Source: Escherichia phage JM10
Reading direction: 5' to 3' (one strand)
Length of the DNA stretch: 64,000 nucleotides
Sequence record: PP400777
In this document: piece after piece, positions 1 to 64,000 of the stretch
Position numbering within the stretch: position 1 is the first letter of the stretch
Layout: each line of letters begins with the position of its first letter
Program-made: the position numbers and the translations under genes
The notes under the pieces: model-generated
Database searches by the model: none
Seen by the model: the letters and a program-made list of their open reading frames with translations, nothing else
What the model was told of the DNA's origin: nothing

Positions 1-106
1 ATATATTGAGTGCCCTTGAGGTGGAGCTGTTCATCACGAGCAATGAACTTCATAATCTTGGCATTACCTTCCATAATTTCCATGTTCTTATGGAAGTTAA
101 AGGTAC
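1..106 (-). CDS. nrdB: Ribonucleotide reductase small subunit NrdB, exon 2 (5' part only; CDS continues beyond window start)
   Basis: Minus-strand frame reads (C)[34 protein letters not shown], the conserved R2 segment following FYVSFAC; an in-frame stop at about 135-137 shows it is not continuous with exon 1. Confidence 0.7.
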
Positions 107-1197
107 CGTTATGTTCGATTGAGCTCGCTAATTCTCAACCCGTTCTCTTATGAACTGCTACATATTACTATGCAGACCAGACTATATCACAATCCCAGAG
201 GGATTCTCCCCATTTCGAGTCGCTTGACCCTACGTCCGAAGACTAGTCGTTGAACCTTGCTTTGCAATTGTCGCCGTGCCATCGTTTATATGTTGATGGT
301 GATAAATCTTTCTTATCACAATATGGACAATTCAATTGAATTCTATTTGGATTTAATTTACATCTGTCATTATGTTTTAGATAAAATCCAGGACCTTTAC
401 CAATGTGACCGCAGAAATCACATGTGATTTCTTTTTGTGCAGGATGGGTTCCGTTCTTAACCATTTCTAATGTTTTTGCTGATGTTCTTTTCTTATGGTC
501 TTCTGATAAGAAATGATGTGAACCGTCATTTACCCGTTTTGATTGAGTTTCTGACTGCATTTTACCACCGCAAAATACATGAGTACCTTCTTTTATAGCT
601 GCAATATTGCGTTCTTTAACTTTTGCAATATGCTCAGCTTGTTGAAAATTATGTATACCTAATGCAACTCTATTTAAATTAGATTTACGCTGTATTTCAC
701 CGTCTAAAAGATGAAATGTACCATTTTCTATCTTAGATTTAATAGAGGCAATATTTTTAGCTCGTACTTCAGGGATATTAAAAATCTGGATTTCTCTAGA
801 TTTTGCGGCTTTAGAAGCTAATTCAGAAATTTCTTCAGGAGAATATTTCATTCTAAGCTTTATAGCATGACAAGCCTGGTAATCTTTTTGAGCTAAATGT
901 ATATCATAATGTTCCTGTATAGAAAGGCACATCAAATTATCTAAATCATTATTTTCACGGTTACCGTCTTTATGATGGATTTCGTATGTTCTTCCATCAG
1001 AATCTTTAGGTATAGGTCCGTTAGCATCTATCCAAATTTTTCTATAGTTCAATTGTGCATCCTCTTAAAAGTATAATCATATTTATATTATACTAATTAA
1101 AGGTGCAAGCAAAACCTTGGCTGCTAGTTTTCCTATAAAGGACTTTCCAGCAATTAAAGGAGTTTTCGATAAACGTTACCGTTTAAAGGCGCATTTT
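107..1197 (-). mobile_element. Group I intron in nrdB (about 1091 nt) carrying an HNH homing endonuclease ORF
   Basis: Exon 1 ORF ends FYVSFA then stop; exon 2 resumes the conserved R2 sequence 1.1 kb downstream; proposed junction (exon ends in U, intron ends in G) restores FYVSFA-C-TFNF; the nrdB intron is a known T-even feature. Confidence 0.65.
243..1052 (-). CDS. I-TevIII: Intron-encoded HNH homing endonuclease, full length (269 aa)
   Basis: HNH motif YEIHHKDGNRENNDLDNLMCLSIQEHYDIH; C-terminal CxxC zinc-finger-like region; located inside the nrdB intron. Confidence 0.7.
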   Translation of the reverse strand: MNYRKIWIDANGPIPKDSDGRTYEIHHKDGNRENNDLDNLMCLSIQEHYDIHLAQKDYQACHAIKLRMKYSPEEISELASKAAKSREIQIFNIPEVRAKNIASIKSKIENGTFHLLDGEIQRKSNLNRVALGIHNFQQAEHIAKVKERNIAAIKEGTHVFCGGKMQSETQSKRVNDGSHHFLSEDHKKRTSAKTLEMVKNGTHPAQKEITCDFCGHIGKGPGFYLKHNDRCKLNPNRIQLNCPYCDKKDLSPSTYKRWHGDNCKARFND

Positions 1198-1873
1198 ACG
1201 CAAAAGATACATAAAAACGAATAGCTTCTAAGGCATTAATAACGTGCAAACAGAGGTAAAGAGATTTCATTAAAGCACGTTTAGCTTCGGCTTCTTGTTT
1301 AATAGCTCGGTTTAAACGAAAGTCGGCATCAGGAGATTCTTTAGCTAGTTCTACAAATTCTTTAGCATTTTCCCAATGACGAGTCTTGACTAGAACATCA
1401 TCGTAATATTTACCTATTGATTCAGCTCGTTTCATGATTGCTTCGTCTAATACAATCTCATCAAATACCTTAGATGGATCTGTATAAAGATTTCGCATAA
1501 TATGAGTATATGAACGAGAGTGAATAGTTTCACTGAAAGTCCATGTAGCAACCCATGTATCTAATGAAGGGTCTGAAAGCAATGACATAAGTACCGCAGA
1601 TGGTGCTCTACCTTGGATAGAATCTAATAATGATTGATACTTAAGGTTGTTGGTAAAGATGTCCTGTTGGAACTGTGGAAGCTTATTGAACTGCGCAGAG
1701 TCCAACATCAAGTTTACCTCTTCTGGACGCCAGAAAAACGACAATTGCTTTTCAATAAGTTCTTCAAAAACTTTATGACGCTGAATATCATACCGTGCGA
1801 GGCCAAGACCAGAACCAAAGAACATCGGTTCATTCAAAACATCGACTTGTTGTGTGTTAAAAACTGTACTCAT
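1198..1873 (-). CDS. nrdB: Ribonucleotide reductase small subunit NrdB, exon 1
   Basis: 225-aa ORF with R2 di-iron motifs, ending in the conserved LEAIRFYVSFA followed by a stop inside the intron. Confidence 0.85.
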
Positions 1874-1926
1874 TATATTTTCTCACTTAGTTTAACTCAT
1901 CCATGAGTAAATTATAATCAAAAGTC

Positions 1927-4182
1927 TTAAAGCTTACAAGCAGAACAATCTTCAGCTTTTGGAGTTTCTAGTTCATAGTCGTCAGTACCAGAACCGTCGC
2001 GAGTATTATGATAGTAGAGGTTTTTACCGCCAAAGTACCAGAAGTAAAGCAAATCGTCAAGCATTACAGACATTGGCACTTTACCTTTCTCAAATACTGC
2101 AGGGTCATAGTAAGTATTAGCAGAAGCAGATTGGCACACCCATTTCAACATGATAGCAACTTGGGTCAAATAAGGTTTATTACCTTTCTTAGCAAGTTTC
2201 CACGCATAGTCGTAAAGACTCATGTTATGTTCGATATTAGGAACAACCTGTCGGAAGTTGCCTTCTTTAGATTCTTTAATACTTACTGGACCGCGTGGGG
2301 GCTCAATCCCGTTTGTAGAGTTTGATACTTGACTGCTTGACTCACAAGGCATGAGTGCAGACAACGTTGAGTTACGAATTCCATGTTCTTTGAGTTCAGC
2401 TCGAAGTTCTTCCCAGTCACAGACGTAGTTCGGGGCTGCGATTTGGTCAATCTTTTTATTGTACCAGTCGATAGGTAATTCGCCTCTAGACCATTTAGTG
2501 TCTGAATAATACTCGCAACATCCTTTTTCTTTGGCGAGTTTGATTGATGCTTTGATAAGGCCATATTGCAATCTCTCAAACAATTCATGAGTCAAATCGT
2601 TAGCGTCTTCATATGAAGCAAAGTTGCTTGCTAACCATGCAGCATAGTTCGTCACACCAACACCGAGGTTTCGACGCTTTTTAGCTTTTAAAGCTTCTGG
2701 AACCGGATAATCTTGATAGTCTAACAGGTTATCAAGTGCACGTACTTGTACTTCAGCAAGTTCATTAATTTTATCTTGGTCCTGCCAATCAAAGTTATCT
2801 AACACGAATGCAGACAACGTGCACAACCCGATTTCAGCATCAGGACTATTCACATCATTAGTTGGAATAGCGATTTCACAACATAAGTTACTCTGACGAA
2901 TTGGAGCTTTTTCACGAATAAATGGAGTGTAGTTGTTCGTGTTATCAACGAATTGCGGATAAATTCGAGCAGTACCAGAGCGTTCAGTCATGAACAATTC
3001 AAAGAGTTCTAGTGCTTTGATTCTTTTCTTTCTGATTGTTGGGTCTTTTTCAGCTTTCTCATAAAGCTCACGGAATTTATCTTGATCTTCAAAGAACGAG
3101 TAATACAGTTCGCCTGACATTTCGTGAGGGCTAAATAAAGTAATATAATCATTTTTACCAAGGCGTTCCATCATAAGGTCATTAATCTGAATTCCGTAGT
3201 CCATATGTCGAATACGGTTTTCATCCACGCCTTTGTTATTTTTCAGAACCAATAGGTTCTCTACTTCTAAGTGCCACATTGGATAATACGCTGTAGCAGC
3301 ACCACCACGAATACCGCCTTGAGAACAAGATTTTACTGCAGTTTGGAAATGTTTCCAGAATGGAATAACACCCGTATGTCGAACTTCACCCATACCGATC
3401 TTAGAACCTTCTGCACGAAGCATACCAACGTTGATGCCGATACCGGCTCGTTTAGAAATATATTCAATAATTGATGCTGAAGTTTTGTTAATAGATTTTA
3501 AGGAATCACCGGCTTCAATAACTACACAACTAGAGAACTGGCGAGTTGGAGTACGAGCACCTGCCATAATTGGGGTTGGCAATGAAACTTGATGAGTAGA
3601 AACGGCATCATAAAAACGAATAATATGTTTCAAACGGTCATGAGTTTCGTCTTGGTGTAAGGCCATGCCAATAGCCATGATAGCAAACTGTGGAGTTTCA
3701 TAAATCTTCCCAGTTGTTTTATCTTTAACTAGATATTTTTCTTTAAGCTGCATAGCACCAGCATAAGTCAGGTCAAAGTCTCGTTCATGTTTAATCTGTG
3801 AATCGAGATAAATGATTTCTTCTGCTGAATATTGAGACAACAACTCAGGATCGTATTTGCCTTCATTAACACAGTAAGAAATATGGTCGATAAAAGCAGG
3901 CGGTTCAAACTGCCCATATACATCTTTACGAAGTGCAAACATTAGCCCTTTGGCGGCGACATAATGATAATCAGGTTCTTCGACAGAAATCAAGTTAGCT
4001 GCAACTTTAATACAAATCTTCTGAATATCTTTGGTGCTCATCCCATCGACAAGATGGGTCTTAATTTCTTCGTATAATTCATATGGGTCGATTTGTGTTC
4101 CTTCACATTGCCAAGTTAAGACTTGAATAATTTTCTGTGCATCAAAATTTTGGGATACACCACTGCTCTTAGTTACTTGCAT
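1927..4182 (-). CDS. nrdA: Aerobic ribonucleotide reductase large subunit NrdA
   Basis: 751-aa ORF; class I RNR alpha motifs (ATP-cone N-terminus, NLCCEI active-site region, C-terminal CSACKL); T4 position upstream of nrdB. Confidence 0.93.
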   Translation of the reverse strand: MQVTKSSGVSQNFDAQKIIQVLTWQCEGTQIDPYELYEEIKTHLVDGMSTKDIQKICIKVAANLISVEEPDYHYVAAKGLMFALRKDVYGQFEPPAFIDHISYCVNEGKYDPELLSQYSAEEIIYLDSQIKHERDFDLTYAGAMQLKEKYLVKDKTTGKIYETPQFAIMAIGMALHQDETHDRLKHIIRFYDAVSTHQVSLPTPIMAGARTPTRQFSSCVVIEAGDSLKSINKTSASIIEYISKRAGIGINVGMLRAEGSKIGMGEVRHTGVIPFWKHFQTAVKSCSQGGIRGGAATAYYPMWHLEVENLLVLKNNKGVDENRIRHMDYGIQINDLMMERLGKNDYITLFSPHEMSGELYYSFFEDQDKFRELYEKAEKDPTIRKKRIKALELFELFMTERSGTARIYPQFVDNTNNYTPFIREKAPIRQSNLCCEIAIPTNDVNSPDAEIGLCTLSAFVLDNFDWQDQDKINELAEVQVRALDNLLDYQDYPVPEALKAKKRRNLGVGVTNYAAWLASNFASYEDANDLTHELFERLQYGLIKASIKLAKEKGCCEYYSDTKWSRGELPIDWYNKKIDQIAAPNYVCDWEELRAELKEHGIRNSTLSALMPCESSSQVSNSTNGIEPPRGPVSIKESKEGNFRQVVPNIEHNMSLYDYAWKLAKKGNKPYLTQVAIMLKWVCQSASANTYYDPAVFEKGKVPMSVMLDDLLYFWYFGGKNLYYHNTRDGSGTDDYELETPKAEDCSACKL

Positions 4183-4269
4183 ATATTCCTCAGTATAGGT
4201 TGATAGACATTACTCCAAACGGGATAGTATTTATCCCGTTAATTTATTATACACTTTTAAACTGAAGCG

Positions 4270-4524
4270 TTAATTATCCTCAGCAATAATTTCTTCATAT
4301 TCTTTAGGTGTCAAGACCGTGATATCGAAATAAACCAACGGTTCTTTTTCTATACCGAATCCACCACAGAATTCACGATATTCATAAATTCGTTCATGTG
4401 AATAACAAATGAATCGTTCACCTTTAACTGTGATTTCACTATTTGGTGAAGGGATATCCAGTTCACTTGGATTTTTCATTTCAAAAATTGTGGTGCCATA
4501 TGAATTAATAAAACGTAAAATCAT
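4270..4524 (-). CDS. Hypothetical small protein between td and nrdA
   Basis: 84-aa ORF, compact spacing with neighbours; no recognisable motif. Confidence 0.45.
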   Translation of the reverse strand: MILRFINSYGTTIFEMKNPSELDIPSPNSEITVKGERFICYSHERIYEYREFCGGFGIEKEPLVYFDITVLTPKEYEEIIAEDN

Positions 4525-4525
4525 T

Positions 4526-4837
4526 TTATACCGCCATTTTAGCTTTGATAGCTGGATGAGATTCGTAATTTTTAAGAACGAAATCAGAATGTGTCATCGT
4601 TCCAGTAACCCAGTCCATTTGGATTTTTGTAGGCCAATTCTCAAAATTACTAGGCCAATTAATTTCAAGAGAACACAACTCTTTAGGTTCACGACGAAGA
4701 ACTTCTTTGCATTGTTCTACATGATTGCTGTAGATATGTGTGTTGCCGCCTGAGAACACTAAATCACCTGGGATAAGGTTACACATCTTCGCTACAATAT
4801 GCGTCAAGGCAGCGTACGAGGCAATGTTGAACGGTAG
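4526..4837 (-). CDS. td: Thymidylate synthase, exon 2
   Basis: LPFNIASYAALTHIVAKMCNLIPGDLVFSGGNTHIY... continues TS after the exon 1 end ...VDVFLG; exon1+exon2 = 286 aa. Confidence 0.9.
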   Translation of the reverse strand, partial: LPFNIASYAALTHIVAKMCNLIPGDLVFSGGNTHIYSNHVEQCKEVLRREPKELCSLEINWPSNFENWPTKIQMDWVTGTMTHSDFVLKNYESHPAIKAKMAV

Positions 4838-5853
4838 CATTATGTTCAGATAAGGTCGTTAATCTTATCCCGGAATTATATCCAGCTGCATGTCACCATG
4901 CAGAGCAGACTATATCTCCAACTTGTTAAAGCAAGTTGTCTATCGTTTCGAGTCACTTGACCCTACTCCCTAAAGGGATAGTCGTTAGGCATTTATGTAG
5001 AACCAATTCCACTTATCAGATTTTACACGGTAAGTAACTAATCCTGATGAAATTTCAAAATGTCTAGCCGCATCGGCTGCACATTCAAAAATAATCCCAT
5101 CGCATGAAATCTTTTTGATGTTAGCTGGCTTTTTGCCTTTCATCTTTTCAGATAGTTTAGTTTTAGTTTTTTCTGAATGTTTGTGATTAAAGAACGGGTT
5201 ATTTTCACCTGAACGTTTTCGGCACTTTCCACAAGTATCGGCCGAAGATGGTATGCGAACACCGCATTTACAAAACTTGTGGTTTTCTGGATTCCATCGG
5301 CCATTTTTACTTCCGTGTTTACCATAAAGAGCTTTCCGACCGTCAGGACCAAGCTTAAGCATCTTAGCTTTAACAGTTTCAGCTCGTTTCTTAGCAATTT
5401 CTTCTTTTAATGGATGATTTGAAAGCACATCGCCAAAAGACGCATCAGCAATATTATATCCATTAATTTTAGAATTTAGCTCTTTAATCCAAAAATTTTC
5501 TCGTTCAATAATCAAATCTTTCTCATATGTAATTTCTTCCAGTACAGAGCATTCAAAAACATTACCATGTTTATTAAAAGACCTTTGAAATTTTATAGAA
5601 GAGTGAACACCGTTTTCAAGGTCTTTAAAATGTCTCTTCCATCTTTTCTCAAAATCTTTAGCACTTCCAACATACACTTTACCGTTTAAAGTGTTTTTAA
5701 TCTGATAAATTCCGCTTTTCATAAACACCTCTTTTTATATAGAAGTATTTATTAAAGGGTAGTCCTACAATTTAGCACGGGATTGTCTACTAGAGAGGTC
5801 CCCCGTTTAGATAGATTACAAGTATAAGTCACCTTATACCTAGGCCTAAATTA
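4838..5853 (-). mobile_element. Group I intron in td (1016 nt) with I-TevI ORF
   Basis: Intron begins UAAUUUAGGCCUAGGUAUAAGGUGACUUAUACUUGUAAUCUAUCUAAACGGG (T4 td intron-like 5' end), ends ...AAUG before CUACCG; length 1016 nt as in T4. Confidence 0.88.
4985..5722 (-). CDS. I-TevI: GIY-YIG homing endonuclease I-TevI (intron-encoded)
   Basis: MKSGIYQIKNTLNGKVYVGSAKDFEKRWKRH... GIY-YIG domain plus C-terminal zinc finger/NUMOD3-like DNA-binding region; listed ORF trimmed to the MKSG start. Confidence 0.92.
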   Translation of the reverse strand: MKSGIYQIKNTLNGKVYVGSAKDFEKRWKRHFKDLENGVHSSIKFQRSFNKHGNVFECSVLEEITYEKDLIIERENFWIKELNSKINGYNIADASFGDVLSNHPLKEEIAKKRAETVKAKMLKLGPDGRKALYGKHGSKNGRWNPENHKFCKCGVRIPSSADTCGKCRKRSGENNPFFNHKHSEKTKTKLSEKMKGKKPANIKKISCDGIIFECAADAARHFEISSGLVTYRVKSDKWNWFYINA

Positions 5854-7237
<1,384 letters not shown>

Positions 7238-7300
7238 TTTATTCTCCTCTTCACTTTTATTTTATAGGGCTACTATAACATAGCCCTATCTTGTTATAAA

Positions 7301-7693
7301 CTACTTTTTAAAGGTTTTTTGCAAAAGTTTGATGATTTCGTCGACGTTGGTTTCATCTACGATACAATTGATTTTTGTTACACCTAAAGCTATACCTTCG
7401 TTAGTAGATTGAGGCTTTACTAAATCTACCTCAATAAAGTATTTGAACTCGTCAGGATAAATCTCAAAATAAGTTTCAATTTCACCACCGGCAGAACATA
7501 CAGTACCATCTTCCATAGTTACACTTACTACGTTTGACGTATCGCTATCATAATCAGGTTCCATTCCGTTTACAACAAAACTAGGCCCGTGGAGTTCAAT
7601 CAATTTTAACATCTTAGCGTTATTATGTGGTGCTTCTTGAACAAAGTCATCTTTAAATAAAGGGTTAATGATATAAGATTTTCCGATTTCCAT
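7301..7693 (-). CDS. Hypothetical protein (130 aa)
   Basis: ORF with SD GAGGAAA upstream and an early-promoter-like GTTTAC about 55 nt upstream. Confidence 0.5.
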   Translation of the reverse strand: MEIGKSYIINPLFKDDFVQEAPHNNAKMLKLIELHGPSFVVNGMEPDYDSDTSNVVSVTMEDGTVCSAGGEIETYFEIYPDEFKYFIEVDLVKPQSTNEGIALGVTKINCIVDETNVDEIIKLLQKTFKK

Positions 7694-7778
7694 TTTGATT
7701 TCCTCATGTTGTTGATAGGTTTATACTAACACATCCAGGGAAGAAGTAAACAACTTTTTCGGCAATTTACAGATACTC

Positions 7779-7800
7779 AAAAGGGAGACCGAAGTCTCCC
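7779..7800 (-). terminator. Rho-independent terminator after gene 32
   Basis: Perfect hairpin GGGAGAC-UUCG-GUCUCCC (minus-strand RNA) followed by a U-run, 7 nt after the gene 32 stop. Confidence 0.8.
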
Positions 7801-7806
7801 AATTTA

Positions 7807-8706
7807 TTATAGACCAGCTAACAGGTCATCGAGGTCGCCATCGTCAGAAGACGAGGAACTCATGAAGTCATCTTCAGTTTTTGCAGAACCAAAGGCTTCC
7901 ATGTCTTTATCAAAATCGTCAAGGTCAGAAGCAACTTTATCTGCAACAGAAGCTGCGGCAGCTGCTGCACCACCAAGAGCGGCAGTACCAAGAACTTGAT
8001 TAAATTTAGTATTCAATTCTTCAAACGATTTGAACTTATCTTTAGAAGTCATTTCAGAAAGGTCAACCATTTGTTCGAACAATTCTTTCTGGAAAGATTC
8101 ATCATCAATGTTTGGAATCGCAGATTGATTCAGGAATTTAGATTCGTCGTAGTTACTGAAACCAGAAACCTGTTTAACTTTCAGCACAAAGTTAGCACCT
8201 TCCCATGGGCAAGTTACATCAACTGGAGTTTCACCCATTTCAGTATCGACTGCAATCATTGCATTGATTTTGTCCCAAATCTTTTTACCGAAACGATATT
8301 TAAATACTTTACCTTCATTATCTGGAGCTTGTGGGTCTTTAACAACCAGAATATTAGCCCAATAAGAAGTTTTACGTTTCAGTTGAGAATATTCAGTTTT
8401 GTTGGTATTGTACAGGTCATTTTTACTAATGTACTGACATACAGGACAAGAGTCATAATCGCCGTGTGTAGATGAACAGGTTTCAATATACCATTTACCA
8501 TTTTTCTTGAACCCGTGGTTAACAAGAATTGTAAACGGAAGTGCGTCATCTGTTTTTGCCGGCAGGAAACGAATTACCGCTTGACCATTACCGGATGCAT
8601 CGAGTTTCAGCTTCCATTCACCTTTATCTTCTGAAGAGAAACCTTTGTTACCATTCAGTTTAGCCATCTGAGCTGCGAGGTCTGCGGTACTTTTACGTTT
8701 AAACAT
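7807..8706 (-). CDS. 32: Single-stranded DNA-binding protein gp32
   Basis: [49 protein letters not shown]..., acidic C-terminal tail; 299 aa. Confidence 0.95.
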
Positions 8707-8800
8707 TTTATTTGCCTTTATTTAGATTATTTAATTTATTTACAGTTGGTTGCTACGACACTTATACCTCGTAGCTGGTATGATTTATTTATAAAGTAAT
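8707..8800 (-). promoter_or_regulatory. Gene 32 5' leader: hairpin/pseudoknot candidate plus A/U-rich unstructured operator
   Basis: Stem GCUACGA/UCGUAGC at about 8752-8775 followed (toward the ATG) by UAAAUAAAUUAAAUAAUCUAAAUAAAGG; matches the known architecture of the gp32 translational autoregulation site. Confidence 0.55.
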
Positions 8801-8822
8801 TTTAACACACAAGAAATAAAGC

Positions 8823-9476
8823 TTAATACTTACATGATTTGATTGTTTCTATGAACAATTTCTTAGCAGCATTTCCATCGATTTGAAGTATTTTTCGATA
8901 TGCCTTTAATTTAGTAGAATAATTTTGCCAGACTAAGTTATCGGTGAGTTCGTCGTGCTTATCTATAATATTCAAAAATGAGTCCAATAATAAGAAAGTC
9001 TCAAATGAAATTATATTGCTTTGTAGCAATTTGAATATGTAGCTCGACTGAACGTTATTATTATAATCAAATATCTCTTGAAGCGCACTAACTTCAACTT
9101 TCTTACTGAAATAGTAGATGTTACGTACGTCTTCAGCAAACGTCTCTTTAGCTTGTTTGAGACGTCCAATATATTCCCTATAGAAAACTAATGCATCAGC
9201 GTCTGATATCTCACCAATCCATGCGTCTTGGTTAGCAACTAAGTTGCTTATGAATATCAAGGTGAGTTCCTTCAATTTATATTTCTCTGCTAGTTTTTCA
9301 AAGAAATATTTATCTCGACGTTTTTGATACGCATTATCCGAAACACGCATGCACCAGTTATATTTGATTACGTCATACCGACCACCAAAGTGGTTTTTGC
9401 ACATCAAGTATAGTTTATATACTGATTTACCGTTAATATACCGTTCTCCGCCAGGAGGCATGCGTATTTTAATCAT
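8823..9476 (-). CDS. 59: Helicase loader gp59
   Basis: 217-aa ORF in T4 order between 32 and 33, same length as T4 gp59. Confidence 0.8.
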   Translation of the reverse strand: MIKIRMPPGGERYINGKSVYKLYLMCKNHFGGRYDVIKYNWCMRVSDNAYQKRRDKYFFEKLAEKYKLKELTLIFISNLVANQDAWIGEISDADALVFYREYIGRLKQAKETFAEDVRNIYYFSKKVEVSALQEIFDYNNNVQSSYIFKLLQSNIISFETFLLLDSFLNIIDKHDELTDNLVWQNYSTKLKAYRKILQIDGNAAKKLFIETIKSCKY

Positions 9477-9811
9477 AATAAGAAATCTAACGTATTAGTT
9501 TTTTCACCACGAGCAACTGATGGGCGAAGCATGTTTTCGTCAATTGCTTCGCTTGTAATTTTTTCAACAATTCCTGTAGGAATAAATTTAGCAAATTGTG
9601 TTTCTGGAATAGAATTTTCTTCCAAGAAAGCAGTTGTTGCTTCTAAATAAGACATACCAAATTGTTCAACCATGGATTCGATAATGAATCCGTTTTCTTG
9701 TCGGTCAAGCAATTTAGCGATATCATCTTTATCATGTTTTACTGCTAATTCTTGTTCAGATAAACCGGCCTCATCAACCGGTTTAATATCACTTAGTGAA
9801 AACTGTGTCAT
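9473..9811 (-). CDS. 33: Late transcription co-activator gp33
   Basis: 112-aa acidic ORF at the T4 gene 33 position. Confidence 0.8.
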   Translation of the reverse strand: MTQFSLSDIKPVDEAGLSEQELAVKHDKDDIAKLLDRQENGFIIESMVEQFGMSYLEATTAFLEENSIPETQFAKFIPTGIVEKITSEAIDENMLRPSVARGEKTNTLDFLL

Positions 9812-10058
9812 AAAGCTCGACTACCTCTTCGTTTTCAGCTTCAAATTGATCACGAGCGTCTTTATGATAAAGAACTAACAAACGATTAAACATTTTTCCA
9901 TCAACGCCAAGCTCTTCTTTAGCACGAGTACGAATGTCTTTAATCAGTTCATTATAACCAGAAATTTTAAGTTTGTTATCAGAAGCTTCCTTGACTAGTT
10001 TAGCCAGTTCTTCACCATGCACATCTTGATTAAATTCAACTGCTTCTTTCTTAGCCAT
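9789..10058 (-). CDS. dsbA: dsDNA-binding protein DsbA (late transcription enhancer)
   Basis: 89 aa from the internal ATG (listed ORF has a 6-codon extension overlapping gene 33); position between rnh and 33. Confidence 0.7.
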   Translation of the reverse strand: MAKKEAVEFNQDVHGEELAKLVKEASDNKLKISGYNELIKDIRTRAKEELGVDGKMFNRLLVLYHKDARDQFEAENEEVVELYDTVFTK

Positions 10059-10065
10059 GTTTACC

Positions 10066-10983
10066 TCAGAATTCATTAATTACACTTGTTAATTTAGAAA
10101 GACCAGATTTTACAAAGTATGAATAAATCTTGCCTTTAGGTTGTTGTTTATATGAGTTATAATACTCTATAATGGTTGAAGCAATATTATCAGGTATATA
10201 ATCAAAATCAATGAGAACCAAATTTTCTTGATACCGTTTATATTCTTCTGCACTTAATAATACTTCAGCTTGAGAACGGTCATTAGCAATTGCTTCAATA
10301 ATTGATGTTTTCATACTTGGAGTTCGTTCACCATCAACTCTGGTAAACCAGAAGTCACCACGAACTCGAACAGATGCAACGCCGTCTTTACGGTCACCTT
10401 TAAGAATTTTAGTCATGCAATCAATTTCAGCAGAACAGTTCTTAATTTTAACCCATTTTTTCTGTGGTGGCGACCACTGTTTAACGTTAGGATATTTGTG
10501 TAATTGTGTAAAGTCACCATCTGATGCAACAATACATACCTTATGACCAGCTAATGACAAATATTTAGTTAATACACCGATATGGTCATCCGCTTCATAC
10601 TTGTCAATATCCATTACAACGTATGGCATGTATTTCTTAATCTCATCAACAACTTGATGGAGTGCAGTAAAATATCCTTCCCAATCCCACTTTGAAGCTT
10701 CACGATCGGTTTTACGATTTTTCTTGTAATAGTAAGCAAAGTCACGACGCCAATAACCTGAAGTAGCATTATCCATACACAATACAAATTTTGTATAGCC
10801 TTGCTTACGGAACATCACTACGTTTTTACGAATTGAATTCAAGATTACATGGCGAACCATTGGTATCGTAATTTTATCGCCGTCTTCAAAGTTGTTTAAT
10901 GCGGCTGCCAATGCAATGTTACTAAAGTCGGCAAGTGCAATACCTTCTTTATAATCTTCATCCAACATCATTTCTAAATCCAT
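10066..10983 (-). CDS. rnh: RNase H / 5'-3' exonuclease (FEN-1 family)
   Basis: 305-aa ORF at the T4 rnh position, divergent from gene 34. Confidence 0.85.
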   Translation of the reverse strand: MDLEMMLDEDYKEGIALADFSNIALAAALNNFEDGDKITIPMVRHVILNSIRKNVVMFRKQGYTKFVLCMDNATSGYWRRDFAYYYKKNRKTDREASKWDWEGYFTALHQVVDEIKKYMPYVVMDIDKYEADDHIGVLTKYLSLAGHKVCIVASDGDFTQLHKYPNVKQWSPPQKKWVKIKNCSAEIDCMTKILKGDRKDGVASVRVRGDFWFTRVDGERTPSMKTSIIEAIANDRSQAEVLLSAEEYKRYQENLVLIDFDYIPDNIASTIIEYYNSYKQQPKGKIYSYFVKSGLSKLTSVINEF

Positions 10984-11048
10984 ATGAACCTCTTGTTCAG
11001 TTAGTCAACTTTTCTATAGTAACACACTCATTTGAAAGCGTAAACTGG

Positions 11049-11056
11049 TATAAATA
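11049..11056 (+). promoter_or_regulatory. T4-type late promoter (TATAAATA) for gene 34
   Basis: Exact TATAAATA about 30 nt upstream of the gene 34 ATG, with AAGGA Shine-Dalgarno. Confidence 0.7.
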
Positions 11057-11086
11057 AGTATTATTGAAACAATAAAGGAAAAACGA

Positions 11087-14000
11087 ATGGCCGACATCAA
11101 ACGTAAGTTCAGAGCCGAAGACGGTCTGGACGCCGGTGGCGACAAGATTGTTAACGTAGCATTAGCCGACCGTACAGTAGGTACTGATGGCGTAAACGTT
11201 GACTTCCTGGTACAAGAAAACACCGTTCAAGTATATGATTCTACGCGTGGATATAACAAAGGATTTGTTGTTCTTTATGACAACCGTTTATATCAAGCAA
11301 TAAATGATATCGTGTCTCCTTCCGGGGCATTTAACCTTTTACAATGGCGTGCAGTTCGTACTGATGCACAATGGATAACTGTCGCTTCTGGGACTTATCA
11401 ACTTTCTTCAGGTGAATCGATTTCGGTTAACACTGGTGCCGGCAATGATATGGTTTTCACGTTGCCGAATACGCCGGTTGATGGTGATACTGTTGTTTTG
11501 GCTGATATTGGTGGAAGAACCGGGACAGTTAAAGTACAGATTAACGCGTCTGTGCAGAGTATTTTAAACTTTAGAGGTGAACAAGTTCGTACAGTTTTAA
11601 TGACGCGCCCACGTTCACAACTATTGTTTGTGTTTAGTAATCGTTTGTGGCAGATGTATATTATCGATTATGGTAAAGAATCAATCACTGTTACACCTGC
11701 GACACCATATCAAGCACAAGCAAATGATTTTATCGTTCGTCGTTTTACTAGTGCAGCACCAATCAACATTACACTTCCACGTAATGCTAACAATGGTGAT
11801 ATAATCCACCTAGTTGATTTAGATAAATTAAACCCACTGTATCATACAATTGTTAAAACATTTGATGATACAACGTCTATCGGTGAAGTCGGGACTCATA
11901 TTGCCGAAGGCAGAAATGACTCTGACGCGTTTTTTGTTTTTGATGCTGCAAATAGTTTATGGCGTATACGGGAAGGCGACCAGAAATCGCGTCTTCGTAT
12001 TATCCGTGCGGATTCAAATATTCGTCCAAATGAAGAAGTTCTTATTTTTGGCACAAATAACGCTACAACCGGAACTATTAATCTTACGCTGCCTTCTGGA
12101 ATTTTGAGTGGTGACACTGTTAAAATTTCAATGAACTACATGCGTAAAGGCCAAACAGTAAAAATTAAAGCTGCCGAAGGTGATACAATTGCTTCTTCTG
12201 TTGCATTGCTTCAGTTCCCTAAACGTTCTGAATATCCACCTGATGCTCAATGGGTCTCTGTTACTGAACTAGAATTCAATGGCACTACTTCATATGTTCC
12301 TGTATTAGAATTAGCGTATATCGAAGACACCGTTGCTGGTACACGTTATTGGGTTGTTCAACAAAACGTCCCGACTGTAGAACGTGTTGATGCTGGAACT
12401 GATGCTACACGAGCTCGTTTAGGTGTTATTGCTCTTGCTACTCAAGCGCAAGCAAATGTTGATTTAGAGAATACTCCAGCTAAAGAAGTGGCTATTACTC
12501 CTGAAACGTTGGCAAATCGTACAGCAACTGAAACTCGACGCGGTATCGCTAAAATTGCTACAACAGCACAAGTTAATCAGGATTCTACTGCAACATTTGT
12601 GGATGATACTATCGTTACGCCTAAGAAATTAAATGAGCGTACAGCGACTGAAACTCGTCGCGGTTTAGCAGAAATAGCTACTCAAGCAGAGACTGATGCT
12701 GGGACTGATGATACAACTATTATCACTCCTAAGAAATTACAGGCACGTCAGGGTTCAGAAACTCTGTCTGGTATAGTTAAATATGTATCGACTGCTTCAG
12801 CTACTCCTGCTGCTACTCGTGGAACTGCAGGCACTAACGTTTATAATAAAGACACAACTACGTTAACTATTTCGCCTAAAGCTCTCGATCAGTATAAAGC
12901 GACTTCTACTCAACAGGGTGCTACTATTCTGGCTCTTGAAAGTGAAGTAATTGCTGGTCAATCCCAAGCAGGTTATTCTCACGCTGTAGTAACTCCTGAA
13001 ACACTACATAAGAAAACTTCTACTGATGGACGTATTGGTTTAATTGAAATTGCTACGCAAGAAGAAACTAATGCTGGGACTGATTATACACGTGCAGTAA
13101 CGCCTAAGACGTTAAATGATAGGAAAGCTACGGAAGGATTATCCGGCATAGCCGAACTTGCTACGCAAGTTGAATTTGATACTGGAACTGACGATACTCG
13201 TATCTCAACTCCACTGAAAATTAAAACTCATTTTGATTCTTCTGACCGTACCAGTGTTAATTCTGATTCCGGACTTATTGAAGAAGGAACCTTGTGGAAC
13301 CATTATACTCTTGATATTTCTAAAGCAAATGAAACACAACGTGGCACACTTCGCGTAGCGACCCAGGCAGAATCTAATACAGGAACTTTAGATGATGTTC
13401 TTATTACTCCTAAAAAGCTTTTAGGGACTAAGTCCACTGAAACGTCTGAAGGCGTAATTAAGGTTGCTACTCAGGCTGAAACTGTAACAGGAACTTCTGC
13501 TAATACTGCTGTATCTCCAAAAAATTTAAAATGGATTGCGCAGAGTGAACCTACCTGGGCAGCTACTACTGCGATAAGAGGTTTTGTTAAAACTTCATTC
13601 GGTTCTATTACATTTGTTGGCGACGATACTCAAGGTAGTACACAGGACCTGAATCTTTACGAGAAAAATAGTTATGCTATTTCTCCATATGAATTAAATC
13701 GCGTATTAGCAAATTATTTGCCATTGAAAGCTAAAGCTGTAGATAGTAATTTATTAGATGGACTAGATTCATCTCAGTTCATTCGTAGGGATATTGCACA
13801 GACGGTTAATGGTTCACTAACCTTAACCCAACAAACGAATCTGAGTGCCCCTCTTGTATCATCTAGTACTGCTACGTTTGGTGGTTCAGTTTCGGCAAAT
13901 AGTACATTAACTATTTCTAACTCTGGAACAGCAACTCGTCTGATTTTTGAAAAAGGACCTCAAACTGGAACTAACCCAGCGCAGACGATGACTATCAGAG

Positions 14001-14962
14001 TTTGGGGAAATCAGTTTGGCGGCGGATCAGATACATCACGTTCTACTGTATTTGAAGTTGGAGATGAAACATCTAATCACTTTTATTCTCAACGTAATAA
14101 AGCTGGGAATATAACGTTTAGCATTAACGGTACTGTGATGCCGATAAATGTTAACGCTTCAGGTTCTTTGAACGCTAACGGCGTTGCAACATTTGGTAGT
14201 TCAGTTACAGCCAATGGTGAATTCATTAGCAAGTCTGCAAATGCATTTAGAGTAATTAGTGGTGATTACGGATTCTTTATTCGTAATGATGCTGCTAATA
14301 CCTATTTTATGCTCACTGCATCAGGTGATCAGACCGGTGGTTTTAATGGATTACGCCCATTATTAATTAATAATCAATCCGGTCAGATTACAATTGGTGA
14401 AGGCTTAATCGTTGCCAAAGGTGCTACTATAAATTCAGGTGGTTTGACTGTTAACTCGAGAATTCGTTCTCATGGTACTAAAACATCTGATTTATATACC
14501 CGTGCACCAACATCTGATACTGTAGGATTCTGGTCAATAGATATTAACGATTCAGCCACTTATAACCAATTCCCTGGTTATTTTAAAATGGTTGAAAAAA
14601 CTAATGAAGTGACTGGACTTCCATACTTAGAACGTGGCGAAGAAGTTAAATCTCCTGGTACATTGACTCAGTTTGGTAATACACTTGATTCACTTTACCA
14701 AGATTGGATTACTTATCCAACAACTCCAGAAGCACGTACCACTCGCTGGACACGTACATGGCAGAAAACTAAAAATTCTTGGTCAAGTTTTGTTCAGGTA
14801 TTTGATGGAGGTAACCCTCCTCAACCATCTGATATTGGTGCTTTACCATCTGATAATGCTACAATGGGGAATCTTACTATTCGTGATTTCTTAAGGATTG
14901 GTAATGTCCGCATTATTCCAGACCCTGTGAATAAATCTGTTAAATTCGAGTGGATTGAATAA
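11087..14962 (+). CDS. 34: Long tail fibre proximal subunit gp34
   Basis: 1291-aa ORF; repeated TPxxL..R.ATE..RG.A.IATQ.E...GTDD motifs; first gene of the 34-38 late operon. Confidence 0.93.
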   Translation: MADIKRKFRAEDGLDAGGDKIVNVALADRTVGTDGVNVDFLVQENTVQVYDSTRGYNKGFVVLYDNRLYQAINDIVSPSGAFNLLQWRAVRTDAQWITVASGTYQLSSGESISVNTGAGNDMVFTLPNTPVDGDTVVLADIGGRTGTVKVQINASVQSILNFRGEQVRTVLMTRPRSQLLFVFSNRLWQMYIIDYGKESITVTPATPYQAQANDFIVRRFTSAAPINITLPRNANNGDIIHLVDLDKLNPLYHTIVKTFDDTTSIGEVGTHIAEGRNDSDAFFVFDAANSLWRIREGDQKSRLRIIRADSNIRPNEEVLIFGTNNATTGTINLTLPSGILSGDTVKISMNYMRKGQTVKIKAAEGDTIASSVALLQFPKRSEYPPDAQWVSVTELEFNGTTSYVPVLELAYIEDTVAGTRYWVVQQNVPTVERVDAGTDATRARLGVIALATQAQANVDLENTPAKEVAITPETLANRTATETRRGIAKIATTAQVNQDSTATFVDDTIVTPKKLNERTATETRRGLAEIATQAETDAGTDDTTIITPKKLQARQGSETLSGIVKYVSTASATPAATRGTAGTNVYNKDTTTLTISPKALDQYKATSTQQGATILALESEVIAGQSQAGYSHAVVTPETLHKKTSTDGRIGLIEIATQEETNAGTDYTRAVTPKTLNDRKATEGLSGIAELATQVEFDTGTDDTRISTPLKIKTHFDSSDRTSVNSDSGLIEEGTLWNHYTLDISKANETQRGTLRVATQAESNTGTLDDVLITPKKLLGTKSTETSEGVIKVATQAETVTGTSANTAVSPKNLKWIAQSEPTWAATTAIRGFVKTSFGSITFVGDDTQGSTQDLNLYEKNSYAISPYELNRVLANYLPLKAKAVDSNLLDGLDSSQFIRRDIAQTVNGSLTLTQQTNLSAPLVSSSTATFGGSVSANSTLTISNSGTATRLIFEKGPQTGTNPAQTMTIRVWGNQFGGGSDTSRSTVFEVGDETSNHFYSQRNKAGNITFSINGTVMPINVNASGSLNANGVATFGSSVTANGEFISKSANAFRVISGDYGFFIRNDAANTYFMLTASGDQTGGFNGLRPLLINNQSGQITIGEGLIVAKGATINSGGLTVNSRIRSHGTKTSDLYTRAPTSDTVGFWSIDINDSATYNQFPGYFKMVEKTNEVTGLPYLERGEEVKSPGTLTQFGNTLDSLYQDWITYPTTPEARTTRWTRTWQKTKNSWSSFVQVFDGGNPPQPSDIGALPSDNATMGNLTIRDFLRIGNVRIIPDPVNKSVKFEWIE

Positions 14963-14970
14963 GAGGTATT

Positions 14971-16098
14971 ATGGAAAAATTTATGGCTAAGTTTGGACAA
15001 GGATACGTCCAAACGCCATTTTTATCGGAAAGCAATTCAGTACGATTTAAATTAAGCATAGCGGGATCTTGCCCGCTATCAACATCTCCTGCTTATATTA
15101 AGTTCCAGGATAATCCACTTGGGTCCCAGGTTTTTTCTGTTGGATTAAACGTTCGTGTAATAAATCCTACAACAGGTGCAGTAGTTGAATCTAAGTCATA
15201 TAATTTCTCTACTGAAAACGACGCCACGTCAAGTGCATTTGTTACTTACATGGACACATATGCTTCAAATTTTATATTTGCTCTTGTTACTAACGCTAAA
15301 ACAAACTTTCCTCCTGAAGTTCTCGCATGGTTTACCAAAGCTGGGAGTTCTGCTATTCCATTAGCTCAACAAGTTTTAAATATAGTGGACATTTCTTATT
15401 CTGCATTTTATATTTCTGGTAAGAACGCTATAGCACTAGAACATATTAAGTATAGTAATAAGAAAACTTCAACCGACTATAGTACACCACTTGATGTTGT
15501 GTACGACACTATCGATGATATTGGTGCTACCGGCTTCCCTAGTCGTACGTACGAATCGACAGACACATTTTTATCTGCTGTTGGAGGTACTAATAACGAA
15601 ATTAAAAGGATGCCTACAACATCCCTTATTACACCTCTCGCTGGGTATAAATTGAAGCCTGGAGATTTCCTTTATATGAAATTCCAACTAATGGCAGATG
15701 CTGATTTGTTAGCACAAGGGACGACACGACTTTCTATTCGTTTCTTTAAATCTCCTTCTACTTCACCTATTTCATTTAAGGATATAAACTTTGATGGGGG
15801 TGCAGGTGAATGGAAGATATATGAAGACTACATAGAAATTCCTGCTGGTGCTGACGGGTTCACGATTTATTGTTATCGTACAGCTCCAGTCGGGCAAGGC
15901 GGATTAAGAAACGTTATATTCACTGAAGTGTCATGTAATGGAAGCGTTTCAAAACCTGCTGAGTTTGGTATAAATGGTATTCGTGTAAATTATGTTTCAG
16001 AATCTTTAAGTGCCCCAGACATAATGACATTACCTACTCAATCTTCAACTGATACTGGTAAGGTATTTGGACAAGAATTTAAAGAAGCATCAGAATAA
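14971..16098 (+). CDS. 35: Long tail fibre hinge connector gp35
   Basis: 375-aa ORF immediately after gene 34. Confidence 0.85.
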   Translation: MEKFMAKFGQGYVQTPFLSESNSVRFKLSIAGSCPLSTSPAYIKFQDNPLGSQVFSVGLNVRVINPTTGAVVESKSYNFSTENDATSSAFVTYMDTYASNFIFALVTNAKTNFPPEVLAWFTKAGSSAIPLAQQVLNIVDISYSAFYISGKNAIALEHIKYSNKKTSTDYSTPLDVVYDTIDDIGATGFPSRTYESTDTFLSAVGGTNNEIKRMPTTSLITPLAGYKLKPGDFLYMKFQLMADADLLAQGTTRLSIRFFKSPSTSPISFKDINFDGGAGEWKIYEDYIEIPAGADGFTIYCYRTAPVGQGGLRNVIFTEVSCNGSVSKPAEFGINGIRVNYVSESLSAPDIMTLPTQSSTDTGKVFGQEFKEASE

Positions 16099-16103
16099 AT
16101 TTA

Positions 16104-16128
16104 GGGAGACTTCGGTCTCCCATTTTTG
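16104..16128 (+). terminator. Rho-independent terminator after gene 35
   Basis: GGGAGAC-UUCG-GUCUCCC hairpin followed by AUUUUUG. Confidence 0.75.
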
Positions 16129-16136
16129 TATAAATA
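16129..16136 (+). promoter_or_regulatory. T4-type late promoter (TATAAATA) for gene 36
   Basis: Exact TATAAATA about 25 nt upstream of the gene 36 ATG, AAGGAG Shine-Dalgarno. Confidence 0.7.
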
Positions 16137-16160
16137 TGGTATACATATAAGGAGACAACT

Positions 16161-16823
16161 ATGGCCGATTTAAAAGCTGGTAGTACAACTGGCGGTGCTG
16201 TTATATGGCATCAAGGTAATTTCCCTTTAATGCCAGCAGGTGATGACGTCCTGTATAAAACGTTTAAACTCTATTCAGAATATAATAAACCACAAGCTGC
16301 TGATAACGATTTCGTTTCTAAAGCTAATGGTGGTACTTACGCTGCAACTGTTCGATTTAACGGAGGCGTACATGTTCCTACTGTAGGTAGTAGTCAACAG
16401 TGTGGTGTTTATCCAGGTAACGGTGATGCAGCTACTTTTGATATGGCAAATATTGACATCGTTTCGTGGAATGGTATTGGTTTTAAGTCATCACAAGGTT
16501 CAGCAGACCGAACTGTTGTTATTAACGCTCGTACCGGTGATATTAATACGAAAGGCGTTGTATCTGCTTCAGGACAAGTAAGAAGCGATATGACTGCTCC
16601 GGTTGCAGCAAATGATCTCACAAGAAAAGATTATGTTGATGGACGAATAAATATTGTTACGGATAACGCAAATTCCCGTGTATTGCGTAAAGGCGATACA
16701 ATGACTGGTACTTTAACAGCACCAAACTTTTTCTCACAGAATCCGGCGTCTGAGGCTAATCATGTTCCTCGTTTCGACCAGATTGTAATTAAAGATTCTG
16801 TTCAAGATTTCGGCTATTATTAA
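16161..16823 (+). CDS. 36: Long tail fibre distal connector gp36
   Basis: 220-aa ORF in the T4 position. Confidence 0.85.
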
Positions 16824-16831
16824 GAGGACTT

Positions 16832-19800
16832 ATGGCTACTTTAAAACAAATACAATTTAAAAGAAGCAAAACCGCAGGTGCACGTCCTGCTGCTTCAGTA
16901 TTAGCCGAAGGTGAATTGGCTATAAACTTAAAAGATAGAACAATTTTTACTAAAGATGATACAGGAAATATCATTGATCTAGGTATTGCTAAAGGCGGTC
17001 AAATTGATGGAAATGTAACTATTGATGGAACTTTACGCGTCAATGGACCAATAAACAACTTTGGAAATTTTTCTACAAGTGGTACTATTACGGCAAGTAA
17101 TATTGTTTCTGCTACAGTATTCAGATCAACATCCGGTTCATTTTATACAAGAGCAATAAATGATACTGCAAAGGCCCATCTTTGGTTTGAAAATACAAAT
17201 GGCTCAGAACGTGGCGTTTTATATTCAAACCCGCAGTCTGAAAATGAAGGCGTAATTACAATGCGTGTTCGTCAAGGAACCGCTGCGGAAGCTCAAAATT
17301 CAGAATTTCATTTCATTTCTACTGATGGCGGTATCTTCCAGGCACGCAAATTAACTGCTTTAACTTCTATTAGTACACCAACTATTAGTGTTAATTTAAT
17401 TAATCATGATTCTAAATCATTTGGACAATATGATTCACAATCTTTGGTTAACTATGTTTATCCTGGAACTGGTGAAACGAATGGTGTAAACTATCTTCGT
17501 AAAGTTTGCGCTACGTCCGGTGGTACAATTTATCATGAAATTGTTACTGCACAAAAAGGCCTGTCTGATGAAGTTTCTTGGTGGACTGGTAATACACCAT
17601 TATTTAAACTATATGGTATTCGTAGCGACGGCAGACTGATTATCCGCAATAGCCTGGCCATCGGTACTGTGACGGGAGGGTTTCCGTCAAGCGATTATGG
17701 CAATGTTGAGGCACTAGGAAATATATTTCTTGCTTTAGGTGATAACGGGACAGGTTTACGCTATCGAAAAACCGGGGTATTTGATTTCGTTGGTTCTGGA
17801 CTATCTGTCGCATCTATTACACCTGACAGTTTCCGTAGTACTCGTAAAGGTATATTTGGTCGTTCCGAGGACCAAGGCGCAACTTGGATAATGCCTGGGA
17901 CCAACGCCGCGTTTTTAACGGTTCAAACACAGGCTGATGAAAACACTGCTGGAGACGGTCAAACCCATATTGGATATAATTCTGGCGGGAAAATGTCCCA
18001 CTATTTCCGTGGTAAAGGCCAAACTAATATTAATACTCAAGAAGGCATGGAAGTTAACCCGGGTATTTTGAAATTGGTAACTGGCTCTAATAACGTACAG
18101 TTTTATGCTAACGGAACAGTATCTTCAATACAAAGAATTAAATTTGATAATGGATTAGTTCTTACTGGTGCTAGACCCGATGGTATTCAACTTGATGCTC
18201 CTACAACAACAGATGGCACTAAAACTATATTGTGGGCCGGCGGTACTCGTGAGGGTCAGAATAAAAGTTATGTATCTATTAAAGCATGGGGTAATTCATT
18301 TAACGCATCTGGCGATCGTAATCGTGAAACGGTTTTTGAAGTAGCTGATGGACAAGGATATTATTTCTACGCTCAACGTACTAATCCTGCGTCAGGTCAA
18401 ACAGTAGGTCCGGTTAACTTTAAATTTAACGGAACTGTCGAAACAGGCCATATCATAGGCCTTGGTAATATAAGTGCCTCCGGTACAGGTTCTTTTGGTG
18501 GCAATGTTACTATGTCTAACGGTTTGTTTGTCCAAGGTGGTTCTTCTATTACTGGACAAGTTAAAATCGGCGGAACAGCTGATGCATTAAGAATTTGGAA
18601 TGCTGAATACGGGGCTATTTTCCGTCGTTCTGAAGATAAACTTTATATTATTCCAACTCCACAAAATGCTGGTGAATCAGGTGGTATTTCTAATTTACGT
18701 CCATTTACCATGACTCTTAGTACTGGTAAAATGGAATTTAAACATGATGTTGGACTTGGTGATAACGGCTCCGGTGGAAGCATATTATTTGTAGATAACA
18801 CTAACAAAGCCACTACTAATAACGGTCGTTTATACGTTAATATGACAAGTGATGCTATAGTGCTTAATGCTCCTACACAAGAAACATCTAACTTTATCCA
18901 AGGACGCAAAGCTAACGTCACTAAATGGTATGTTGGTATTGGCGACAGTGGTGATTCTGTTCGTATGCATAGCTATGCATATTCCCACGGCTTGGTATTA
19001 AGTGCTAACTCCGTTGATATTACTAAACCGTTAAAAGTTGGTAATGCTCAATTCGGTACTGATGGTAATATCACCGGTGGTTCTGGTAACTTTGCCAACT
19101 TGAACACCACAATAAATAACCTTAAGACGGATATCGTCTCAAGTTATCCAATTGGCGCTCCGATTCCTTGGCCAACGGATACTCCTCCTGACGGTTACGC
19201 TATTATGGAAGGTCAGACTTTTGATAAGTCTGCATACCCAAAATTGGCTATGGCTTACCCATCTGGCGCTCTGCCTGATATGCGTGGTCAAACTATCAAG
19301 GGTAAACCATCTGGGCGTGCTGTATTAAGTACAGAAGCCGATGGTGTTAAGTCACATAGCCATAGTGCAAGTGCATCAAGCACAGATTTGGGTACTAAAA
19401 ACACATCAAGTTTTGATTATGGTACTAAAACCTCTTCAAGCTTTGATTATGGTACGAAGACTAGCAATACAACAGGTAACCATAACCATACAGTAAGCGG
19501 TACTACTGGTGCAGCAGGTAACCACCAGCACTCACAAACCGGTCCAAGGGGTCCTAATAATCAACCAACAGGAATATTTCCTAATGGATCTACTCTAATT
19601 AGTGGAACCCAGGTTGTTGGTTTTGGCCTAAGCAACGGTGTCGTGCCTGGTTCAAGCCAATATATTGCAAAGTCATCGACAGAAGGTAACCATACACACT
19701 CTTGGTCTGGTACTACTAGCTCTACGGGTAACCATGCTCATACTGTAGGTATTGGTGCTCACACTCACACGGTAGGTATTGGTGCTCATTCTCATACTGT

Positions 19801-19903
19801 TGCAATTGGTTCCCATGGACATACAATAACTGTAAATGCCACAGGAAATACAGAAAACACAGTTAAAAACGTTGCTTTTAACTATATCGTTCGTTTAGCA
19901 TAA
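16832..19903 (+). CDS. 37: Long tail fibre distal subunit gp37 (receptor-binding)
   Basis: 1023-aa ORF; C-terminal Gly/Ser-rich variable region with repeated HxH boxes ([40 protein letters not shown]), typical of T4-type gp37 tips. Confidence 0.93.
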
Positions 19904-19933
19904 GGAGAAGGGACTTCTGTCCCTTTTTATAAT
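19902..19933 (+). promoter_or_regulatory. Structured (split) ribosome-binding site of gene 38
   Basis: AAGGAG lies about 27 nt upstream of the ATG with hairpin AGGGAC-UUCU-GUCCCU between; folding would bring the SD to normal spacing, as described for T4 gene 38. Confidence 0.6.
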
Positions 19934-20485
19934 ATGAAACTCTATCACTATTATTTTGACACTAAAGAATTTTACAAAGAAGAAAATTATAAACCATTAA
20001 AAGGCGTAGGATTTCCGGCTCATTCGACACCAAAAAAACCTTTAGACCCTAAAGAAGGCTATGCTGTTGTATTTGATGAACGCGAACAAGAATGGGTATA
20101 TGTTGAAGACCATCGTGGAAAAACAGTATGGACTTATGATAAGCAAAAAATTGTTATTGACACTCCAGGTGCTCTTCAAAATGTTACTACAGAAGAACCC
20201 GGTGAATTTGACATTTGGACCGACGACGGGTGGAAGGAAGATGAAGCATATAAACGCGTAGTTCAACGTGATAAGAAAATTCATGAACTCTATAAATTAT
20301 TCAGTGTTTTAAGTTCTCTTATCGACGCAGAGGTTGCTAATAGAGAAGAAAAACGAAAATTTAAAGAGCTCAAAAAATTCTTTGCCCTTTTAGAAAAACA
20401 TGAACATCTTGGCGGCGAATTCCCTAAATTCCCTGACCTTGAAAATAAATCTATTATCAAAGCGATTATAAATATCTTTAAGTAA
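19934..20485 (+). CDS. 38: Tail fibre assembly chaperone gp38
   Basis: 183-aa ORF following gene 37, same length as T4 gp38. Confidence 0.8.
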   Translation: MKLYHYYFDTKEFYKEENYKPLKGVGFPAHSTPKKPLDPKEGYAVVFDEREQEWVYVEDHRGKTVWTYDKQKIVIDTPGALQNVTTEEPGEFDIWTDDGWKEDEAYKRVVQRDKKIHELYKLFSVLSSLIDAEVANREEKRKFKELKKFFALLEKHEHLGGEFPKFPDLENKSIIKAIINIFK

Positions 20486-20494
20486 GGAGGTATT

Positions 20495-21154
20495 ATGGCA
20501 ACACCAAAAGTGTCATTTTCGCCTGGTGATATTCTATTTGGGTTGCTAGATCGTATTTTCAAAGATAACGCTACTGGAAAGGTTTTAATGTCCCGAGTAG
20601 CGGTAATTATTCTTTTGTTCCTAATGGCACTAATATGGTACAAAGGAAGTATTTTGCTGGATTATTATGTAAGAGCTAAGTATGATACTTATACTGAAAT
20701 AATCCAAAAAGAACGAGCTTTACGTTTTGAATCTGCGGCTCTAGAACAACTGCAAATAGTTCATATCTCATCTGGTGCAGATTTTAGTGCTGTGTATTCT
20801 TTCAGACCTAAAAACTTAAATTATTTTGTCGACCTTATAGCTTATGAAGGCAAACTACCTAGCACAATTTCTGAAAAGTCCCTTGGCGGATTCCCAGTGG
20901 ATAAAACGGCCAATGAATATATAATTCATTTAAGTGGCCGTCATTTCTCATCTAAATCAGAATTTGCATTTTTGCCTACAAAATCTAAGACTGCCGAACT
21001 TTCTTATATGTATAGTTGTCCATACTTTAATTTGGATAACATCTATGCTGGAACTGTGACGATGTATTGGTATAAGGGGAGTAATATACTTGAGGAAGAT
21101 CGCTTAGCGGCTATATGCAACCAAGCGATCCGAATACTAGGAAGGGCTAAATAA
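20495..21154 (+). CDS. t: Holin T
   Basis: MATPKVSFSPGDILFGLLDRIFKDNATGKVLMSRVAVIILLF... single N-terminal TM segment and large periplasmic domain; 219 aa. Confidence 0.93.
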   Translation: MATPKVSFSPGDILFGLLDRIFKDNATGKVLMSRVAVIILLFLMALIWYKGSILLDYYVRAKYDTYTEIIQKERALRFESAALEQLQIVHISSGADFSAVYSFRPKNLNYFVDLIAYEGKLPSTISEKSLGGFPVDKTANEYIIHLSGRHFSSKSEFAFLPTKSKTAELSYMYSCPYFNLDNIYAGTVTMYWYKGSNILEEDRLAAICNQAIRILGRAK

Positions 21155-21427
21155 TTAGTTGTTAGAATACATCGCTAAATGACGATAAATATTTTCAAAA
21201 CCTTCATTGAATTCACTAATCAGTGTTTTCTTTTCTTCGGCAGTTAAATTTGTAATTAGTTTTCTGAACGAATTCTGATTTAGCTGCCGACCATCTTTTT
21301 TAATTCCAATCTCATTCAAGAATCCGATGAAACTTGCTCGGTCTTCAACAATATCTTCCCTAGAGAATTTAATCAAAATAGAAGCAATAGTAATAATTTC
21401 ACGTACGATTTCAATGTCTTTATTCAT
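21155..21427 (-). CDS. asiA: Anti-sigma70 factor AsiA
   Basis: MNKDIEIVREIITIASILIKFSREDIVEDRASFIGFLNEIG...; 90 aa. Confidence 0.9.
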   Translation of the reverse strand: MNKDIEIVREIITIASILIKFSREDIVEDRASFIGFLNEIGIKKDGRQLNQNSFRKLITNLTAEEKKTLISEFNEGFENIYRHLAMYSNN

Positions 21428-21473
21428 AACGTTTTATTCATTCCACTTAATTGATAGGAGTATAGTACCATTA

Positions 21474-21689
21474 TCAGTGTTGATTGTAAACGGCTTTTTC
21501 TACGCTTTTAACGTAATTGGTATAGTCTTCCTGTTCGTACGAGTGTAAGGCCAAGAACAGAGCTAATAGTTCATTATAGACTAAAGCCTCACGCTCACGT
21601 TCGGCCTCTACTACGTTCTGAAGATTATGGCTCATATTGTTCCTTATAACTATCAATGTAGTCCTGTATGTCAAAGAATGACATTTCAT
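21474..21689 (-). CDS. Hypothetical small protein
   Basis: ORF in the asiA-motA early cluster; true start may be the internal ATG at about 21635. Confidence 0.4.
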   Translation of the reverse strand: MKCHSLTYRTTLIVIRNNMSHNLQNVVEAEREREALVYNELLALFLALHSYEQEDYTNYVKSVEKAVYNQH

Positions 21690-21924
21690 ATTCTAGGACA
21701 TTAAGAGCCTGTTCTTCAGTGTAGTCAGAACCAAATACGATAGTGATTTCACCGGGTTTAGAATGACTGAAATCAACACTAAACTCAATTCGAGAACAGA
21801 CTTCATCTTCCATATCTACGATAACACTACGACACACTTCTCGGTTAACCTGATAAAGCTCTGCAAGTTCTTCACATCGAATAACAAGTTCAGTGGCAGG
21901 ATTTTCTTTGATTTTAGTAAGCAT
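21625..21924 (-). CDS. Hypothetical highly acidic protein (about 99 aa)
   Basis: Listed 128-aa ORF trimmed to the internal ATG; D/E-rich (EELAELYQ, DMEDEV, DYTEEQ, DYIDSYKEQYEP); the composition resembles DNA-mimic anti-restriction proteins (T4 Arn lies in this region) but I cannot confirm homology. Confidence 0.4.
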   Translation of the reverse strand: MLTKIKENPATELVIRCEELAELYQVNREVCRSVIVDMEDEVCSRIEFSVDFSHSKPGEITIVFGSDYTEEQALNVLEYEMSFFDIQDYIDSYKEQYEP

Positions 21925-22007
21925 AGTCTTTACCCTTATGTTTTTGTTTGCGTTTAGATTGAAGTTCTGATTTCTTCTTGTCCTTATGGACAGAAGCCTT
22001 ATTGAAA

Positions 22008-22223
22008 TCATGTTTTGCTACAAGATTGTTCATAATGATTTATAACCTCGTTTAAACATTTGTCTGTGAAAGAAAACTTTTTAGCCACAGAACATTCGAT
22101 AATGTGTTCTTTCAAATCTTTAGAGACAGTATAATCCATCTCAGTAATAAAGTGGCGAATTAAAGCTTTATTCTTATCATTAACAGAATTAAAATAATCT
22201 GCTTTAGAATCAATTATTCTCAT
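22008..22223 (-). CDS. Hypothetical small protein
   Basis: 71-aa ORF overlapping neighbours by a few nt (operon-style packing). Confidence 0.45.
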   Translation of the reverse strand: MRIIDSKADYFNSVNDKNKALIRHFITEMDYTVSKDLKEHIIECSVAKKFSFTDKCLNEVINHYEQSCSKT

Positions 22224-22491
22224 CGTATAATTTCCTTAATTGATATTGAAACGAGCTAATAATTTCTTCGTTCATTTTAATATACATGTCGCGCAAGAAA
22301 GGTTTTAACCCATCACGAATAATTGCTAACGTATCACCTTTACATAAATTAACCAAATAAGGATGGTCTAAAGCATCCCAACCAGGCTGATTAGCATACA
22401 TACCATAGTTTTCTTCCATCATATGATTAAGACGTTTGATATCTTGGATACGTGATTCAATAGCATCTTTCTGGAGTTGTTTAATATTCAT
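22210..22491 (-). CDS. Hypothetical protein (93 aa)
   Basis: ORF in the compact early gene cluster. Confidence 0.45.
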   Translation of the reverse strand: MNIKQLQKDAIESRIQDIKRLNHMMEENYGMYANQPGWDALDHPYLVNLCKGDTLAIIRDGLKPFLRDMYIKMNEEIISSFQYQLRKLYDENN

Positions 22492-22952
22492 TAGTAAAGG
22501 TCCTCAGAGTAAAGTTCTTTTTCATTACCACCACGTTCAATACGTACTTGGCCAGCGTAAGTTGCAATAATCATTGCTTCTTCACGTGTCCAATAATTAC
22601 TATATTGGTCAATAAACCCTTGGTCATCATCACAAACTTGTTGAGTAACTAATTGAGGTTTAACTACATCTAAAACTTCTGCCATATCTTTAGAATAATG
22701 ACGAACTCCAGGAATAATAAGAGTTCGTCCATCTTTTAATTTAAAACGGTTGGCTGCACAGACAATTCGTCGTTGATACTTTTGGTTTTCATCCCAATAC
22801 AAAGTCTGCCAACAGATTTCAGGAACTTCATCTAAAACATTTTGTTCTGTATATTCACCGCCGTAAGAAGCTAATTTAGCAGCCAGACTTTCCGGAGTCT
22901 CACGCGACAAAGCTTTATCTAACAGAGCTAAACGTTCTTTAAAAGTTTTCAT
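22491..22952 (-). CDS. Hypothetical protein (153 aa)
   Basis: ORF in the compact early gene cluster. Confidence 0.5.
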
Positions 22953-23278
22953 TTAAACCATCCTTTAATACGTTGCCAAATAGATTTTTGTGCTTGTTTA
23001 TTTACACCAATCGAACGAATAACCGGTTGTGACTGCTGATATTCTTTATAATCTTCTTTATAGATTTCGTAAGCGGCATCAACAAATGAACTGATCGCTG
23101 CCATGTAGTTTTTACGAAGGCCAAATGGCGCGTCATTATTTTCACGAATAACCGTATATTGGCCTGCTTTAATCTTTACAATTGTCCCTAAATAAGCCCC
23201 GTGGTACCAAATATCCCATCCTTCCTGAGTAGGTTCTGCACATTTACGAAGTTCGTTAATAATATTCAGCTTATTCAT
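22949..23278 (-). CDS. Hypothetical protein (109 aa)
   Basis: ORF with ATGA-type overlap to the downstream gene. Confidence 0.5.
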
Positions 23279-23288
23279 TATGTATTCC

Positions 23289-23921
23289 TCACAGTACGTT
23301 AGTTACAAGGGTAATGATTTCTTTGGACACATTAGGGAAGTCAATGTAAGTATATTTACCACCGATCTTAATCTTAACATCGTTTTCAAGAGAAGTAAAC
23401 AGCTTTGATTCAGTTTCTGACATGTTGTATGCAAAGATTCTAAGAGAACCATCTCGACGAATTTCGATCTGACGAATACCTAGAACTCGTTTTGCAAATC
23501 GAACTTCCAAGTTACTACGGTTTTCACCAATTTCTTTAACTTCAACTTTATCTTTAATATTTTCAAAAACAAAGTTTGCTAATTCATGCATTTCAGGAGT
23601 AACTCCACGTGCTTTTCTAGTGTTACGTTTCTGAAGAAGTTCCGGAGCATTTTCTTGGGCAAAGAGGTCTGCAGCTTTTTGGATAATATCCATTGCTTCG
23701 CCTGTTGCTACAAGTCCATCACCGGATTTTTCGACTAAACCTTTCTTAATCAATACACCAATGTTAGAGTTAACAACCGATGCATTGTATTCCGCTTCCA
23801 GAGCTTCACGGACATTGGCAGCAGTGGTGAAGTTGTTCTTAATGATATAAACCATTATTGCAGCAGTTTTTTCATTCAGAGCGTTTTCAGAAGCTTTGAT
23901 GATGTAAGTAACTTTAGACAT
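23289..23921 (-). CDS. motA: Middle transcription activator MotA
   Basis: MSKVTYIIKAS... NSNIGVLIKKGLVEKSGDGL... ; 210 aa; position upstream of asiA cluster and downstream of 52. Confidence 0.85.
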   Translation of the reverse strand: MSKVTYIIKASENALNEKTAAIMVYIIKNNFTTAANVREALEAEYNASVVNSNIGVLIKKGLVEKSGDGLVATGEAMDIIQKAADLFAQENAPELLQKRNTRKARGVTPEMHELANFVFENIKDKVEVKEIGENRSNLEVRFAKRVLGIRQIEIRRDGSLRIFAYNMSETESKLFTSLENDVKIKIGGKYTYIDFPNVSKEIITLVTNVL

Positions 23922-23989
23922 TTCATTTCTCCAATTTAGTTGTTTTGTTTTGATAGGTCTATAATATCATGTTTGAAGCACATGTAAAC
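23922..23989 (-). promoter_or_regulatory. Early promoter upstream of motA
   Basis: Minus strand GTTTAC - 17 nt - TATTAT, then GGAG Shine-Dalgarno before the ATG. Confidence 0.6.
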
Positions 23990-24002
23990 TGTTTTGTGAG
24001 AA

Positions 24003-24029
24003 AAATGCACAAAAGGGAGCTTCGGCTCC
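24003..24029 (-). terminator. Terminator-like hairpin after gene 52
   Basis: GGGAGC-CGAA-GCUCCC hairpin followed by UUUUGUGCAUUUUU on the minus-strand transcript. Confidence 0.6.
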
Positions 24030-24106
24030 CTAATCATGTTTGTCCAACCAATACAGCCAAATCACTAGTGCAGCTATTGCACCGAGAAATCCTAAGGCTA
24101 GGGCAC

Positions 24107-25432
24107 TCAAAGTGCCTCCAAGTCTTTAGTGTACTCTGTCACAACATCAGTAGACTTCCAATACTCATTTTCTTCTTTCTTAGCTTTAGCTTCTTCTGCT
24201 AGTTTACGTGCTTCATCGGAAGTGATATGGAAGATGTTAAGACCTACCAGTTTATCGACATGTTCTTTATACATTTCGATTTGTGCTAGCTCTTCAGTCA
24301 AAGCTTTACGGGTCTTGCCTTGAATCACAATTTCACCGTTGATAACTTTTTTGATGAAGTGTGCCTTAGCAAAAGCCAGTTTAAATGCTTTTTCAGATTC
24401 AAGGATTTTATTGTCAATACGTTTCTGAACGTAAGTCTTACGGACTTCAACAAAATCTTTGATTAAGTCCACTACGTTATCGTAGACCGCTAATTTACCC
24501 TTTTCATTAATCACTGCGATGTTTTGTGAACGACGTTCGATGAGACTAAAATCTTTCATGATTTTTTCATGACGTAGCTCTTCATCATCAGGAAGCGAGT
24601 ACTCTTTACGGAACTTCACCTTAAACCCAAAGCCGTGTTCACCACAATCATCTTCCCATGAGATTAGACCTTTGTCTTCCAACGGGTCGAGAACCTTACT
24701 CACATACGTTTCACGGTCGAATTTATATGGGATTTCAGTTATCTGCATTTGAGTGCGAGATGTGAACTTATACGTTCCGTGAATCTCATAACGCCCATCA
24801 ACTTCATGTACTTCACCACGGAATTCCGGGAATTCAACTTTTGGCTTAGTGACATTTTTACCTTGAAGAGCTTGTAATACAGCCTTTTTGACTGATTTAA
24901 AACTATGAGGCAGAATATTTGTTGCGTAACCGGTTGCAATACCAGAGACGCCATTCAAAAGAACTGTCGGAATAATAGGAAGATAGAATTTTGGTGGAAT
25001 GTGTTCTTTATCTTCATGAGCTGGAGCATATTCAGTATCTTTATATACGTTATAGAAATTTTTACTTACACGAGCAAAAATATAACGAGATGCTGCAGCT
25101 TTTTGAACTGTTCGAGAACCAAAGTTGCCTTGGCCATCTAACAGTGGATAGTTGTTGTTCCATGTGTTAGCCATCAATGCACCTGCATCTTGTGCAGAAG
25201 ATTCTCCATGATGATAACCTAAATCTGCAACACCGCCTGCAATTGACGCAAGTTTATGAAATTTTTCTTTATTACCACGAGCCAAATCTAACGCACGATG
25301 AACCACAAAACGTTGAACCGGCTTAAATCCATCAATCATGTTTGGGATTGCACGGTTTTCAACGGTGTACATAGCATATGCTAAGGCTTCGTTATCAATA
25401 ATACTTTTTAGATTACGAGAATTCAATTGCAT
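24107..25432 (-). CDS. 52: DNA topoisomerase II medium subunit gp52 (GyrA-like)
   Basis: 441-aa ORF; T4 gp52 size and position. Confidence 0.88.
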   Translation of the reverse strand: MQLNSRNLKSIIDNEALAYAMYTVENRAIPNMIDGFKPVQRFVVHRALDLARGNKEKFHKLASIAGGVADLGYHHGESSAQDAGALMANTWNNNYPLLDGQGNFGSRTVQKAAASRYIFARVSKNFYNVYKDTEYAPAHEDKEHIPPKFYLPIIPTVLLNGVSGIATGYATNILPHSFKSVKKAVLQALQGKNVTKPKVEFPEFRGEVHEVDGRYEIHGTYKFTSRTQMQITEIPYKFDRETYVSKVLDPLEDKGLISWEDDCGEHGFGFKVKFRKEYSLPDDEELRHEKIMKDFSLIERRSQNIAVINEKGKLAVYDNVVDLIKDFVEVRKTYVQKRIDNKILESEKAFKLAFAKAHFIKKVINGEIVIQGKTRKALTEELAQIEMYKEHVDKLVGLNIFHITSDEARKLAEEAKAKKEENEYWKSTDVVTEYTKDLEAL

Positions 25433-25436
25433 ATTT

Positions 25437-25577
25437 TCACCATATTAATGAACGAATAACCATTATAACATCTGAAATGAAAAGCACTACTTGGATTAGT
25501 CCAAACATCACACCGTAGTACAGAACCGTAAGCAACGACAAGAGCCCGAAGGCTCCTGCTAAGATTTTCTTAATCAT
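25437..25577 (-). CDS. Small hydrophobic protein (46 aa), not in ORF track
   Basis: MIKKILAGAFGLLSLLTVLYYGVMFGLIQVVLFISDVIMVIRSLIW; between ndd and 52 where T4 carries small genes such as ac and stp; start overlaps the stop of the next small ORF (TAATG). Confidence 0.45.
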   Translation of the reverse strand: MIKKILAGAFGLLSLLTVLYYGVMFGLIQVVLFISDVIMVIRSLIW

Positions 25578-25723
25578 TACTCGCCTTTTAACACATTAAG
25601 AAGAGCTAAGACCGCTAAGGTACCTTGTGATACCGCCTGTTGAAATACTGTTGTTTCGCCTGTAACTAAAGTGCTAACGAATAAAAACGACCAACACAGC
25701 AATGCAATAATCCATGCTACCAT
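25577..25723 (-). CDS. Small hydrophobic protein (48 aa), not in ORF track
   Basis: MVAWIIALLCWSFLFVSTLVTGETTVFQQAVSQGTLAVLALLNVLKGE; translationally coupled to the downstream small ORF. Confidence 0.45.
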   Translation of the reverse strand: MVAWIIALLCWSFLFVSTLVTGETTVFQQAVSQGTLAVLALLNVLKGE

Positions 25724-25775
25724 TTTAATTACCTCAAAAATAAATTAAAGGCCCAACTTAATAGGCCCGTATAAA

Positions 25776-26222
25776 TTAGTAACTCTGAAGAATGAATTTG
25801 AAGTTATCAGCCAGAAGACGGTTCATTTCAGTGAGTGTTTGATATTCTGATGTATGATTGCGAGTGAATGCCAGAGCCAATTGTCCTTTACCATAACCAG
25901 TGGTCAGTGGTTTCATGTTCTTAGCTGCAACAAAGATTACATCATATTCAATATTGTTAGTGCCCATAGTACGGGCTAGTTGCGAACGGCCTTGACGAAT
26001 GTGAGAAAGAATTGCATCCAACCCTTGTTTAGAACGTTGACGTCCTACAAAGAATCGTGCTGCTACTTGTCGCCAGTCAGATGAACCTTTAACAAAGAAG
26101 TAAAAACCTTCACGAGAACGAAACTCTTTAGAAACTTCAGAACCGTATTCGCCATTACGAACTACTGCAACAACTTCACCGCCAACTGCCAGAAGGTCTT
26201 TACGAGTTAAATATTTGGACAT
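25776..26222 (-). CDS. ndd: Nucleoid disruption protein Ndd
   Basis: ...[92 protein letters not shown]; 148 aa. Confidence 0.85.
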
Positions 26223-26298
26223 GCTAATTTCCTCAATTGATTAATGTTTTTGTAATCCATGAGAGCATTATACTCTGCTCTCAAGAGTTTGTACAATT

Positions 26299-26520
26299 TT
26301 ATTCGGCCATATCAGAACGTTCAAAAAGCTCTTCAACAGTTAAACATTCAGTGTCATCTTCAATAAAGAATCGAGTCCAACACGTTGGGGCGATACAGTT
26401 ATGAGTTTGTCCGGCGATAGAAGCTACACGAATAAGCTGCTGACCATTATTCAGAACAAATTTTTCACCAATTTCAACATCTTTAAAAAGCTTAGCCATT
26501 TTGTATTCCTCATGTTTCAA
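26299..26520 (-). CDS. Hypothetical small protein (73 aa)
   Basis: ORF between ndd and the rIIB-proximal genes. Confidence 0.45.
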   Translation of the reverse strand: MKHEEYKMAKLFKDVEIGEKFVLNNGQQLIRVASIAGQTHNCIAPTCWTRFFIEDDTECLTVEELFERSDMAE

Positions 26521-26569
26521 TAGGACTACTATATCATAGTCCTACTTAGTTGTAAACACTTTTATGAAA

Positions 26570-27046
26570 TTAAAGATGAAGATACCACCCGTTGTAGTTG
26601 CTCTTGCGGATGATTTTCTTTAGGTCTTCATGGTCTCCCACGAACTTTATAGAATAAGAGAAGACGTCAGGTGAGGTTTCTTTGACATTCAATATAATAA
26701 TACAGTCAGCGACTCGATGATTAAGGAAGGGCCCTATGTTGATTCCGTTGCCACCCGGATAATCACCACTGTATCCTGTGGTAACCGAAATCCATTTAGA
26801 ATCTATCTGGTGTGTCTTGACTTCTACACGAATTCCACAATACTTGGGATGGGCTAACACGTCCCATGCATACGTGTACGGGTCTTCTACGTCTTCAATA
26901 CCTTTGTTAACATATCCGTCTAGCCAATTTGCTACTACATACTCTGCAAAGACCGCAACCTTACAACGTCGAACAACGTCTTCTTTTATTTGACCTGGAT
27001 CTTGTTTCAACGAGTACCGAGCAGTATCAGCAATCTTCACCTTCAT
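26570..27046 (-). CDS. Hypothetical protein (about 158 aa; occupies the position of T4 denB)
   Basis: Listed 206-aa ORF overlaps the upstream gene by 128 nt; trimmed to the internal ATG (MKVKIADT...). Assignment as endonuclease IV is by position only. Confidence 0.4.
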   Translation of the reverse strand: MKVKIADTARYSLKQDPGQIKEDVVRRCKVAVFAEYVVANWLDGYVNKGIEDVEDPYTYAWDVLAHPKYCGIRVEVKTHQIDSKWISVTTGYSGDYPGGNGINIGPFLNHRVADCIIILNVKETSPDVFSYSIKFVGDHEDLKKIIRKSNYNGWYLHL

Positions 27047-27062
27047 TTCACTAGTCAAAAAC

Positions 27063-27350
27063 TCATTCGACAGGATAAATGTCGGAAGACTCTTCAGCCT
27101 CAACAGCCCCAAGTTCGTCTTTATCATAGATACCTCTGATGTGTAGTTCGCCAAAATAAATGCGGTCACCTTCTTCAAGATATTCTGCATCTACCGGCGG
27201 GATTTCAATAACAACTTCGTCACATTCTAACCAGCCATAGTGTGCATCGCCAGGATGTTTTACCAATTTAGCACAATAAACTGATTTACACTTATGATGA
27301 CCACGAAGATTAGCAATTTTGGATTCTGATACGTCAAATGGATGAATCAT
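27063..27350 (-). CDS. Hypothetical protein (95 aa)
   Basis: ORF immediately downstream of the rIIB terminator; contains HxC...C...C pattern. Confidence 0.45.
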   Translation of the reverse strand: MIHPFDVSESKIANLRGHHKCKSVYCAKLVKHPGDAHYGWLECDEVVIEIPPVDAEYLEEGDRIYFGELHIRGIYDKDELGAVEAEESSDIYPVE

Positions 27351-27360
27351 AATTACCCCT

Positions 27361-27386
27361 AAAGAAAAAAGGGGACCGAAGTCCCC
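27361..27386 (-). terminator. Rho-independent terminator after rIIB
   Basis: GGGGAC-UUCG-GUCCCC hairpin followed by UUUUUUCUUU on the minus-strand transcript. Confidence 0.75.
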
Positions 27387-27391
27387 AATTA

Positions 27392-28318
27392 TTATTCTGC
27401 AAATAATTCAGTAACGTCTGAAATTACTTCGTAACGACAAGTACGCATCTTAGCATCGCCATAGTCAACTGGGATAGATACAACATCACGTGGATGAACT
27501 TTAACCTTAACAACTTTATCTGAGCTAGAACCAAAGTGGCGAATATAAGATTTAGCACAAACGTGGAGACCGCGAGAACAGGTTTGAGTATCATCGTCGT
27601 TAACTCGAGTACGAGGCATTGAAACAACTTTACCTGGGGAGTTATCAAATGTACCACTATAGCAGTCTAAATAGTCCTTACGAACTACTTTCCACGCATA
27701 GAAATGACCATCTTCAGTGATTTCAATATCATTTGCAACCAAGAAGTCGAATAAACGTTGTACAGCTTTTTCGCTCGGGTTTTCTAACAGGTTTTCAAGG
27801 AATGGCAGATAGAATTTAAAGTCTTCACCTTTTTCCATAGAATCAATAATACGATTAACCAGGCCAGAACGAATCTCTATACCTTGATAAAATAAACTAC
27901 CACCTTCAATAACAACATTACCGTCAACAAACTTACTAATAGCTTTCTTGATGTTAATAAGTTCGACAGCTTTACTAAGGTTTCCTGCGACCAGATTAGC
28001 TTTAATTTCTTCAAAATTTGCATGACTTGATGGAGTCGCATTGTATGCTACGCGTCCTTCAATAATTGAAATAAATTTAGATGACGCGTTCCATACGATT
28101 TCAGGACGATGGCCGCCGATAATAGGTTCATCATTTTCTGGAACTTCTTCAACTTTCGAAGTCTCATCTTCGGCTTTAAAATTCTTAACAATCTTACGAA
28201 GAGTATCTGTTGAAATGTCGAAGTAATCAGCAATTTCCCGACGGGTCCATTGACCTGATTCAACCAGTCTGTAAGCTTCTAACTGTTCTTCTTGGGACAA
28301 GCATTTGATATTGTACAT
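27392..28318 (-). CDS. rIIB: rIIB protein
   Basis: MYNIKCLSQEEQLEAYRLVESGQWTRREIADYF...; 308 aa; directly downstream of rIIA. Confidence 0.9.
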   Translation of the reverse strand: MYNIKCLSQEEQLEAYRLVESGQWTRREIADYFDISTDTLRKIVKNFKAEDETSKVEEVPENDEPIIGGHRPEIVWNASSKFISIIEGRVAYNATPSSHANFEEIKANLVAGNLSKAVELINIKKAISKFVDGNVVIEGGSLFYQGIEIRSGLVNRIIDSMEKGEDFKFYLPFLENLLENPSEKAVQRLFDFLVANDIEITEDGHFYAWKVVRKDYLDCYSGTFDNSPGKVVSMPRTRVNDDDTQTCSRGLHVCAKSYIRHFGSSSDKVVKVKVHPRDVVSIPVDYGDAKMRTCRYEVISDVTELFAE

Positions 28319-28327
28319 AATGTTTCC

Positions 28328-30541
28328 TTATTTGGCCGCTTCCACGGCCTTCATGAATTTAACGATTTGAGCGACCTGTTCTTTGGAAAGAGCACCACGT
28401 CGTCCCATGTATTCTGACACAATATGATAATTGGTTTCGAATTCAATAACCATTTTATCATCATTATCGTAAGCATTATCTTTAAGCTTATCGAAAATTT
28501 TAGCACACAATTCTAACTTCTTATTCAGGTCTGTATTAGTAGCACCTGCGAATCGATTCCATCCCCAGCGATTATTTACTGTGGAGAGTTTTGCAAAATC
28601 TTTACTGATTTCTTTGTTCTTAGAGCTAAAATACTTACTAAGGAAGTTAAGCTCTTCATTACGAGTAATATGATTCAAATAAGGCTGTGCTCTACGACTT
28701 GGTGATACATACTCATCATAATCCACTTTATCAATTAGCGTAATATAGTCATTAATTGATTTTTCGAACAAGCATTCTACTTCACCAAGTTTACGAACTT
28801 TCTTAGCAATCTGTGGACGGACTACAGTGAACTCTTTAATATCTGACAAATCAGCAATACGGGTCAAGAAATTAGAGTCATAGTTCAACCAACCTTTATC
28901 TGCGTCAAGACATTCAGCATTAGAACGATTACGAACTATAGCATAACCTTGGATTTCACCAGCTTCACTCGCTGGAATAAAGAGATCTTCCGATACCCAA
29001 ACATCGTTTTCATTCTTAAAGAACCGATGAGCACTTGGGGATTTAGGACGAGGCTGGGATGAACGTTCTTTAACTTCAATCCACGGTTTAACTAATGCAA
29101 GAATTTCAGATGTCTTATAAAATTTAAGGCTATCACCAGCGAAAATAACCTTTAATCGTTCCAGAAGTTTCATTGCAACTTCATCTTCCGGGTTAATGAA
29201 TAATACGCTACTACCCCATCCGGAAGGAACCTTATCAACGAGTGTTGATGCATCGGTGGAAGTCAAAGCATCGTTCAGAGCACGCATCATTGGTACGCGG
29301 CCTTTCACATCGTCAATAACGATATCAATATGCTTACGACTAATACCTAGCAGGCTATTAATTGAAATAGTTGCAGACGAGCTTCCGCTTTCACGAATAC
29401 GACGAAGTCGTGGGTCTGAAACTATATCATATACAACGCCAAGGTTGCACCATTCAGGTCCCATTTTAAAACGTTTGTACAACTCAGAATAAGTTAGTTG
29501 TTCTTTAGAGTATTTCAGTGATTCGATATTAGAACCGGCTTTTTCCATATATTTACGAGCAGAGTAACCAAGAGAATCGATTTCACGGAATACATGACGT
29601 GGATATTTACAATCAATCCATTTCTTAGAATCTTCAGCGAACAATTTAGCATCGATTTCTGCAACGCGTTTATGGATATTTGCTACTGTACGTTTATCAA
29701 ATGACAATGCTTCACGAGACGGGGCTACATCTAGTTCACCCATAGGGAATTTAATATAAGCTGTAGTGCATCGCGTCATCATCCATGTTTGTTCTTTAAT
29801 AACACTTCCAATTGGATATACAATACCACCATAAACAGCCATGATATTACCACGTTCACCCCATGGAGCTTCCTTGGCTAAATAAACATCATCGAATTCC
29901 GGGAAGTATTTGATATCTTTAACACCACGAACTTCTGCAATATTGCCGAGAGGACGCATAACATAAGCAATTTCGGATGCGAACTTTTCAAAATCTTCTG
30001 GGTTAACAGGCACAACTACTTCTACACCCGTACGGTCATCAGGGCCCATCTTATCTACAAAGGTTGGCTTAATTTGTGGACCCGTGTCATCTTGGTAGAT
30101 TACGTAACCACGAACTTCACCGTTGTGATAAGACGTAAGGTTAAACGTATCGGTATATGCTAGTGGAGCTTTAGAGCCGAGTCCGAATCCACCAATAAAA
30201 TCGTTACTCGATGTTTTAGTTGAAGCAAAATATGAGTTATAAATTCCTGGTTCTTCATCATTACCACGAATAGTGAAATCACTCATACCAGGACCAAAGT
30301 CTCGAACTACAAAACGTGGGTCTAAACGACCTGGAGCCTGAACAATAAACTTATCAGTGCAACCATTAAGAATTTGTCCATCGATACAGTTTGTGATTAA
30401 TTCACGTACACAAGCCAATTCTTTGTTTGTATAAAGGTCATTAGACAAAATCTTATAAACTTTGCTATTGCCTTGAATAGTGAATGCTGTGCTCTTACCG
30501 CCTGAACCAATAATCGTTTCTTTAGCCGTTTCAATAATCAT
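28328..30541 (-). CDS. rIIA: rIIA protein (GHKL/HSP90-like ATPase domain)
   Basis: MIIETAKETIIGSGGKSTAFTIQGNSKVYKILSNDLYTNKELACVRELITNCIDG...; 737 aa. Confidence 0.93.
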   Translation of the reverse strand: MIIETAKETIIGSGGKSTAFTIQGNSKVYKILSNDLYTNKELACVRELITNCIDGQILNGCTDKFIVQAPGRLDPRFVVRDFGPGMSDFTIRGNDEEPGIYNSYFASTKTSSNDFIGGFGLGSKAPLAYTDTFNLTSYHNGEVRGYVIYQDDTGPQIKPTFVDKMGPDDRTGVEVVVPVNPEDFEKFASEIAYVMRPLGNIAEVRGVKDIKYFPEFDDVYLAKEAPWGERGNIMAVYGGIVYPIGSVIKEQTWMMTRCTTAYIKFPMGELDVAPSREALSFDKRTVANIHKRVAEIDAKLFAEDSKKWIDCKYPRHVFREIDSLGYSARKYMEKAGSNIESLKYSKEQLTYSELYKRFKMGPEWCNLGVVYDIVSDPRLRRIRESGSSSATISINSLLGISRKHIDIVIDDVKGRVPMMRALNDALTSTDASTLVDKVPSGWGSSVLFINPEDEVAMKLLERLKVIFAGDSLKFYKTSEILALVKPWIEVKERSSQPRPKSPSAHRFFKNENDVWVSEDLFIPASEAGEIQGYAIVRNRSNAECLDADKGWLNYDSNFLTRIADLSDIKEFTVVRPQIAKKVRKLGEVECLFEKSINDYITLIDKVDYDEYVSPSRRAQPYLNHITRNEELNFLSKYFSSKNKEISKDFAKLSTVNNRWGWNRFAGATNTDLNKKLELCAKIFDKLKDNAYDNDDKMVIEFETNYHIVSEYMGRRGALSKEQVAQIVKFMKAVEAAK

Positions 30542-30553
30542 ATTTTTCTCTCA

Positions 30554-30754
30554 TCACAAGTTACGTTTAAAAATTTCTGCTACTTCAAGAAGTTCTTCTT
30601 TAGTAGCTGTATCGGTTTGTATTTTATATCGAATTTCTTTAAAGCGTTCTTTAAAGGACTCTGCTGACTCGATATCAAAAAATCTTTGGATAAGCCGGAA
30701 TTCCCGGAGCACTGCTTTATCAAAAAGTTCCAAGTCCACGTTATATGTTCTCAT
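30554..30754 (-). CDS. Hypothetical small protein (rIIA.1 position)
   Basis: 66-aa ORF immediately upstream of rIIA. Confidence 0.5.
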   Translation of the reverse strand: MRTYNVDLELFDKAVLREFRLIQRFFDIESAESFKERFKEIRYKIQTDTATKEELLEVAEIFKRNL

Positions 30755-30846
30755 AATATTCTCTTCAGTAGATTCCTAGGGCACTATTACTAAAGACCAT
30801 ATAATCTATCATCTTATGTGTAATAGTGCCTCAGGCGATTCAGGAT

Positions 30847-31947
30847 TTACGCTGTGAAGATTTTATCCCACATCGCAACAACTGCATCTCGGTTATACTT
30901 CTTCCATACTGCTTCAGCACGTTTAACTCGAGCTTCGTATGTGTCAGTGAATTCTAATACAGCTTTTGTGTAAAGCGCAACTACTTCTTTCTTAGGAGTA
31001 GAGGAATCAATTTCTACACGCACAGTATCTGGGTCGTATTCGAATGTCGCATGAGGATAATCCTTAAAAACTAACTGGATTACAGGGACACCTTTAGAGA
31101 TGGCTTCAATAGAACTATTCTCTACCGTACCTGTGTCAGGACACGTATTAATAAGTGCTTTAGCTGTTTTAAGACGTTCCATGATTTCACTGTGTGGAGC
31201 ATCAATAATAACAGGATATTTAGCTGGTGGGGCCCATTTGCTTGGACAATAACCAATACCATTTTCGCCTAGTGCTTTAATTGCTTCGAGAGCAACATCA
31301 GTACGACGCATTTTAGTGTCATAACGTTGTGCACTAATAATCAGATCAGTCGCCGGAAGAACTTCAGGTTTCTCATTCAAACAAATAACCGGATAATCTT
31401 CGGCTTCAAACAACGGATTTGCTCGCCAATAATCATAATCAATTTTGTCAGTCAGACCTGAAGTCATATAACAATATTTGCGTTCAAATTCACGGAAGGC
31501 TTTAGTAGGAGCATAACTCTTACCACCGTTCTTATGAATTTGAATAGTCTGGTCCCAAATTTGAACAATGCCACGAGATACCGGTTCAAATGGTGTTGCC
31601 ATAAAATTCTTATGAACTTTAGAGAGACCTGCGTCTTTAATTGCCTGAACGGTTAGTTTAGTCGGTTCCATAGTAACAACAAAATCGTATTCATGGATGC
31701 CGGCTAGTTCAACAATCTTACGAGCCATAGTATAACTCATACCTAGACTGAATTTTGTCAGATGACCAACAGGATGATGATTAACCTTCCAATCACCAAA
31801 TGTGTCATTATCAAAACCGATATAATCAATATCAGCACCGATGGACACAAGATATTTCAACACATTTAAATGTACTGCTTCAAGACCACCTTGTACACGG
31901 TCAGGATTAAATGGGACTGCGCGAGATGGGATAAACATAACTTTCAT
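30847..31947 (-). CDS. GT-B fold (GT4-like) glycosyltransferase; candidate DNA hmC sugar transferase
   Basis: 366-aa ORF; C-terminal motif TGTVENSSIEAISKGVPVIQ resembles the E-x-F-G...EA-M/I-A/S-x-G-x-PVI nucleotide-sugar binding motif of retaining GT-B enzymes; sits where T4 has gene 60/mobA. Confidence 0.65.
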   Translation of the reverse strand: MKVMFIPSRAVPFNPDRVQGGLEAVHLNVLKYLVSIGADIDYIGFDNDTFGDWKVNHHPVGHLTKFSLGMSYTMARKIVELAGIHEYDFVVTMEPTKLTVQAIKDAGLSKVHKNFMATPFEPVSRGIVQIWDQTIQIHKNGGKSYAPTKAFREFERKYCYMTSGLTDKIDYDYWRANPLFEAEDYPVICLNEKPEVLPATDLIISAQRYDTKMRRTDVALEAIKALGENGIGYCPSKWAPPAKYPVIIDAPHSEIMERLKTAKALINTCPDTGTVENSSIEAISKGVPVIQLVFKDYPHATFEYDPDTVRVEIDSSTPKKEVVALYTKAVLEFTDTYEARVKRAEAVWKKYNRDAVVAMWDKIFTA

Positions 31948-31959
31948 AATTAAGCCTTA

Positions 31960-31991
31960 TTAAAATTAAAATGAAGCTCCCGAAGGAGCTT
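31960..31991 (-). terminator. Terminator-like hairpin at the end of gene 39
   Basis: AAGCUCC-UUCG-GGAGCUU hairpin overlapping the stop codon, followed by CAUUUUAAUUUUAAU. Confidence 0.55.
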
Positions 31992-33810
31992 AGGACATCC
32001 ATTCTTTACGAAGTTCTGAATCATCACCCATCAACATTTCAAAGAGTTCTTTCCAATTTTCAGGAAGTTTAACTACGTCGTACACAGGGTTCTGAATCAT
32101 TTCACGATATTCTGACTTTTCAAGGGAGCCCAATCCCTTGATGTATCGAATACTATGCTTAGGCAGTGTATCTTTAACTTCTTCATACTCAGCTACAGTA
32201 TAAAACCATTTTTGAGTTTTGCCAATTTGTGCAATAATTACAGGCGTTTTAACAAAGCGAATACGTCCTTGTTCGAACAATTCAGGCCAATTACTAAAGA
32301 AAGCAAGCAAAGCCGGATAAATACTTCCAAGACCGTCATGATCGGCATCGGTCATAATTGCAATATTACGATAGTTCGTATTCTCTGCCTTTTCACCAAG
32401 AATAAGACCTGTGATAGCACAGATATCAAAGAGCTCTTTGTTCTTCATCATATCAGCATATGACATACCCCAGCTATTCATCACCTTACCACGTAACGGG
32501 AATCCGCCGTGTAGTTCACGGTCACGAACATCAATGAGATAACCAATTGCAGAATCACCTTCTGTTAAGAACAATGTCGTATCTGCATCTTTACCACATT
32601 GGTTAGCTTTAATATGCTTATGAACCTTAGCTTTAGTTGCCTTTTTAGCTGCTTTAGTTTCTGCAGCCTTTTCTGCCGCCAATTTACGAGCTAATGCTGC
32701 TTCAATTATAGGCATTAAAACTGCTTCAGAATTCAAAATATTTTTTGCCAATTTTTTTGTATCTAATTTAATATGCGTCCGAATTTCGCCATAAGGACTT
32801 GTTAAACGCTCTTTTGTTTGGGAATCAAAACGAAGGTTCTTCATTCCACGAACGAACATTAAGAGAGTGAGACATTCCTTGATGCGCGCTTTAGTCACGT
32901 CGATTTTATATTTGCGTTTAATAGCCGGAATTAATTCTTCGCAAATGTCGTCCATCACACATTCAATGTGATGACCACCGTTTTTGGTATGGATGTTATT
33001 CACATAAGTTAAATGACGGAAGCCATCTGGTGACCGTCCAATGGCAATAGAGCATCCGTCTTGTTCTTGAATGATGGTCTCTTCATCAAATTGTTTAGCA
33101 AACTTCTTAAAGTTACCTTGAATCTTTTTGCCATTAAATTTAAATTCAATACCAGGATAAACAACCGCCAATGTTTGGAGACGGTCTATAGTAATATCTT
33201 GGTATATTTTTTCAAATTGATTCATTTCAAAATGTGAGAAATCAGGAATAAACTCGACCTTAGTACCGTTGTTTTTAGACGGCTTAGATTTCCAAGAAAT
33301 ATTATCAGCGTTATTAGAACAATTAACGGTCAATTCATTTTTACCATCTGAAGTAGTGCCAACAAAAGAGACAGAAAAAATATTTGTTAATGAAGAACCG
33401 ACACCGTTTTGTCCACCCGTAACACGTTCTTTGTCGTCACCAAAGTTGCCACCGGCTTTTGTACGTGTCCACGCCGCAACTGGTCCTGGAATTTCTTCTC
33501 CTTCAGGAGTAATAACTGTTTCTTGAGGAATACCTCGACCATTATCTTCAACAGTCACTTTATTAGAATTTAAATCAATACTAACGGAAATTTTATTAGC
33601 ATATTTGAAATTGGTTCGAATAGCTTCGTCTACTGAGTTGTCAATAATTTCATCAATTAATTTGAGAACACCTGCAACATATTTAACCTTTTTAAATTCA
33701 CCGAATAGGAAACGTTCTTGTTCTTCATTGGCAACACTTCCAATATACATGCCAGGACGCTTCAAACAATGCTCTTTATCAGATAGCATTTCAATTTTAT
33801 TATCAATCAT
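31990..33810 (-). CDS. 39: DNA topoisomerase II large subunit, uninterrupted gp39+gp60 fusion (GyrB-like)
   Basis: Start taken at ATG (MIDNKIEMLSDKEHCLKRPGMYIGS; the listed ORF begins 5 codons earlier at a TTG); about 606 aa, i.e. includes the segment that T4 encodes separately as gene 60. Confidence 0.88.
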   Translation of the reverse strand: MIDNKIEMLSDKEHCLKRPGMYIGSVANEEQERFLFGEFKKVKYVAGVLKLIDEIIDNSVDEAIRTNFKYANKISVSIDLNSNKVTVEDNGRGIPQETVITPEGEEIPGPVAAWTRTKAGGNFGDDKERVTGGQNGVGSSLTNIFSVSFVGTTSDGKNELTVNCSNNADNISWKSKPSKNNGTKVEFIPDFSHFEMNQFEKIYQDITIDRLQTLAVVYPGIEFKFNGKKIQGNFKKFAKQFDEETIIQEQDGCSIAIGRSPDGFRHLTYVNNIHTKNGGHHIECVMDDICEELIPAIKRKYKIDVTKARIKECLTLLMFVRGMKNLRFDSQTKERLTSPYGEIRTHIKLDTKKLAKNILNSEAVLMPIIEAALARKLAAEKAAETKAAKKATKAKVHKHIKANQCGKDADTTLFLTEGDSAIGYLIDVRDRELHGGFPLRGKVMNSWGMSYADMMKNKELFDICAITGLILGEKAENTNYRNIAIMTDADHDGLGSIYPALLAFFSNWPELFEQGRIRFVKTPVIIAQIGKTQKWFYTVAEYEEVKDTLPKHSIRYIKGLGSLEKSEYREMIQNPVYDVVKLPENWKELFEMLMGDDSELRKEWMS

Positions 33811-34486
33811 TAGATTTTCTCTCAAATTGCATGACTATATTTTTGTATGAACCTTCCGGAAATCCACGTTTAATGCTTTCTTTAGCAAATTTCCCAACCT
33901 TTGGTTTATCCAATTCTAACCATAATTTATATAAAGCAGATTCATATTCCCATACAGGACTTTTACGATTTTTAAGCCCACACTTTATAAGTGCTTCCTT
34001 TGTATGTTTCTTATTATAAAATGGATTGTTTTTGCCACTCATTGCTTTAGAATGTTCCGGGCGCTTAATTCCATACATCGGATTAAGATCGCCTTTCTTG
34101 ATAACGGATTGTAGTTCAATAGTTTCTTCAGAGTGATTGTGTCCATAAAATGGATTTAACTCTTTTGAAACATCCATACCAAAGCACCCATCGACTGTGG
34201 CATAAGACATGTTGAAAAATTTTTCAGATTTAACCACATTATGCAATTTCTGGTAATACAACTCACAAAACGTCGCTTCTTCCCGTGTATCAAATTCGCC
34301 AATAATACATGAATCAAATAAATGAGGATTATCTTTTATCTCTTTATCATAAATTTGTTTATATTTTTTCGACTTTACCGTACCATGATAGTGATTGTTT
34401 GTATGTTTATCAAGATAAGTAGACCCTATATAAAACGGTGGCAACTTATCGCCTGTGTATATTGTTAAGTATGTTATGTATTTCAT
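33803..34486 (-). CDS. GIY-YIG family homing endonuclease-like protein with NUMOD3 repeats (seg-like)
   Basis: N-terminal YITYLTIYTGDKLPPFYIGS (GIY-YIG-like) and repeated NPFYGHNHSEET / NPMYGIKRPEHSKAMSGKNNPFYNKKHTKEA NUMOD3-type motifs. Confidence 0.65.
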   Translation of the reverse strand: MKYITYLTIYTGDKLPPFYIGSTYLDKHTNNHYHGTVKSKKYKQIYDKEIKDNPHLFDSCIIGEFDTREEATFCELYYQKLHNVVKSEKFFNMSYATVDGCFGMDVSKELNPFYGHNHSEETIELQSVIKKGDLNPMYGIKRPEHSKAMSGKNNPFYNKKHTKEALIKCGLKNRKSPVWEYESALYKLWLELDKPKVGKFAKESIKRGFPEGSYKNIVMQFERKSND

Positions 34487-34513
34487 AAAGGTATTCTATC
34501 ATCCGAAATCTAA

Positions 34514-34535
34514 AGCAAAAAGGGCCGAAGCCCTT
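34514..34535 (-). terminator. Terminator-like hairpin
   Basis: AAGGGC-UUCG-GCCCUU followed by UUUUGCUUU on the minus-strand transcript, overlapping the stop of the 141-aa ORF. Confidence 0.6.
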
Positions 34536-34959
34536 ATTTAAATTTAATTTTCTGAAGTGCATCAATTGCAGCCAAACGTCCTTGTTCACTTTTAACTGTA
34601 ATGACCACATCGCCTGATACGATCACCGAACCATCAACAAATTCTATAGAGCCTTTTTTGAAATCGACAGCTGTATCTGGTTCCTGAACTTCTTCAAAGA
34701 ATTTAAATTCTGCACCATAAAGCAGAATATCACCTTGCATACTATGAATAGTTCGGCCATAATCGCCTACGGCTTCTACAGCAATAACCGAAACACCGTA
34801 ACCAATCATCTCTTCCACAATAAAATCTTTGGACAATAAAGTAGTATGCAGATTAGTATTAAGACGTTTACCAGTCGTATTAAGAATTCTCAAGAAATTA
34901 TCTTCCTGTCCTTTGATAATACGATATTTCTTACCAACTTCAAAACCTTTAAAAGCCAT
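34534..34959 (-). CDS. Hypothetical protein (141 aa)
   Basis: ORF upstream of the seg-like gene; position and size are compatible with T4 goF but I cannot confirm. Confidence 0.5.
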   Translation of the reverse strand: MAFKGFEVGKKYRIIKGQEDNFLRILNTTGKRLNTNLHTTLLSKDFIVEEMIGYGVSVIAVEAVGDYGRTIHSMQGDILLYGAEFKFFEEVQEPDTAVDFKKGSIEFVDGSVIVSGDVVITVKSEQGRLAAIDALQKIKFK

Positions 34960-34961
34960 AA

Positions 34962-35141
34962 TTAACCCTTCTTAAGTAAGTCGTAAAAACCACCATTCAC
35001 ATGTTTAGGAGCAGAAACCCGACGAGTAGACAGATGATGACATTCAGGGCAAACATCGTTTTCTCGTTCAGAAATTCTTTTAATTTTTTCATATTCATGA
35101 CCACAATCTTCAGATTGACATTTATAGTCGTATAACGGCAT
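34962..35141 (-). CDS. Small zinc-ribbon protein (59 aa), not in ORF track
   Basis: [59 protein letters not shown]: C-x4-C ... C-x2-C zinc ribbon (FmdB-like); start overlaps upstream stop (TAATG). Confidence 0.55.
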   Translation of the reverse strand: MPLYDYKCQSEDCGHEYEKIKRISERENDVCPECHHLSTRRVSAPKHVNGGFYDLLKKG

Positions 35142-35554
35142 TATTGTTCCTTAAAATGTGCTTTCAACATTTGATACAAAGACCATGCCTGGTCGTTATT
35201 TTCGATAGTAATTGTCATCACCGGAAATTCAGACAATTCGTCAAGTTCACCAGAATCTTGCTCTTCGGACGCTTGATACGGATTTCCCACTTCGTCAAAG
35301 AACTCTGCTTCATTCGTGGAGAGCCAGATAAAGTTTTCATCAAGAATATCACCGCCTGTTGCGTATCCAACCGTGCCAGTAGATGTCACAATTTTAGTAG
35401 GACGACCAAGATGGTCAACATCTAATACTTTAAATGGTTCCATGCCAAGACGTCGTGCATAAATCCCATTATCAGTGTGGCCTTTAATAAACTCTTCTTG
35501 GGCACGTTTATCTTTAAATTGGTACCATGAGTTAACGCGGAATTTATTAGCCAT
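35141..35554 (-). CDS. Hypothetical acidic protein
   Basis: Listed 143-aa ORF trimmed to the ATG overlapping the upstream stop. Confidence 0.45.
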
Positions 35555-35781
35555 TAGTAAGTTTCCTTCCAATAAGTTGTACCGTTTTCAGTGATTTCAC
35601 GGAAGATACCATAGATAGGCATTTCATCACCGAGTTTTTCGTAAACGTAAACCACTTCAGTGTAGCATAAAAATTCAGTCCAGTTTTTCTGTACAACAAC
35701 TAAATCAGGATTAAACAGAACATCTTCAAACTCATCGATGTTTGAATCAGTAGTTACGTTTTTAATGATTTGACGTTTCAT
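35554..35781 (-). CDS. Hypothetical small protein (about 75 aa)
   Basis: Listed ORF N-terminus runs through the promoter/hairpin; trimmed to the ATG preceded by AAGAGGAG. Confidence 0.45.
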
Positions 35782-35838
35782 AATATTCTCCTCTTGTTTT
35801 GATATGTCTATAGTATCATAGACCATAGTTGTTGTACA

Positions 35839-36363
35839 TCATTTTAGCAAAATAAAATCAACTTGTTCCGCCAATGAACGTCTGAACATTAATTGACAAC
35901 TTCCGAGGATGAAATCAGGTGCTTCATAGACCGCGATGTAGTATCCTTTAGCTTTCAAGAGTTCAACATCCACCTGGTCATCAAACCATGCATAAACCGC
36001 GTCAACACTTTCAAATCCAAAATAGAACCCTTTAGCCCAATCTTCACTCAATTCAAATGTGTGCTCAATTCTATAGTATCTTAAGATATTTTGTTCAAGG
36101 AGTTTGTCTTCATTTACTGTAGGACGATTAGGGACATTATAGTTGTCGCCGTGATGGTAGAAGTTACCTGAGAGTATTCCATGCTTATCAAGGAACTCCC
36201 ATGTTTCTTCAGAGTTGTCGGTGCCCGACCAACCGTATGGCGAACGAGGTTCTTTATTCCAAGAGGTTTCCCAAATTCTGACGGCTTTACCATCTTCGAT
36301 AGCAATTCCTGGTAATGATTCACGTTGAGTACAAAAACTACGTTCTACGCGGTAAACTAACAT
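35839..36363 (-). CDS. Hypothetical protein (174 aa)
   Basis: ORF with GGAGAA Shine-Dalgarno and early promoter cassette upstream. Confidence 0.5.
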   Translation of the reverse strand: MLVYRVERSFCTQRESLPGIAIEDGKAVRIWETSWNKEPRSPYGWSGTDNSEETWEFLDKHGILSGNFYHHGDNYNVPNRPTVNEDKLLEQNILRYYRIEHTFELSEDWAKGFYFGFESVDAVYAWFDDQVDVELLKAKGYYIAVYEAPDFILGSCQLMFRRSLAEQVDFILLK

Positions 36364-36418
36364 ATTATTCTCCTCTGGTTGATATAGTTATATTACCAAA
36401 ACCAGAGGAGAAGTAAAC
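36364..36418 (-). promoter_or_regulatory. Early promoter with anti-Shine-Dalgarno inverted repeat
   Basis: Minus strand GTTTAC-UUCUCCUCUGGUUUUGG-TAATAT..AACCAGAGGAG..ATG: the 11-nt arm CUCCUCUGGUU in the spacer is complementary to AACCAGAGGAG containing the SD. Confidence 0.6.
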
Positions 36419-36422
36419 AACT

Positions 36423-36842
36423 TTATGCGAAAGCAGCTGGGCTATATTTTTTAATTTGGAATTCAGGAACTACCATGAACTGTCCAGCGAAAACGATGTT
36501 ATAAAGCTTAACACCATCTTCTACCCAACGGTCGCTAATAAATCCAGCGATTTGCTTAGTTTTCCACGGTGTTCCATCAGTTGCCGCAGCAATAGTGAAT
36601 TCATGGTCTTTTTCAACAGAAACTGATCTGCATAGTCCCCATTTGAACGCTTTTTCTTCTGGTTCAATGAACTGGCTTGAGACGTAGCCAATATTACCAT
36701 TAGCATCACGAACTTTAACTTGGTTATGACCAAAAACCGGATCACTCACAGAAAGAACTTCAACCAACTTACCGGCAACTTTAGAGCGAGAAGCAACAGA
36801 TACATATACGTAATCACCTGTAGAGAGATTTACAATATTCAT
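36423..36842 (-). CDS. Paralog family member 1 (139 aa), unknown function
   Basis: Shares C-terminal motif ...SDRWVEDGVKLYNIVFAGQFMVVPE with the next two genes. Confidence 0.55.
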   Translation of the reverse strand: MNIVNLSTGDYVYVSVASRSKVAGKLVEVLSVSDPVFGHNQVKVRDANGNIGYVSSQFIEPEEKAFKWGLCRSVSVEKDHEFTIAAATDGTPWKTKQIAGFISDRWVEDGVKLYNIVFAGQFMVVPEFQIKKYSPAAFA

Positions 36843-36851
36843 AATAATTCC

Positions 36852-37307
36852 TTAAGCTTTACGAGGAGACACATAGCGAGTGATTTCAGATTCTTTAACA
36901 ACTCGGAAGTCACCTAAGAATACGATATTGTATAACTTTTCACCATCTTCAACCCATTGGTCACTAATGAAGCCACACATAGTATCAGTTTTGCTTGGAT
37001 AGCCGTATTCATCGATGAAGTCAAATTCTTTATCAGTCTGGAATTCAACACCTTTACACAAGGCCCATTTGAACTGTACATTAGGCTCAGTAGAAGCAAA
37101 AGCACCACTCACACGAGTTTCCAGGAATTTAGGACTTACGTAAGCGTACTGAGTATCCTGATGTCCAAAACTAGGAATGATTCGAACTTTAACTTCTTTA
37201 ATACGTCCCATGCCATTAGTACGAAGTCCTACTACTTCAACCAGCTTTCCTGCAGCTTTAGAACGAGACGCTGTCGATACACGTTTAATTTCACCAATAT
37301 TAATCAT
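36852..37307 (-). CDS. Paralog family member 2 (about 151 aa), unknown function
   Basis: ...FISDQWVEDGEKLYNIVFLGDFRVVKE; listed N-terminal 21 codons overlap the promoter repeat and were trimmed. Confidence 0.55.
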   Translation of the reverse strand: MINIGEIKRVSTASRSKAAGKLVEVVGLRTNGMGRIKEVKVRIIPSFGHQDTQYAYVSPKFLETRVSGAFASTEPNVQFKWALCKGVEFQTDKEFDFIDEYGYPSKTDTMCGFISDQWVEDGEKLYNIVFLGDFRVVKESEITRYVSPRKA

Positions 37308-37337
37308 ATTTTTTCTCTCTTTGTTTAAGTTGAATTC

Positions 37338-37368
37338 ATTATACTCCATCCATCCTTGGATGTAAAAC
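37338..37368 (-). promoter_or_regulatory. Conserved 30-nt early promoter repeat (copy 1)
   Basis: Plus ATTATACTCCATCCATCCTTGGATGTAAAAC = minus GTTTTACATCCAAGGATGGATGGAGTATAAT (-35 / -10). Confidence 0.6.
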
Positions 37369-37369
37369 A

Positions 37370-37864
37370 TTAATTAAGAATATTAACTACTGCACTACGT
37401 GGAACAACACTAAAATCACCAGCATGAACAACGTTAATAAGTTCAACACCATCTTCAATCCACTGATCAGTTACCCATCCACTCACTGGACCTGCGAACG
37501 GACGTCGAATTGAAACAGCTTTACACAACAAATCAGTAGGCTCAATAGGCTTAATCAGAGTACCGTACATACAAGCGATATCCATATCAATACAGATGTC
37601 TTTAACGGGTTCTACTTCTTCAATAAACAGTTCAAAGTCGGTGCTTGGAAGGGCGGTAGTAGAAATTGTACCGTATGAATTTTTAATTTCTAAGAATAAC
37701 CAAGGGCCTTCCGTTTGTTTGATGAAGTTAACAATAGTGAAACTATTACCTTGAGTGGCACCTAAAATTTCACAAAACTTTTCATAAGCTCGCACTGAAG
37801 CACCGTACCAGTTGATTTGTTTTTCGTCTTTCAGGATGTAAGTAGCCGTAGTATTGATATTCAT
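37370..37864 (-). CDS. Paralog family member 3 (about 164 aa), unknown function
   Basis: ...VTDQWIEDGVELINVVHAGDFSVVPRSAV; listed N-terminus starts at a TTG within the promoter; trimmed to ATG (MNINTTATY). Confidence 0.55.
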   Translation of the reverse strand: MNINTTATYILKDEKQINWYGASVRAYEKFCEILGATQGNSFTIVNFIKQTEGPWLFLEIKNSYGTISTTALPSTDFELFIEEVEPVKDICIDMDIACMYGTLIKPIEPTDLLCKAVSIRRPFAGPVSGWVTDQWIEDGVELINVVHAGDFSVVPRSAVVNILN

Positions 37865-37894
37865 AATGTTTTCCTGTTTGGTTAAGATAGAAAG

Positions 37895-37924
37895 ATTATA
37901 CTCCAACCATCCTTGGATGTAAAC
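37895..37924 (-). promoter_or_regulatory. Conserved 30-nt early promoter repeat (copy 2)
   Basis: Plus ATTATACTCCAACCATCCTTGGATGTAAAC = minus GTTTACATCCAAGGATGGTTGGAGTATAAT; abuts the dexA stop. Confidence 0.6.
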
Positions 37925-37929
37925 TGGTT

Positions 37930-38607
37930 TTATCGCTGTTTTACACTTAACGGGTCAGGATTCTCAGGGACATCTTCAAGGCCAAGCGCATAACGCTGAG
38001 CATATTTTAACATCAAAATATCTTTAGCACAATCATGAATACTATCATGGGCAACGAATCCTTTTAGCGTACCCATCGGTAATGGACACATACTTAATCC
38101 TCGTGTCAACGAGTAAGCTTCGATTGCCGTACGAATATCGCGTTGAGCCCAGAATTTAACCGGTTCTAATTTATCAGTATCAATCTCTGGTTCAAGAACA
38201 CCTTCATCACGATAGAGGTCACGAATCAAATCGACCAATATTGGGAAGTCAAAGCTCATACCACGGCACCACATCTGTGATTTCCATTGGTCAACTTTAT
38301 TAGCTCGGCAATAGTCTAAAAAGATTTTAATGCCTTCAAGCGTAGTGACATCATCTTCAGACGGAGCCAGGTTTTTACGCGCTTCAGCCGATTGTTCTTT
38401 CCACCATTTCATAGTGGATTTAGCGAAAACTCGCTTCCCTTTCTGAGAAGCTAAATTAAATTTAATTCGCTTACCTCGTTGAACAAGTTCTTCAAATGAT
38501 TCAACAACTTCAGGGTCGGAATTATATGCAATAACCGCAAGGTCAATAACAGCCGCTTTTGATGTATTGCCGAATGTTTCAAAATCTATAATAACATCAG
38601 TGCTCAT
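37930..38607 (-). CDS. dexA: Exonuclease A (DEDD 3'-5' exonuclease)
   Basis: MSTDVIIDFETFGNTSKAAVIDLAVIAY... DEDDh-type motifs; 225 aa; adjacent to dda. Confidence 0.8.
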   Translation of the reverse strand: MSTDVIIDFETFGNTSKAAVIDLAVIAYNSDPEVVESFEELVQRGKRIKFNLASQKGKRVFAKSTMKWWKEQSAEARKNLAPSEDDVTTLEGIKIFLDYCRANKVDQWKSQMWCRGMSFDFPILVDLIRDLYRDEGVLEPEIDTDKLEPVKFWAQRDIRTAIEAYSLTRGLSMCPLPMGTLKGFVAHDSIHDCAKDILMLKYAQRYALGLEDVPENPDPLSVKQR

Positions 38608-38616
38608 AATTTTCTC

Positions 38617-39930
38617 TCAAATAAAATGGACGTCAAACCGACCACGAGTTGTGCCGACATACAATAACTGTTTAGCTAATTCTGAATCGGCATAATGGAT
38701 ACACGGCGTATAAACAAAGGCCGTGTCAACAGACATACCCTGGGCCTTATGGAAGGTTGATACTGGTAGTGCCTTCACCTTAGTGAACATACGTTTAGCA
38801 TCCCAGAATTCGCTCCATGGAGCTTTACCACCTTTATTCCAGAATTTGTATGTTTCTGCGGTCTTAGCCAAAAACAAATTGAATTTATAAAGCTCTTCTT
38901 CAGAAGAAATAACCTTTATATCTTCGCGGATGTATTCTTCATCATCCCCGTATGTTTCTACTGTAAGATTCCAGTATCGTATCATATATTCGCCTGAAAC
39001 ACCGCGTGCTTTAACGAATGTAGACGTTTCTACAGCGTCTCGAATACGAACGAATTGCCCGTTATTGAAAAGCATTTCGGTCATATTTTTACCATCTAGC
39101 TTATATGTCTTAGTAAATGGCTCTTGTAGAACAATGACCTCGTCTTTAATAAATGGTTTTTCTGTTTCAAGAAGTTTTCGGCGAATAATTGAATTTAACT
39201 TGTCCACCGACTTATTTGTGAATGCCATCATTCGATTTTCGAAAAGGTCTTCAGGAGTTTTAACGATGTTAAAATAGTTCATCATATACGATTTAAGGTC
39301 TGTATATCCGTGAACACCGTGTCCATCAACTACTTTATCGTAAATCCATTTGCCATTACGAATATCAGTCGCAACATCAATAATTGGTGCATTGCTACGT
39401 TTAACTTCTGTAAGGTCGCATTGCACAAAGTCTTTGTGAGTGAAGAAAGGACTTAGATACGCAGTTGATTCGCCTGGGTCTACCGGACGAATCTGGCATC
39501 GGTCGCCGATTCCAATTACTGTACACCATTTAGGGATACTAGCTAACATTATTTTAAACAGAGAACGGTCGCACATTGACGCTTCATCAAATAACAGTAC
39601 ACGACACAAGGCTAAGTCGGGAACCTTTTTCTGTTCAAACAATACGTTTTCTTCGTATGTAGTTGGGTTGATTTTAAGAATGCTATGAATAGTCGATGCT
39701 TCTTGACCCGCAAGTTTGCTTAGAACCTTTTTAGCAGCATGTGTAGGGGCTGCTAAAATAATACCTGATTCTCCGGCAGAAATAAGAGCTTCAACGATGA
39801 ATCTAGTAAGGGTTGTTTTACCTGTACCAGCGGGCCCATTAATAGTTACGTGATGTTTCTTTTCTTTAATAGCGTTCATAACAACGTTGAAGGCGTTTTT
39901 CTGGCCTTCAGTCAAATCATCAAATGTCAT
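38617..39930 (-). CDS. dda: Dda DNA helicase (SF1B)
   Basis: Walker A INGPAGTGKTT, helicase motifs; 437 aa. Confidence 0.9.
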   Translation of the reverse strand: MTFDDLTEGQKNAFNVVMNAIKEKKHHVTINGPAGTGKTTLTRFIVEALISAGESGIILAAPTHAAKKVLSKLAGQEASTIHSILKINPTTYEENVLFEQKKVPDLALCRVLLFDEASMCDRSLFKIMLASIPKWCTVIGIGDRCQIRPVDPGESTAYLSPFFTHKDFVQCDLTEVKRSNAPIIDVATDIRNGKWIYDKVVDGHGVHGYTDLKSYMMNYFNIVKTPEDLFENRMMAFTNKSVDKLNSIIRRKLLETEKPFIKDEVIVLQEPFTKTYKLDGKNMTEMLFNNGQFVRIRDAVETSTFVKARGVSGEYMIRYWNLTVETYGDDEEYIREDIKVISSEEELYKFNLFLAKTAETYKFWNKGGKAPWSEFWDAKRMFTKVKALPVSTFHKAQGMSVDTAFVYTPCIHYADSELAKQLLYVGTTRGRFDVHFI

Positions 39931-40238
39931 CGTAAAGTCCCTGCAATTGGAATACTAACAATACGGCCTGTGTCCAGAATTCGTTGATACAATCTTTGCG
40001 TCTCCGCATCTAGTTTAATGTGTTTCATTTCAAGCTTATTAAACCAGAACTTACGCGGAGTTTCGACCATTCTTAGAACTCCCATTTTTAAATCTGTTTT
40101 ATACTGCGTTTTCAAAGTATCGAAAACTTTATCTGCAATATCCTTTCTAAAAAATACTGCAGGACGATGCTCATCAAGTGGAACCGGGACAGTAAATCCT
40201 TCCATATCTCGATAAACTATTGCATATACATAAACCAT
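39927..40238 (-). CDS. Hypothetical protein (103 aa, dda.1 position)
   Basis: ORF overlapping the dda start by 4 nt. Confidence 0.5.
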   Translation of the reverse strand: MVYVYAIVYRDMEGFTVPVPLDEHRPAVFFRKDIADKVFDTLKTQYKTDLKMGVLRMVETPRKFWFNKLEMKHIKLDAETQRLYQRILDTGRIVSIPIAGTLR

Positions 40239-40240
40239 AA

Positions 40241-40987
40241 TTAACCTTTAATCAGTTGGAATAATGATGCGCTAAGTGGTAAGCCACGTTTCAATTTTAA
40301 TTTACCAATGAAACCAATCTTTTCAAAACGTTGCAGACCTTGGATAACTTTATCATATGTATCGAAAAGCGATTCAGCGTCAGTTAATTTAGTTTTAGTT
40401 TTCCAGTCAGAGCCTTTAAGAAGAACGTTGAGTTTAGTAAGTTCATGGCCTTCTGCTTGATGTGAGCCATTAATGCGTGCTTTCAAAGCAACAATTCTAA
40501 GTTTAGATTCGTTAGATAAAGGTTGATTTTTCATCATGTTCGCCATATGCTTAACACGATTTTCACGTTTTGCTCGGATTTTTAAAATAGTACCATAAAC
40601 ATTTTTAATTTGGGCCCATTTCTTCTCGTCGAGATTAAGTTTCTCTACTTTACGGGCAGAAGGATTAGCGATACGTCTTGCAATGGCATCACGTTTCACA
40701 ATAAGTTCTTCTAATGTTAAATCAGAACGAGCCGTGTTATATTTTTTCTTAACTGGGATAACATTACCTTTAATGTAGCCTATATCGTTATTAAAACGTT
40801 CTAAGGATAATTTCTCACCTTCAACAGAGTTATTGAAAGATTCGCCTGAGTAAGCGCAGACCTTTTGATCAAGAATGTTTTTAAGGTAATTAAAGTCTAA
40901 GTTAAAATCCTTAGAGCGTCTCTTCGCAGAAGCTCTGGTGTGGTCAAGACGACGATTGATTTTGTTAATTTTATTATTTGATAACAT
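40241..40987 (-). CDS. Hypothetical basic protein (248 aa; T4 srd position)
   Basis: K/R-rich ORF; assignment as Srd is positional only. Confidence 0.45.
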   Translation of the reverse strand: MLSNNKINKINRRLDHTRASAKRRSKDFNLDFNYLKNILDQKVCAYSGESFNNSVEGEKLSLERFNNDIGYIKGNVIPVKKKYNTARSDLTLEELIVKRDAIARRIANPSARKVEKLNLDEKKWAQIKNVYGTILKIRAKRENRVKHMANMMKNQPLSNESKLRIVALKARINGSHQAEGHELTKLNVLLKGSDWKTKTKLTDAESLFDTYDKVIQGLQRFEKIGFIGKLKLKRGLPLSASLFQLIKG

Positions 40988-41139
40988 AATATTTTCCTCT
41001 GTCTTACGGACGTTAGGTCATTTAGCTGATAAGCTTATAGTATCATGCCCTCAGGTAGTGTACACTCTTTTTTCATAAAATGCTTTAATTTTTTATGTGT
41101 TATAATGGTTCTGAGTTCCATCCGGTTATTCCAATTCAG

Positions 41140-41748
41140 TCAGTAACTGACAATAGACAGATTCCAGATTGTATAACGTCCATCTTGAATAATAGAATCT
41201 ACACGCAGTGTAGTCCCTATAGGGAGCATAAATTCACATTCGTCGGATATAAGTCTAGCATTAGACCGTCTTGTAGCTTCAGGGAAAGCTCCATTGAACT
41301 CACAAGATGGCGCAGCCAGAATCATGTTAAGCATATGTTCACGGAAGTTGAAAGCAAATGGTGCATCTTTGATGCAGAACATATTAAATGTTCCGTAAAA
41401 ATTATACGAAGCAAAGTTACGTGCTACACCGAACACTGGACTGAAGCTCATTACTCTGTCAAATTTAATAATACTACCAATGCCTTTATCATCAAGTGTG
41501 GCCATAGTTTTCTTAGAGATTCCACGATACATTGTCTCAGGAACAGAAGACGTCCAATTTCTACGAACGATTGAACTTAACTCCTGTTGAATACAGTCTG
41601 GCTTGTTTTCCATACACTGCCACAGTACACTTTGTTCAATGTCGCTGAATTGACTATCAATTTCGTACTGCAATACATCTTGATATTCGGGGTTTTGAGC
41701 ACGACGAACCATTTCTTCAATTTCACACTCGTTATACGGCATAAACAT
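41140..41748 (-). CDS. modA: ADP-ribosyltransferase, ModA-like
   Basis: R-S-E ART signature candidates: MYRGIS, FSP, SDECEF; 202 aa; tandem with a second ART. Confidence 0.65.
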   Translation of the reverse strand: MFMPYNECEIEEMVRRAQNPEYQDVLQYEIDSQFSDIEQSVLWQCMENKPDCIQQELSSIVRRNWTSSVPETMYRGISKKTMATLDDKGIGSIIKFDRVMSFSPVFGVARNFASYNFYGTFNMFCIKDAPFAFNFREHMLNMILAAPSCEFNGAFPEATRRSNARLISDECEFMLPIGTTLRVDSIIQDGRYTIWNLSIVSY

Positions 41749-41805
41749 TTAGGTTTCTCCTGTGGTTGATAAAGGTATAGTATCATCATCGGAAGAGTTT
41801 GTACA

Positions 41806-42387
41806 CTAAAAATTCAACATTTTCAAATGAATGATTTTGTATAATCGAGATAAAGGGTCATATTCTAAGTCTTCAATTTCCACAATCTCAAATCTAGAGA
41901 TACCTGAGACCATGTACTCTTGTTCAGATTCAATCATATCTAGGACGTCAACACGCGTTTCTTCCATAACATGCTTAGGGTTCTTTCCGGCGAGTACAAT
42001 GTTAATCATGTTTTGGTAGTAATCAAAAATGAATGGAGCATTCCTGAGACTAAGAATAGTGTACGTCTGATATTCCCATCTCCCAGAGAATTGACGAGCT
42101 GTACTGAAATCAGTTGTGAACGATGTTACTCGTCCAGGAGACCAATGGCATCCAACAGAAAGAAGGGAAAGACGTTCTACTTCTTCTGGAGTTACACCAC
42201 GGTAGAGTTCTACTGGTACTGTAGAAGTCATATGCTTACGAACAAGATGGTCTAATCCATAGTGGAAATCCGGGTCTTCCTTAGAATCGGTGCAAGCCCA
42301 GAGAATGTTTTGTTCTTGGCGGGTGAATTTGCTATCAATCAGATTTGTTAGGTATTCACGTTCTTGAAGTTCAGATTGACATGTCAT
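41806..42387 (-). CDS. modB: ADP-ribosyltransferase, ModB-like
   Basis: LYRGV, TSFTTD, ESEQEY motifs; paralogous to the adjacent ART; 193 aa. Confidence 0.6.
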   Translation of the reverse strand: MTCQSELQEREYLTNLIDSKFTRQEQNILWACTDSKEDPDFHYGLDHLVRKHMTSTVPVELYRGVTPEEVERLSLLSVGCHWSPGRVTSFTTDFSTARQFSGRWEYQTYTILSLRNAPFIFDYYQNMINIVLAGKNPKHVMEETRVDVLDMIESEQEYMVSGISRFEIVEIEDLEYDPLSRLYKIIHLKMLNF

Positions 42388-42443
42388 GATAGACCTCCAT
42401 TTAAAGATAAGCCTATCATAACACGAGAGGAGGGAATGTAAAC
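42388..42443 (-). promoter_or_regulatory. Early promoter with anti-SD element
   Basis: Minus GTTTAC-AUUCCCUCCUCUCGUGU-TATGAT ... AUGGAGGUCUAUC-ATG; CCCUCC in the spacer is complementary to the GGAGG Shine-Dalgarno. Confidence 0.55.
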
Positions 42444-42603
42444 TACTTTTTAAGCTTTCCTACTAAAGGTCCATCAGGGCCAGGTTGTTCTAACATGAAT
42501 AAGGACGCTTTAAAAAGCAATGTCAACCCTTTCACCATTCGATACCATGTCTCAAAGTCTTTTTCCTTGATTTCTAGTAAGAATTTCTCTTTCAATTTCT
42601 CTT

Positions 42604-42792
42604 TCATTTCCATGGACTCCATGGTGGAGGGTCGTCATAATAAGATGCAAGGTCTTTCAGGGCTTCAACAGGTAAACTAAAGCCGTGACGTTGTATAATA
42701 CTATCTAGTTCATCAACAAGTTCACTACGATGCACTTTAGGAGCCTCAACTTCAGGCTCGCCAAACATACTCATAAGGTCCATATTATTCAC
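42604..42792 (-). CDS. Hypothetical small acidic protein (62 aa)
   Basis: ORF overlapping the upstream gene by 8 nt. Confidence 0.45.
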   Translation of the reverse strand: MNNMDLMSMFGEPEVEAPKVHRSELVDELDSIIQRHGFSLPVEALKDLASYYDDPPPWSPWK

Positions 42793-43249
42793 CTAAATAA
42801 AAACTAGGCTGCTCGGAGAATGTTTCTAGCGCTACACCTTTTGTCTTAAAAAATTTCCAAATAGCTCGTTGCAAATGGATTAAATCTGCTAATGATGTAA
42901 TAAAGTATTTTTTGGCAAAATACTTATGGTCTCGCTTTTCAAACAAGTCTAAACGCTTTTCAGGATTCACATAAACGGCATTTTCCGTAGATTCATAACC
43001 TAAGTCCTTTATGCCTTCTTCAAGACTAAACGGAGAATTTTTAGAACGAGTAATAGCTCCAACTCGCTCTACACGAATTTTGTAACCTTTAGGAATCTGC
43101 AATTTGCAGAATTCTTCTACGATATATTGCGGATTATTTAGACTTTTGTTAATGAGAATAGCTATTTCTAGTGGAGTCTTATCTTCTACTGGTATATGTT
43201 TAAATGACTTGGCTTCAAGCAAATACATTTTAAATAACATAGCATCCAT
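42785..43249 (-). CDS. Hypothetical protein (154 aa)
   Basis: ORF in early cluster. Confidence 0.5.
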   Translation of the reverse strand: MDAMLFKMYLLEAKSFKHIPVEDKTPLEIAILINKSLNNPQYIVEEFCKLQIPKGYKIRVERVGAITRSKNSPFSLEEGIKDLGYESTENAVYVNPEKRLDLFEKRDHKYFAKKYFITSLADLIHLQRAIWKFFKTKGVALETFSEQPSFYLGE

Positions 43250-43424
43250 TATAATTTCCTCGATGGTTCACCCATATAAAGTTTTACAATACGTTCGCCT
43301 TCATCTTCGACGAGCTTCTCTTCATGTTTCTGGAGTTCTTTGACCATTTTCTCTTCAAAAACATCTAACCAATCTTCTGGTTCGACTCCATCATTCCAAC
43401 TTTTAAACCATTTTACTATTCTGT

Positions 43425-43748
43425 TCATTCACAGCTCCCTGAGCTTGAACCACAATCAGAATAACTTGACCCAGAATCACCAGGCCAAGACGATACGTAT
43501 GAATGATTATAACTTGAAGAGCTTGAAGCATTAACCTGTTTTGTTTTTGGACGAATAACTTCTTCCATCATGCCGTCACCAATGTATTCCCAACTTTTTT
43601 CGTGTGTATCAGGAATAGGCATCATACCTTCGCCTGGTTTAACAGCAAACAACTTCTTCAGCATCGTAAGCATTAATTGTTCCTCGAACAAAACGAACAC
43701 CACCGTCATCCCAACGGATTTCGGCATTAAATTTGACGTCTTCACCAT
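43425..43748 (-). CDS. Hypothetical protein with Ser-rich C-terminal tail
   Basis: C-terminus ASSSSSYNHSYVSSWPGDSGSSYSDCGSSSGSCE; N-terminus overlaps the next ORF in another frame, true start uncertain. Confidence 0.4.
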   Translation of the reverse strand: MVKTSNLMPKSVGMTVVFVLFEEQLMLTMLKKLFAVKPGEGMMPIPDTHEKSWEYIGDGMMEEVIRPKTKQVNASSSSSYNHSYVSSWPGDSGSSYSDCGSSSGSCE

Positions 43749-43935
43749 CCATCATGAATGAGTGTACGACTACATCATCATAATATCCAAGACCGTATTT
43801 CAACGAAACTTCTTGAGCAATCAAAGCACCTAATGTGTTATTAGGTTTAATCCAACGATTTAACATATTGTTCTCCTCTTGAGTAAGTAAAAATATCTTA
43901 ACACAGTTTTTAGTTGTTGTAAACTGTAGAAACAA
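43639..43935 (-). CDS. Hypothetical protein (75-98 aa)
   Basis: ORF upstream of and overlapping 43425..43748; start ambiguous. Confidence 0.4.
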   Translation of the reverse strand: MFLQFTTTKNCVKIFLLTQEENNMLNRWIKPNNTLGALIAQEVSLKYGLGYYDDVVVHSFMMDGEDVKFNAEIRWDDGGVRFVRGTINAYDAEEVVCC

Positions 43936-43963
43936 AAAAAAAAAGGAATCCTTCGGGATTCCT
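43933..43963 (-). terminator. Rho-independent terminator after soc
   Basis: AGGAAUCC-CGAA-GGAUUCCU hairpin followed by an 11-nt U-run on the minus-strand transcript. Confidence 0.8.
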
Positions 43964-43971
43964 TAAATTAT

Positions 43972-44208
43972 TTAACCACTTACTGGTGTAGGGGTAAACA
44001 TTGCAGCGTTCTTAGTTTTCCAGTCAGCTGCATCAGAAACTACAGTAGAATATGCAGCCTTTTCAGAAGGAAAGGTCTGATAATGAGAATCTGCAATCCG
44101 ATGTTCGTTTGAATAAATTTCAAACGGTACAGAAACTTCCATACCTTTAACTTCTTTGCCTTCACCAGCCGGATGTGTAAAGGTTTTGATATTAACGTAA
44201 CCACCCAT
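43972..44208 (-). CDS. soc: Small outer capsid protein Soc
   Basis: ...YVNIKTF...HYQTFPSEKAAYSTV...; 78 aa. Confidence 0.85.
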   Translation of the reverse strand: MGGYVNIKTFTHPAGEGKEVKGMEVSVPFEIYSNEHRIADSHYQTFPSEKAAYSTVVSDAADWKTKNAAMFTPTPVSG

Positions 44209-44253
44209 AATTAACTCCTTTGTTGTTTAATTACAGGTGTATTTATAACTTAA

Positions 44254-44775
44254 TCAGTAACCATTATCCTGGCGTTCAAAGTTGTGTTGGTTTTTCAAGT
44301 AGTAAAGTTTAAAGATTTCTTCAGCGGAAAGACCCAGACCTTGGAACATATTCAGAACAAAGTGGAGGATATCAATCATTTCGAATTTAATTTCAAGCTG
44401 GTCTTCAGGAGACAGTTCATCGATACGACGATTTCGATATTCAGCATGTTGTGCTTTCCATGGCTTCCATACACTGCTGGCGGCTTTTTCACCATTGCTC
44501 ATACCACCAAGTGAAGTCAGCAGTTCACGGAATTCATCATCAATATAATCTTTCTGATTACGCAGCCAATCAACAACATCGCCAGCAGTGGCCAATTCAT
44601 CAGGATGTTTGTTATGTTCAGGCTTGTCATTTGCCAGACGAACCTGTAAAGATTTCTGCATATCAAGCATTACCTGCAGTGGGTCTTTATCTTCGTGAAT
44701 CAGAGCATTAAAATAAGCTTCTTCTGCTTTATCAACACCAGAAATAAGTTGGGAACATTCGTTAAAGTGTGCCAT
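44254..44775 (-). CDS. 56: dCTPase-dUTPase gp56 (MazG-like NTP pyrophosphohydrolase)
   Basis: MAHFNEC... start (listed ORF has 5 extra codons); ...EIKFEMIDILHFVLNMFQGLG...LYYLKNQHNFERQDNGY. Confidence 0.85.
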   Translation of the reverse strand: MAHFNECSQLISGVDKAEEAYFNALIHEDKDPLQVMLDMQKSLQVRLANDKPEHNKHPDELATAGDVVDWLRNQKDYIDDEFRELLTSLGGMSNGEKAASSVWKPWKAQHAEYRNRRIDELSPEDQLEIKFEMIDILHFVLNMFQGLGLSAEEIFKLYYLKNQHNFERQDNGY

Positions 44776-44864
44776 TATTTTTCCTTTCAATTCAGTATAA
44801 GAGAGTTAATTCTAACATTAATTTTATAAAGCGTAATAAATAATAAGGTAACTAAGGAGATATT

Positions 44865-45062
44865 ATGTTTAAACTTCCATCGTTAATCAACGCTATTAAA
44901 GGCAATAAAAAGAAAACTGCTATCGCTGCAATAGTTGTAGGTGGCATTATTTCATGGAACTTCGGGATTGCACCATTGTTAGTTGCCCATGGTGTTATGG
45001 TTCCTTCTGTTCCATTGGATACTGTAGTTGACCTAGCTTTTGCTGTTATAGGGCTGGTCTAA
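44865..45062 (+). CDS. Small membrane protein (65 aa), plus strand
   Basis: Strong AAGGAG SD 7 nt upstream of the ATG; two hydrophobic segments; only plus-strand gene in an otherwise minus-strand early region; convergent 4-nt overlap with gene 61. Confidence 0.5.
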   Translation: MFKLPSLINAIKGNKKKTAIAAIVVGGIISWNFGIAPLLVAHGVMVPSVPLDTVVDLAFAVIGLV

Positions 45063-46081
45063 ATTTTAGAATACTGAGATAATCTCATTTTAGCATGCAA
45101 CCCACTTGAAATATTCTGTTTCATATATTCTAAAATTTCTTGTGGTGTTGCATTTTCTTTCATTACCATATCATTCACATCCTTTGATCTCCATGGAGCT
45201 CGATCCCAGAACATGACACGTTCGCCCGCATCAACTAATCGCTTCATGCGAGCTATAGTATCTGGATGCCTAGGTTCATTATCCATTACCCATACCCGAC
45301 GTTCTTTAAATGGTACCACATCTAAATCTATTGAGCCGCCTGTAATAGCGATTGCATTGGGTATGAATAAACTATCAATAGGGCCTTCCATTACCCAGAC
45401 GTCCCCTTCCTTAACACGTTCAACACCATAAATTTTTGTTGCAGACTCAAACGCTTTAATAGTGATATATTTCTGAGGAGCATCTTTACGAAGTGCACGT
45501 CCTTGGAATGACTCGGCCTTCCCATCTTTATTAAAAATAGGAATCACTAAACGTGGTTCAGGAATCTCTTTCTTATATGTGCCAGGTTGAATCTTGTTGA
45601 CCAATTTAGGCCATTCTAATGTGAACCATAATCTGTTCCATGATTCTTTAGGAATACACCGAGACTTAACATATTTCACAATAGGATGCTCTTCAGGCAA
45701 CTTGTCTAGACGAGAACAAGACGGCAAAGAATTTATAGTCTTTTTCTCCGGTTCTGGTTTATGTTCAGGAACCTTTTCAATTTTTGGTTCCATTCTAGCT
45801 TTTTCTTTACGAACTTCCATTAGATATTCGCGATAAAGCTCTTCATCATACTCCTTTAAGTATCCGGAAATTGTATTGTGGTATTGACAGTTATAGCAAT
45901 GTACATTACCAGGAGTACCGCCATAATACCATCCGCGAGCTTTCATTGCATCTGTCTGGGAGTCGCCACAAACTGGACATCGAAATGTTAATTTAAATGT
46001 GCTTGAATTATTGATTTGTCTAAAACGAGGTAGGTGAGAAAACGCACGATAAGCAAATTCATTATCTATCCATTCAGCCAT
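45059..46081 (-). CDS. 61: DNA primase gp61
   Basis: MAEWIDNEFAYRAFSHLPRFRQINNSSTFKLTFRCPVCGDS... zinc ribbon plus TOPRIM; 340 aa. Confidence 0.93.
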   Translation of the reverse strand: MAEWIDNEFAYRAFSHLPRFRQINNSSTFKLTFRCPVCGDSQTDAMKARGWYYGGTPGNVHCYNCQYHNTISGYLKEYDEELYREYLMEVRKEKARMEPKIEKVPEHKPEPEKKTINSLPSCSRLDKLPEEHPIVKYVKSRCIPKESWNRLWFTLEWPKLVNKIQPGTYKKEIPEPRLVIPIFNKDGKAESFQGRALRKDAPQKYITIKAFESATKIYGVERVKEGDVWVMEGPIDSLFIPNAIAITGGSIDLDVVPFKERRVWVMDNEPRHPDTIARMKRLVDAGERVMFWDRAPWRSKDVNDMVMKENATPQEILEYMKQNISSGLHAKMRLSQYSKI

Positions 46082-46120
46082 AGTATTCTCCAGAGGCCTT
46101 AAATTAATAAGGCCATCTTA

Positions 46121-46615
46121 TCACAACTTATTAATATTTACTTTAATTCGCTTTCTTTTCTTGGAATGAATTTGTTCGGGGCCTTTATTTACGACTGCAC
46201 CTGTAGTTGTTCCTGATGCAATAGCTTGAGGGCTGCCACCTGAATCGCCAGCAACCATATCCTCAAATAAAGGGAGCTCTTTAAATATTTCTTTCTGTTG
46301 TTCTTCCGTAATGTTATAGCGTGAAGCTACAGCACTCCAGGCAGACATCATTGAGGCCATTCCATTAAGACCTGGAACAGTGCTCATCATTCGCTTCATT
46401 GAACGAACTGAAGCATGAAAAGGTGTATACGCCGCTTTCTCTTCGGGAGTGGAAGGGCGTTTAAGAACACTTCCACGTTCATCGATGATTTTGGCTTCAT
46501 ATGCTTTCCATTCGGTAAAAGGTTTTTGCATTAGTCGAATAAACTTATATGCGTAAACAGAATCTATTGCAGTGTTAATAATACCCATAGGTACCTCCTG
46601 AGTATATTTAATCAA
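46121..46615 (-). CDS. Hypothetical protein (164 aa)
   Basis: ORF in the 61-41 intergenic cluster. Confidence 0.5.
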   Translation of the reverse strand: MIKYTQEVPMGIINTAIDSVYAYKFIRLMQKPFTEWKAYEAKIIDERGSVLKRPSTPEEKAAYTPFHASVRSMKRMMSTVPGLNGMASMMSAWSAVASRYNITEEQQKEIFKELPLFEDMVAGDSGGSPQAIASGTTTGAVVNKGPEQIHSKKRKRIKVNINKL

Positions 46616-46805
46616 TTACAAAGATTGCTTTGTCGCCATTTATATCTGTGACTTCATATGTAGTGCCTTCATACTGTGGAATATTCCAAATTACACCATC
46701 ATTAGCTTTTACGCTAATATGGTATTGGTGTTTTGAAACAACTTCATAATCTTCAAAACTTGTAAAAACACTAATTTTAGAACCAGTGCAAATTGCAGTA
46801 GTCAT
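46608..46805 (-). CDS. Hypothetical small protein (65 aa)
   Basis: ORF with 8-nt overlap to the downstream gene. Confidence 0.45.
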   Translation of the reverse strand: MTTAICTGSKISVFTSFEDYEVVSKHQYHISVKANDGVIWNIPQYEGTTYEVTDINGDKAIFVID

Positions 46806-46806
46806 T

Positions 46807-47466
46807 TTAACCTCGATTCATAAATGCATTAAATATTTGGTCATCAACAGAAATTTCTAATTCGACTTCAATTGCTTCAGCCTTTTCTTCAAGTGGTAAT
46901 TCGTATCCACACACTACAATTTTTTCATCGATATCAAAATATACAGAAGCAATACGATTAATGTTATTTTCAGTTAAGTCTAAATCAACATCAACATCTT
47001 TTTGACCTACACTTAAAGGATAACTAATACGGGTTATTTTATTATCTTTAACAAAGAGACCACCAACATACTCTGTACTACGTTTGAAGTTTACACGTTT
47101 CCGAAATGAAAGATATGAGGCATCTTTACCATGAGCCCTGCTCATAGGACATAATGAATAGCTAGAATAAGAGATGTCAAATCCTACACCTTCAATATGA
47201 GCCAACGCGCCATGATTAAACCAATTATAATCATATGCCAAATCCATTATATTGTAATATGTGAAAGGCACAGGATTAACATCATATGTTGTACCTTTAA
47301 AATCTGCCCAGGCAACGATTTCGTTATCTTTAACAATTACAAAAATTACACCAATATGGTATCCGTTATTATTTTCATTCGGCGTTATATTATAACATTG
47401 CGCATTAGGAAATTTACCATATTTAAATGGCGCATTTTTGTGCATATAATAAATCATATTATTCAC
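46807..47466 (-). CDS. Hypothetical protein (219 aa)
   Basis: ORF in the 61-41 cluster. Confidence 0.5.
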   Translation of the reverse strand: MNNMIYYMHKNAPFKYGKFPNAQCYNITPNENNNGYHIGVIFVIVKDNEIVAWADFKGTTYDVNPVPFTYYNIMDLAYDYNWFNHGALAHIEGVGFDISYSSYSLCPMSRAHGKDASYLSFRKRVNFKRSTEYVGGLFVKDNKITRISYPLSVGQKDVDVDLDLTENNINRIASVYFDIDEKIVVCGYELPLEEKAEAIEVELEISVDDQIFNAFMNRG

Positions 47467-47752
47467 CTGTGATTTCGGTTACGATATCTTTGTTATCGAA
47501 ATTAGGGTCACAATACAAAACATAGTTGTACTGCATGATACCGCCAGACTTAAGTTGTTCAACAACTTTATTAACCATATTAGGACGGTCTCGTTTAGTG
47601 ATGTTCATGATATCAGAGAAGATTTGTTGTTCAACATCTTCTTGATTTGCAGTCATTGACCACTCACAGAGGTCTTTATCATAACCTGCCGTAACTGGAG
47701 CCGGTGCACATGATACTGCAAGTAAGATTGCTGCCAATGATAACTTTTTCAT
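47459..47752 (-). CDS. sp: Spackle periplasmic protein (superinfection exclusion, lysozyme inhibitor)
   Basis: Signal peptide MKKLSLAAILLAVSCAPAPVTA then GYDKDLCEWSMTANQEDVEQQ...QLKSGGIMQYNYVLYCD; 97 aa. Confidence 0.8.
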   Translation of the reverse strand: MKKLSLAAILLAVSCAPAPVTAGYDKDLCEWSMTANQEDVEQQIFSDIMNITKRDRPNMVNKVVEQLKSGGIMQYNYVLYCDPNFDNKDIVTEITGE

Positions 47753-47811
47753 TTTAACTCCTTAGTTGATTTGATAGGACTACTATACTATAGTCCATCT
47801 ATAATGTAAAC
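47753..47811 (-). promoter_or_regulatory. Early promoter upstream of sp
   Basis: Minus GTTTAC - 18 nt - TATAGT, inverted repeat GGACUA/UAGUCC flanking the -10, AAGGAG SD. Confidence 0.55.
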
Positions 47812-47815
47812 AAGT

Positions 47816-48064
47816 TTATTCTTTTTCGCGAATAATAATTACTTGTTGAGGCTGCTGAGCAGATTTCTTTTCGGCAACGATAGACCAAATTAAAGTTCCA
47901 ATCCAACCAATCATCGTCCAGTTAAAGAGTAAAGATACAAAGAAGATTGCTGTTGTGCTTTTTGTGCCACGAATAAGTGCGATTACCCAAGGCAACATGT
48001 AAATGATGATTGAACCAATACCTGCGATTAAAACTGCTACTGAACTAGCTACGAATAATTCCAT
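47816..48064 (-). CDS. Small inner-membrane protein (82 aa), possible superinfection-immunity-type protein
   Basis: Two hydrophobic helices (LIAGIGSIIIYMLPWVIALI; IFFVSLLFNWTMIGWIGTLIWSIV); adjacent to sp. Confidence 0.5.
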   Translation of the reverse strand: MELFVASSVAVLIAGIGSIIIYMLPWVIALIRGTKSTTAIFFVSLLFNWTMIGWIGTLIWSIVAEKKSAQQPQQVIIIREKE

Positions 48065-48125
48065 GTTAATTTCCTCTTGATTTGTTATGTTTATAGTATC
48101 TTATTTTAACTTTGGTGTAAACCAA

Positions 48126-48494
48126 TTAATTAAATTTGTTTAAACGTTCAATACACTGGACGTAGTTATTCGCGATTTGTTTCTGGGTAGGCTCTTTACC
48201 AGTTGTTTCAACATAGCGAATGAATGCGATTTCAGTAGCCTGTAAGCAATGTTCTTTAACGCGTTGTTCTTTTGACAATGCTACAGTATCAGAGTCACGA
48301 TAACGTTGAGCATGGGCATCAGCTTGAATCATTCGATTACCTACAGTAACCGGGTCTTCCACTTCAACTTTAGGTTGTTCATATTGTTTAACATTCGGAT
48401 TGTAAATCAGTTGGCCAACGTTATTAGGAATAAAGCCATGGGCACCACATCCGGTTAATCCGAACACCATTGCTAAAGCGATTAATTTTTTCAT
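48126..48494 (-). CDS. Putative lipoprotein (122 aa)
   Basis: Signal peptide with lipobox MKKLIALAMVFGLTGC. Confidence 0.55.
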   Translation of the reverse strand: MKKLIALAMVFGLTGCGAHGFIPNNVGQLIYNPNVKQYEQPKVEVEDPVTVGNRMIQADAHAQRYRDSDTVALSKEQRVKEHCLQATEIAFIRYVETTGKEPTQKQIANNYVQCIERLNKFN

Positions 48495-48554
48495 TTCAAT
48501 TTCCTCTGTAGTTGATAGAAAGATAGTAACACAGTATGTGGTGCTTGTAAACAG

Positions 48555-48767
48555 CTATTTTAAACTTTTGCGAAATTTGCGTTTTTCTTGACGAATCTGT
48601 CGTTTAGTAGGACGTACAGCAAATTTAACGAAGTCTACTTTGCCGTGTGGAAACTTTTCAGATGCTTCACAGTCCATCATTAGTTCCCATCCTTCCAGAA
48701 TAAGAGCTTTCCATTGTGTAGTTGATGCAAATTCATATGTTGATGGTTTAAACACAGTTGAATACAT
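48555..48767 (-). CDS. Hypothetical basic small protein
   Basis: Listed ORF trimmed to the ATG just after the dmd stop; K/R-rich C-terminus. Confidence 0.4.
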   Translation of the reverse strand: MYSTVFKPSTYEFASTTQWKALILEGWELMMDCEASEKFPHGKVDFVKFAVRPTKRQIRQEKRKFRKSLK

Positions 48768-48768
48768 A

Positions 48769-48960
48769 TTATCCTCTGAAATCAGCTTCAAAAACTTTCT
48801 CGTCATTAATAAATGCTTTAACTAATGTTTTGTTCACTTCAGCAAGTTGTACCGTAACCCACTCGATTTCTTCGCGATCACCTGATAACATCATATCTTT
48901 AGTGAACATCTCACCGCTTTTAAACCAACCGATAAAAGTAACTTTAGTTAATTTGCTCAT
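48769..48960 (-). CDS. dmd: Dmd antitoxin (inhibitor of host RnlA/LsoA RNase toxins)
   Basis: MSKLTKVTFIGWFKSGEMFTKDMMLSGDREEIEWVTVQLAEVNKTLVKAFINDEKVFEADFRG; 63 aa. Confidence 0.75.
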   Translation of the reverse strand: MSKLTKVTFIGWFKSGEMFTKDMMLSGDREEIEWVTVQLAEVNKTLVKAFINDEKVFEADFRG

Positions 48961-49274
48961 ATTTCCTCACAGAATGCCCATTCAGCATGATAAACTGTAG
49001 CACCTTTAGTATCATTCATTTGAACTACATCTACCGGAGAAATTACTCGATAGAGACGTGGTTCACCTCCATAAGAGCGTGCTGCTCGTCCTGCATAAAT
49101 CTTTGCTAAACCGATATCTTCAGTAAAGAATACACGATCCAAGTTTTTCTTACGTCCAGTTTCAGACAGAACTCCTGTTTCTTCAGGAGGACAAAGCATG
49201 TTTTCGATGTTAGCTGAACTACTTGAGCCGTGATAAAAAATCTTAAATTCTGCTTTACAATCGATGGTTTTCAT
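48957..49274 (-). CDS. Hypothetical protein (105 aa)
   Basis: ORF with ATGA overlap to dmd; preceded by a promoter/hairpin cassette. Confidence 0.5.
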   Translation of the reverse strand: MKTIDCKAEFKIFYHGSSSSANIENMLCPPEETGVLSETGRKKNLDRVFFTEDIGLAKIYAGRAARSYGGEPRLYRVISPVDVVQMNDTKGATVYHAEWAFCEEI

Positions 49275-49329
49275 TTTGTTCTCCAGTAGTTGATAGGTCT
49301 ATAATAACACAACTACTGGAGAAGTAAAC
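49275..49329 (-). promoter_or_regulatory. Early promoter with 12-bp anti-SD inverted repeat
   Basis: Minus GTTTAC-UUCUCCAGUAGUUGUGU-TATTAT-AGACCUAUCAACUACUGGAGAACAAA-ATG; arm CUCCAGUAGUUG in the spacer pairs with CAACUACUGGAG carrying the SD. Confidence 0.65.
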
Positions 49330-49704
49330 TTAAAAACGTAATTTAGATATATCTGCGTTGATTTCGTTTTGGTTTGCGTCGTATGCAATTAAACGAACCG
49401 CTTTAGATGGGTCATTCAATGCATAGAAATGATGGAACATTGCTCGAACGATATCACCATTTACGAGTTCTACCTGGATAGGAGAACCTTTTTCGAGTTG
49501 GAAATGTTCATAAGCTTTGATGGTTCGTAGATAATCAAGTTTTTGATTTCCGGCTCCAACAATTTGTACGATACGTTTGCCAATGTTTTCCATACGAGAT
49601 ACAATAGTTTTAGGAGCAAGAATAACGTAGGTTGCCAGCGGAGAAACTACTTCAACAGTTGTGTTTTCGGTGATTGCAGTAAAAATTGCTTGAGACATAT
49701 TCAT
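49330..49704 (-). CDS. Hypothetical protein (124 aa)
   Basis: ORF downstream of gene 41 with its own promoter cassette. Confidence 0.5.
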   Translation of the reverse strand: MNMSQAIFTAITENTTVEVVSPLATYVILAPKTIVSRMENIGKRIVQIVGAGNQKLDYLRTIKAYEHFQLEKGSPIQVELVNGDIVRAMFHHFYALNDPSKAVRLIAYDANQNEINADISKLRF

Positions 49705-49763
49705 AATGTTTTCCTCTTGGTTGGTGTAAGTACATCATATCATGCCTAGAGGAAGATGTAAAC
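49705..49763 (-). promoter_or_regulatory. Early promoter with anti-SD element
   Basis: Minus GTTTAC-AUCUUCCUCUAGGCAUGA-TATGAT ... CCAAGAGGAAAACAUU-ATG; UUCCUCU complementary to the SD AGAGGAA. Confidence 0.6.
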
Positions 49764-49787
49764 CCCGAAAGGAGACCGAAGTCTCCT
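49764..49787 (-). terminator. Terminator-like hairpin after gene 41
   Basis: GGAGAC-UUCG-GUCUCC hairpin 6 nt after the gene 41 stop; U-run is weak on the minus strand (UUUCGGGG) and strong on the plus strand (UUUUUAUU). Confidence 0.55.
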
Positions 49788-49792
49788 TTTTA

Positions 49793-51235
49793 TTAAAATT
49801 TTAGCTCATTGGCTAAGCTATCTAGGTCAGCCCGTGTTGCTTTGGCTTTACCTACGCGTTCCGTACGATTCACCTCTGCCTGACGCATCTGAGCACCTGC
49901 GTTTTCATTTACTGTGTTAGGTGTGTTCATGCCTTCTTGCTCAATCTCAATCCATTTCTGGTTGCCTTTACGTACACCCATCAGGAATTTATTCCACTTA
50001 TTCTTATCACCGTATCGTGATTTGATTTGTTTGATAAGTTGTTGTTCAGCTTGTGCAAGTTCTTCGGTTTCAATTACAGCCAACATGAAATCTGCCGTTG
50101 CTGGTAAACCTGCTGATTCTGCGATATCACTCATGTTCATGTCTGAAGCATCCCATGCTGCACGTCCTACTTGAGCTGCGGTCCATAGAACTGTTTCAGA
50201 TTCTACTGCTAATGCACGAAGTTCTTCTGCGATAGCTTTAACTAAGGTGTAGCTATTTTCAGTGTAAACTCTGATACGACAAGACCCACAAATACCTAAG
50301 TAATCAACCATGATTACAGATGGCACAAAGTTCTTCTTAAGTTTTAACTCATTAAGCAATGCACGAAATGTATTAGCGTTAGCTCCACCAGTAGGATACT
50401 GTTTAACTACTAAACGTCCTAATGTGGATTTTGAACGCCATTTTTCCATCTTGGCTTTATATTCAGCATAAGATACGTTACCATCATCGATATCATCGAG
50501 TGATACGTCAAGCATGTTTGCATCTATACGCTTAGCACAAACTTCTTCAGCCATTTCCATGGAAATATAAAGAACATTATGACCTGTTTGAAGATAATCT
50601 GCAGCAAGTGAACAAAGGCCTAAAGATTTACCAACGTTAACACCGGCCATTAAAACATTTAGTGTACCTGTTTCAGCACCACCTTTAGTGATTTTATTCA
50701 AAATGTTTAATTTGAACGGGACCTTACGTGCTTTATTTAGATAAGAAAGCCAGCGTGCTTCATAGTCTTCCATCCAGTCATGTCCAACATAACTATCGAA
50801 CGAAATTGAAAGTGCTTGACGCATAATATCAGGAATAGCTCCTACGTCAGGCATTTTCTTGTTACGTTGTTCTGGAGGTAGTTCAGCATTAGACTGAATC
50901 TCAATGATTTTGGACGTAGCATTATACATCGCTTTTTGCTGGACATATTTCTCAGTTTCTTTAACCAACCATTCGTGGTCTTCAGGAGTATCAGCCAATT
51001 TTTCAATTAGGTCTGAAGTTCCTTTATATTCGGCTTCAGTTAAAGAACTGTTATCTAAAGCCACCTTTAACGCATTGATAGATGGCATTGCATTATATTC
51101 GTTAACGTGGCTCTTTATAATTTTAAAGACATTTTTTGCCGGTCCACGCTCAAAGTAATCAGAATCCATATAAGGCCAGACCTTAGAAAAATAAGCCTGA
51201 TCATATACGAGATGAGACAAAATAATTTCTACCAC
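49793..51235 (-). CDS. 41: Replicative DNA helicase gp41 (DnaB-like)
   Basis: 480-aa ORF; RecA-fold hexameric helicase motifs (GVNVGKS Walker A); T4 position between 61 cluster and uvsX. Confidence 0.92.
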   Translation of the reverse strand: MVEIILSHLVYDQAYFSKVWPYMDSDYFERGPAKNVFKIIKSHVNEYNAMPSINALKVALDNSSLTEAEYKGTSDLIEKLADTPEDHEWLVKETEKYVQQKAMYNATSKIIEIQSNAELPPEQRNKKMPDVGAIPDIMRQALSISFDSYVGHDWMEDYEARWLSYLNKARKVPFKLNILNKITKGGAETGTLNVLMAGVNVGKSLGLCSLAADYLQTGHNVLYISMEMAEEVCAKRIDANMLDVSLDDIDDGNVSYAEYKAKMEKWRSKSTLGRLVVKQYPTGGANANTFRALLNELKLKKNFVPSVIMVDYLGICGSCRIRVYTENSYTLVKAIAEELRALAVESETVLWTAAQVGRAAWDASDMNMSDIAESAGLPATADFMLAVIETEELAQAEQQLIKQIKSRYGDKNKWNKFLMGVRKGNQKWIEIEQEGMNTPNTVNENAGAQMRQAEVNRTERVGKAKATRADLDSLANELKF

Positions 51236-51244
51236 GATAACTCC

Positions 51245-51607
51245 TTAAAAGAATTTAAATTTTTTCTTGGTTCGTTCATTAAAAGCTTGTTGTACTTGCA
51301 TTGTAACACATTTTTCAACATGTGGTGCAAGTTCTGCTTTTCTGTCCTGGTCAAGAACTGCAAAGTCCATTACGATTTTACCATCAACCCAGTCTAGTTT
51401 TGTAATATAGACTATATGATGAGAACCGTCTTCAAGTGTAATCAGAATCTCTTGAATGACATTTTCCATTGCTGAACGGATAATTTTAAGAGATTCATTA
51501 AACACTCGTTCTTTGCGAATGTCTTCCCCTTCCGAAGAAGGGGATTCATCAACGATTTCTAGATTTAAATCATCGAGATTATTCATCGAAATCTTCCATT
51601 TCGTCAA
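51245..51607 (-). CDS. 40: Head vertex assembly protein gp40 (positional)
   Basis: 120-aa ORF between uvsX and 41; start may be the ATG at 51586 because the listed start overlaps the uvsX end by 29 nt. Confidence 0.55.
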   Translation of the reverse strand: MTKWKISMNNLDDLNLEIVDESPSSEGEDIRKERVFNESLKIIRSAMENVIQEILITLEDGSHHIVYITKLDWVDGKIVMDFAVLDQDRKAELAPHVEKCVTMQVQQAFNERTKKKFKFF

Positions 51608-52751
51608 GGTCGTTTTCTATATCTGCTGCAGACGGAGCATCAGAAGTTTTAACCGGAACTTTAGTTGTTGCTTTGCAATTAATAAGGTCGTTAACAGCGT
51701 CATCAACTTCTTTAATAGAAGAGATAGCACCTAGTTTATATTTAGTTTCAATTGCATCTCGGAAAGGCTTATGTTTAAACAACGGCCCCCAGAATTCTAC
51801 ACAATCAGTAGCTTTAGCACGCCATGATTTTTCTTCACGAATCATTTCACCTGTTTCTTCGTCAAGGAATTCACGAGCATACCACCCGGCTTTAGGCTTA
51901 ACTACAAAACCAATTTCAGTTGCCATTTCTAACAAGCCACTGAATGGGTCAATACCGCCATCAAAATTAACCGTGATCGGGAAAGTAGATTTTTCTTTAA
52001 CAGTACGAGATTTTTCAGCTTTCAACGTGAAGTCATAACCGGTCAATTCTGTACCTTCTTTAACCTGACGTTTAGAGATAAAAAATACCGTGTTGGCAGA
52101 ATAAAGAATACCTGTACCACCGCCCATAATCTCTTTAGGATACAATCCGCCGATTTCCATTGCGGTATGGTTAATTGCAACACACGGAATATCTTTAATA
52201 GTCAGATACGGGGTCACAATACGGAAAAGAGATTTAAGTGCCTTAGCACGAGACATATCACCTACAACTTTCTCGTTCAACGCATCTTCGGTTTCTTTCT
52301 TAGATGCAGTATTACCGATTGAATCGATAAAGATAATAACTTTATCACCACGTTCAATCGCGTCAAGCTGATTAGTCATATCGACTTTAAGTTGTTCGAC
52401 AGATTGAATCGGAGTATGAACTACACGGTCTAAATCAACACCCATTGAACGAAAATAAGATTCTGAAGCACCGAATTCTGAGTCATAAAACAAACAGATT
52501 GCATCTTTATATTTCTTCATATACGCTGCAACCATAGTTAGTCCAAACAATGTTTTAAAATGTTTAGAAGGTGCAGCAAAAATAGTCAAGCCTGATTGCA
52601 ATCCTGCATTCAGAGCACCGCCTAGTGCAATATTCAACATCGGAATACGAGTAGGGACTTCATCACGATTATTAAACAGCTTAGACTTAGTCAAGTCTGC
52701 AGTCATTTTAGAAGTAGAAGCTTTAATCAGACGAGATTTTAAATCAGACAT
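51579..52751 (-). CDS. uvsX: Recombinase UvsX (RecA homolog)
   Basis: 390-aa ORF; RecA-like ATPase core; acidic C-terminus. Confidence 0.92.
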   Translation of the reverse strand: MSDLKSRLIKASTSKMTADLTKSKLFNNRDEVPTRIPMLNIALGGALNAGLQSGLTIFAAPSKHFKTLFGLTMVAAYMKKYKDAICLFYDSEFGASESYFRSMGVDLDRVVHTPIQSVEQLKVDMTNQLDAIERGDKVIIFIDSIGNTASKKETEDALNEKVVGDMSRAKALKSLFRIVTPYLTIKDIPCVAINHTAMEIGGLYPKEIMGGGTGILYSANTVFFISKRQVKEGTELTGYDFTLKAEKSRTVKEKSTFPITVNFDGGIDPFSGLLEMATEIGFVVKPKAGWYAREFLDEETGEMIREEKSWRAKATDCVEFWGPLFKHKPFRDAIETKYKLGAISSIKEVDDAVNDLINCKATTKVPVKTSDAPSAADIENDLDEMEDFDE

Positions 52752-52850
52752 TGTATTTTTTCCATAGGCATCATTATATTTTACTCATGTTTAAAAGATA
52801 AGACGATTATATACTAAGGGTTATACAGCATTTAAAACTTTAAATGGCTC

Positions 52851-53399
52851 TTAACGAGCCCATTTGATGATTTCTGTAATCAAATCATTACGTTCGCTTG
52901 CATTAAATCCTATAACTTTGTTAGCACCATCATGATTAAGTAATTGATACGTTTGGATTTTGTTATGAATTGCAAACTCTTCAAAATGTGAAATGACTGT
53001 ATTAAAACCGAATGAAGACAAAGTAATAAGATCGTCTTCAAAACTTTCAGTCATTTCGTTACGTGTTAAAATAATTGTGAACACATCATGGTTTTGGCAA
53101 AGACGAACATAATCCTGTTCATAAACGTCAAGAACCGAGTCCGCATCTTGTCGAATACGTCCATAAACCCAGTTACTAATATATCCACGGTCTAATAGAT
53201 AAATCTTAGTAGGGTCTAAATAATTCAACATCGTTTCGAAACAGCCAACTTCATTTCGAGACTTAACATCGAAACGTCCATCAACTGTTCGTTTAGGGAA
53301 ATCAATCTTTACATATCTTTCACTAATTTCCATTATGTCATTAATGAAAGTTGTTTTACCAGCATTATCCGGGCCATCTACTAAAATAATTTTAGCCAT
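52851..53399 (-). CDS. P-loop nucleotide kinase (thymidylate-kinase-like)
   Basis: Walker A VDGPDNAGKTT near the N-terminus and a DRGYISNWVYG segment resembling the DRY..S..AYQ motif of dTMP kinases; 182 aa; occupies the T4 beta-glucosyltransferase locus. Confidence 0.55.
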   Translation of the reverse strand: MAKIILVDGPDNAGKTTFINDIMEISERYVKIDFPKRTVDGRFDVKSRNEVGCFETMLNYLDPTKIYLLDRGYISNWVYGRIRQDADSVLDVYEQDYVRLCQNHDVFTIILTRNEMTESFEDDLITLSSFGFNTVISHFEEFAIHNKIQTYQLLNHDGANKVIGFNASERNDLITEIIKWAR

Positions 53400-53400
53400 T

Positions 53401-54300
53401 TTATTCCTCGATTACGACATCTTCGTATTTAGGTATATTATACGGTGAAGAAATTAAAGCGTTAAAGTAGATGAACTCACCAAGACCTGGATGGAATACT
53501 TCTTCAGGATTTTCGAAATATTGAATCTTCGGACGTCCTTTAAGAATTTGATAGTACTCAGTTTTAGTTGGTTTAAAAATTCGAATCAACGCTTCTTCAG
53601 GATACTTATTTCTGTCGAAGCTATTATTTGGATCGGTTATATAAAGCGGTTGGCCTAATTGAATTGCACATTCAACCACTTGTTCAAAACGATAGCACGG
53701 GTCACTAATTCGAAATGGATGAAAAATACCATCTAGATGAATAGGAGCCAAATCACCTACAAGACGCTGCATGATGGAAGGACGTATAACTTTCTGCGTT
53801 ACGATAATCTTATTACCATCTGCACCTGCGTTAACCAGCACTTCTTTTTGACGTTCATTCAACACAGTAGTTTGAAGTGAACGATTAACCGACAACATAT
53901 CAGTTTTTAAGAATTCGTCAATATAAAAACGTGGTTTATTAGGGTCTGCAGTGATATTGAAATTGAATTCCACATCAAAAGCGCCGTCATATCCGGTGAT
54001 ATCTGTGATTAGAAAATCACAATCATAATAAGCAATTAATGAATCAACCACAAATTCATTTTCAGACCAGAAATATTTACGAGTGTTATACGCGTTATCT
54101 TTATACCATAATGGAACAAACTTAAATTCTGGGAAAAGACGTTCGCATTCTTTAATATCGGATGCATTACGTGGATATGTAATCACATCGCCTGGATTAG
54201 CACGGTGCAAATGAAGTTGGAAGTTGCCATCCTTAAGGATAGCATACTGTCCAGTTTCATAAGACCGCATACTCAAAATAGGTACGCGGAAAATAGCCAT
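53401..54300 (-). CDS. Hypothetical protein (299 aa) at the beta-glucosyltransferase locus; possible DNA-modification enzyme
   Basis: No recognisable catalytic motif by eye; ATGA-overlapped with gene 42; not similar to what I recall of T4 Bgt. Confidence 0.45.
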   Translation of the reverse strand: MAIFRVPILSMRSYETGQYAILKDGNFQLHLHRANPGDVITYPRNASDIKECERLFPEFKFVPLWYKDNAYNTRKYFWSENEFVVDSLIAYYDCDFLITDITGYDGAFDVEFNFNITADPNKPRFYIDEFLKTDMLSVNRSLQTTVLNERQKEVLVNAGADGNKIIVTQKVIRPSIMQRLVGDLAPIHLDGIFHPFRISDPCYRFEQVVECAIQLGQPLYITDPNNSFDRNKYPEEALIRIFKPTKTEYYQILKGRPKIQYFENPEEVFHPGLGEFIYFNALISSPYNIPKYEDVVIEE

Positions 54301-55016
54301 TAGTCAAGGAATCCTTTAACATAATCAAAATCACGTTCAAACACATGGGCACTTACCATGGTATGAGTATAATCACCAACTTCTACACCACATTCGTTAG
54401 CGATATAATGAAGTAATTTTCCTTGGAGATAAAAATCCAACTGCATAACAACAGCACAGTTCTGAGAACGCATATGACAGTGGGTATAAAGCTTACCATC
54501 ACGAATATAATAAGTCACTGAGTCAGTACATGGATATTCAAGCGTTTCGTCTGAATCAAGCAAAGCCTGATCAGAACTTTCTAGAATTTGGAACACAACT
54601 CTTCGAGAGTTAGGCTTCTCTTTAAGTTCTTTTAGAAGAGTTGGTAATTGGGCCGCAATGCGAGGACCATAGAAAGTGTTGAAGTTCGCCGGCAAAACAT
54701 CTGATTTTGGTTTAGAAATAAATTTAGCGACATTAGGATATGCCTTAAACGCTTCTTCTGCGTTGGTACCACCAGAAATCATAAACTTCCAGAAGTCTTC
54801 GGCATATTCATAAGAGATGCGGTTAATACGTGGGTCGGTCATTTTGAATGATGATGGAGTGTCAACAACTACTGTCATAGACCCAATTTCATTACAACGT
54901 CCAATACGAGAATCAGTTACGAATTCCGGGTTTTCTAAAATTTCACGATTGACTGCTTTAAATGCGGTTTGAAAATCTGCGGCTTTGATATATTTCATTG
55001 TGTTATGTTTTCCCAT
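54300..55016 (-). CDS. 42: dCMP hydroxymethylase gp42 (thymidylate-synthase fold)
   Basis: TS-family active-site pattern ...YPCTDSVTYYIRDGKLYTHCHMRSQNCAVVMQLDF (Cys nucleophile and RS.N segment); position between uvsX and 43 as in T4. Confidence 0.7.
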   Translation of the reverse strand: MGKHNTMKYIKAADFQTAFKAVNREILENPEFVTDSRIGRCNEIGSMTVVVDTPSSFKMTDPRINRISYEYAEDFWKFMISGGTNAEEAFKAYPNVAKFISKPKSDVLPANFNTFYGPRIAAQLPTLLKELKEKPNSRRVVFQILESSDQALLDSDETLEYPCTDSVTYYIRDGKLYTHCHMRSQNCAVVMQLDFYLQGKLLHYIANECGVEVGDYTHTMVSAHVFERDFDYVKGFLD

Positions 55017-55058
55017 GTTTACCTCAATACAATTTATTATATACTCAATTCGTAAAGC

Positions 55059-55298
55059 TTATTTGAATTTCTTGACAATGTTGATATAACGTAAAGCTTC
55101 AGCATCGATACTTCCAAGAACACTATGAAGAAATGCATCAGCGTAGTATTCCAATTGAACAGGTTCTTTAATCACTTTAGCCGCTTTAGTTTCAAACAGG
55201 CCCATCAGGGCCTGTTTAAGAATTTGTTCATTAGTGTTCAGTTTCATAGTCAAAATCTCTTCATTAAGTTGGTGGTTAAAAGTTTTTCTAGAAATCAT
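55059..55298 (-). CDS. Hypothetical small protein (79 aa)
   Basis: ORF with ATGA overlap to the Cys-rich gene upstream. Confidence 0.45.
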   Translation of the reverse strand: MISRKTFNHQLNEEILTMKLNTNEQILKQALMGLFETKAAKVIKEPVQLEYYADAFLHSVLGSIDAEALRYINIVKKFK

Positions 55299-56455
55299 TC
55301 CGGGTACCTCAAAGCGTCATCAGAGTTAGTTATATCAATAATAGATATAGAGTTTTCTGCTAACCCGTTTTTAGATAATTGACGTTTATAATATCTTTCA
55401 CAATATGTACACGTCGTCCCGCAGATTTCATTAGCACAATCGAAATCTGGATGTCTGAACCACCTTTTTTCTAAAAAGCCATCTAACAAAGAGGTTTCAA
55501 TATTTACTGTATGTGAAAACTCAGTTTCGTTTTCAAGAGTGAAAATAGTCTCTAAAGGCTTCCACAGTTCTAACAAATTACCTTCAAACTTTTCAGAAGC
55601 GTATGCTTCAAGAACTTTCAAAATGTAGTCTGTACTACCTGTACGTCCTGAAACTTTGAATTGAGTGATACCAATATCATTATAAAGTTTCAAATCTTGA
55701 GGACGAACAAAACGAGTTCTCAACCAGTTAAATGGGTCTGTATCACGAGCTTTAATACAGTGCTGCATAGGATATCCGTTTAAGGATTTAGCATCATCAG
55801 CTGTAACATCAGTACTATGGAAAATATAGCAAGAGTCACGATAGCTACAATGTGTTGTATACCCTTTACCAGCATTAGAACAGAACTCATTTACAAGAAC
55901 TTCAAATATTATATTGTTCTTATTGCAAAACTCTGCTGCACGCTTCAGGAAAGAAACTGAACGGTTCTTATGAATTCCACAGCAGACCTTTTTGATATTA
56001 TATTGGTCATGCAAGTATTTGATTTGAGTTACAGCATCGACATGTAGAATTGTTGAAACTTCAATCTCAATGTCTTTATTGACTTCACGAACAATTTCCA
56101 TAACAACAGGGTTAGCGATAGTAATACGCCATACGCCTATTGACCAAAGATACTGAACATAATCCTGAATAGCTTTCTTCTTCCACTCAACTAGTTCTCT
56201 TTTTGAACCAGGATTTATCGTGTTGAGTGTATAGTTAAAGCAAATACCTAATTCGTTACAACGTTTAACGTAATCTTCTAACATCTTTTTGTCAACGTCA
56301 GGAAGCCTAAAATCAGGTCTGGCTGCTACAAAAGCCATTTCTCTTGTAGAGCCGTATACTTCGTTTATCAAGCTATTAGGATAAGTTTTATTGAGCTCTA
56401 CGATTTTATCAAGAAGAGCTAAATCAAAATTCGTTCCGATTTTAAAAGTATTCAT
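55295..56455 (-). CDS. Cys-rich protein of unknown function (386 aa), part of the sugar-nucleotide module
   Basis: 13 Cys including clusters VCCGIH, EFCSNAGKGYTTHCSYRDSC and a C-terminal CANEICGTTCTYC (C-x4-C-x3-C-x2-C); a metal or Fe-S site is possible. Confidence 0.5.
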   Translation of the reverse strand: MNTFKIGTNFDLALLDKIVELNKTYPNSLINEVYGSTREMAFVAARPDFRLPDVDKKMLEDYVKRCNELGICFNYTLNTINPGSKRELVEWKKKAIQDYVQYLWSIGVWRITIANPVVMEIVREVNKDIEIEVSTILHVDAVTQIKYLHDQYNIKKVCCGIHKNRSVSFLKRAAEFCNKNNIIFEVLVNEFCSNAGKGYTTHCSYRDSCYIFHSTDVTADDAKSLNGYPMQHCIKARDTDPFNWLRTRFVRPQDLKLYNDIGITQFKVSGRTGSTDYILKVLEAYASEKFEGNLLELWKPLETIFTLENETEFSHTVNIETSLLDGFLEKRWFRHPDFDCANEICGTTCTYCERYYKRQLSKNGLAENSISIIDITNSDDALRYPE

Positions 56456-56511
56456 TTTTTTGCATCTCGCGTTAATTGATGCGATGGTTTTTGCAGGTCT
56501 TACTTAAATTA

Positions 56512-56898
56512 TTATAGATTAGGTTTATATGATTTAAATGTTTCGAATTCGCCTTTATTCATAAGAGCTTTGAATTCGTCAGGACGCATAGCTTTGTCGT
56601 CGATAATCCAATCATATACTGGTTTATGTGTTAGCAAATTATGGTACTTCAAGCCAATGTTTGCCAAGTTCTGAATCAGACTTGGGAGAATGTCAATTGC
56701 TATACGTCCAGGACCTACTGACTTCATACCGCGAGCAGTGTAAAGCGTTATTGTATGCCCTGCATCATACAGAGCATTAATGGCAGACACCATTTCGACG
56801 TCTGGTTTGAAGTTCACGTAATCACGATTGTTATTCCACTCTGTTATACAATCATCGACATCAAAACAAAGATTAAGCATGTTTTCTACACGGTGCAT
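56512..56898 (-). CDS. HAD-superfamily phosphatase (small, about 128 aa)
   Basis: Motif I-like FDVDDCIT near the N-terminus, motif II TLYTARG, motif IV-like IIDDKAMRPDE; start taken at the ATG overlapping the upstream stop (TAATG) with GGGAA SD. Confidence 0.6.
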   Translation of the reverse strand: MHRVENMLNLCFDVDDCITEWNNNRDYVNFKPDVEMVSAINALYDAGHTITLYTARGMKSVGPGRIAIDILPSLIQNLANIGLKYHNLLTHKPVYDWIIDDKAMRPDEFKALMNKGEFETFKSYKPNL

Positions 56899-58583
56899 TA
56901 GATTCGTTCCCATTGATGAGTGATATCGCCACCGATTGGACGATAGGAAACACCAGTTTCTTTATCAGTTAGTACCCATTTACCAGGATTTTTTGTAATC
57001 AGAGTAGCCGTTACAGGTTCTGCTACGTCATAACTAATAGAGCCGTCCTGAAGTACACGGCCCATGTTACGTAATTGCTTAGTCAGAAGTTCCATACCTT
57101 TATAATATGCGGCTACCGCTTTAAGTGGATTATTCTTGAAATAACCACCTAATGCAATCCAGATAATTGCCACTGCCAAATGATGATACTCGTTAAACGA
57201 ACTCATCTTTCCATATTTGTAAACTAATGGATTGATGTTAATAGTCACATTACAAGTTGTTTCATCAATAGTAAACTGTCCCCAGGTCGGATTAGCATTG
57301 AATTCATCATAACCTGAAACAGCATAAAGCACTTTAGCTTCATCATACAATTTTGGCCCGTAAATCTTGGTTTCGCCAAAATATCCACGAGGGTCGATAA
57401 ACTTGACTTCGCCGTTATCAGTAATCATAGTATTACTGAAGTTCGGGTCACCGTGAATAACAGAGTACTGCCCCTGAGAACGGTTATGATAACGAATAAG
57501 GTGTTCTAAAGCTTGTTTCAGCATTGGCTTCAGACGTCCAATCTTAGTGTAGTTCACATGTGTGATTTTACCAAATGAATCAATCAATGGTTGAATGCTT
57601 TCACAACGATCAATAACTTTCGTATAGAATTCTTTAGTGAAATCACGACGAACAGTTTCAGGACTTACAAAATAAGTGTCTGTGCTGAATTTCAGTGCAT
57701 CTAAAATTGCATCAACAATTTGTGGACGAGCAAGACTTGATTTGGATTTAATATATTCAAATGCCGGCTTACCTTTAATGCGTTCCATTTCAAAGTTATT
57801 TTCATTAACAGAAACTAACTGAGGAACTGAATCTGATTTCACTTTAAGATACCATGAAATCTCATCTTTCTGAAGAGCTCGACCTTGTTCAGTTAATGCG
57901 AATTTAGTTACAGTTTCTTCACCAATTTCAACTGCATTAAAACTACGATTAAGTTCACGAACTTCATGAGCTTTTTCAAGTTTAGGCATATCACCTAAAT
58001 CAATTATATTCATAAGCTCTGATTTATTGAATGCGCCGCTGTAAAGGAATTCTACAAAATCACGTCCTTTGCAGTATTCATGAATTTCCTCATCGGTAGA
58101 ACCCATATAGAATTCCCAGTCTTTGAACTGATAAATTCCTACAACATTACCACCTGTTGAACCTACGTTAGTGATATTTTCACCGTCGAAATTATAGCGA
58201 CATTCGTCACCCTTAACATAGATTGCGTTGACATTCCAAGACCATGAACCAAAATCAGGAATAATATCGCACCAGTTAACAATTACGTTATGGCCATCTA
58301 AATCTTTGTGTAATTTAGCAAGAGCATAAGCAGATCCGTATGCTTCATCAACTGTACGAATAGTCACATTGAACCCTTCTTGCTCACAATAAGCTCGAAC
58401 AGTTTCAGCAAATTTTGAATGAACTACTACAATAATTTCATCTGCGCCAAGGTCAGAATAAATTGTATACAAATTGCTCAGAATAGTGTCTTGTTTATAG
58501 TTAACAAGCACCTTAGGAATATGATGCGTTATTGGATACAAACGAGTTGCCAGTCCAGCACCAAGAATAACAGCTTTTTTCAT
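56898..58583 (-). CDS. Bifunctional sugar-1-phosphate nucleotidyltransferase (RmlA/GalU-like) / APH-fold sugar 1-kinase
   Basis: N-terminus MKKAVILGAGLATRLYPITHHIPKVLV matches the G-x-G-T-R-L signature of sugar-1-P nucleotidyltransferases; C-terminal VIHGDPNFSNTMITDNGEVKFIDPRGYFGE matches the HGD...N / D-x-E motifs of aminoglycoside/choline/anomeric-sugar kinases; 561 aa. Confidence 0.7.
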   Translation of the reverse strand: MKKAVILGAGLATRLYPITHHIPKVLVNYKQDTILSNLYTIYSDLGADEIIVVVHSKFAETVRAYCEQEGFNVTIRTVDEAYGSAYALAKLHKDLDGHNVIVNWCDIIPDFGSWSWNVNAIYVKGDECRYNFDGENITNVGSTGGNVVGIYQFKDWEFYMGSTDEEIHEYCKGRDFVEFLYSGAFNKSELMNIIDLGDMPKLEKAHEVRELNRSFNAVEIGEETVTKFALTEQGRALQKDEISWYLKVKSDSVPQLVSVNENNFEMERIKGKPAFEYIKSKSSLARPQIVDAILDALKFSTDTYFVSPETVRRDFTKEFYTKVIDRCESIQPLIDSFGKITHVNYTKIGRLKPMLKQALEHLIRYHNRSQGQYSVIHGDPNFSNTMITDNGEVKFIDPRGYFGETKIYGPKLYDEAKVLYAVSGYDEFNANPTWGQFTIDETTCNVTININPLVYKYGKMSSFNEYHHLAVAIIWIALGGYFKNNPLKAVAAYYKGMELLTKQLRNMGRVLQDGSISYDVAEPVTATLITKNPGKWVLTDKETGVSYRPIGGDITHQWERI

Positions 58584-58624
58584 GTTGTGGTCCTCATTGG
58601 TAAGTAGGAGTATTGTACACTATT

Positions 58625-58768
58625 CTAGTTAAAGCATTCATACTTCGCTTGTAGTCCAATCATAATCCATCCGATTATAAGAGTCGGAACCATTACTGGA
58701 GCCGTTAAGCTCCAGTAGATAGTCATGACAAGCATCAATAGTAAAAGTCCTATTGTTATTGCTTTCAT
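58625..58768 (-). CDS. Small membrane protein (47 aa), not in ORF track
   Basis: MKAITIGLLLLMLVMTIYWSLTAPVMVPTLIIGWIMIGLQAKYECFN; start overlaps the SIS gene stop (ATGA). Confidence 0.45.
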   Translation of the reverse strand: MKAITIGLLLLMLVMTIYWSLTAPVMVPTLIIGWIMIGLQAKYECFN

Positions 58769-59400
58769 TGCTCGCCTCGTAACATGGCACCTAGTGCACC
58801 GCCTGGATGGAACTTAAGGAAGTCATTAGAGGTAAATCCACGTTCAGACGAAAGGTTGATAGCAAACGTATCGATAAGCGCTAACAACAATGTAGTGGAC
58901 ATAGTCGGAGCCAGAGAATTCTCATCAACCTCTACTGCGATGCCTGTACAGAACGTATAATCAAAAAGAGCTTCGTATTCTTGTGGAATGTCAGGGTTAC
59001 AATGTAACAGAATCTGTTTAACCTGAGGACGAATCATACGAAGATGTTTAGCAACACCTATCATTTCTTCAGTCTTACCAGAACGACTGATGTGAACTAA
59101 TACATCATTAGGTGCAATAAATCCTGCGTCACCATGAGAATAATGCCCGGTGTTCAAATACATGCTAGGAATACCGAGTGAAGCAAAAGTCTCGGAAGCT
59201 TTAGTTGCGATATTAGCATTCTTACCAACACCTGTAATAATTACTCGGCTTTCATAATTACTAAGTCCCGGGCGTCGAAGAGTTTCTAGAATAGCATTAT
59301 AACGAGCAGGGTTTTGACTAATTACTTTGGCCATAGCGGCCAAAGAAGAAGCTTGTTTTATGATTGCGTCAATAGCGATAGTAATAGGAGTAGTTTTCAT
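58765..59400 (-). CDS. Arabinose-5-phosphate isomerase-like SIS-domain protein (KdsD/KpsF N-terminal domain, no CBS pair)
   Basis: SRVIITGVGKNANIATKASETFASLGIPSMYLNTGHYSHGDAGFIAPNDVLVHISRSGKTEEM and ...LAPTMSTT...FHPGGALG align motif-by-motif with the KdsD SIS domain as I recall it (GKVVVMGMGKSGHIG..ATFASTGTPSFF..HGDLGM..DVVIAISNSGESSE ... APTSSTT ... SHPGGALG); 211 aa. Confidence 0.75.
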   Translation of the reverse strand: MKTTPITIAIDAIIKQASSLAAMAKVISQNPARYNAILETLRRPGLSNYESRVIITGVGKNANIATKASETFASLGIPSMYLNTGHYSHGDAGFIAPNDVLVHISRSGKTEEMIGVAKHLRMIRPQVKQILLHCNPDIPQEYEALFDYTFCTGIAVEVDENSLAPTMSTTLLLALIDTFAINLSSERGFTSNDFLKFHPGGALGAMLRGEQ

Positions 59401-59440
59401 ATTTCTCTCATTTAATTAGTTTACCGTCCATGACATTATA

Positions 59441-62152
59441 TCAAAAATCGAACATATCGAACAGAGATGCTTTCTTCTCGTAATCGAGTTTCGCTGCTGA
59501 TGTGAATCCTTCAAGTGGTTTAATAAATGTCTTCTCAAGGAGAACAGTGTAGTCCATCCAATGAAGTACGTCGTCTTTAATTAAATCTGTGATTTCAGTG
59601 CCAGAAGGCCATGCGATACATTTATCACCGAATGGGTTTCCTTCACGTAAAGGCAGAACATATACTTTTTCACCTTCTACAACTTGCGGTGCATCGATAT
59701 TACCTTTGATAGCCCGGTTATACGTCAGAATTCCACGAATATGGAACGGGCATTTGGGACCAGGGAATCCACCGACATCATATTTAGCAATGTTATTCGC
59801 AGAAGATACCGACGCGATGCTAATATAATTCAATTGACGGAATTCTTTTTCAAACTCTTTAAAATATTCTTGTAATGATTCTTCACCTTCTTGAAGCATA
59901 CGACGAATACATTCTTTAAGAGCTTTCTGTACTGCTTTAGGGGTCGAAGATTTCTGAGTCTCTAGACCCATGATTTTGAGTTTAGGCTCAGCGTAACGAG
60001 TGCCTTCCATATCCCACACGTTTAATGCATAACGTTTCTTACCAGTCCAGAATCCACCAATACCTTTAGAACCGAGCGGAGGACCAGCGATAGCTTCTCG
60101 GTCCATGAACATTAAGTGTTGTTTATTGTTCATGTATTCACACATTTCACGGAAACCTCTATCAATAGCAGGTTCCATACGTTCACGAGCGAACTTATCT
60201 AAGAAGTCTACCCAATGGTTGGTATCACGGAATTTAGATTCACCAACCTTATCGATAATTTTATCAGCAGATACGTAAATAGAGTCTGTATCACCATAAA
60301 GAACGAAAGCTTCACCTTCTGTACCACAAACTTCATTCAGATATTCATTAACTTTACGTTCAATCCACTGTAAAGCCATTTGCCCGAATGTTGTGATTGC
60401 AGTAGCATTACGCAAATCATAATAACGGAACCAAACGTTTCCAAGTGCACCATAAAGCGAGTTGATGAGCAATTTACGGTTAATCTGTGCAGTCATACCT
60501 GCAACTTCAGTACGTTGAGCTCTAAACAACATTTCATTAAGAGATTTAGCAGACAACTTTTTAATCTTTTCTTTAATCTCAACGCTGAAGTCGAAACGAT
60601 AATCAACATCTAACGGTTCGTCAACAGAAAGATTAGGATTATGCAATGCCTCTTTAATTATTTCACCATTACGTTGAGCTGCAAGCATGTAACCTTTATG
60701 TTCTTTACGTTGATTAAAGACCTTAGTGATTTCAGTTGGAACTACACCATCACGGTCTTTATAATACATCATGCCGTTAGGAGAACAACTGTACACATCT
60801 GAAGGACGTTCAGCGATTGCGTTAATATAATCATGCAGTGGAGCTACTTTAAACGTTCCTGCTATTGTTTCCGGGCTAATATTCACTTGGCGAATAATAC
60901 TTGGATACAGAGATGTAAGGTCGAAACTCATTACATATTTGTATCGATTTGGAATAGGTTCCTTAACAAAAGCGCCAGGATAAGGTTGAACTGGGTGAGA
61001 ACGACCTTGTGGAATCACCTTGTTCTGTTCTTTAAGGCTATTAAAAATAATAGCATCCCATGTTTTAATTGGGCTAAACACAGATTGAATCTGTATCTTA
61101 GCATAATAACCCATGTCCAAACTCAAGTTGATGAACTGACGCTTAGCATCAATTTGCAATACACGATACACGTCGATAATGTTATAAGAAATATATCGTT
61201 GGTGATTGCTTTCACGAAGCTTAGAAATAGGGCCGTCATATTTCAGTTTACCAACGTTCAATTCAAATTCTGAAATGTAATCCAGAGAATACGACGGTTG
61301 ATTGGTAAAAGAGAATTTTTTGTAAAGGTCAATGTAATCAAGAACAGAGATACCGAACAATGTAATGATTTCACGAGAACCATACATGTTTTCGATAACT
61401 TTAACACGAGTTTTACGATGTGGTGATAAACGTTTCGCAGTAGATTCGCCAAAAATATTCTTGATTCGGTTATACACATATGGAATATCAAATGACTCAA
61501 CGTTCCATCCAGTCAAAATGACAGGAGTTTTCTGTTGCCAGAAGTTGAGATATTCCATCAACAATTCTTTTTCGTTATCGAACGGCATATAAATGATTTT
61601 ATCAATAATTTCGGATGGAACTTCATCACCGCCTTGTTCTTGAAGCTTAGCCGCAATTTCGATAGACCATTCTTCTACATTACCATACGGAGAATTCAAT
61701 AGATCAAATACGTAGAACCTGTCGTCAATTGAGTCATAATGGGTGATAGCATCAATCGGATGTTTTGCTTGTGACGGCTCAGGGAACCCATCCGGAGATG
61801 TTACTTCGATGTCGAAGTTAGCCACACGAATTTTTGTATGGTCGTATTTGATTTCATAGTTATAAGTGTCAGACAAATACGCCAATTTGAAATCGTCCAT
61901 GCCAAGTGCTTCAAGTCCGATATCTTCCATGCGTTTAATCCATTGGGAGGCATCACGCATATTAGCGAACAACTTACGAGTACACGGCTTACCGTAGATA
62001 TCGAAATATTTCGTAGCCTGACTTTCTGGACAATGAGCAAACAGTGATGGTTTATATTCTACTTCACGAGTACGTTCACGGCCATTAGAATCGATGTAAC
62101 GTTCAAAAATTGAATCACCAATCTGTTCAACCGTTAAGTAAAATTCTTTCAT
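59441..62152 (-). CDS. 43: DNA polymerase gp43 (family B)
   Basis: 903 aa; exo motifs FDIEV and YNIIDV, pol motifs SLYPSII and YGDTDS; N-terminal sequence matches what I recall of the RB69 polymerase. Confidence 0.97.
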   Translation of the reverse strand: MKEFYLTVEQIGDSIFERYIDSNGRERTREVEYKPSLFAHCPESQATKYFDIYGKPCTRKLFANMRDASQWIKRMEDIGLEALGMDDFKLAYLSDTYNYEIKYDHTKIRVANFDIEVTSPDGFPEPSQAKHPIDAITHYDSIDDRFYVFDLLNSPYGNVEEWSIEIAAKLQEQGGDEVPSEIIDKIIYMPFDNEKELLMEYLNFWQQKTPVILTGWNVESFDIPYVYNRIKNIFGESTAKRLSPHRKTRVKVIENMYGSREIITLFGISVLDYIDLYKKFSFTNQPSYSLDYISEFELNVGKLKYDGPISKLRESNHQRYISYNIIDVYRVLQIDAKRQFINLSLDMGYYAKIQIQSVFSPIKTWDAIIFNSLKEQNKVIPQGRSHPVQPYPGAFVKEPIPNRYKYVMSFDLTSLYPSIIRQVNISPETIAGTFKVAPLHDYINAIAERPSDVYSCSPNGMMYYKDRDGVVPTEITKVFNQRKEHKGYMLAAQRNGEIIKEALHNPNLSVDEPLDVDYRFDFSVEIKEKIKKLSAKSLNEMLFRAQRTEVAGMTAQINRKLLINSLYGALGNVWFRYYDLRNATAITTFGQMALQWIERKVNEYLNEVCGTEGEAFVLYGDTDSIYVSADKIIDKVGESKFRDTNHWVDFLDKFARERMEPAIDRGFREMCEYMNNKQHLMFMDREAIAGPPLGSKGIGGFWTGKKRYALNVWDMEGTRYAEPKLKIMGLETQKSSTPKAVQKALKECIRRMLQEGEESLQEYFKEFEKEFRQLNYISIASVSSANNIAKYDVGGFPGPKCPFHIRGILTYNRAIKGNIDAPQVVEGEKVYVLPLREGNPFGDKCIAWPSGTEITDLIKDDVLHWMDYTVLLEKTFIKPLEGFTSAAKLDYEKKASLFDMFDF

Positions 62153-62211
62153 TTAATTTCCTTTAGACGAGTTATTGTCTTTTGTTTGTTGATGAACTTA
62201 TTATACTCCAA

Positions 62212-62229
62212 ATGGGACCGAAGTCCCAT
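62212..62229 (-). terminator. Hairpin between regA and gene 43 (attenuator/terminator-like)
   Basis: AUGGGAC-UUCG-GUCCCAU followed by UUGGAGUAUAAU on the minus-strand transcript; short U-run only. Confidence 0.45.
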
Positions 62230-62233
62230 TGCT

Positions 62234-62611
62234 TTAATTACCAATTGTATATTTTGCTTTCAAAGTCCAGTCATCTTTCTGTTTAAAAGAGATAACACGG
62301 AAGTTATTAGTAAGGCCAAACAGATCTTCACGAGCAGAGTCTTCAATAACAATCAATCCCCAGTCTTCAAGCAACTGGGCAATCGAATCACGTCGCTTAT
62401 AGTCTTCACCGTCAATATCAACCTGACGTCCATCCATACGCAACATTTCTTTAAAGTGGACGATGTAGTATTTACCTTGCTTTTGGAGGATATGACAGGA
62501 CTGATAAAGAACTTTATCCTTGTTATTAGCGATGCCCATACGGGTCAAAGTCTCTTTGACTTTCAGAAAATCTTCGGGGTTCTTCAATTTAATTTCAATC
62601 ATTTTTACCAT
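62234..62611 (-). CDS. regA: Translational repressor RegA
   Basis: 125-aa ORF between gene 62 and gene 43 as in T4; [56 protein letters not shown]... Confidence 0.85.
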
Positions 62612-63168
62612 TCCAATGCTAATTTTTTAAATTGTTTTTGTTCTTTCACATTTTTTGTAACTTCTTTGAGAAACTCATCAGTGACCATGGCCTTCAGTTC
62701 TTTAAGGACTATTGACAACTTGTTATTTTTTTCAAGGAGCCGCTTATACTCAGTAGCATCATTCATGTTGATTGTGTAATGTTTCATCAACAGTTTGATA
62801 ACTAGTAACTCTGAAGTGTCTTCGACTAGTTTAGCCCATTTAGAGAATCGACGACCACGAGGAATTGCCGCCATCATATAGTTGAAGTGTGCTTCATCAC
62901 TTAATTCGGAACCGACTAAGTTCATCATGTAAACAGCTGGCATACATTCTGGGAACTGGGATAATGAGTTCTCAACCATAAATTTTGAGTAGTCGACCTG
63001 AGCAATTGACATAGATTTCTTTTCATTAATAGCATTAATGATTTTAAAGAATTCATTCTCAGGTTTTTCTTTAAACATGTCAGCACATTTTTGAATCGCA
63101 TCAGCGTCATTAGACTTCCATGCAATTTGGTGCTCGTTAAGCTGGACGTCATCATCGAATAAGTTCAT
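62605..63168 (-). CDS. 62: Clamp loader small subunit gp62
   Basis: 187-aa ORF downstream of gene 44 with overlap to regA. Confidence 0.8.
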
Positions 63169-63169
63169 A

Positions 63170-64000
63170 TTATTTCCAAGTCAGTTCGCAGGTCAGTTGA
63201 AGAAGCATATACATAACATGTAATTCAATATTACTTGCTAGTCCATGAAACTTATTGTTTTCGCCTGCAATTTCATAAAGCGAAATAATACTTTTACCAG
63301 GTGCAACTTGGTCATAACATTCTGAAACTAATTTATCGATGAACCATGAATAATCTGCGGCATATTTTGGAGCTAATGCACGAAGCTGTTTGATATCTTT
63401 GTTCTTCATTGCTTCGATAACATCAGAGACTGTGCCACGGTCATTAGTTACGATAGACAAAATACCCGCATCAAGAACACCTTTAGACGAGTACTGGTCT
63501 AATTGACCAATTGTACGACGAAAGTCCGGGAAGTTCTTTTTAACCAGAGCTGCAACAACTTTCATATCAGCGATTTCGATATTTTCGTTCTTACAGATTT
63601 CAACCATGCGATGAATCATTTTCTTCATCATTGAGATTTTATCTTCTTCGGTTGGACGTCCGAATTCGATAACTCGACAACGACTGCGTAACGGTTCGAT
63701 AATTCCATCGATGTTGTTGGCAGTAATAATAATAGAACAGTTACTAGAGAATTCTTCCATGAATGTACGAAGGTGCCGTTGTGATTCAGCAAGGCCACTA
63801 CGGTCAAATTCATCGATAACGATAACTTTCGGCTTGCCTTCCATTGAGACTGAACGAGCGAATGCAGTTAACGGACCACGCACAAAATCAATCTTACAAT
63901 CAGAACCGTTGACGAACATCATTTCGGCATTGATATCATTACATAATGCTTTTGCTACGGTTGTTTTACCTGTACCAGGAGAAGGAGAGTGCAAAATAAT
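63170..64000 (-). CDS. 44: Clamp loader ATPase gp44 (AAA+), 3' part; N-terminus lies beyond the window end
   Basis: Walker [13 protein letters not shown] motif (EPLRSRC); ORF still open at position 64000. Confidence 0.88.

Follow-up and report, generated by a model that had tools for sequence, protein, structure and literature searches.

Two of three adjacent early genes in the motB region of a T4-type phage are each preceded by a nearly identical promoter. Two scenarios may explain this arrangement. A gene may have been duplicated in tandem together with its promoter, as an earlier note on this DNA proposed. Alternatively, the promoters may be copies of an element that moves independently of the genes behind it. 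We weighed these scenarios, and others, against the relationship among the three proteins and the distribution of the promoter in the 64-kb stretch of DNA analyzed here (the window) and in related genomes.

The window is from a Mosigvirus, an RB69-like T4-type phage (97.9% DNA identity to Mosigvirus genomes). The three adjacent ORFs lie on the minus strand where the earlier note had placed them; the locus is the motB region of this phage, and A, B, and C are small early proteins. In the direction of transcription, they are gene C (37370 to 37864; 164 aa), a motB.1 homolog; gene B (36852 to 37307; 151 aa), the motB ortholog; and gene A (36423 to 36842; 139 aa), a second, more divergent motB copy of the RB69ORF010c type, without a promoter of its own. 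Their true starts are likely the ATG codons at 37864, 37307, and 36842. The longer ORFs of 178 and 172 aa implied by the earlier coordinates were rejected, as their N-terminal extension is translated promoter (MFYIQGWMEYN...). Only 9 nt separate B from A, and the SD of A overlaps the stop codon of B; A is therefore probably cotranscribed and translationally coupled with B. The neighborhood, dda-dexA-...-cef-goF, is common to the window and the T4 MotB/MotB.1 family, and the copy number of two motB genes and one motB.1 gene is that published for RB69 (PMC7827196; RB69ORF010c, PMC1524935). RefSeq annotates gp010-gp012 of PhAPEC2 as MotB, MotB, and MotB.1 homologs. The three genes do not differ substantively from the T4 family, the RB69 arrangement included. 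An Rfam search of positions 34000 to 40000 returned only sub-threshold chance matches (Y_RNA, 29.6 bits against a gathering score of 38; SNORA48).

Pairwise alignment, the check suggested in the earlier note, separates two degrees of relatedness. A and B share 43% identity over their full length (E = 7e-32), whereas the alignments of C with A and with B are confined to the C-terminal 36 to 57 residues (E = 7e-11 and 3e-10). The motif common to all three, GF/W-I/V-S/T-D-Q-W-V/I-E-D-G-x-x-L-x-N-I/V-V, is statistically significant. Since its similarity to A and B is limited to this C-terminal module, C is a domain-level paralog and not a whole-gene one. The proposal of three tandem paralogs arising by local duplication agrees with these alignments and with published work (PMC1524935, PMC7827196); full-length similarity applies to A and B, and what C shares with them is just the C-terminal ~40 to 57 aa (E of about 1e-10). 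A tblastn search with the MotB C-terminal module recovered no copies elsewhere in the window.

All three proteins pass the curated gathering cutoff (25 bits) of the Pfam family PF17613 ("motB, modifier of transcription"), with whole-protein scores of 132 (B), 75.8 (A), and 36 (C) bits, and this domain is carried by every homolog among the database matches listed. B covers positions 2 to 157 of the 162 in the profile, and A aligns over its full length to both B and T4 MotB (37% identity, E = 7e-26). Both have the full-length MotB architecture of a KOW/SH3-like N-terminal domain (NTD) and a C-terminal beta domain, joined in B by a disordered linker. This architecture is absent from C, in which an N-terminal beta/alpha domain of its own and a disordered linker precede the MotB-type C-terminal beta-barrel. 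Since the C-terminal domain (CTD; residues 84 to 159) alone fits PF17613, C belongs, judging by sequence, to the MotB.1 subfamily (phrog_2333; 46% identity to T4 MotB.1); identity to the T4 counterpart is 48% for B. The PHROG matches within the MotB/MotB.1 family are 1671 and 2333. AlphaFold2 (AF2) models have two domains with KOW/Tudor-type barrels; a search of solved structures by sequence gave no match. As in the T4 family, MotB of the window combines a KOW/SH3-like NTD with a C-terminal barrel, and MotB.1 combines a different NTD with the same CTD; the linker of C is 20 aa longer than that of T4 MotB.1.

Much of this has precedent. RB69ORF010c was described as a paralogous duplication of motB (Nolan 2006, PMC1524935), and MotB and MotB.1 are known to share a CTD, with two motB genes and one motB.1 gene in RB69 (Patterson-West 2021, PMC7827196). 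T4 MotB is toxic to Escherichia coli, binds DNA nonspecifically, copurifies with H-NS/StpA, and raises burst size twofold (PMC6070864); toxicity, DNA binding, and an altered H-NS footprint are reported for it in PMC6070864 and PMC7827196. By analogy with T4 MotB (PMC6070864), the family would have an early function of the host-takeover type, in keeping with the earlier suggestion; the anti-defense alternative raised in the earlier note gained no support. Published work (PMC6070864, PMC7827196, PMC12152347, PMC1524935) thus already covers the paralogy of motB and motB.1, the host-takeover character of MotB, and the additional motB of RB69-like phages, and the genes themselves add nothing new to it.

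The promoters are a different matter. Copy 1, P(motB.1), occupies positions 37895 to 37924 on the minus strand (GTTTACATCCAAGGATGGTTGGAGTATAAT; -35 GTTTAC/TTTACA, 17-nt spacer, -10 TATAAT), within the 65 nt that separate the stop codon of dexA (37930) from the motB.1 ATG (37864). Copy 2, P(motB), occupies 37338 to 37367 on the same strand (TTTTACATCCAAGGATGGATGGAGTATAAT; TTTTAC..TATAAT); it starts 2 nt past the motB.1 stop codon, in a 62-nt intergenic gap. The copies are identical at 28 of 30 positions, and the 30-mer occurs twice in the window, with 0.00 occurrences expected (100 shuffles), so that the earlier report of a nearly identical 30-nt promoter before two of the three genes holds. 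No further site within 8 mismatches of the 30-mer exists elsewhere in the window. Each copy matches the sigma-70 consensus at 11 of 12 positions, and they are the two best matches in the 5.2-kb locus. The SA35RD annotation lists one cassette copy as a promoter.

By their sequence, both 30-mers are bona fide sigma-70 early promoters of the T4 type, with early timing expected from T4 precedent. They resemble T4 early promoters (PMC2988021) in the -35 GTTTAC, the 17-nt spacer, the perfect TATAAT, the AT-rich upstream sequence, and the position directly 5' of early genes. Upstream of the motB.1 copy lies GATAAAACCA; upstream of the motB copy lies the AT-rich TTAATTAATG, without an A-tract. Unlike the "uber" UP/-35/TGn/-10 promoters of T4 (PMC2988021), neither copy has the TGn extended -10, which is replaced by GAG, and in contrast to the loose T4 consensus, the spacer is conserved here as a discrete family. 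In both copies, the -10 box ends exactly 30 nt before the ATG. The resulting leaders of motB.1 (37865 to 37894, minus strand; SD AGGA) and motB (37308 to 37337, minus strand; SD GAGAG) are identical at 18 of 30 positions, against ~27% expected from base composition. The first ~15 nt of the motB.1 leader (ctttctatcttaac) is common to the leaders of nrdC.3-type copies, and the 3' half of the motB leader (CTTAAACAAAGAGAGAAAAA) is kept in the motB leaders of Aplg8 and T4.

If a gene, its promoter, and its leader had been tandemly duplicated to give motB.1 and motB, with purifying selection keeping the promoter while the coding sequences diverged, one would expect much of what is seen locally: the two units are adjacent, the distance from -10 box to ATG is the same, the leaders are more alike than base composition predicts, and MotB.1 and MotB share a duplicated C-terminal module (PMC7827196). 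The distribution of the promoter across genomes argues otherwise. The complete genome of a relative carries five copies, in the motB, nrdC.x, and 30.x regions, with 16 to 18 of 18 spacer positions identical. Three of the five precede genes that are related neither to MotB nor to one another, namely, an NrdC.3 homolog, an NrdC.5 homolog, and a 65-aa ORF, and the leader start tctatcttaac precedes these genes as well. The copies before the NrdC.5 and NrdC.3 homologs form a second adjacent promoter pair; paralogs behind it would have supported co-duplication, but the 319-aa and 316-aa products resemble neither one another (best E = 0.46) nor the MotB proteins. The motB.1 orthologs of the Tequatrovirus phages Aplg8 and T4 lack a promoter of their own, and the motB promoter there comes from a different sequence family, the swap being confined to ~45 nt between conserved flanks; this arrangement suggests that the promoter reached motB.1 and motB after MotB and MotB.1 had split. 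The shared coding module has 51 to 63% DNA identity, with ~40% at third codon positions, which places it near saturation by sequence, while the promoter is 93% identical. The clearer gene duplication, that of A and B, carried no promoter along. Because of the unrelated genes behind three of the copies, the Tequatrovirus arrangement, and the saturated coding DNA, the promoter does not appear to be a relic of a gene-plus-promoter duplication; we consider that origin quite unlikely, and this part of the earlier proposal is not sustained.

Nor does the resemblance look like mere adherence to a T4-type early-promoter consensus, which would carry no information on history or function. T4 early promoters do have extra conserved positions beyond the -35 and -10 boxes (PMC2988021), and GTTTAC, GAG, and TATAAT recur in other early promoters of the complete relative. 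Yet among its 14 early-type promoters, spacer identity is bimodal, with 16 to 18 of 18 positions within the family and 2 to 9 of 18 between unrelated pairs (mean overall, 6.4 of 18). This effectively refutes the consensus explanation, against which the lack of further near matches in the window and of any match in the shuffles also counts, and leaves it extremely improbable.

Our preferred reading, to which we assign a probability of roughly 0.8, is that the two promoters are copies of one conserved cassette, exchanged at the motB region of this RB69-like phage in the manner of promoter-early stem-loops (PeSLs), the mobile regulatory cassettes of T4-type phages (Arbiol 2010, PMC2839356; Comeau 2014, PMC4122927). 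Like PeSLs, the cassette family is a multicopy, highly conserved early promoter of hyperplastic early regions, with five copies per genome forming a discrete family, and it matches the T4/PST-type PeSL promoter consensus TTTACW-N17-TAYWAT. It also lies at the edges of rearrangements and of promoter swaps between related phages: the motB promoter block has been swapped, and the motB.2 unit has been relocated from its promoter on. With the leader start, the cassette spans ~45 to 50 nt, a length usable by T4 recombination. Unlike PeSLs, it has no adjacent GC-rich terminator stem-loop, its sole dyad being a weak one of 6 bp that lies between the -35 box and the spacer. No terminator stem-loop of the PeSL type was found beside either promoter in the intergenic regions, whose folds, with the promoter counted in, are no more stable than those of shuffles (z = -0.7 and -0.5). 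"PeSL analogs" have been described at internal-protein loci of T-even phages (Repoila 1994, as cited in PMC2839356).

A further difference from PeSLs is that close relatives show no indel between the two local copies. No deletion or duplication of motB.1 between these direct repeats was seen in them, so recombination at the two local copies is drawn from between-genus comparisons only. Partial-coverage matches among relatives reflect T4-type gene order.

In the cassette model, host sigma-70 RNA polymerase would use two strong early promoters, each ending 30 nt before a start codon, with P1 driving motB.1 and P2 driving B and the coupled A. By homology to T4 MotB, B and probably A would be abundant proteins of the first minutes of infection that bind DNA without sequence specificity; they may coat DNA and remodel H-NS/StpA-DNA complexes, modestly improving phage yield. 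MotB.1 is dispensable in T4. The promoter-plus-leader cassette would drive the NrdC.3 and NrdC.5 homologs and the 65-aa ORF as well, and short-homology recombination, that is, the PeSL promoter-cassette shuffling of T4-type phages, would have put it at motB.1 and motB. Because early promoters are exchangeable multicopy cassettes, near-identical promoters before neighboring paralogs in T4-type phages do not amount to evidence of co-duplication.

Exchange leaves the conservation of the spacer to be considered. One copy is kept in Dhakavirus and Gaprivervirus, before a gene whose product, like the NrdC.3 homolog of Mosigvirus, starts MTR(T/N)EY (annotated in VR20 as NrdC.4-like), and across the three genera, the promoter is conserved at 28 to 30 of 30 positions while the adjacent leaders diverge. 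This near-identity across loci and genera points to selection on the spacer sequence itself, in which a 6-bp dyad, CAWCCA-AGGA-TGGWTG, lying across the -35 box and the spacer, may play a part. At copy 2 (37347 to 37362, minus strand), all six pairs form (CATCCA-AGGA-TGGATG). Copy 1 (37904 to 37919, minus strand) is a hybrid of two common haplotypes with five of six pairs (CATCCA-AGGA-TGGTTG); since the nearest relative, L012, keeps a perfect CAACCA...TGGTTG there, the A-to-T change in the window is derived. Because a scan of IMG/VR viral contigs yielded only 10 stretches, 13 distinct promoter sequences were compared; in these related sequences, which comprise three haplotypes and are also those from which the structure was derived, 92% of cells are paired, two pairs are changed on both sides (one yielding a U-G wobble), and the covariation score is 0.188 against 0.059 in shuffles (1/500), falling near zero in all slid registers. 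A second promoter family, which includes the T4 motB promoter, also has a compensated dyad (GAGAGC/GCTCTC, GGGACC/GGTCCC, GAGAGCC/GGCTCTC), in this case bracketing the -10 box. The compensated dyad in the spacer is possibly the sole new detail here.

The spacer might accordingly be a functional site that keeps the copies alike, either an operator at which a dimeric protein of phage or host would co-regulate the five early units, for example in shut-off, or an RNA hairpin by GGAG, serving in read-through transcripts as a signal for processing or stability, for example for RegB. The compensated changes in both families fit this idea, as does the fact that AsiA does not explain the shut-off of T4 early promoters (PMC2988021). 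On the other side, few and related haplotypes underlie the covariation, the motB.1 copy of the window breaks one pair, and the loop-closing pair is broken in 3 of the 13 sequences; the RNA hairpin of the copy 2 30-mer is weak (-7.3 kcal/mol, z = -2.8) and does not reach significance when folded within its 68-nt context (z = -0.7). As the main explanation of the repeat we find a functional site fairly unlikely; it would account for the conservation of the copies, not their origin, and so complements the cassette model. An extension of it, which we regard as unlikely, makes the five-copy family a small early regulon (motB.1, motB plus motB', the NrdC.3 and NrdC.5 homologs, and the 65-aa ORF) with the dyad, which compensatory changes preserve in Mosigvirus, Dhakavirus, and Gaprivervirus, as the putative recognition site of a phage or host factor. 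The candidate would be a protein that binds an operator in early shut-off, or else hairpin/GGAG processing of read-through RNA. With the second family analogous, T-even early promoters would fall into discrete, separately regulated, exchangeable classes. If functional, the dyads would offer a handle on the shut-off or processing of subsets of T4-type early promoters and on the sequence features that guide cassette shuffling in hyperplastic regions.

The transcription unit of B and A probably ends at a strong hairpin (TTCTCCTCTGGTT...AACCAGAGGAGAA; 36364 to 36422, minus strand) that overlaps a third early-type promoter (GTTTAC-N17-TAATAT), that of a motB.2-like gene (35839 to 36363, minus strand; 174 aa). 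Folded from 36364 to 36425, the hairpin reaches -22 kcal/mol (z = -5.4; 0 of 200 shuffles as stable), its 3' arm holds the SD of the motB.2-like gene, and it is annotated as a terminator in SA35RD. By tblastn with the MotB C-terminal module, the motB.2-like protein has no paralogous relationship to A, B, and C. Its gene lies downstream of the motB genes in the window, whereas motB.2 sits between dexA and motB.1 in T4 and Aplg8, and homology to these two phages starts exactly at AAAGTTGTTTAC, which places the edge of the motB.2 cassette at its promoter.

Three adjacent minus-strand genes lie between dexA, a 225-aa exonuclease gene (37930-38607), and a 174-aa motB.2-like ORF (35839-36363). With their most likely starts, they are gene C, a motB.1 homolog (37370-37864, 164 aa); gene B, the motB ortholog (36852-37307, 151 aa); and gene A, a second motB copy (36423-36842, 139 aa). 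The C-terminal motif that the earlier note described is present in all of them, with the invariant core D-x-W-x-E-D-G-x-x-L-x-N-x-V, and pairwise alignment gave significant similarity for every pair. The proposal of three paralogs holds over the full length for A and B (43% identity, E=7e-32), whereas C is a paralog of these two at the domain level only, since its alignments with A and B are limited to its last 36-57 residues (E=7e-11 and 3e-10, respectively). Other start choices run into the promoters (37308-37370 and 37865-37906, minus strand): B is 172 aa in many database entries (P0001, P0003, P0006, and others), and our ORF list gave C as 178 aa from a TTG inside the promoter. The resulting N-terminal extension, MFYIQGWMEYNEFNLNKERKN, comes from translating the promoter and leader. 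Shine-Dalgarno (SD) sequences accompany the starts of the 151-aa and 164-aa forms, whose N termini align with those of T4 MotB and MotB.1.

The 2.85-kb locus is 96-98% identical to that of many Mosigvirus (RB69-like) genomes, and B is 100% identical to an Escherichia phage JM10 protein. In the RefSeq annotation of PhAPEC2, the counterpart of C is similar to T4 MotB.1 and those of B and A to T4 MotB, followed by a 174-aa gene similar to MotB.2 and then cef and goF. All three proteins pass the curated cutoff of the Pfam family PF17613 (motB), B with 132 bits over its full length, A with 75.8 bits, and C with 36 bits from the C-terminal domain only; PHROGs places B and A in phrog_1671 and C in phrog_2333. 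Identity to T4 is 48% for B and MotB (E=1e-44), 37% for A and MotB (E=7e-26), and 46% for C and MotB.1 (E=3e-46). AlphaFold2 models built from alignments of database homologs show two domains rich in beta structure with a disordered linker between them (pLDDT 80.7 and 78.6). The MotB family is restricted to T-even-type phages; among the matches listed, tblastn finds two places per genome with B-type MotB and one in T4-type genomes.

RB69ORF010c has been described as a paralogous duplication of motB (Nolan et al. 2006, PMC1524935), and RB69 carries two motB genes and one motB.1, whose products have a conserved C-terminal domain in common and different N-terminal domains, probably via duplication (Patterson-West et al. 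2021, PMC7827196). T4 MotB is an early protein, toxic in Escherichia coli, that binds modified and unmodified DNA with no detectable specificity, copurifies with H-NS/StpA, alters the footprint of H-NS, and increases burst size twofold (PMC6070864, PMC7827196). T4 can dispense with MotB.1, whose N-terminal domain has a predicted LSm-like fold related to GoF and Frd.2 (PMC12152347). Since paralogy, RB69 copy number, and MotB function are already published, the gene part of the locus is known biology: a known family in a known arrangement. By analogy with T4 MotB, host takeover appears a fair description of this type of gene.

The MotB.1-type C-terminal module (74-86% identity over the last ~35% of C; database proteins P0146-P0240) also follows N-terminal regions of at least three other kinds, giving proteins of ~145, 177-183, and 245-250 aa, which match "categories 2-4" of PMC7827196; it is a repeatedly shuffled module. 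A GoF homolog lies two genes downstream (35141-35572, minus strand), and because the N-terminal domain of GoF is reported to have its LSm-like fold in common with that of MotB.1 (PMC12152347), the locus has a further distant structural relative. A subthreshold Rfam match to Y_RNA inside the motB.1 coding region (37622-37715, minus strand) scores 29.6 bits (E=0.0059), where the gathering score is 38, and is most likely due to chance.

The near-identical promoters were borne out. The 30-mers P1, upstream of C (37895-37924), and P2, upstream of B (37338-37367), are identical at 28 of 30 positions; at up to 3 mismatches the motif has two matches in 64 kb against 0.00 expected, and the window holds no further site within 8 mismatches. 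On the coding strand it reads (G/T)TTTAC-A-TCCAAGGATGG(T/A)TGGAG-TATAAT, which is, judged by its sequence, a T4-type sigma-70 early promoter with a -35 box (GTTTAC/TTTACA), a 17-nt spacer, and a perfect -10 box. Within the 5.2-kb locus, no other site matches sigma-70 as well as P1 and P2 do (11/12). Both lie in short gaps between genes, with exactly 30 nt separating P1 from the ATG of C and P2 from that of B, and the leaders contain SD sequences. Gene A has no promoter, starts 9 nt after B, and has an SD overlapping the B stop codon. This predicts the units P1 to motB.1 and P2 to motB(B)-motB(A), which would end at a strong hairpin (-22 kcal/mol and z=-5.4 for the fold of 36364-36425).

Two scenarios may explain this repeat. 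The promoter could have been duplicated along with its gene, as the earlier note proposed from the paralogous ORFs and the paired 30-mers; alternatively, P1 and P2 both belong to a family of early-promoter cassettes that are dispersed and exchangeable. In the close relative MRostami-2023e, whose genome is complete, the promoter occurs five times: twice at the motB locus, twice ~42 kb away, and once more with a spacer of 18 nt. The three outside the motB locus precede an NrdC.3 homolog, an NrdC.5 homolog, and, in the gene 30.x region, an ORF of 65 aa; these proteins are unrelated to one another and to MotB, and the leader start tctatcttaac is common to the motB.1 and nrdC.3 copies. Spacer identity among 14 early-type promoters of this genome is bimodal (2-9/18 for unrelated pairs, 16-18/18 within two families), so the similarity of the 30-mers is more than an early-promoter consensus. 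Dhakavirus and Gaprivervirus genomes have a single copy, 27-29/30 identical with a diverged leader, upstream of a gene that starts MTR(T/N)EY, as the Mosigvirus NrdC.3 homolog does, and that the VR20 annotation calls NrdC.4-like.

Co-duplication is also at odds with the Tequatrovirus loci. In T4 and in Aplg8, a phage that likewise has two motB genes, motB.1 lacks its own promoter and follows motB.2 after a 10-12-nt gap, and motB is under a promoter of a second family (GTTTAC...GGGACC-AGAGTATAAT-GGTCCC and GTTTAC...GAGAGCC-TGTTATAAT-GGCTCTC, respectively). When the window is aligned with these phages, conservation covers the end of motB.1 and, at motB, the coding start together with the 3' half of the leader; the replacement is confined to a ~45-nt promoter block. 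The motB.2 unit differs in position between the two lineages, and its homology begins exactly at its own promoter (AAAGTTGTTTAC). Moreover, the DNA for the shared C-terminal module is 51-63% identical (third positions ~40%), compared with 93% for the promoters. Dispersed copies, the swap at motB, and diverged coding DNA thus point to exchange of promoter-leader cassettes, a better explanation than gene-plus-promoter duplication. Such exchange probably proceeded through short-homology recombination, the mechanism proposed for the promoter-early stem-loops (PeSLs) of T4-type phages (PMC2839356, PMC4122927). The repeat fits the T4/PST PeSL promoter consensus TTTACW-N17-TAYWAT but lacks the classical terminator stem-loop; we therefore class it as working like a PeSL and not as a member. 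Close relatives also showed no indel between the two local copies.

What modest novelty remains is that the promoters fall into discrete families with internal dyads that show compensation. Within the P1/P2 spacer lies a 6-bp dyad around a 4-nt center, possibly a new detail, which overlaps the end of the -35 box and is directly followed by GGAG. Among 24 ungapped copies from the loci first collected, two haplotypes occur, CAACCA-AGGA-TGGTTG and CATCCA-AGGA-TGGATG, both perfect dyads; more divergent copies include CTTCCA...TGGAGG in VR20, where T-G replaces the A-T pair (in RNA, a wobble), and TATCCA...TGGATG in CEV1. Across 13 distinct sequences, 92% of cells pair, two pairs are changed on both sides, and covariation is 0.188 compared with 0.059±0.03 in shuffles (1/500) and 0-0.06 in slid registers, values from related sequences that also supplied the structure. 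The hairpin has low stability (-7.3 kcal/mol), with z=-2.8 when folded alone and z=-0.7 in its context. The motB.1 promoter of the window (37895-37924, minus strand) has a one-mismatch hybrid dyad, CATCCA...TGGTTG, which no other copy examined shows; at the same place (L012, position 1323) the nearest relative carries CAACCA...TGGTTG. The hybrid arose by point mutation or else by a very short conversion, with the motB copy, 557 nt away, as donor. A specific function for the dyads seems unlikely to us; candidate roles would be a DNA-binding factor, RNA structure in read-through transcripts, or recombination.

A second discrete early-promoter family, (G/T)T(T/G)TAC-AAACTCTTGAGAGCAGAG-TATAAT-GCTCTC, occurs in the window (26267-26295, minus strand), in MRostami-2023e (4767, 33137, and 98351 in the genome as assembled from L004-L007), in the T4 locus (L002, 2424), and in the Aplg8 locus (L025, 1470-1541). 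Here a 6-bp dyad brackets the -10 box, and compensatory changes keep the pairing: GAGAGC/GCTCTC, GGGAGC/GCTCC, GGGACC/GGTCCC at T4 P(motB), and GAGAGCC/GGCTCTC at Aplg8 P(motB).

The hairpin between motB(A) and the motB.2-like gene (36364-36425, minus strand) is annotated as a terminator in one relative, yet it has no U-tract. An early-type promoter, GTTTAC-N17-TAATAT, has the 5' arm of the hairpin in its spacer, and the SD of the motB.2-like gene (GAGGAG) is part of the 3' arm. From this layout, the SD would be sequestered in read-through transcripts and free in transcripts from the local promoter, a design resembling that of T4 genes such as e, soc, and 49.

Follow-up and report, generated by a model that had tools for sequence, protein, structure and literature searches.

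Probable RB69-type arrangement of the T4 genes sp, imm and imm.1 in Escherichia phage JM10, and a tentative role for the predicted lipoprotein Imm.1

Within the 64,000 nt of Escherichia phage JM10 (sequence record PP400777) that we analysed, in the following called the window, three adjacent small genes encode products that appear to be directed to the cell envelope. This raises the question whether the locus is a new island or a known gene set in another place, and what the lipoprotein among its products might do. The original prediction recognised sp, left its neighbours as an anonymous membrane protein with two helices and a lipoprotein without T4 counterpart, and read the trio as an island for superinfection exclusion or envelope modification.

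The three open reading frames are present on the minus strand where they had been placed: sp (gene 61.3; Spackle, 97 aa) at 47459-47752, imm (immunity-to-superinfection inner-membrane protein, 82 aa) at 47816-48064 and imm.1 (predicted lipoprotein, 122 aa) at 48126-48494. Each is preceded by a Shine-Dalgarno sequence (GAGG/GGAG) 6-9 nt from its ATG. With regard to protein families, Sp matches PF25676 (E 1e-42, 145 bits, cut-off 27, residues 1-96 of 96) and phrog_1586 (E 3e-42), Imm matches PF14373 (E 1.5e-15, 57.2 bits, cut-off 27.9) and phrog_1039 (E 1e-30), and Imm.1 matches PF17578/DUF5481 (E 2e-9, 38.2 bits, cut-off 27) and phrog_1754 (E 6e-29). Since all three exceed the curated gathering scores and the lipobox cysteine of Imm.1 is kept in nearly all of its family, we consider the trio real genes and not chance ORFs. 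None of the three proteins has a match in NCBIfam or PADLOC, and no second copy of sp, imm or imm.1 is found in the window.

The window belongs to an RB69-like Mosigvirus. Its DNA is 98.2% identical to RB69 over the region, while the closest match is phage vB_EcoM_G2469 (98.8%). The RB69 locus has identical genes, order and spacing with only point differences (about 98% DNA identity), and its record NC_004928 (RB69p035-037) already carries the names sp, imm and imm.1. Very probably, then, the trio consists of three genes shared with T4, in their Mosigvirus (RB69-type) arrangement. As such the cluster is ordinary, i.e., the locus is already annotated, and for two of its three products the mechanism is already published.

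The identity of Sp stands as originally predicted. Besides its family matches, the protein is 66% identical to T4 Sp over 97/97 residues, and both C29 and C81 are kept. Its hydropathy profile has a single N-terminal hydrophobic stretch (residues 4-24), in agreement with the signal peptide that had been proposed. The predicted cleavage site, between VTA and GYD, aligns with that of T4 Sp (AMA and GYD), which is cleaved after residue 22 (PMC7650644); a signal peptide of 22 aa leaves a mature protein of 75 aa. T4 Spackle was shown to act in the periplasm as an inhibitor of gp5, the tail lysozyme (PMC7677548, PMC7650644). The window's Sp would accordingly lose its signal peptide and then bind and inhibit the gp5 tail-spike lysozyme domain of an incoming phage.

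By similarity, the 82-aa protein is an orthologue of Imm, which in T4 is the second of the classical exclusion proteins. Full-length identity to T4 Imm is 65% (54/83 residues, one 1-residue gap). The two-helix description is borne out by two hydrophobic stretches on the Kyte-Doolittle scale (1-34 and 40-59) with a short basic loop (RGTKST) between them, even though the relation to Imm had gone unrecognised. R32 and W49 are invariant across the Imm proteins of six genera. They correspond to R33 and W50 of T4 Imm, which are reported to be necessary for exclusion; the same preprint reports that Imm binds the tape-measure protein and that plasmid-expressed Imm excludes T4 without other genes (10.64898/2026.03.06.709160). 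Following this literature mechanism, Imm in the inner membrane would bind the tape-measure protein gp29, such that the DNA-translocation pore is not formed.

For the lipoprotein, the claim that T4 lacks a counterpart does not hold. Judging from its alignment and family membership, the 122-aa ORF is orthologous to T4 Imm.1: the two proteins share PF17578 and phrog_1754 and are 33% identical (E 3e-19, residues 3-118), where the T4 protein has a lipobox of its own (LAGC). The reading that a novel lipoprotein, an anonymous membrane protein and sp make up a new envelope-modifying island is therefore refuted, and we give it practically no chance. It could draw on the gene order 61.4-imm.1-imm-sp, unlike that of T4, in which no gene separates 61.4 from sp, and on the 33% identity, which is too low for Imm.1 to be recognised by eye. 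These points are outweighed by the full-length similarity with matching lipobox and cysteine pattern, by the shared families, by the 65% identity that makes the membrane protein Imm, and by the gene names of the RB69 record. That is, the exclusion part of the island reading is sustained for sp and imm, while nothing supports its envelope-modifying part.

Next, we compared the locus with T4. In T4, imm.1-imm lies between genes 43 and 42, and sp lies between 61.2 and 61.4, 6 kb from imm. In the window, imm.1-imm lies between 61.4 and sp. The gap between imm.1 and imm is 11 nt in T4 and 61 nt in the window, where it holds a promoter-like site. In T4, imm is followed by an unannotated mini membrane ORF (about 47-49 aa), which in the window remains at the old locus; the imm block is thus divisible. 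The proteins themselves correspond closely in layout, i.e., Sp, Imm and Imm.1 are 66%, 65% and 33% identical between T4 and window with lengths within three residues, and both phages share the Sp signal peptide and cysteine pair, the functional Imm residues as well as the Imm.1 lipobox and C-terminal cysteine pair. Structurally, the locus differs from T4 only in where the imm.1-imm block lies.

Each of the three genes has a promoter-like site of the T4 early type on the minus strand. The sites 5' of imm.1 (48523-48552) and between imm.1 and imm (48093-48122) both consist of GTTTACA, a 17-nt spacer and TACTAT, while the site 5' of sp (47782-47811) combines GTTTACA and a 17-nt spacer with TATAGT. 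These promoter calls are consensus matches; the motif occurs at 18 sites in the window compared to 3.1 +/- 1.9 expected, and 17 of the 18 are on the gene strand. Given an early-type promoter and a Shine-Dalgarno sequence per gene, all three products would be expected within minutes of infection. As a side observation, with regard to promoter-cassette shuffling as a possible mechanism of the relocation, the promoter-like region 5' of imm.1 is similar to that of imm.1 in T4 (z 7.2), while the region 5' of imm is similar to that of sp in T4 (z 7.3). Since all early promoters have their consensus in common, we do not take these similarities as evidence for shuffling.

Imm.1 itself has a single N-terminal hydropathy stretch (4-22), which includes the originally reported lipobox LTGC with Cys16. 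Applied by hand, a PROSITE-type lipoprotein rule agrees with this assignment: MKKLIALAMVFGLTGC shows K2 and K3, an uncharged h-region, [AGS] at position -1 and Cys16. Of 26 family members with a complete N-terminus, 25 have the lipobox cysteine. One homologue has Phe in its place, and no member of the family has Asp at position +2. A lipobox match alone is no proof of lipidation, since Sp has an invariant lipobox-like cysteine (Cys15) and is nevertheless cleaved after residue 22. In the C-terminal part, C83 and C114 are invariant in 9/9 diverse members; among 27 family members, C114 is invariant and C83 is present in more than 90%. The pair may form a disulfide. A kinship of Imm.1 with Sp (both periplasmic and helical with cysteine pairs) was rejected, as hhalign paired only the signal peptides (probability 28%).

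The AlphaFold2 model of Imm.1, of low confidence overall (mean pLDDT 62), places three helices (C-terminal pLDDT about 80) behind a disordered tether. In the predicted layout, the lipobox is followed by a flexible tether, then by a short beta-hairpin (IYNPNVKQY) and a three-helix domain that contains C83 and C114. A fold search with this model returned generic helix bundles only. The family profile gave nothing significant against the sequences of solved structures (best E 0.4), and three of the matches were lipoprotein signal peptides.

At least seven T-even genera carry the family. Within Tequatrovirus, all 502 records show at least 95% identity in Imm.1, among them T2 (97.6%) as well as phages that infect Yersinia, Shigella or Salmonella. 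Between T4 and the window, in contrast, the divergence of Imm.1 is twice that of Imm (33% vs. 65% identity).

To describe the linkage of the two genes, we used IMG/VR loci that were collected by searching from the Imm side, i.e., not with Imm.1. An Imm.1-family gene adjoins imm in all T-even loci (23/23), on the same strand and 7-146 nt away, and in none of the 57 non-T-even Imm loci. The pair is kept in four different arrangements, where adjacency persists with inverted order in Dhakavirus and Gaprivervirus, with relocation in Mosigvirus and with a different upstream neighbour in L096. The numbers of GenBank records are likewise equal for Imm and Imm.1 (154 for Mosigvirus, 502 for Tequatrovirus). 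Kanagawavirus Q7622, however, keeps an Imm.1-family gene downstream of gene 43 while Imm is not detectable anywhere in its 174-kb genome. Given this whole-genome scan, we rejected a strict co-dependence of Imm and Imm.1. The linkage is not obligatory and may in part be inherited gene order.

What, then, does Imm.1 do? We tentatively propose, as a possibility we consider less likely than not, that it is a lipid-anchored accessory guard against incoming T-even phages or their ghosts, or a protection of the envelope, which acts independently of Imm and not as its obligate partner. Imm.1 would be lipidated at Cys16 and, lacking Asp at +2, end up in the outer membrane, on its inner leaflet. Its three-helix domain, stapled by a disulfide, would reach into the periplasm on the tether and there take on this guarding or otherwise protective role. 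A more specific form, in which Imm.1 is a third, Imm-independent exclusion layer that is tethered to the outer membrane and intercepts a tail-tip or tape-measure component of the incoming phage, is in our view rather unlikely. If it were true, the guards would be found on the outer-membrane side (Imm.1), at the cell wall (Sp) and at the inner membrane (Imm). Imm.1 could then also set genus-specific exclusion groups and, e.g., have a part in the exclusion of T4 that is reported for RB69, given that it is at least 95% identical within a genus and about 33% between Tequatrovirus and Mosigvirus.

The accessory guard has to be weighed against the possibility that Imm.1 has no part in exclusion at all, to which we assign not quite an even chance. 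Imm.1 would then be an early periplasmic lipoprotein with another envelope function, e.g., envelope stabilisation, lysis timing or the targeting of a host periplasmic protein, and would neighbour imm by co-moved DNA, both genes being long established in the variable stretch that follows gene 43. Kanagawavirus, with Imm.1 at just this position in a genome without Imm, fits such an account well, as do the mini ORF left behind by a divisible block and the activity of Imm alone from a plasmid. The literature on imm.1/DUF5481 points the same way: it holds no experiment that ties Imm.1 to exclusion, and the one paper that names Imm.1 as a marker of the T4 group assumes an exclusion role without data. 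What co-moved DNA explains less easily is an adjacency to imm that outlasts at least three rearrangements (the Dhakavirus/Gaprivervirus inversion, the Mosigvirus relocation and the neighbour change in L096) and extends to every T-even Imm locus. The predicted early-type promoter that imm.1 has in common with sp and imm also speaks against this account. The same strict adjacency, together with the 1:1 co-occurrence in Tequatrovirus and Mosigvirus and the joint relocation of both genes, could suggest that Imm.1 is an obligate partner of Imm, i.e., a chaperone, anchor or specificity subunit within an exclusion complex that spans from outer to inner membrane. We consider this improbable: Imm can bind the tape-measure protein and exclude T4 on its own, such that Imm.1 is dispensable for Imm activity, Kanagawavirus has Imm.1 without Imm, and Imm.1 has diverged twice as far as its supposed partner.

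Known exclusion lipoproteins offer two further comparisons. Llp of T5, a lytic coliphage, is a receptor-blocking lipoprotein that acts on FhuA (PMC9586334). As predicted for Imm.1, it is small, made early and located in the outer membrane. Given this likeness, Imm.1 might mask an outer-membrane receptor, which would prevent further adsorption or spare progeny from loss on debris. A receptor mask should track the receptor, and Imm.1 does not: its sequence is nearly constant in the 502 Tequatrovirus records despite their differing adhesins and receptors, and it shows no variation with receptor specificity. Since we also found no sequence or fold similarity to Llp, nor a match to solved structures, receptor masking was rejected as very improbable. 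A functional analogy for the accessory guard may instead be seen in Ltp of Streptococcus phage TP-J34, which is an exclusion lipoprotein that targets the tape-measure protein (PMC3952083); it is membrane-tethered, and its helical part lies outside the cytoplasmic membrane. Ltp carries tandem three-helix domains on a lipid anchor, while the Imm.1 model has one such domain and a predicted anchor. The Ltp host is Gram-positive, unlike those of the Imm.1 phages, and Ltp is absent among the structure and sequence matches of Imm.1.

The comparative data thus narrow the hypotheses for Imm.1, i.e., the protein is neither receptor-linked nor strictly dependent on Imm, and it carries a conserved cysteine pair. 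As a small predicted lipoprotein encoded almost always beside imm, Imm.1 provides a testable lead, namely whether it adds to or tunes exclusion. An o-spanin was considered as well and rejected given the early-type promoter, the position between 61.4 and imm and the missing i-spanin partner; the T4-type spanin pair sits elsewhere, e.g., as the annotated Rz-like pair in Q7622.

The three ORFs of the original prediction are all on the minus strand and found at exactly the predicted place, i.e., sp (47459-47752; 97 aa), imm (47816-48064; 82 aa) and imm.1 (48126-48494; 122 aa), each with a GAGG/GGAG ribosome-binding site shortly 5' of its ATG. Sp is matched by PF25676 (T4_Spackle, E 1e-42) and phrog_1586, Imm by PF14373 (Imm_superinfect, E 1.5e-15) and phrog_1039 ("immunity to superinfection", E 1e-30), and Imm.1 by PF17578 (DUF5481, E 2e-9) and phrog_1754 (E 6e-29). 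With regard to hydropathy, Sp shows one N-terminal hydrophobic stretch and Imm two, as anticipated for a two-helix membrane protein, while Imm.1 has a single N-terminal stretch with the predicted lipobox LTGC at its end (Cys at position 16). Over positions 46800-49300, the window shares 98.2% identity with RB69 and 98.8% with phage vB_EcoM_G2469; the source phage belongs to the genus Mosigvirus and is a T-even phage of the RB69 type. The RB69 RefSeq annotation of the same stretch reads 61.2, sp, imm, imm.1, 61.4 and dmd. That is, the cluster is the already known sp-imm-imm.1 locus of RB69-like phages, and each of its three genes was found only once within the window.

All three proteins have full-length counterparts in T4, with 66% identity for Sp (97/97 residues), 65% for Imm and 33% for Imm.1 (E 3e-19). 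T4 Imm.1 (125 aa) carries its own lipobox LAGC, and the DUF5481 core is T4 Imm.1 itself (E 5e-72). The assumption that the lipoprotein lacks a T4 counterpart was therefore wrong. The proposed exclusion island holds for sp and imm, while the novelty of its lipoprotein does not.

The gene order differs from that of T4, where imm.1 and imm (11 nt apart) are located between genes 43 and 42, and sp is found 6 kb from imm between 61.2 and 61.4. In the window, imm.1-imm is placed between 61.4 and sp, and the old locus 3' of gene 43 now harbors arabinose-type DNA-modification genes, as in RB69 (PMC6024577). T4 encodes an unannotated 49-aa membrane ORF (minus strand, 1728-1877 of L002, the T4 imm region) with overlapping imm stop and ORF start codons (ATGA). 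The window homologue of this ORF (58625-58768, minus strand) is still located just 3' of gene 43, and shares bases with the stop codon of the SIS/GutQ-like gene directly downstream of gene 43; it thus remained at the ancestral locus while imm.1-imm moved beside sp. RB69's annotation describes this ORF as "similar to T4 42-imm intercistronic region". It belongs to a conserved family of single-helix membrane ORFs of 47-49 aa (phrog_3610), which is also present in P896, Kanagawavirus Q7622 and the Logan metagenomic contig L096.

Searching for the T4-early-type motif GTTTAC-N17-19-TANNNT yielded 18 copies in the window (3.1 +/- 1.9 expected), 17/18 of them on the gene strand. Consensus matches are located on the minus strand directly upstream of imm.1 (48523-48552), imm (48093-48122) and sp (47782-47811), from which we infer early transcription of all three genes. 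The promoter-like region 5' of imm.1 (48495-48554) is closest to the region 5' of T4 imm.1 (z 7.2), while the one between imm.1 and imm (48065-48125) is closest to the region upstream of T4 sp (z 7.3). Promoter cassettes may have recombined during relocation and left these similarities as a trace. The region 5' of sp (47753-47815) contains a 6-bp inverted repeat (GGACTA/TAGTCC) across the -10 element.

The linkage of imm.1 to imm was studied within 80 IMG/VR loci retrieved with an Imm alignment. In all 23 T-even-type loci, an Imm.1 HMM match shares the strand of imm and either overlaps this gene or is 7-146 nt away from it (upstream in 14 and downstream in 9, judged by coordinates), compared to 0/57 of the non-T-even loci. 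Among these IMG/VR loci, sp adjoins imm only in the two RB69-like cases. Both arrangements are also seen in individual phages: the lipoprotein gene is upstream of imm in Merlin (Moonvirus; phrog_1754 E 2.5e-48) and Klebsiella phage Roth76 (genus not in its record; E 2e-15), and downstream in AnYang (Dhakavirus; E 4e-52) and, after the mini ORF, in P896 (Gaprivervirus; E 7e-47). GenBank record counts are equal for Imm.1 and Imm (154 Mosigvirus and 502 Tequatrovirus records each). Contig L096 (SRR30535852_365571) provides another context, i.e., frd.3-like, imm.1, imm and mini ORF; its Imm.1 homologue (718-1086; 47% identity to that of the window) has LAGF followed by AHA|S and is probably a soluble periplasmic variant. 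Kanagawavirus Q7622 shows the order gene 43, Imm.1-family gene (175-aa lipoprotein; 19956-20483 of L099, a segment of its genome), SIS-domain gene and mini ORF. A six-frame scan of its whole 174-kb genome (NC_070778) identified neither Imm (best E 0.17) nor a GW..IGW motif. Thus, imm implies imm.1 in the sampled T-even loci, while imm.1 does not imply imm.

The Imm.1 family is small: profile searches yielded 8 matches among 1.84 billion representative proteins and 26 in a word-indexed database. Its members are 116-177 aa long. The lipobox Cys is present in 25/26 N-terminally complete sequences; the sole exception (P0002) has LAGF followed by the signal-peptidase I site AHA|S. C-terminal to the Cys, the family shares the motif G-x-[IV]-V-x4-[VI]-G-[KQ], an invariant Tyr within a short hairpin and, in the C-terminal half, two near-invariant Cys (C83 and C114 in the window). 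The E. coli +2 rule sorts lipoproteins without Asp at +2 to the outer membrane; since no family member has Asp at this position, Imm.1 is predicted to reside there. An AlphaFold2 model (27 sequences; mean pLDDT 62) consists of a disordered tether up to residue 28 (pLDDT <50), a beta-hairpin (30-39) and helices 48-70, 75-98 and 104-120; the C-terminal part reaches a pLDDT of about 80. As C83 and C114 are in the last two modelled helices, the model suggests a disulfide staple. Comparison with solved structures gave no meaningful fold or sequence match. Kinship with Sp was rejected, as nothing is shared outside the signal peptide.

For Sp and Imm, mechanisms are available. Mature Sp (75 aa, one disulfide) binds and inhibits the gp5 tail-spike lysozyme domain (PMC7677548; PMC7650644). 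Within the Sp signal peptide, Cys15 is part of a lipobox-like sequence (AVSC in the window, with the Cys codon at 47708-47710; LASC in T4) and is invariant together with P19 and A22 in 18/18 clear homologues. N-terminal sequencing of over-expressed T4 Sp from the periplasm revealed cleavage after residue 22 (PMC7650644), such that a conserved lipobox pattern is no proof of lipidation. One possibility is that the invariant Cys15 reflects a lipidated intermediate or a membrane-bound Sp fraction. Imm binds the tape-measure protein gp29, and exclusion is weakened by R33A and W50A (preprint 10.64898/2026.03.06.709160); the respective residues of the window (R32, W49) are invariant in an Imm alignment from six genera. 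The 94-aa extended Imm used for cryo-EM (same preprint) is not conserved, since no in-frame start is found upstream of the window's imm ORF.

Tentatively, Imm.1 may be a tethered periplasmic guard contributing to exclusion, a reading we consider possible if doubtful. The main rival, which we regard as quite possible though short of probable, is an unrelated envelope function, where adjacency to imm reflects inherited gene order. Between T4 and the window, Imm.1 is the most diverged orthologue of the neighbourhood except gp42 (other neighbours 57%-85%), while being nearly invariant inside each genus. Such a pattern is compatible with a genus-specific interaction as well as with relaxed constraint. 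Across all 502 Tequatrovirus records, among them T2 (97.6%) and phages of Yersinia, Shigella and Salmonella, identity to T4 Imm.1 never falls below 95%. This constancy, independent of receptor specificity, led us to reject a receptor mask like the T5 lipoprotein Llp. An obligate partnership with Imm is contradicted by the Imm-free Kanagawavirus and by plasmid-borne Imm, which works alone (preprint 10.64898/2026.03.06.709160).

Directly 3' of sp, gene 61.2 (46807-47466, minus strand) has a match to the Pfam family AdfA (E 7e-120; anti-DarT factor A), and dmd (anti-RnlA/LsoA) is found at 48769-48960, which places sp-imm-imm.1 inside a run of counter-defence genes. The 105-aa ORF at 48957-49274 (minus strand) is RB69ORF040c (phrog_2110; no Pfam match). 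The phage HX01 record lists an 'ADP-ribosyl transferase' among the features of this stretch. A 96-aa homologue of the 105-aa ORF in Q7622 (28681-28971 of L099) is likewise located in the 41-sp interval.

Follow-up and report, generated by a model that had tools for sequence, protein, structure and literature searches.

Does the dmd gene of Escherichia phage JM10 form, with the small gene that overlaps its start, a two-component anti-defense unit, as the original prediction from the sequence had raised as a possibility, or are the two genes merely neighbors? The window analyzed was a 64,000-nucleotide stretch of JM10 DNA (sequence record PP400777). Over 1.4 kb the locus is 98.5% identical to that of phage RB69, with the same gene order, and by its sequence JM10 is an RB69-like T-even phage. 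The dmd gene (48769-48960, minus strand) encodes 63 amino acids and was identified by PF17587, PHROG 2102 and the RB69 annotation. Residues 4-63 aligned with positions 3-60 of the 60-position PF17587 profile at 75.2 bits (cut-off 27; E = 5.1e-21), the match to PHROG 2102 had an E value of 8e-33, and the protein is 57% identical to T4 Dmd. As judged from these matches, it is a homolog of the T4 inhibitor of the RnlA and LsoA toxins, in agreement with the original prediction.

As in RB69, dmd lies downstream of gene 41 and directly upstream of a homolog of tifA (gene 61.4; 48555-48767, minus strand; 70 amino acids; DUF7279, E = 5e-20; PHROG 2375; RB69 gp61.4), which starts 1 nt past the dmd stop codon. 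On its other side is the overlapping gene (48957-49274, minus strand), a homolog of RB69ORF040c (PHROG 2110) encoding a 105-amino-acid protein with a minimal ADP-ribosyltransferase fold (see below), which we call ART. Upstream of ART is a homolog of ORF041c (49330-49704, minus strand; 124 amino acids; PHROG 10668, E = 1e-85), a Mosigvirus-specific gene found in only three (L001, L003 and L004) of the 62 IMG/VR loci that carry ART. The variable region between genes 41 and 61 has been named an anti-toxin-antitoxin island, in which the functions of Dmd, TifA and AdfA have been described, TifA of RB69 being an inhibitor of the toxin ToxN (Srikant et al., 2022, eLife; PMC9391042). The T4 dmd-tifA (61.5-61.4) operon (PMC9391042) has the same homologs in the same order after gene 41 as JM10 and, also as in JM10, is preceded by an early promoter and followed, farther along, by adfA (61.2). 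Gene order in T4 and RB3 matches that of JM10 except for the inserted genes: in JM10, ORF041c and ART separate gene 41 from dmd, and, whereas in T4 and RB3 a promoter lies directly upstream of dmd, JM10 dmd would be served by the ART promoter.

The 105-amino-acid frame and its ATGA junction with dmd, both of which had been predicted, are present in the sequence, the TGA stop codon of ART overlapping the dmd ATG (…GAG GAA ATA TGA / ATG AGC…). The accompanying claim that dmd is translationally coupled to its partner held only in part: the overlap is real, but dmd has a Shine-Dalgarno sequence of its own, GAGG (48965-48968, minus strand; read from the sequence), 4 nt before its ATG and within the final codons of ART (…C-E-E-I), so its translation need not depend on coupling. 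Nor is the overlap special, such junctions being routine in these genomes. The RB69 annotation of the same segment has 17 same-strand gene junctions, of which 7 are overlaps or 1-nt gaps, and in 13 other phage loci ART has a 4-nt overlap with unrelated downstream genes. The ATGA junction was therefore rejected as a sign of functional partnership.

A consensus scan placed an early promoter of the sigma-70/T4-early type at 49301-49328 (minus strand; 9 of 12 matches plus an extended -10 TG), beginning 1 nt past the ORF041c stop codon. It consists of a -35 element TTTACT (GTTTAC when read with the preceding G), a 16-nt spacer and TGn-TATTAT, the -10 hexamer ending at 49301. A GTTTAC…TAnnAT promoter occurs at the same place upstream of ART in many T4-like lineages. 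From this consensus prediction we infer that the promoter is functional, that transcription starts at about 49294, and that ART, dmd and tifA are served as one unit. Interleaved with the promoter is a 14-bp inverted repeat (49279-49323, minus strand). Its 5' arm (49323-49310) lies within the promoter spacer, its 3' arm (49292-49279) covers the ART Shine-Dalgarno sequence GGAG (49284-49281), and the predicted transcription start falls between the two. The predicted RNA fold has an energy of -25 kcal/mol (z = -5.3 against dinucleotide shuffles), none of 200 shuffles was as stable, and a second test of the fold gave z = -4.4; the hairpin is therefore more than chance. A shorter anti-Shine-Dalgarno pairing (TCTCC…GGAGA) is a conserved feature of further ART loci, among them those of Dhakavirus and Kanagawavirus. 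We also considered the repeat as a terminator and rejected this, because it lacks a run of T residues and did not come up in the terminator scan, which found no terminator-like site between ORF041c and ART. The spacer of the ORF041c promoter is likewise complementary to the Shine-Dalgarno sequence of its own gene, although the predicted fold skips that pairing.

The original prediction had described the promoter as hairpin-gated. Both elements are there, but the promoter lies inside the hairpin and hence is not gated by it; for the same reason, the hairpin would form only on transcripts read through from upstream. Messages entering from gene 41 or ORF041c could fold and bury the ART ribosome-binding site, whereas those starting at ART's own promoter would lack the 5' arm and thus leave the site free, so that ART expression would be limited to the latter. 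Hairpins that occlude a ribosome-binding site and have an internal promoter occur at the T4 genes e, soc, 49 and I-TevI; in these classical cases late or middle promoters lie inside early read-through transcripts, and only the promoter-proximal transcripts are translatable. The JM10 hairpin resembles the T4 type in having its 5' arm upstream of the start site and its 3' arm on the Shine-Dalgarno sequence, but its internal promoter is of the early type.

What does the first gene of this putative unit encode? The original prediction had left its function unknown, but a fold can be assigned. An AF2 model of the 105-amino-acid protein (pLDDT 84.5) has the split β-sheet fold of ADP-ribosyltransferases. 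No match was found in Pfam (E ≤ 1), NCBIfam or PADLOC, and searches of the PDB with the single sequence or a close-family profile yielded nothing meaningful; the rifampin-modifying enzyme Arr (PF12120; PDB 2HW2, 9IAF and 9IBA) was reached only by a profile that took in distant relatives, the top PDB matches of which were Arr structures (E = 1.9e-4). Conversely, PF12120 matched 3 of 40 close homologs, weakly (best E = 0.026), while the Arr-ms gathering score of 25 was passed by the homologous domains of three more distant, multi-domain proteins, P0149, P0132 and P0127 (29.4, 27.5 and 26.9 bits). BFVD yielded a match (37% identity, E = 3e-7) with a phage protein named "rifampin ADP-ribosyl transferase", and some homologs had already been annotated as ADP-ribosyl transferases by their depositors. 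Going by the model, the protein is a minimal member of the ADP-ribosyltransferase fold, closest in fold to Tpt1/KptA, Arr and AcrIF11, and apparently among the smallest ADP-ribosyltransferases so far described. Our literature search found no biochemical or genetic study of it, and the gene is absent from the HIDEN-SEQ preprint, which covers T4, Bas37 and Bas54.

The family is widespread. ART was present in 609 phage records, including those of phages of Klebsiella (116), Acinetobacter (68) and Aeromonas (62), and identity stayed above 60% even between phages of Aeromonas and those of Acinetobacter, two distant hosts; this suggests a target under far stronger conservation than RnlA or LsoA. By sequence comparison, few small accessory genes of T4-like phages are as well conserved as the RB69-type ART. 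Large "polyvalent" proteins of phages and plasmids, as well as portal fusions, contain the domain too, and they are presumed to enter the cell together with the DNA. Among 151 domain matches in representatives, 62 lay in proteins longer than 150 amino acids, with fusion partners that included ART-PolyVal, NUDIX, GNAT, Toprim, phage portal plus 2H/Acb1-like, LPD23 and CHAP. AcrIF11 (PDB 6KYF; PMC12421852), an anti-CRISPR ADP-ribosyltransferase of phages and plasmids, has no detectable sequence kinship to ART, and its target is CRISPR-specific (PMC12421852); a target of that type is not plausible for phages of so many hosts.

In an alignment of the 40 close homologs (A1), 25 columns were invariant and mean column identity was 69%. 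The invariant residues include H15-G16, E38, G40-R41, K43-N44, F49, T51, D53, Y60, R63, G69-G70 and E103. H15 and G16 were also invariant in 46 distant homologs, position 17 being Ser or Thr. The H-G-S motif lies on strand 1, F49 on strand 2 and E103 on the last strand. F49 aligns with Tyr49 of Arr, the classical strand-2 tyrosine thus being replaced by phenylalanine, while E103, invariant in A1, is missing in much of the wider family, in which the T4-like clade and a "WAFxEP" subclade alone have kept a C-terminal glutamate. Given so patchy a glutamate, the catalytic residues are insecure, and the protein may have a binding function and no enzymatic one. The loop with the strongest conservation, S-E-x-G-R-K-K-N (the invariant SE-GRKKN loop), is absent from Arr and was modelled with low confidence.

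These features bear on whether ART acts as a transferase in the usual sense. It might instead bind NAD+ or an ADP-ribose derivative as a "sponge", act as an NADase, or, much as Arr does with rifampin, modify some small molecule, for instance an immune signal or a compound akin to an antibiotic. Arr, the nearest family in sequence, acts on a small molecule; within the 105 residues of ART, no module for recognizing a target is obvious; the wider family does not have the complete canonical catalytic triad; and "diffusible compounds" have been raised as possible targets of phage Arr-family ARTs (PMC9503650). However, the alignment spans only residues 13-82 of the 143 of Arr, so ART has nothing that corresponds to the C-terminal part of Arr. 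The invariance of H15-G16-[ST], and of E103 among the 40 homologs of A1, fits a working active site, and the polyvalent-protein context favors modification of macromolecules (PMC9503650). We regard a non-transferase role as very unlikely, and nothing suggests rifamycin as a substrate.

A second alternative takes the kinship with Tpt1/KptA at face value. As a pared-down enzyme of the Tpt1/Arr kind, ART would place ADP-ribose on RNA phosphate ends, tagging or capping them, or on a specific site in tRNA or mRNA, within minutes of infection; it would thereby repair or shield RNA hit by host RNase toxins, phage transcripts included, or disable host RNA. If so, it would be an enzymatic third arm of the anti-toxin island, beside the stoichiometric inhibitors Dmd and TifA. 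JM10 ART aligned with 75 residues of the 179-amino-acid Tpt1 at 21% identity, but the match covers the NAD+ lobe only, and ART, which has no extra domain, lacks the N-terminal RNA-binding lobe. Tpt1 reportedly uses an Arg-His-Arg-Arg tetrad, which cannot be mapped on ART because that lobe is missing. Moreover, the affinity in sequence is to Arr, a small-molecule modifier, and fusion partners as heterogeneous as those listed above are typical of polyvalent proteins. An RNA-directed ART thus seems unlikely.

The remaining alternatives concern the relationship between ART and Dmd. Iyer, Burroughs, Anantharaman and Aravind (2022, Viruses 14:1977; PMC9503650, section 3.7.1) predicted that a "p0068-family" ART and Dmd constitute a type II toxin-antitoxin system in phages of Escherichia, Shigella and Salmonella; in some Klebsiella phages Dmd lies beside a different, Mod-like ART (PMC9503650). 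The p0068-family pair is very probably the pair found in JM10 and RB69, and the pairing itself was thus already published and is not new here, although those authors place the p0068 family in the H-Y-[EDQ] clade, whereas our sequence links go to Arr. On their prediction ART would be the toxin and Dmd the cognate antitoxin that binds it. This draws strength from the adjacency and overlap of the genes and from Dmd being a proven antitoxin mimic, and the hairpin, which seems to restrict ART expression tightly, may suit a toxic enzyme.

The distribution of the two genes tells a different story. Dmd lay within 3 kb of ART in just 10 of the 62 IMG/VR loci, and the other 52 had no common replacement partner; another conserved small gene standing in for Dmd was a candidate that we rejected, since the downstream neighbors of ART are of at least five unrelated kinds. 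The host genera differ as well: among 798 Dmd records, the leading matches were essentially phages of Escherichia, Shigella, Yersinia and Salmonella, and Klebsiella, Acinetobacter and Aeromonas were not among the ten leading names. In T4 and RB3, gene 41 is followed by dmd, and ART is absent. Conversely, VR26 has an ART identical to that of VR25, a carrier of Dmd (96 of 96 residues), yet tblastn found no Dmd in its 171,541-bp genome (best E = 0.16), a search that may miss very divergent homologs of a protein of about 60 amino acids. Signs of co-evolution were also lacking. In two loci (L005 and L006) the ARTs are 100% identical but the adjoining Dmd alleles only 60% identical, and the VR25-type Dmd is 83% identical to that of RB3, a phage in which dmd follows gene 41 without an intervening ART. 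Finally, the known role of Dmd against RnlA and LsoA accounts for its presence by itself. Taken together, a toxin-antitoxin pair appears highly improbable.

Much of the same evidence bears on the suggestion that ART and Dmd act jointly against RNase toxins of the RnlA/LsoA type; for example, ART could ADP-ribosylate a toxin that Dmd binds. The genes share a predicted promoter and are tightly packed, and dmd, tifA and adfA, all in the same island, each neutralize a toxin. In addition, a preprint (10.1101/2025.11.20.689424) cites T4 Alt as reportedly ADP-ribosylating, and interfering with, MazEF, which would be a precedent for ARTs acting on toxins. However, each gene is common without the other, T4 Dmd is enough by itself against RnlA and is conditionally essential only on rnlA+ hosts, and the conservation of ART from Aeromonas to Acinetobacter phages implies a target more conserved than RnlA or LsoA. 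We consider a cooperative unit of this kind very doubtful, and the two-component unit of the original prediction thus found no support in the comparison. In coliphages with ARTs at about 86% identity or higher, most loci do have Dmd directly after ART, and the two may be functionally linked within this lineage. Overall, the genome comparison argues against an obligate two-part unit, and for ART and dmd being neighbors.

Our preferred reading, which we think rather probable, is that a single immediate-early transcription unit of the anti-toxin island, comprising ART, then dmd, then tifA, begins in this interval, and that ART is an independent early effector. It would be a stand-alone Arr/Tpt1-like domain that, very soon after infection begins (the first minutes), uses NAD+ to modify a conserved host target, be it a protein or an RNA, as a takeover or counter-defense effector. 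Dmd (against RnlA/LsoA) and TifA (against ToxN) would share its promoter but act independently of it, and the adjacency of ART and Dmd would be a lineage-specific outcome of gene shuffling in this region. T-even phages have other ARTs: Alt, ModA and ModB of T4 belong to the R-S-E clade and are 200-680 amino acids long. They are not sequence homologs of JM10 ART and lie at other loci, and VR26 carries alt, modA and modB as well as the small ART. These three enzymes reprogram the host at the start of infection (PMC10468400).

What is seen in JM10 is thus a gene pair that was known from the RB69 annotation and had already been discussed in the literature, and the published prediction that this pair is a toxin-antitoxin system (PMC9503650) should be treated with caution. 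Through Dmd, TifA and AdfA, the stretch from gene 41 to gene 61 has become a model of phage countermeasures to toxin-antitoxin defenses. If ART is not tied to Dmd, attention shifts from RnlA and LsoA to a host target that would be broadly conserved.

The window comes from an RB69-type (Mosigvirus) T-even phage, with 98.5% identity to RB69 and ~120 other records over 1.4 kb around the locus, and its gene order is that of the RB69 annotation. On the minus strand, in order of transcription, the gene 41 helicase (49793-51235) is followed by an ORF041c homolog (49330-49704; 124 aa; PHROG 10668, no Pfam family), an ORF040c homolog, here termed ART (48957-49274; 105 aa; PHROG 2110, E = 3e-60), dmd (48769-48960; 63 aa) and tifA/61.4 (48555-48767; 70 aa), with imm.1, imm (superinfection immunity) and sp (spackle) clustered downstream of tifA (47459-48494). 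In the interval 49330-49792 (minus strand), a gene-41 terminator-like hairpin (AAAGGAGACTTCGGTCTCCTTT) precedes the ORF041c homolog, which was limited to Mosigvirus loci among those compared. As originally predicted, the 63-aa product is a Dmd homolog, an identity made secure by its Pfam match (PF17587, 75 bits, E = 5e-21), and an ATGA in which the ART stop codon overlaps the dmd start can be read in the sequence. Translational coupling is not needed, however, because a GAGG 4 nt ahead of the ATG gives dmd a Shine-Dalgarno sequence of its own. The dmd stop and tifA start are 1 nt apart; a mechanical ORF call for tifA gave 83 aa (48555-48806, minus strand), with an ATG within dmd, but the RB69 annotation and the profile matches both point to Met14, at 48767, as the true start. 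Predicted GTTTAC-type early promoters precede each of imm.1, imm and sp. The imm gene of phage VR26 adjoins gene 43, unlike that of the window, an example of the ease with which small early genes enter and leave the gene 41-61 region.

There were no direct matches to the 105-aa protein in Pfam, NCBIfam or PADLOC. By tblastn, it was found in 609 phage records, mostly at 60-80% identity (Escherichia 215, Klebsiella 116, Acinetobacter 68, Aeromonas 62, Enterobacter 29, Vibrio 14, and others). Alignment of 40 homologs revealed 25 invariant columns, including H15-G16, E38, G40-R41, K43-N44, F49, T51, D53, Y60, R63, G69-G70 and E103, and an AlphaFold2 model was confident (pLDDT 84.5). When 1.84 billion representatives were searched with a profile, 220 relatives were found; 62 of the 151 domain matches analysed were within proteins of >150 aa (the longest 3,924 aa), and Pfam Arr-ms (rifampin ADP-ribosyl transferase) exceeded its gathering score on the homologous segment of larger relatives. 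The best PDB matches, obtained with a profile that included distant relatives, were Arr crystal structures (E = 1.9e-4), and a match from a viral structure library was a phage "rifampin ADP-ribosyl transferase" (37% identity). Judged from these profile matches and the AlphaFold2 model, the protein is a free-standing, minimal domain with the ADP-ribosyltransferase (ART) fold, and its affinity is to Arr. Three features set it apart from Arr proper: the alignment goes no further than residue 82 of the 143 in Arr, Phe replaces the strand-2 Tyr, and the invariant S-E-x-G-R-K-K-N loop has no counterpart in Arr. Identity with Tpt1 was also rejected, because the RNA-binding lobe is absent. Catalytic activity is predicted for the protein. 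Conservation of the C-terminal Glu is confined to the T4-like clade and a single subclade.

In the larger relatives, the partner domains (ART-PolyVal, NUDIX, GNAT, Toprim, phage portal plus 2H/Acb1-like, LPD23 and CHAP) are those of "polyvalent proteins", i.e., effectors believed to be carried into the cell alongside the DNA (PMC5512222; Iyer et al., 2022, PMC9503650). In one relative (P0165, 954 aa) the ART domain is fused with a lambda-type portal protein and a 2H/Acb1-like phosphoesterase, and in another (P0161, 1955 aa) with ART-PolyVal and NUDIX, architectures suggestive of a chemistry on NAD+/ADP-ribose or RNA ends that is brought in with the virion.

An adjacency of an ART and Dmd, very probably this one, had been published in a description that fits the window locus (PMC9503650). 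A published prediction holds that the two form a toxin-antitoxin pair, and the original prediction raised a two-component anti-defence unit as a possibility. Dmd was directly downstream in 10 of 62 IMG/VR loci encoding ART, all ten encoding an ART at least ~86% identical to that of the window, while none was found within 3 kb of ART in 52 of the 62. Other downstream neighbors were a Cys-rich 46-aa protein, a small membrane protein, a signal-peptide protein and unrelated genes, and in 13 of these loci a non-Dmd gene overlapped ART by 4 nt, as dmd does in the window. Dmd occurred in 798 phage records, nearly all from phages of Escherichia, Shigella, Yersinia and Salmonella. None of the ten leading names was Klebsiella, Acinetobacter or Aeromonas, and the six names outside the ten accounted for 8 records combined. 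This genus distribution implies at least about 250 ART-bearing genomes with no detectable Dmd anywhere. Conversely, dmd comes straight after gene 41 in T4 and RB3, without an intervening ART, and the Dmd of RB3 is 83% identical to that of VR25.

The sister Gapriverviruses VR25 and VR26 have identical ARTs (96/96). In VR25 dmd lies directly downstream, whereas in VR26 (NC_028957.1; L016/L067-L070) a 188-aa signal-peptide protein occupies the dmd position, and five Dmd alleles and a Dmd-like paralog detected no Dmd-like sequence in the entire 171,541-bp genome (best E 0.16). VR26 is a natural dmd "knock-out" that could be put to experimental use. In another pair of loci (L005 and L006), 100% identical ARTs adjoin Dmd alleles only 60% identical. 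By these sequence comparisons, neither gene requires the other and the two do not co-evolve, contradicting an obligate toxin-antitoxin pair; taken generally, the published prediction seems incorrect, although a lineage-specific interaction may exist in coliphages. Neither the distribution nor the allele comparison supports a two-component unit. The original observation stands, and its interpretation is supported only in part.

In VR20- and VR25-type loci (L011:3532-3873 and L015:3498-3830), dmd is immediately followed by a second, longer protein (~110 aa) with a Dmd-like C-terminal half (…HWY..KTAD..NA.VEAFV…K.D.RKG), which may be a Dmd paralog with a different toxin specificity. Several lineages (L002, L005-L010, L012 and L017-L019) carry, shortly after ART or dmd, an acidic, Cys-rich ORF of 39-46 aa (MEEFECVVCGCSVCED…ATCLDCD…EE) that is probably a zinc ribbon; the window has none.

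Ahead of ART is a predicted T4-early-type promoter (49328-49301, minus strand; TTTACT preceded by G, 16 nt, TGn-TATTAT), spanned by a 14-bp inverted repeat whose 5' arm (49323-49310) sits within the promoter spacer and whose 3' arm (49292-49279) holds the GGAG ribosome-binding site. The RNA fold (-25 kcal/mol, z = -5.3) was matched in stability by 0 of 200 shuffles. The transcription start expected from the consensus (~49294) lies between the arms, so own-promoter transcripts would lack the 5' arm, leaving the ribosome-binding site free. In our scan no terminator-like site intervened between ORF041c and ART, and in read-through transcripts from gene 41 or ORF041c the folding of this hairpin could hide the ribosome-binding site. 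The original prediction of a "hairpin-gated promoter" was correct as to the predicted early promoter and the hairpin, but the hairpin does not gate the promoter; rather, it would make ART translation promoter-dependent. T4 genes e, soc, 49 and I-TevI have the same hairpin/internal-promoter design, which the ART layout resembles. In Dhakavirus, Kanagawavirus and other lineages, the region ahead of ART has a shorter pairing, between TCTCC of the spacer and GGAGA of the ribosome-binding site. The ORF041c early promoter has a similar layout, its spacer (CTTCCTCT) being complementary to its own Shine-Dalgarno AGAGGAA, although this pairing is not used in the predicted minimum-energy fold.

An attractive minority hypothesis is that ART acts on RNA, as its Tpt1-like fold, its basic invariant loop, the ART-domain fusions to 2H and NUDIX domains, and neighboring genes that counter RNases would suggest; alternatively, ART may, like Arr, act on a small molecule, or it may be a binder. 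The locus itself is already known, being annotated in RB69, with the adjacency published and close homologs labelled "ADP-ribosyl transferase" by some depositors. What interest remains is moderate, and lies in a very conserved, very small protein whose activity is so far predicted. The gene 41-61 region has been named an anti-TA island, whose products Dmd, TifA and AdfA inhibit RnlA/LsoA, ToxN and DarT, respectively (Srikant et al., 2022; PMC9391042). Within it, ART, dmd and tifA would form a single immediate-early transcription unit, with translation of ART restricted to transcripts from its own promoter. By comparison of loci, many T4-like lineages have ART as the ancestral gene next to gene 41 on its downstream side, with a predicted promoter of its own throughout those examined. 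We favor the view that ART is an early NAD+-using effector whose target would be conserved across Gammaproteobacteria, and whose role would be in host takeover or counter-defence.

Follow-up and report, generated by a model that had tools for sequence, protein, structure and literature searches.

Three early promoters in the genome of Escherichia phage JM10 carry, within the promoter DNA itself, one arm of an RNA hairpin whose other arm contains the Shine-Dalgarno (SD) sequence and/or start codon of the next gene. We are highly confident that these hairpins are real RNA structures that have been under selection, and we suggest that the three loci, here called A, B and D, probably act as self-insulating early expression cassettes, in which translation of the gene would be shielded from transcription coming from upstream. 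A fourth locus of the same sequence family, cassette C, has an early promoter but no hairpin that includes the SD or start codon. The analysis covers a stretch of 64,000 nucleotides (sequence record PP400777), referred to below as the window, which shares 98-99% identity with genomes of Mosigvirus, RB69-like coliphages of the T4 type that include FL31, NBG1 and PhAPEC2.

Promoter cassettes A to D and their leaders

All four cassettes lie on the minus strand, in the early region of this T4-like phage, where the gene order is gene 43 ... uvsX-40-41, small ORFs, dmd, imm, sp, 61 ... modB/modA-srd-dda-dexA-motB. A first-pass annotation had listed them as recurrent promoter cassettes with an anti-SD arm between the -35 and -10 elements. 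The promoter part of that description holds throughout: a GTTTAC -35, a spacer of 17-18 nt, a TAnnAT -10, a short leader, an SD and an ATG are all present where they had been placed on the minus strand. The promoters are of the GTTTAC-N17/18-TAnnAT early type, with an additional TGn element in A and D; those of A, B and D do not match the late type (TATAAATA, gp55). A search of the whole window against Rfam gave no family match at gathering score.

Cassette A (49272..49329, minus strand) precedes a 105-aa ORF (48957-49274) located upstream of dmd. Its promoter consists of a GTTTAC -35 (49329-49324) and a TATTAT -10 (49306-49301), with a predicted +1 A at 49294. The 5' arm of the hairpin, TTCTCCAGTAGTTG (49323-49310), sits in the spacer and begins right after the -35, and the 3' arm, CAACTACTGGAGAA (49292-49279), holds the SD GGAG (49284-49281) ahead of the ATG at 49274-49272. 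The two arms form 14 perfect base pairs, more than the first-pass annotation had claimed for this spacer and SD. A long leader, containing both arms, folds at -25.0 kcal/mol (z -4.99) and the short leader at 0 kcal/mol; the predicted probability that the SD is unpaired is 0.01 in the long leader vs 0.81 in the short one.

The arrangement of cassette B (36361..36418, minus strand) is very similar. It precedes a motB.2 orthologue (35839-36363), the product of which is 34% identical to T4 MotB.2 (E 3e-16) and is annotated as MotB.2-like in PhAPEC2. The -35 is at 36418-36413, the -10 (TAATAT) at 36395-36390, the predicted +1 at 36383 and the ATG at 36363-36361. Again the 5' arm, TTCTCCTCTGGTT (36412-36400), lies in the spacer and starts right after the -35; it pairs with a 3' arm that includes the SD, AACCAGAGGAGAA (36380-36368), over 13 perfect base pairs, and here too the complementarity is longer than had been described. 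The long leader reaches -23.1 kcal/mol (z -3.67), the short leader -0.8 kcal/mol.

For cassette D (42380..42443, minus strand), which precedes the modB orthologue (41806-42387), a hairpin masking the TIR is likewise predicted, but it is formed by other arms than those first proposed. The -35 is found at 42443-42438 and the predicted +1 at 42408. The 5' arm, CGUGUUAUGAUAGGCU (also given as CGTGTTATGATAGGCT; 42425-42410), comprises the TGn element, the -10 (TATGAT, 42420-42415) and the discriminator, and its partner, GGUCUAUCAUGACAUG (also given as GGTCTATCATGACATG; 42395-42380), takes in the 3' part of the SD together with the ATG (42387-42385). The stem has 16 base pairs, including 4 G·U, plus 3 more in an inner helix of TCT (42407-42405) with GGA (42398-42396); the long leader folds at -24.5 kcal/mol (z -4.09) and the short leader at -3.0 kcal/mol. 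The CCTCC tract (42433-42429, minus strand) that had been named as the arm is unused in the MFE structure, and its 5-bp match to GGAGG is at chance level.

The anti-SD arm claimed for cassette C (49702..49763, minus strand) is not supported. This cassette precedes a 124-aa ORF (49330-49704) and has its -35 at 49763-49758, the proposed arm TTCCTCT at 49754-49748, the -10 (TATGAT) at 49739-49734, AGAGGAA at 49717-49711 and the ATG at 49704-49702. The complementarity amounts to just 7 bp, a length that about 4.5 stems among 87 genes would reach by chance; the claimed pairing is missing from the MFE structure, the duplex energy of -12.8 kcal/mol lies inside the background, and the predicted probability of an unpaired SD is 0.62 in the long vs 0.77 in the short leader. 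An intrinsic terminator after gene 41 (49768..49789, minus strand; GGAGAC-ttcg-GTCTCC followed by TTT) lies directly upstream of cassette C; it forms a 9-bp hairpin in the MFE structure and is annotated as a terminator in phage NBG1. A further member of this sequence family, at 7691..7751 (minus strand), has only a weak arm and is also preceded by a terminator; its arms UUCUUC/GAGGAA make 6 bp including 1 G·U, with a duplex energy of -7.3 kcal/mol and a covariance-model score of 44 bits. That covariance model of the cassette is of no use as a hairpin-specific detector: it mainly scores promoter sequence and thus recovers early promoters generally.

Compared with the other gene starts in the window, A, B and D stand out clearly. 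A and B are the sole outliers in contiguous stem length among 87 gene starts, with about 0.02 stems of 13-14 bp expected for each from mismatched partners. When duplex energy is measured over the entire promoter and TIR, the three outliers among the 87 are A, B and D, with three duplexes at -20 kcal/mol or below vs 0.22 expected. None of 200 shuffles folded as well as the long leader of A, B or D. A different measure, the mean TIR-promoter pair probability in chimeric folds, gave no separation between cognate (0.385) and non-cognate (0.373) combinations; this measure is uninformative, since a T-rich promoter shows some weak pairing with whatever purine-rich TIR it is joined to, and duplex energies were used in its place.

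In all three cassettes the predicted +1 lies 3' of the 5' arm, so the hairpin would be formed solely by read-through RNA. The proposal that the SD is masked in read-through transcripts and free in those started locally is thus supported by the predictions for A, B and D (long leaders -23.1 to -25.0, short leaders 0 to -3 kcal/mol), but it does not extend to C, where the long leader has a z of only -1.61. For A and B together, the predicted SD accessibility is 0.01-0.02 in the long leader and 0.81-0.84 in the short one.

Recurrence of the cassettes and selection on the transcript

The T4 genome and the window were scanned for GTTTAC-type cassettes followed by an SD and an ATG, which yielded 33 cassettes in T4 and 14 in the window. 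The TIR-masking design was found in 3 of the 14 and 8 of the 33, respectively, the T4 cassettes being those of regB, alc, modB, denV, motB.2, nrdC.8, ndd.4 and alt.-3; the anti-SD arm of T4 regB is 15 bp long. The first-pass description of a repeated design was therefore, if anything, too modest, since eight such cassettes are present in T4 itself. For window and T4 combined, 10 cognate promoter/TIR duplexes have energies of -16 kcal/mol or below, vs 0.83 expected for non-cognate combinations, and none of 10,000 permutations matches this. Nine cassettes have a strong spacer/SD duplex, a set that leaves out the two modB cassettes of the -10/AUG type; their mean predicted probability of an unpaired SD is 0.12 for the long vs 0.73 for the short leader.

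For two of the three genes, motB.2 (B) and modB (D), the T4 orthologues have the same arrangement with different arm sequences. In motB.2 of the window, JS98-like phages and T4, the hairpin structure is kept and the sequence is not; in modB of the same three, the -10/discriminator region pairs with the SD-AUG region throughout, again with differing sequences. This comparison, based on the B and D proteins, comprises 3 loci each, from few lineages plus T4.

Further variants were collected with the pattern GTTTAC-W-TCTCC ... TAnnAT ... TATCAAC, in which the promoter and leader consensus is fixed, the variable arm positions are free and complementarity is not required. This yielded 25 different cassettes, from contigs of JS98-like phages and Mosigvirus, located before at least 6 unrelated genes, with matched arm sets CAGUAG/CUACUG, CAUUAG/CUAAUG, CUGUAG/CUACAG, CUCAUG/CAUGAG and CUCUGGUU/AACCAGAG. 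In the cassette alignment, five pairs show double changes, with 22 cells in total; none of 500 shuffles reaches that, and slid-partner controls are near zero. RNAalifold independently predicts the same 11-bp helix.

One alternative is that the hairpins have no function, being left over from the duplication of cassettes or reflecting chance complementarity of pyrimidine-rich spacers to purine-rich SDs. Any T4-type promoter region does pair weakly with any TIR, and C as well as the CCTCC tract of D are at chance level. Stems of 13-16 bp are nonetheless far beyond the null distribution, and there are compensatory changes, with the structure conserved over three genera while the sequence turns over; this explanation is already disfavoured, and we give it hardly any credence.

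An alternative at the DNA level is that the inverted repeat acts as a cruciform, or as an operator for a dimeric protein controlling the early promoter. The shut-off of early promoters is not understood (PMC3014915), and A and B are perfect inverted repeats around the -10; being perfect Watson-Crick repeats, these two alone cannot tell RNA from DNA. Across the 11 strong cassettes, however, the 177 pairs include 27 G·U vs 1 A·C mismatch, and in 8 of the 11 the sense duplex is far stronger than the antisense duplex (for cassette D, -22.1 vs -10.6 kcal/mol). Both the excess of G·U and the gap between the strands fit selection on the sense transcript and not on a cruciform or protein operator. The 17-20 nt between the arms would also disfavour cruciform extrusion on general grounds. 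We thus consider a role of the repeat in DNA very improbable. An operator for a sequence-specific protein was rejected, as the arm sequences differ between cassettes while their complementarity stays (covariation).

The recurrence reflects in part the shared ancestry of mobile cassettes, not independent design. Near-identical cassettes occur before unrelated genes in T4: that of alc (L057 36275-36336) resembles that of alt.-3 (L057 23032-23093), and that of nrdC.8 (L056 3885-3943) resembles that of ndd.4 (L058 16749-16807), the differences in the latter pair being mostly G·U-to-G-C switches that preserve pairing. Both T4 pairs indicate copying between loci. A JS98-like contig (IMGVR_UViG_641509422_000001; L085 267-307) has a CATTAG-type 5' arm but a CTACTG-type 3' arm, so that its stem contains one mismatch, and is consistent with a recombinant that arose by exchange between cassettes between the arms.

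Predicted mechanism and comparison with known elements

In the mechanism that we propose, the promoter spacer (A and B) or the -10/discriminator (D) would also encode the 5' arm of a hairpin, with the SD of the gene just downstream, in D also its AUG, forming the 3' arm. RNA from an upstream promoter would carry both arms and leave the gene untranslated; the 5' arm is made first, so that the ribosome-binding site would be paired as it emerges. RNA from the local promoter would begin about 2 nt before the 3' arm, without the 5' arm, and its ribosome-binding site would be open. The ORF upstream of dmd, motB.2 and modB would in this way be translated solely while their own early promoters fire, and their synthesis would be confined to the first minutes of infection despite ongoing read-through transcription. 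The cassettes belong to a family of which copies stand before unrelated genes in T-even phages. Transcription start sites, read-through RNA and the effect on translation are all things that we infer here. Read-through RNA should exist, since the upstream ORFs of A, B and D end 0-4 nt ahead of the -35 with no terminator in between.

The stop codons of these upstream ORFs lie 6 nt (A), 10 nt (B) and 17 nt (D) 5' of the 5' arm. In vivo, ribosomes or helicase activity could unwind part of the stems when the RNA is polycistronic. Translational coupling to the upstream ORF was rejected as the main mechanism: judging from the footprint size, a ribosome that stops at these distances would melt no more than about 3 bp, in the stem of A.

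The closest relatives in terms of mechanism are the hairpins of T4 e, soc, 49 and I-TevI, which sequester the TIR, contain an embedded promoter and are experimentally established (PMC3014915). As predicted for A, B and D, the SD and/or AUG of these genes pairs with an upstream arm in transcripts from distal promoters, and a promoter inside the structure gives translated transcripts without the 5' arm (PMC3014915); for A, B and D, promoter geometry predicts start sites that would have the same effect. The T4 genes have a late promoter (TATAAATA, gp55), by which translation is delayed until late infection, whereas the sigma-70-type early promoter embedded in A, B and D would limit translation to the immediate-early period. 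Unlike in the T4 genes, moreover, the spacer or the -10 is itself the arm, and the whole forms a repeated, portable cassette.

A looser parallel is found in the mRNAs of type I toxins. These are translated only from RNA species that lack or rearrange the masking segment. In hok and aapA1 the full-length transcript is inert, with the SD paired to an upstream anti-SD; sequestration of the SD in cis is likewise predicted for A, B and D. The type I toxins reach the active form by 3' processing and refolding, whereas in A, B and D the choice of transcription start would do so.

The PeSL cassettes of RB49/phi1, PST/T4 and nt-1/KVP40 (Arbiol 2010; Comeau 2014) come closest in overall layout. They are intergenic modules that combine a strong early promoter and an AT-rich region with a stem-loop, an SD and a start codon, and are repeated before many accessory genes and tied to gene shuffling (Arbiol 2010; Comeau 2014). 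A, B and D share the intergenic position, the strong sigma-70-like early promoter with an AT-rich region upstream and an SD and start codon after it, and a stable stem-loop within or overlapping the promoter. They also share the repetition: one cassette type precedes at least 6 unrelated genes in 25 variants, one variant is apparently recombinant, and alc/alt.-3 and nrdC.8/ndd.4 have cassettes in common in T4. One could read A, B and D as elements of the PeSL type, in which the stem-loop would weaken or stop transcription arriving from upstream and its main use would be as a patch of homology for recombinational gene shuffling, the pairing of the SD being incidental. Cassettes of promoter plus stem-loop are known in T4-type phages (Arbiol 2010; Comeau 2014), and one published PeSL stem-loop cut expression of a downstream lacZ as strongly as rrnB T1; the occurrence before unrelated genes and the recombinant contig fit this reading, as does a second class of stems without contact to the SD (see below). 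Published PeSL stems, however, are short, are located within the promoter or 5' of it and have been interpreted as terminators or attenuators, whereas A, B and D have no U-tract, have loops of 17-20 nt and were not called by a terminator scan. Their 3' arm reaches the SD/AUG and fits none of the five published positional subclasses, and the PeSL papers (Arbiol 2010; Comeau 2014) make no mention of SD or AUG pairing. The cognate complementarity between spacer and TIR is far above the non-cognate, specifically at the SD/AUG window, and the modB arm pairs with the AUG itself in cassette D, in T4 and in JS98-like phages. Homology for recombination needs neither intramolecular complementarity nor covariation that tolerates G·U. 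We think this PeSL reading of A, B and D unlikely. PeSL-like elements have also been noted at T-even internal-protein loci, where T4 early promoters come with AT-rich stem-loops of variable size (Repoila 1994, as cited in Arbiol 2010); the stems of the T4 ipII and ipIII cassettes enclose the -10 and stop short of the real SD, unlike those of A, B and D.

A strong arm was found in 0 of 12 cassettes lying behind a terminator-like hairpin and in 10 of 35 without one, a difference that is marginal (Fisher p 0.046) and was obtained with a crude terminator caller. In orthologues of the cassette A gene that lie directly behind the gene 41 terminator, either the 3' arm has suffered a deletion that leaves 5-6 bp, or the 5' arm is replaced by the terminator; in the lineage of the window an extra ORF stands between the gene 41 terminator and the cassette A gene, and the 14-bp stem is intact. 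Taken with the expected read-through, these patterns favour an insulation of translation from transcription that starts upstream.

A further alternative is that the hairpin is chiefly an element of RNA processing or stability, which shields the GGAG of the SD from RegB or RNase E/G in long transcripts, or provides a protective 3' end to the upstream message or an RNase III site, with control of translation being secondary. GGAG is present in the SD of A, B and D, and T4 regB itself bears one of the anti-SD arms; RegB cleaves GGAG in the TIRs of early transcripts unless secondary structure prevents it, and middle and late transcripts bearing GGAG are resistant (PMC3014915). The arms of T4 alc, alt.-3 and motB.2 are strong without any GGAG, however, and stems of 13-16 bp are short for RNase III. 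As the main role of the hairpins, processing or stability seems to us improbable. Protection from RegB is nevertheless compatible with translational masking, because a paired SD would be both uncut and untranslated.

Implications for early genes and additional observations

In T4-type early regions, small genes are densely packed and their read-through transcripts overlap; how each of them is shut off once the first minutes have passed is understood only in part. If the cassettes work as predicted, they would provide a purely cis-encoded rule, by which a gene is translated from its own promoter only. Such a rule would time toxic functions of host takeover, make genes independent of context when shuffled between phages and give a structural reason for the selectivity of RegB for early transcripts. 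In practical terms, the expression class could be predicted from sequence in the many unannotated T4-like genomes, and the cassette would offer a compact natural insulator for phage engineering. ModB and Alc have harmful host-directed functions. regB is described as tightly regulated, with its promoter off after 2-3 min, and ModA as highly toxic (T4 literature). Synthesis limited to the immediate-early period would suit the genes involved (regB, modB and alc).

We put forward more tentatively, as something possible that we would not yet call probable, that about one quarter of T-even early promoters are portable insulated expression modules, in which promoter DNA doubles as an RNA arm directed against the ribosome-binding site. 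If so, each shuffled accessory or toxic gene (regB, alc, modB, motB.2, denV and others) would receive a strictly promoter-autonomous window of translation that is immediate-early only. It could also explain why RegB cuts GGAG in the early but not in the longer transcripts of the same genes. Hairpins between early promoters and the SD are not described in two 2010 T4 reviews, in the two PeSL papers or in the other full texts searched; the older T4 literature may contain an earlier mention. Masking as such is a familiar mechanism. What appears to be undescribed is its link with early promoters, the fact that promoter elements themselves serve as the masking arm, and how frequent the design is, at about one fifth to one quarter of early cassettes, well-studied T4 genes among them.

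The second class of hairpins has a different layout: the -10 hexamer sits between the arms, in a loop of about 8 nt, and the 3' arm stops close to +1 without taking in the SD. In the window such hairpins occur at 47811-47750 and 26557-26497 (minus strand), the latter with arms TAGGACTA/TAGTCCTA; in T4 (L055-L058) they are found at promoters 20612 (dmd), 57990, 129918, 73939 and 65799, with stems of 10-15 bp. They can form in read-through RNA or in DNA only, and resemble the PeSL subclass "overlapping the -10". This class is common in T-even early promoters, and the selected property of stems embedded in promoters may be broader than masking of the SD. It is mainly because SD masking leaves the second class unexplained that we do not state the functional claim for A, B and D more firmly.

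The ORF behind cassette A ends in a stop codon that overlaps the start of dmd (ATGA, 48957-48960, minus strand). Because of this overlap, translation of the antitoxin gene dmd is probably coupled to that of the ORF, and dmd would hence rely on cassette A; T4 dmd, unlike dmd of the window, has its own early promoter. In three orthologous loci of the gene behind cassette A (L010, L014 and L015), the 3' arm CAACTACTGGAGA is unchanged, and an intrinsic terminator overlapping an extended -10 promoter takes the place of the -35 and the 5' arm, which looks like a natural exchange of translational for transcriptional insulation.

Upstream of gene 61, a 7-bp hairpin (GGCCTTA/TAAGGCC, 6-nt loop; 46095-46114, minus strand) lies just 5' of the SD of the primase gene, unconnected to any early promoter. 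In T4, the annotated start of ndd.4 (166764; L058 16764) falls inside the leader and lacks an SD; an in-frame ATG 15 nt downstream (166749) has an SD, GGAGGAACAG, at normal spacing and is the start that the hairpin masks, and the annotated start is probably wrong.
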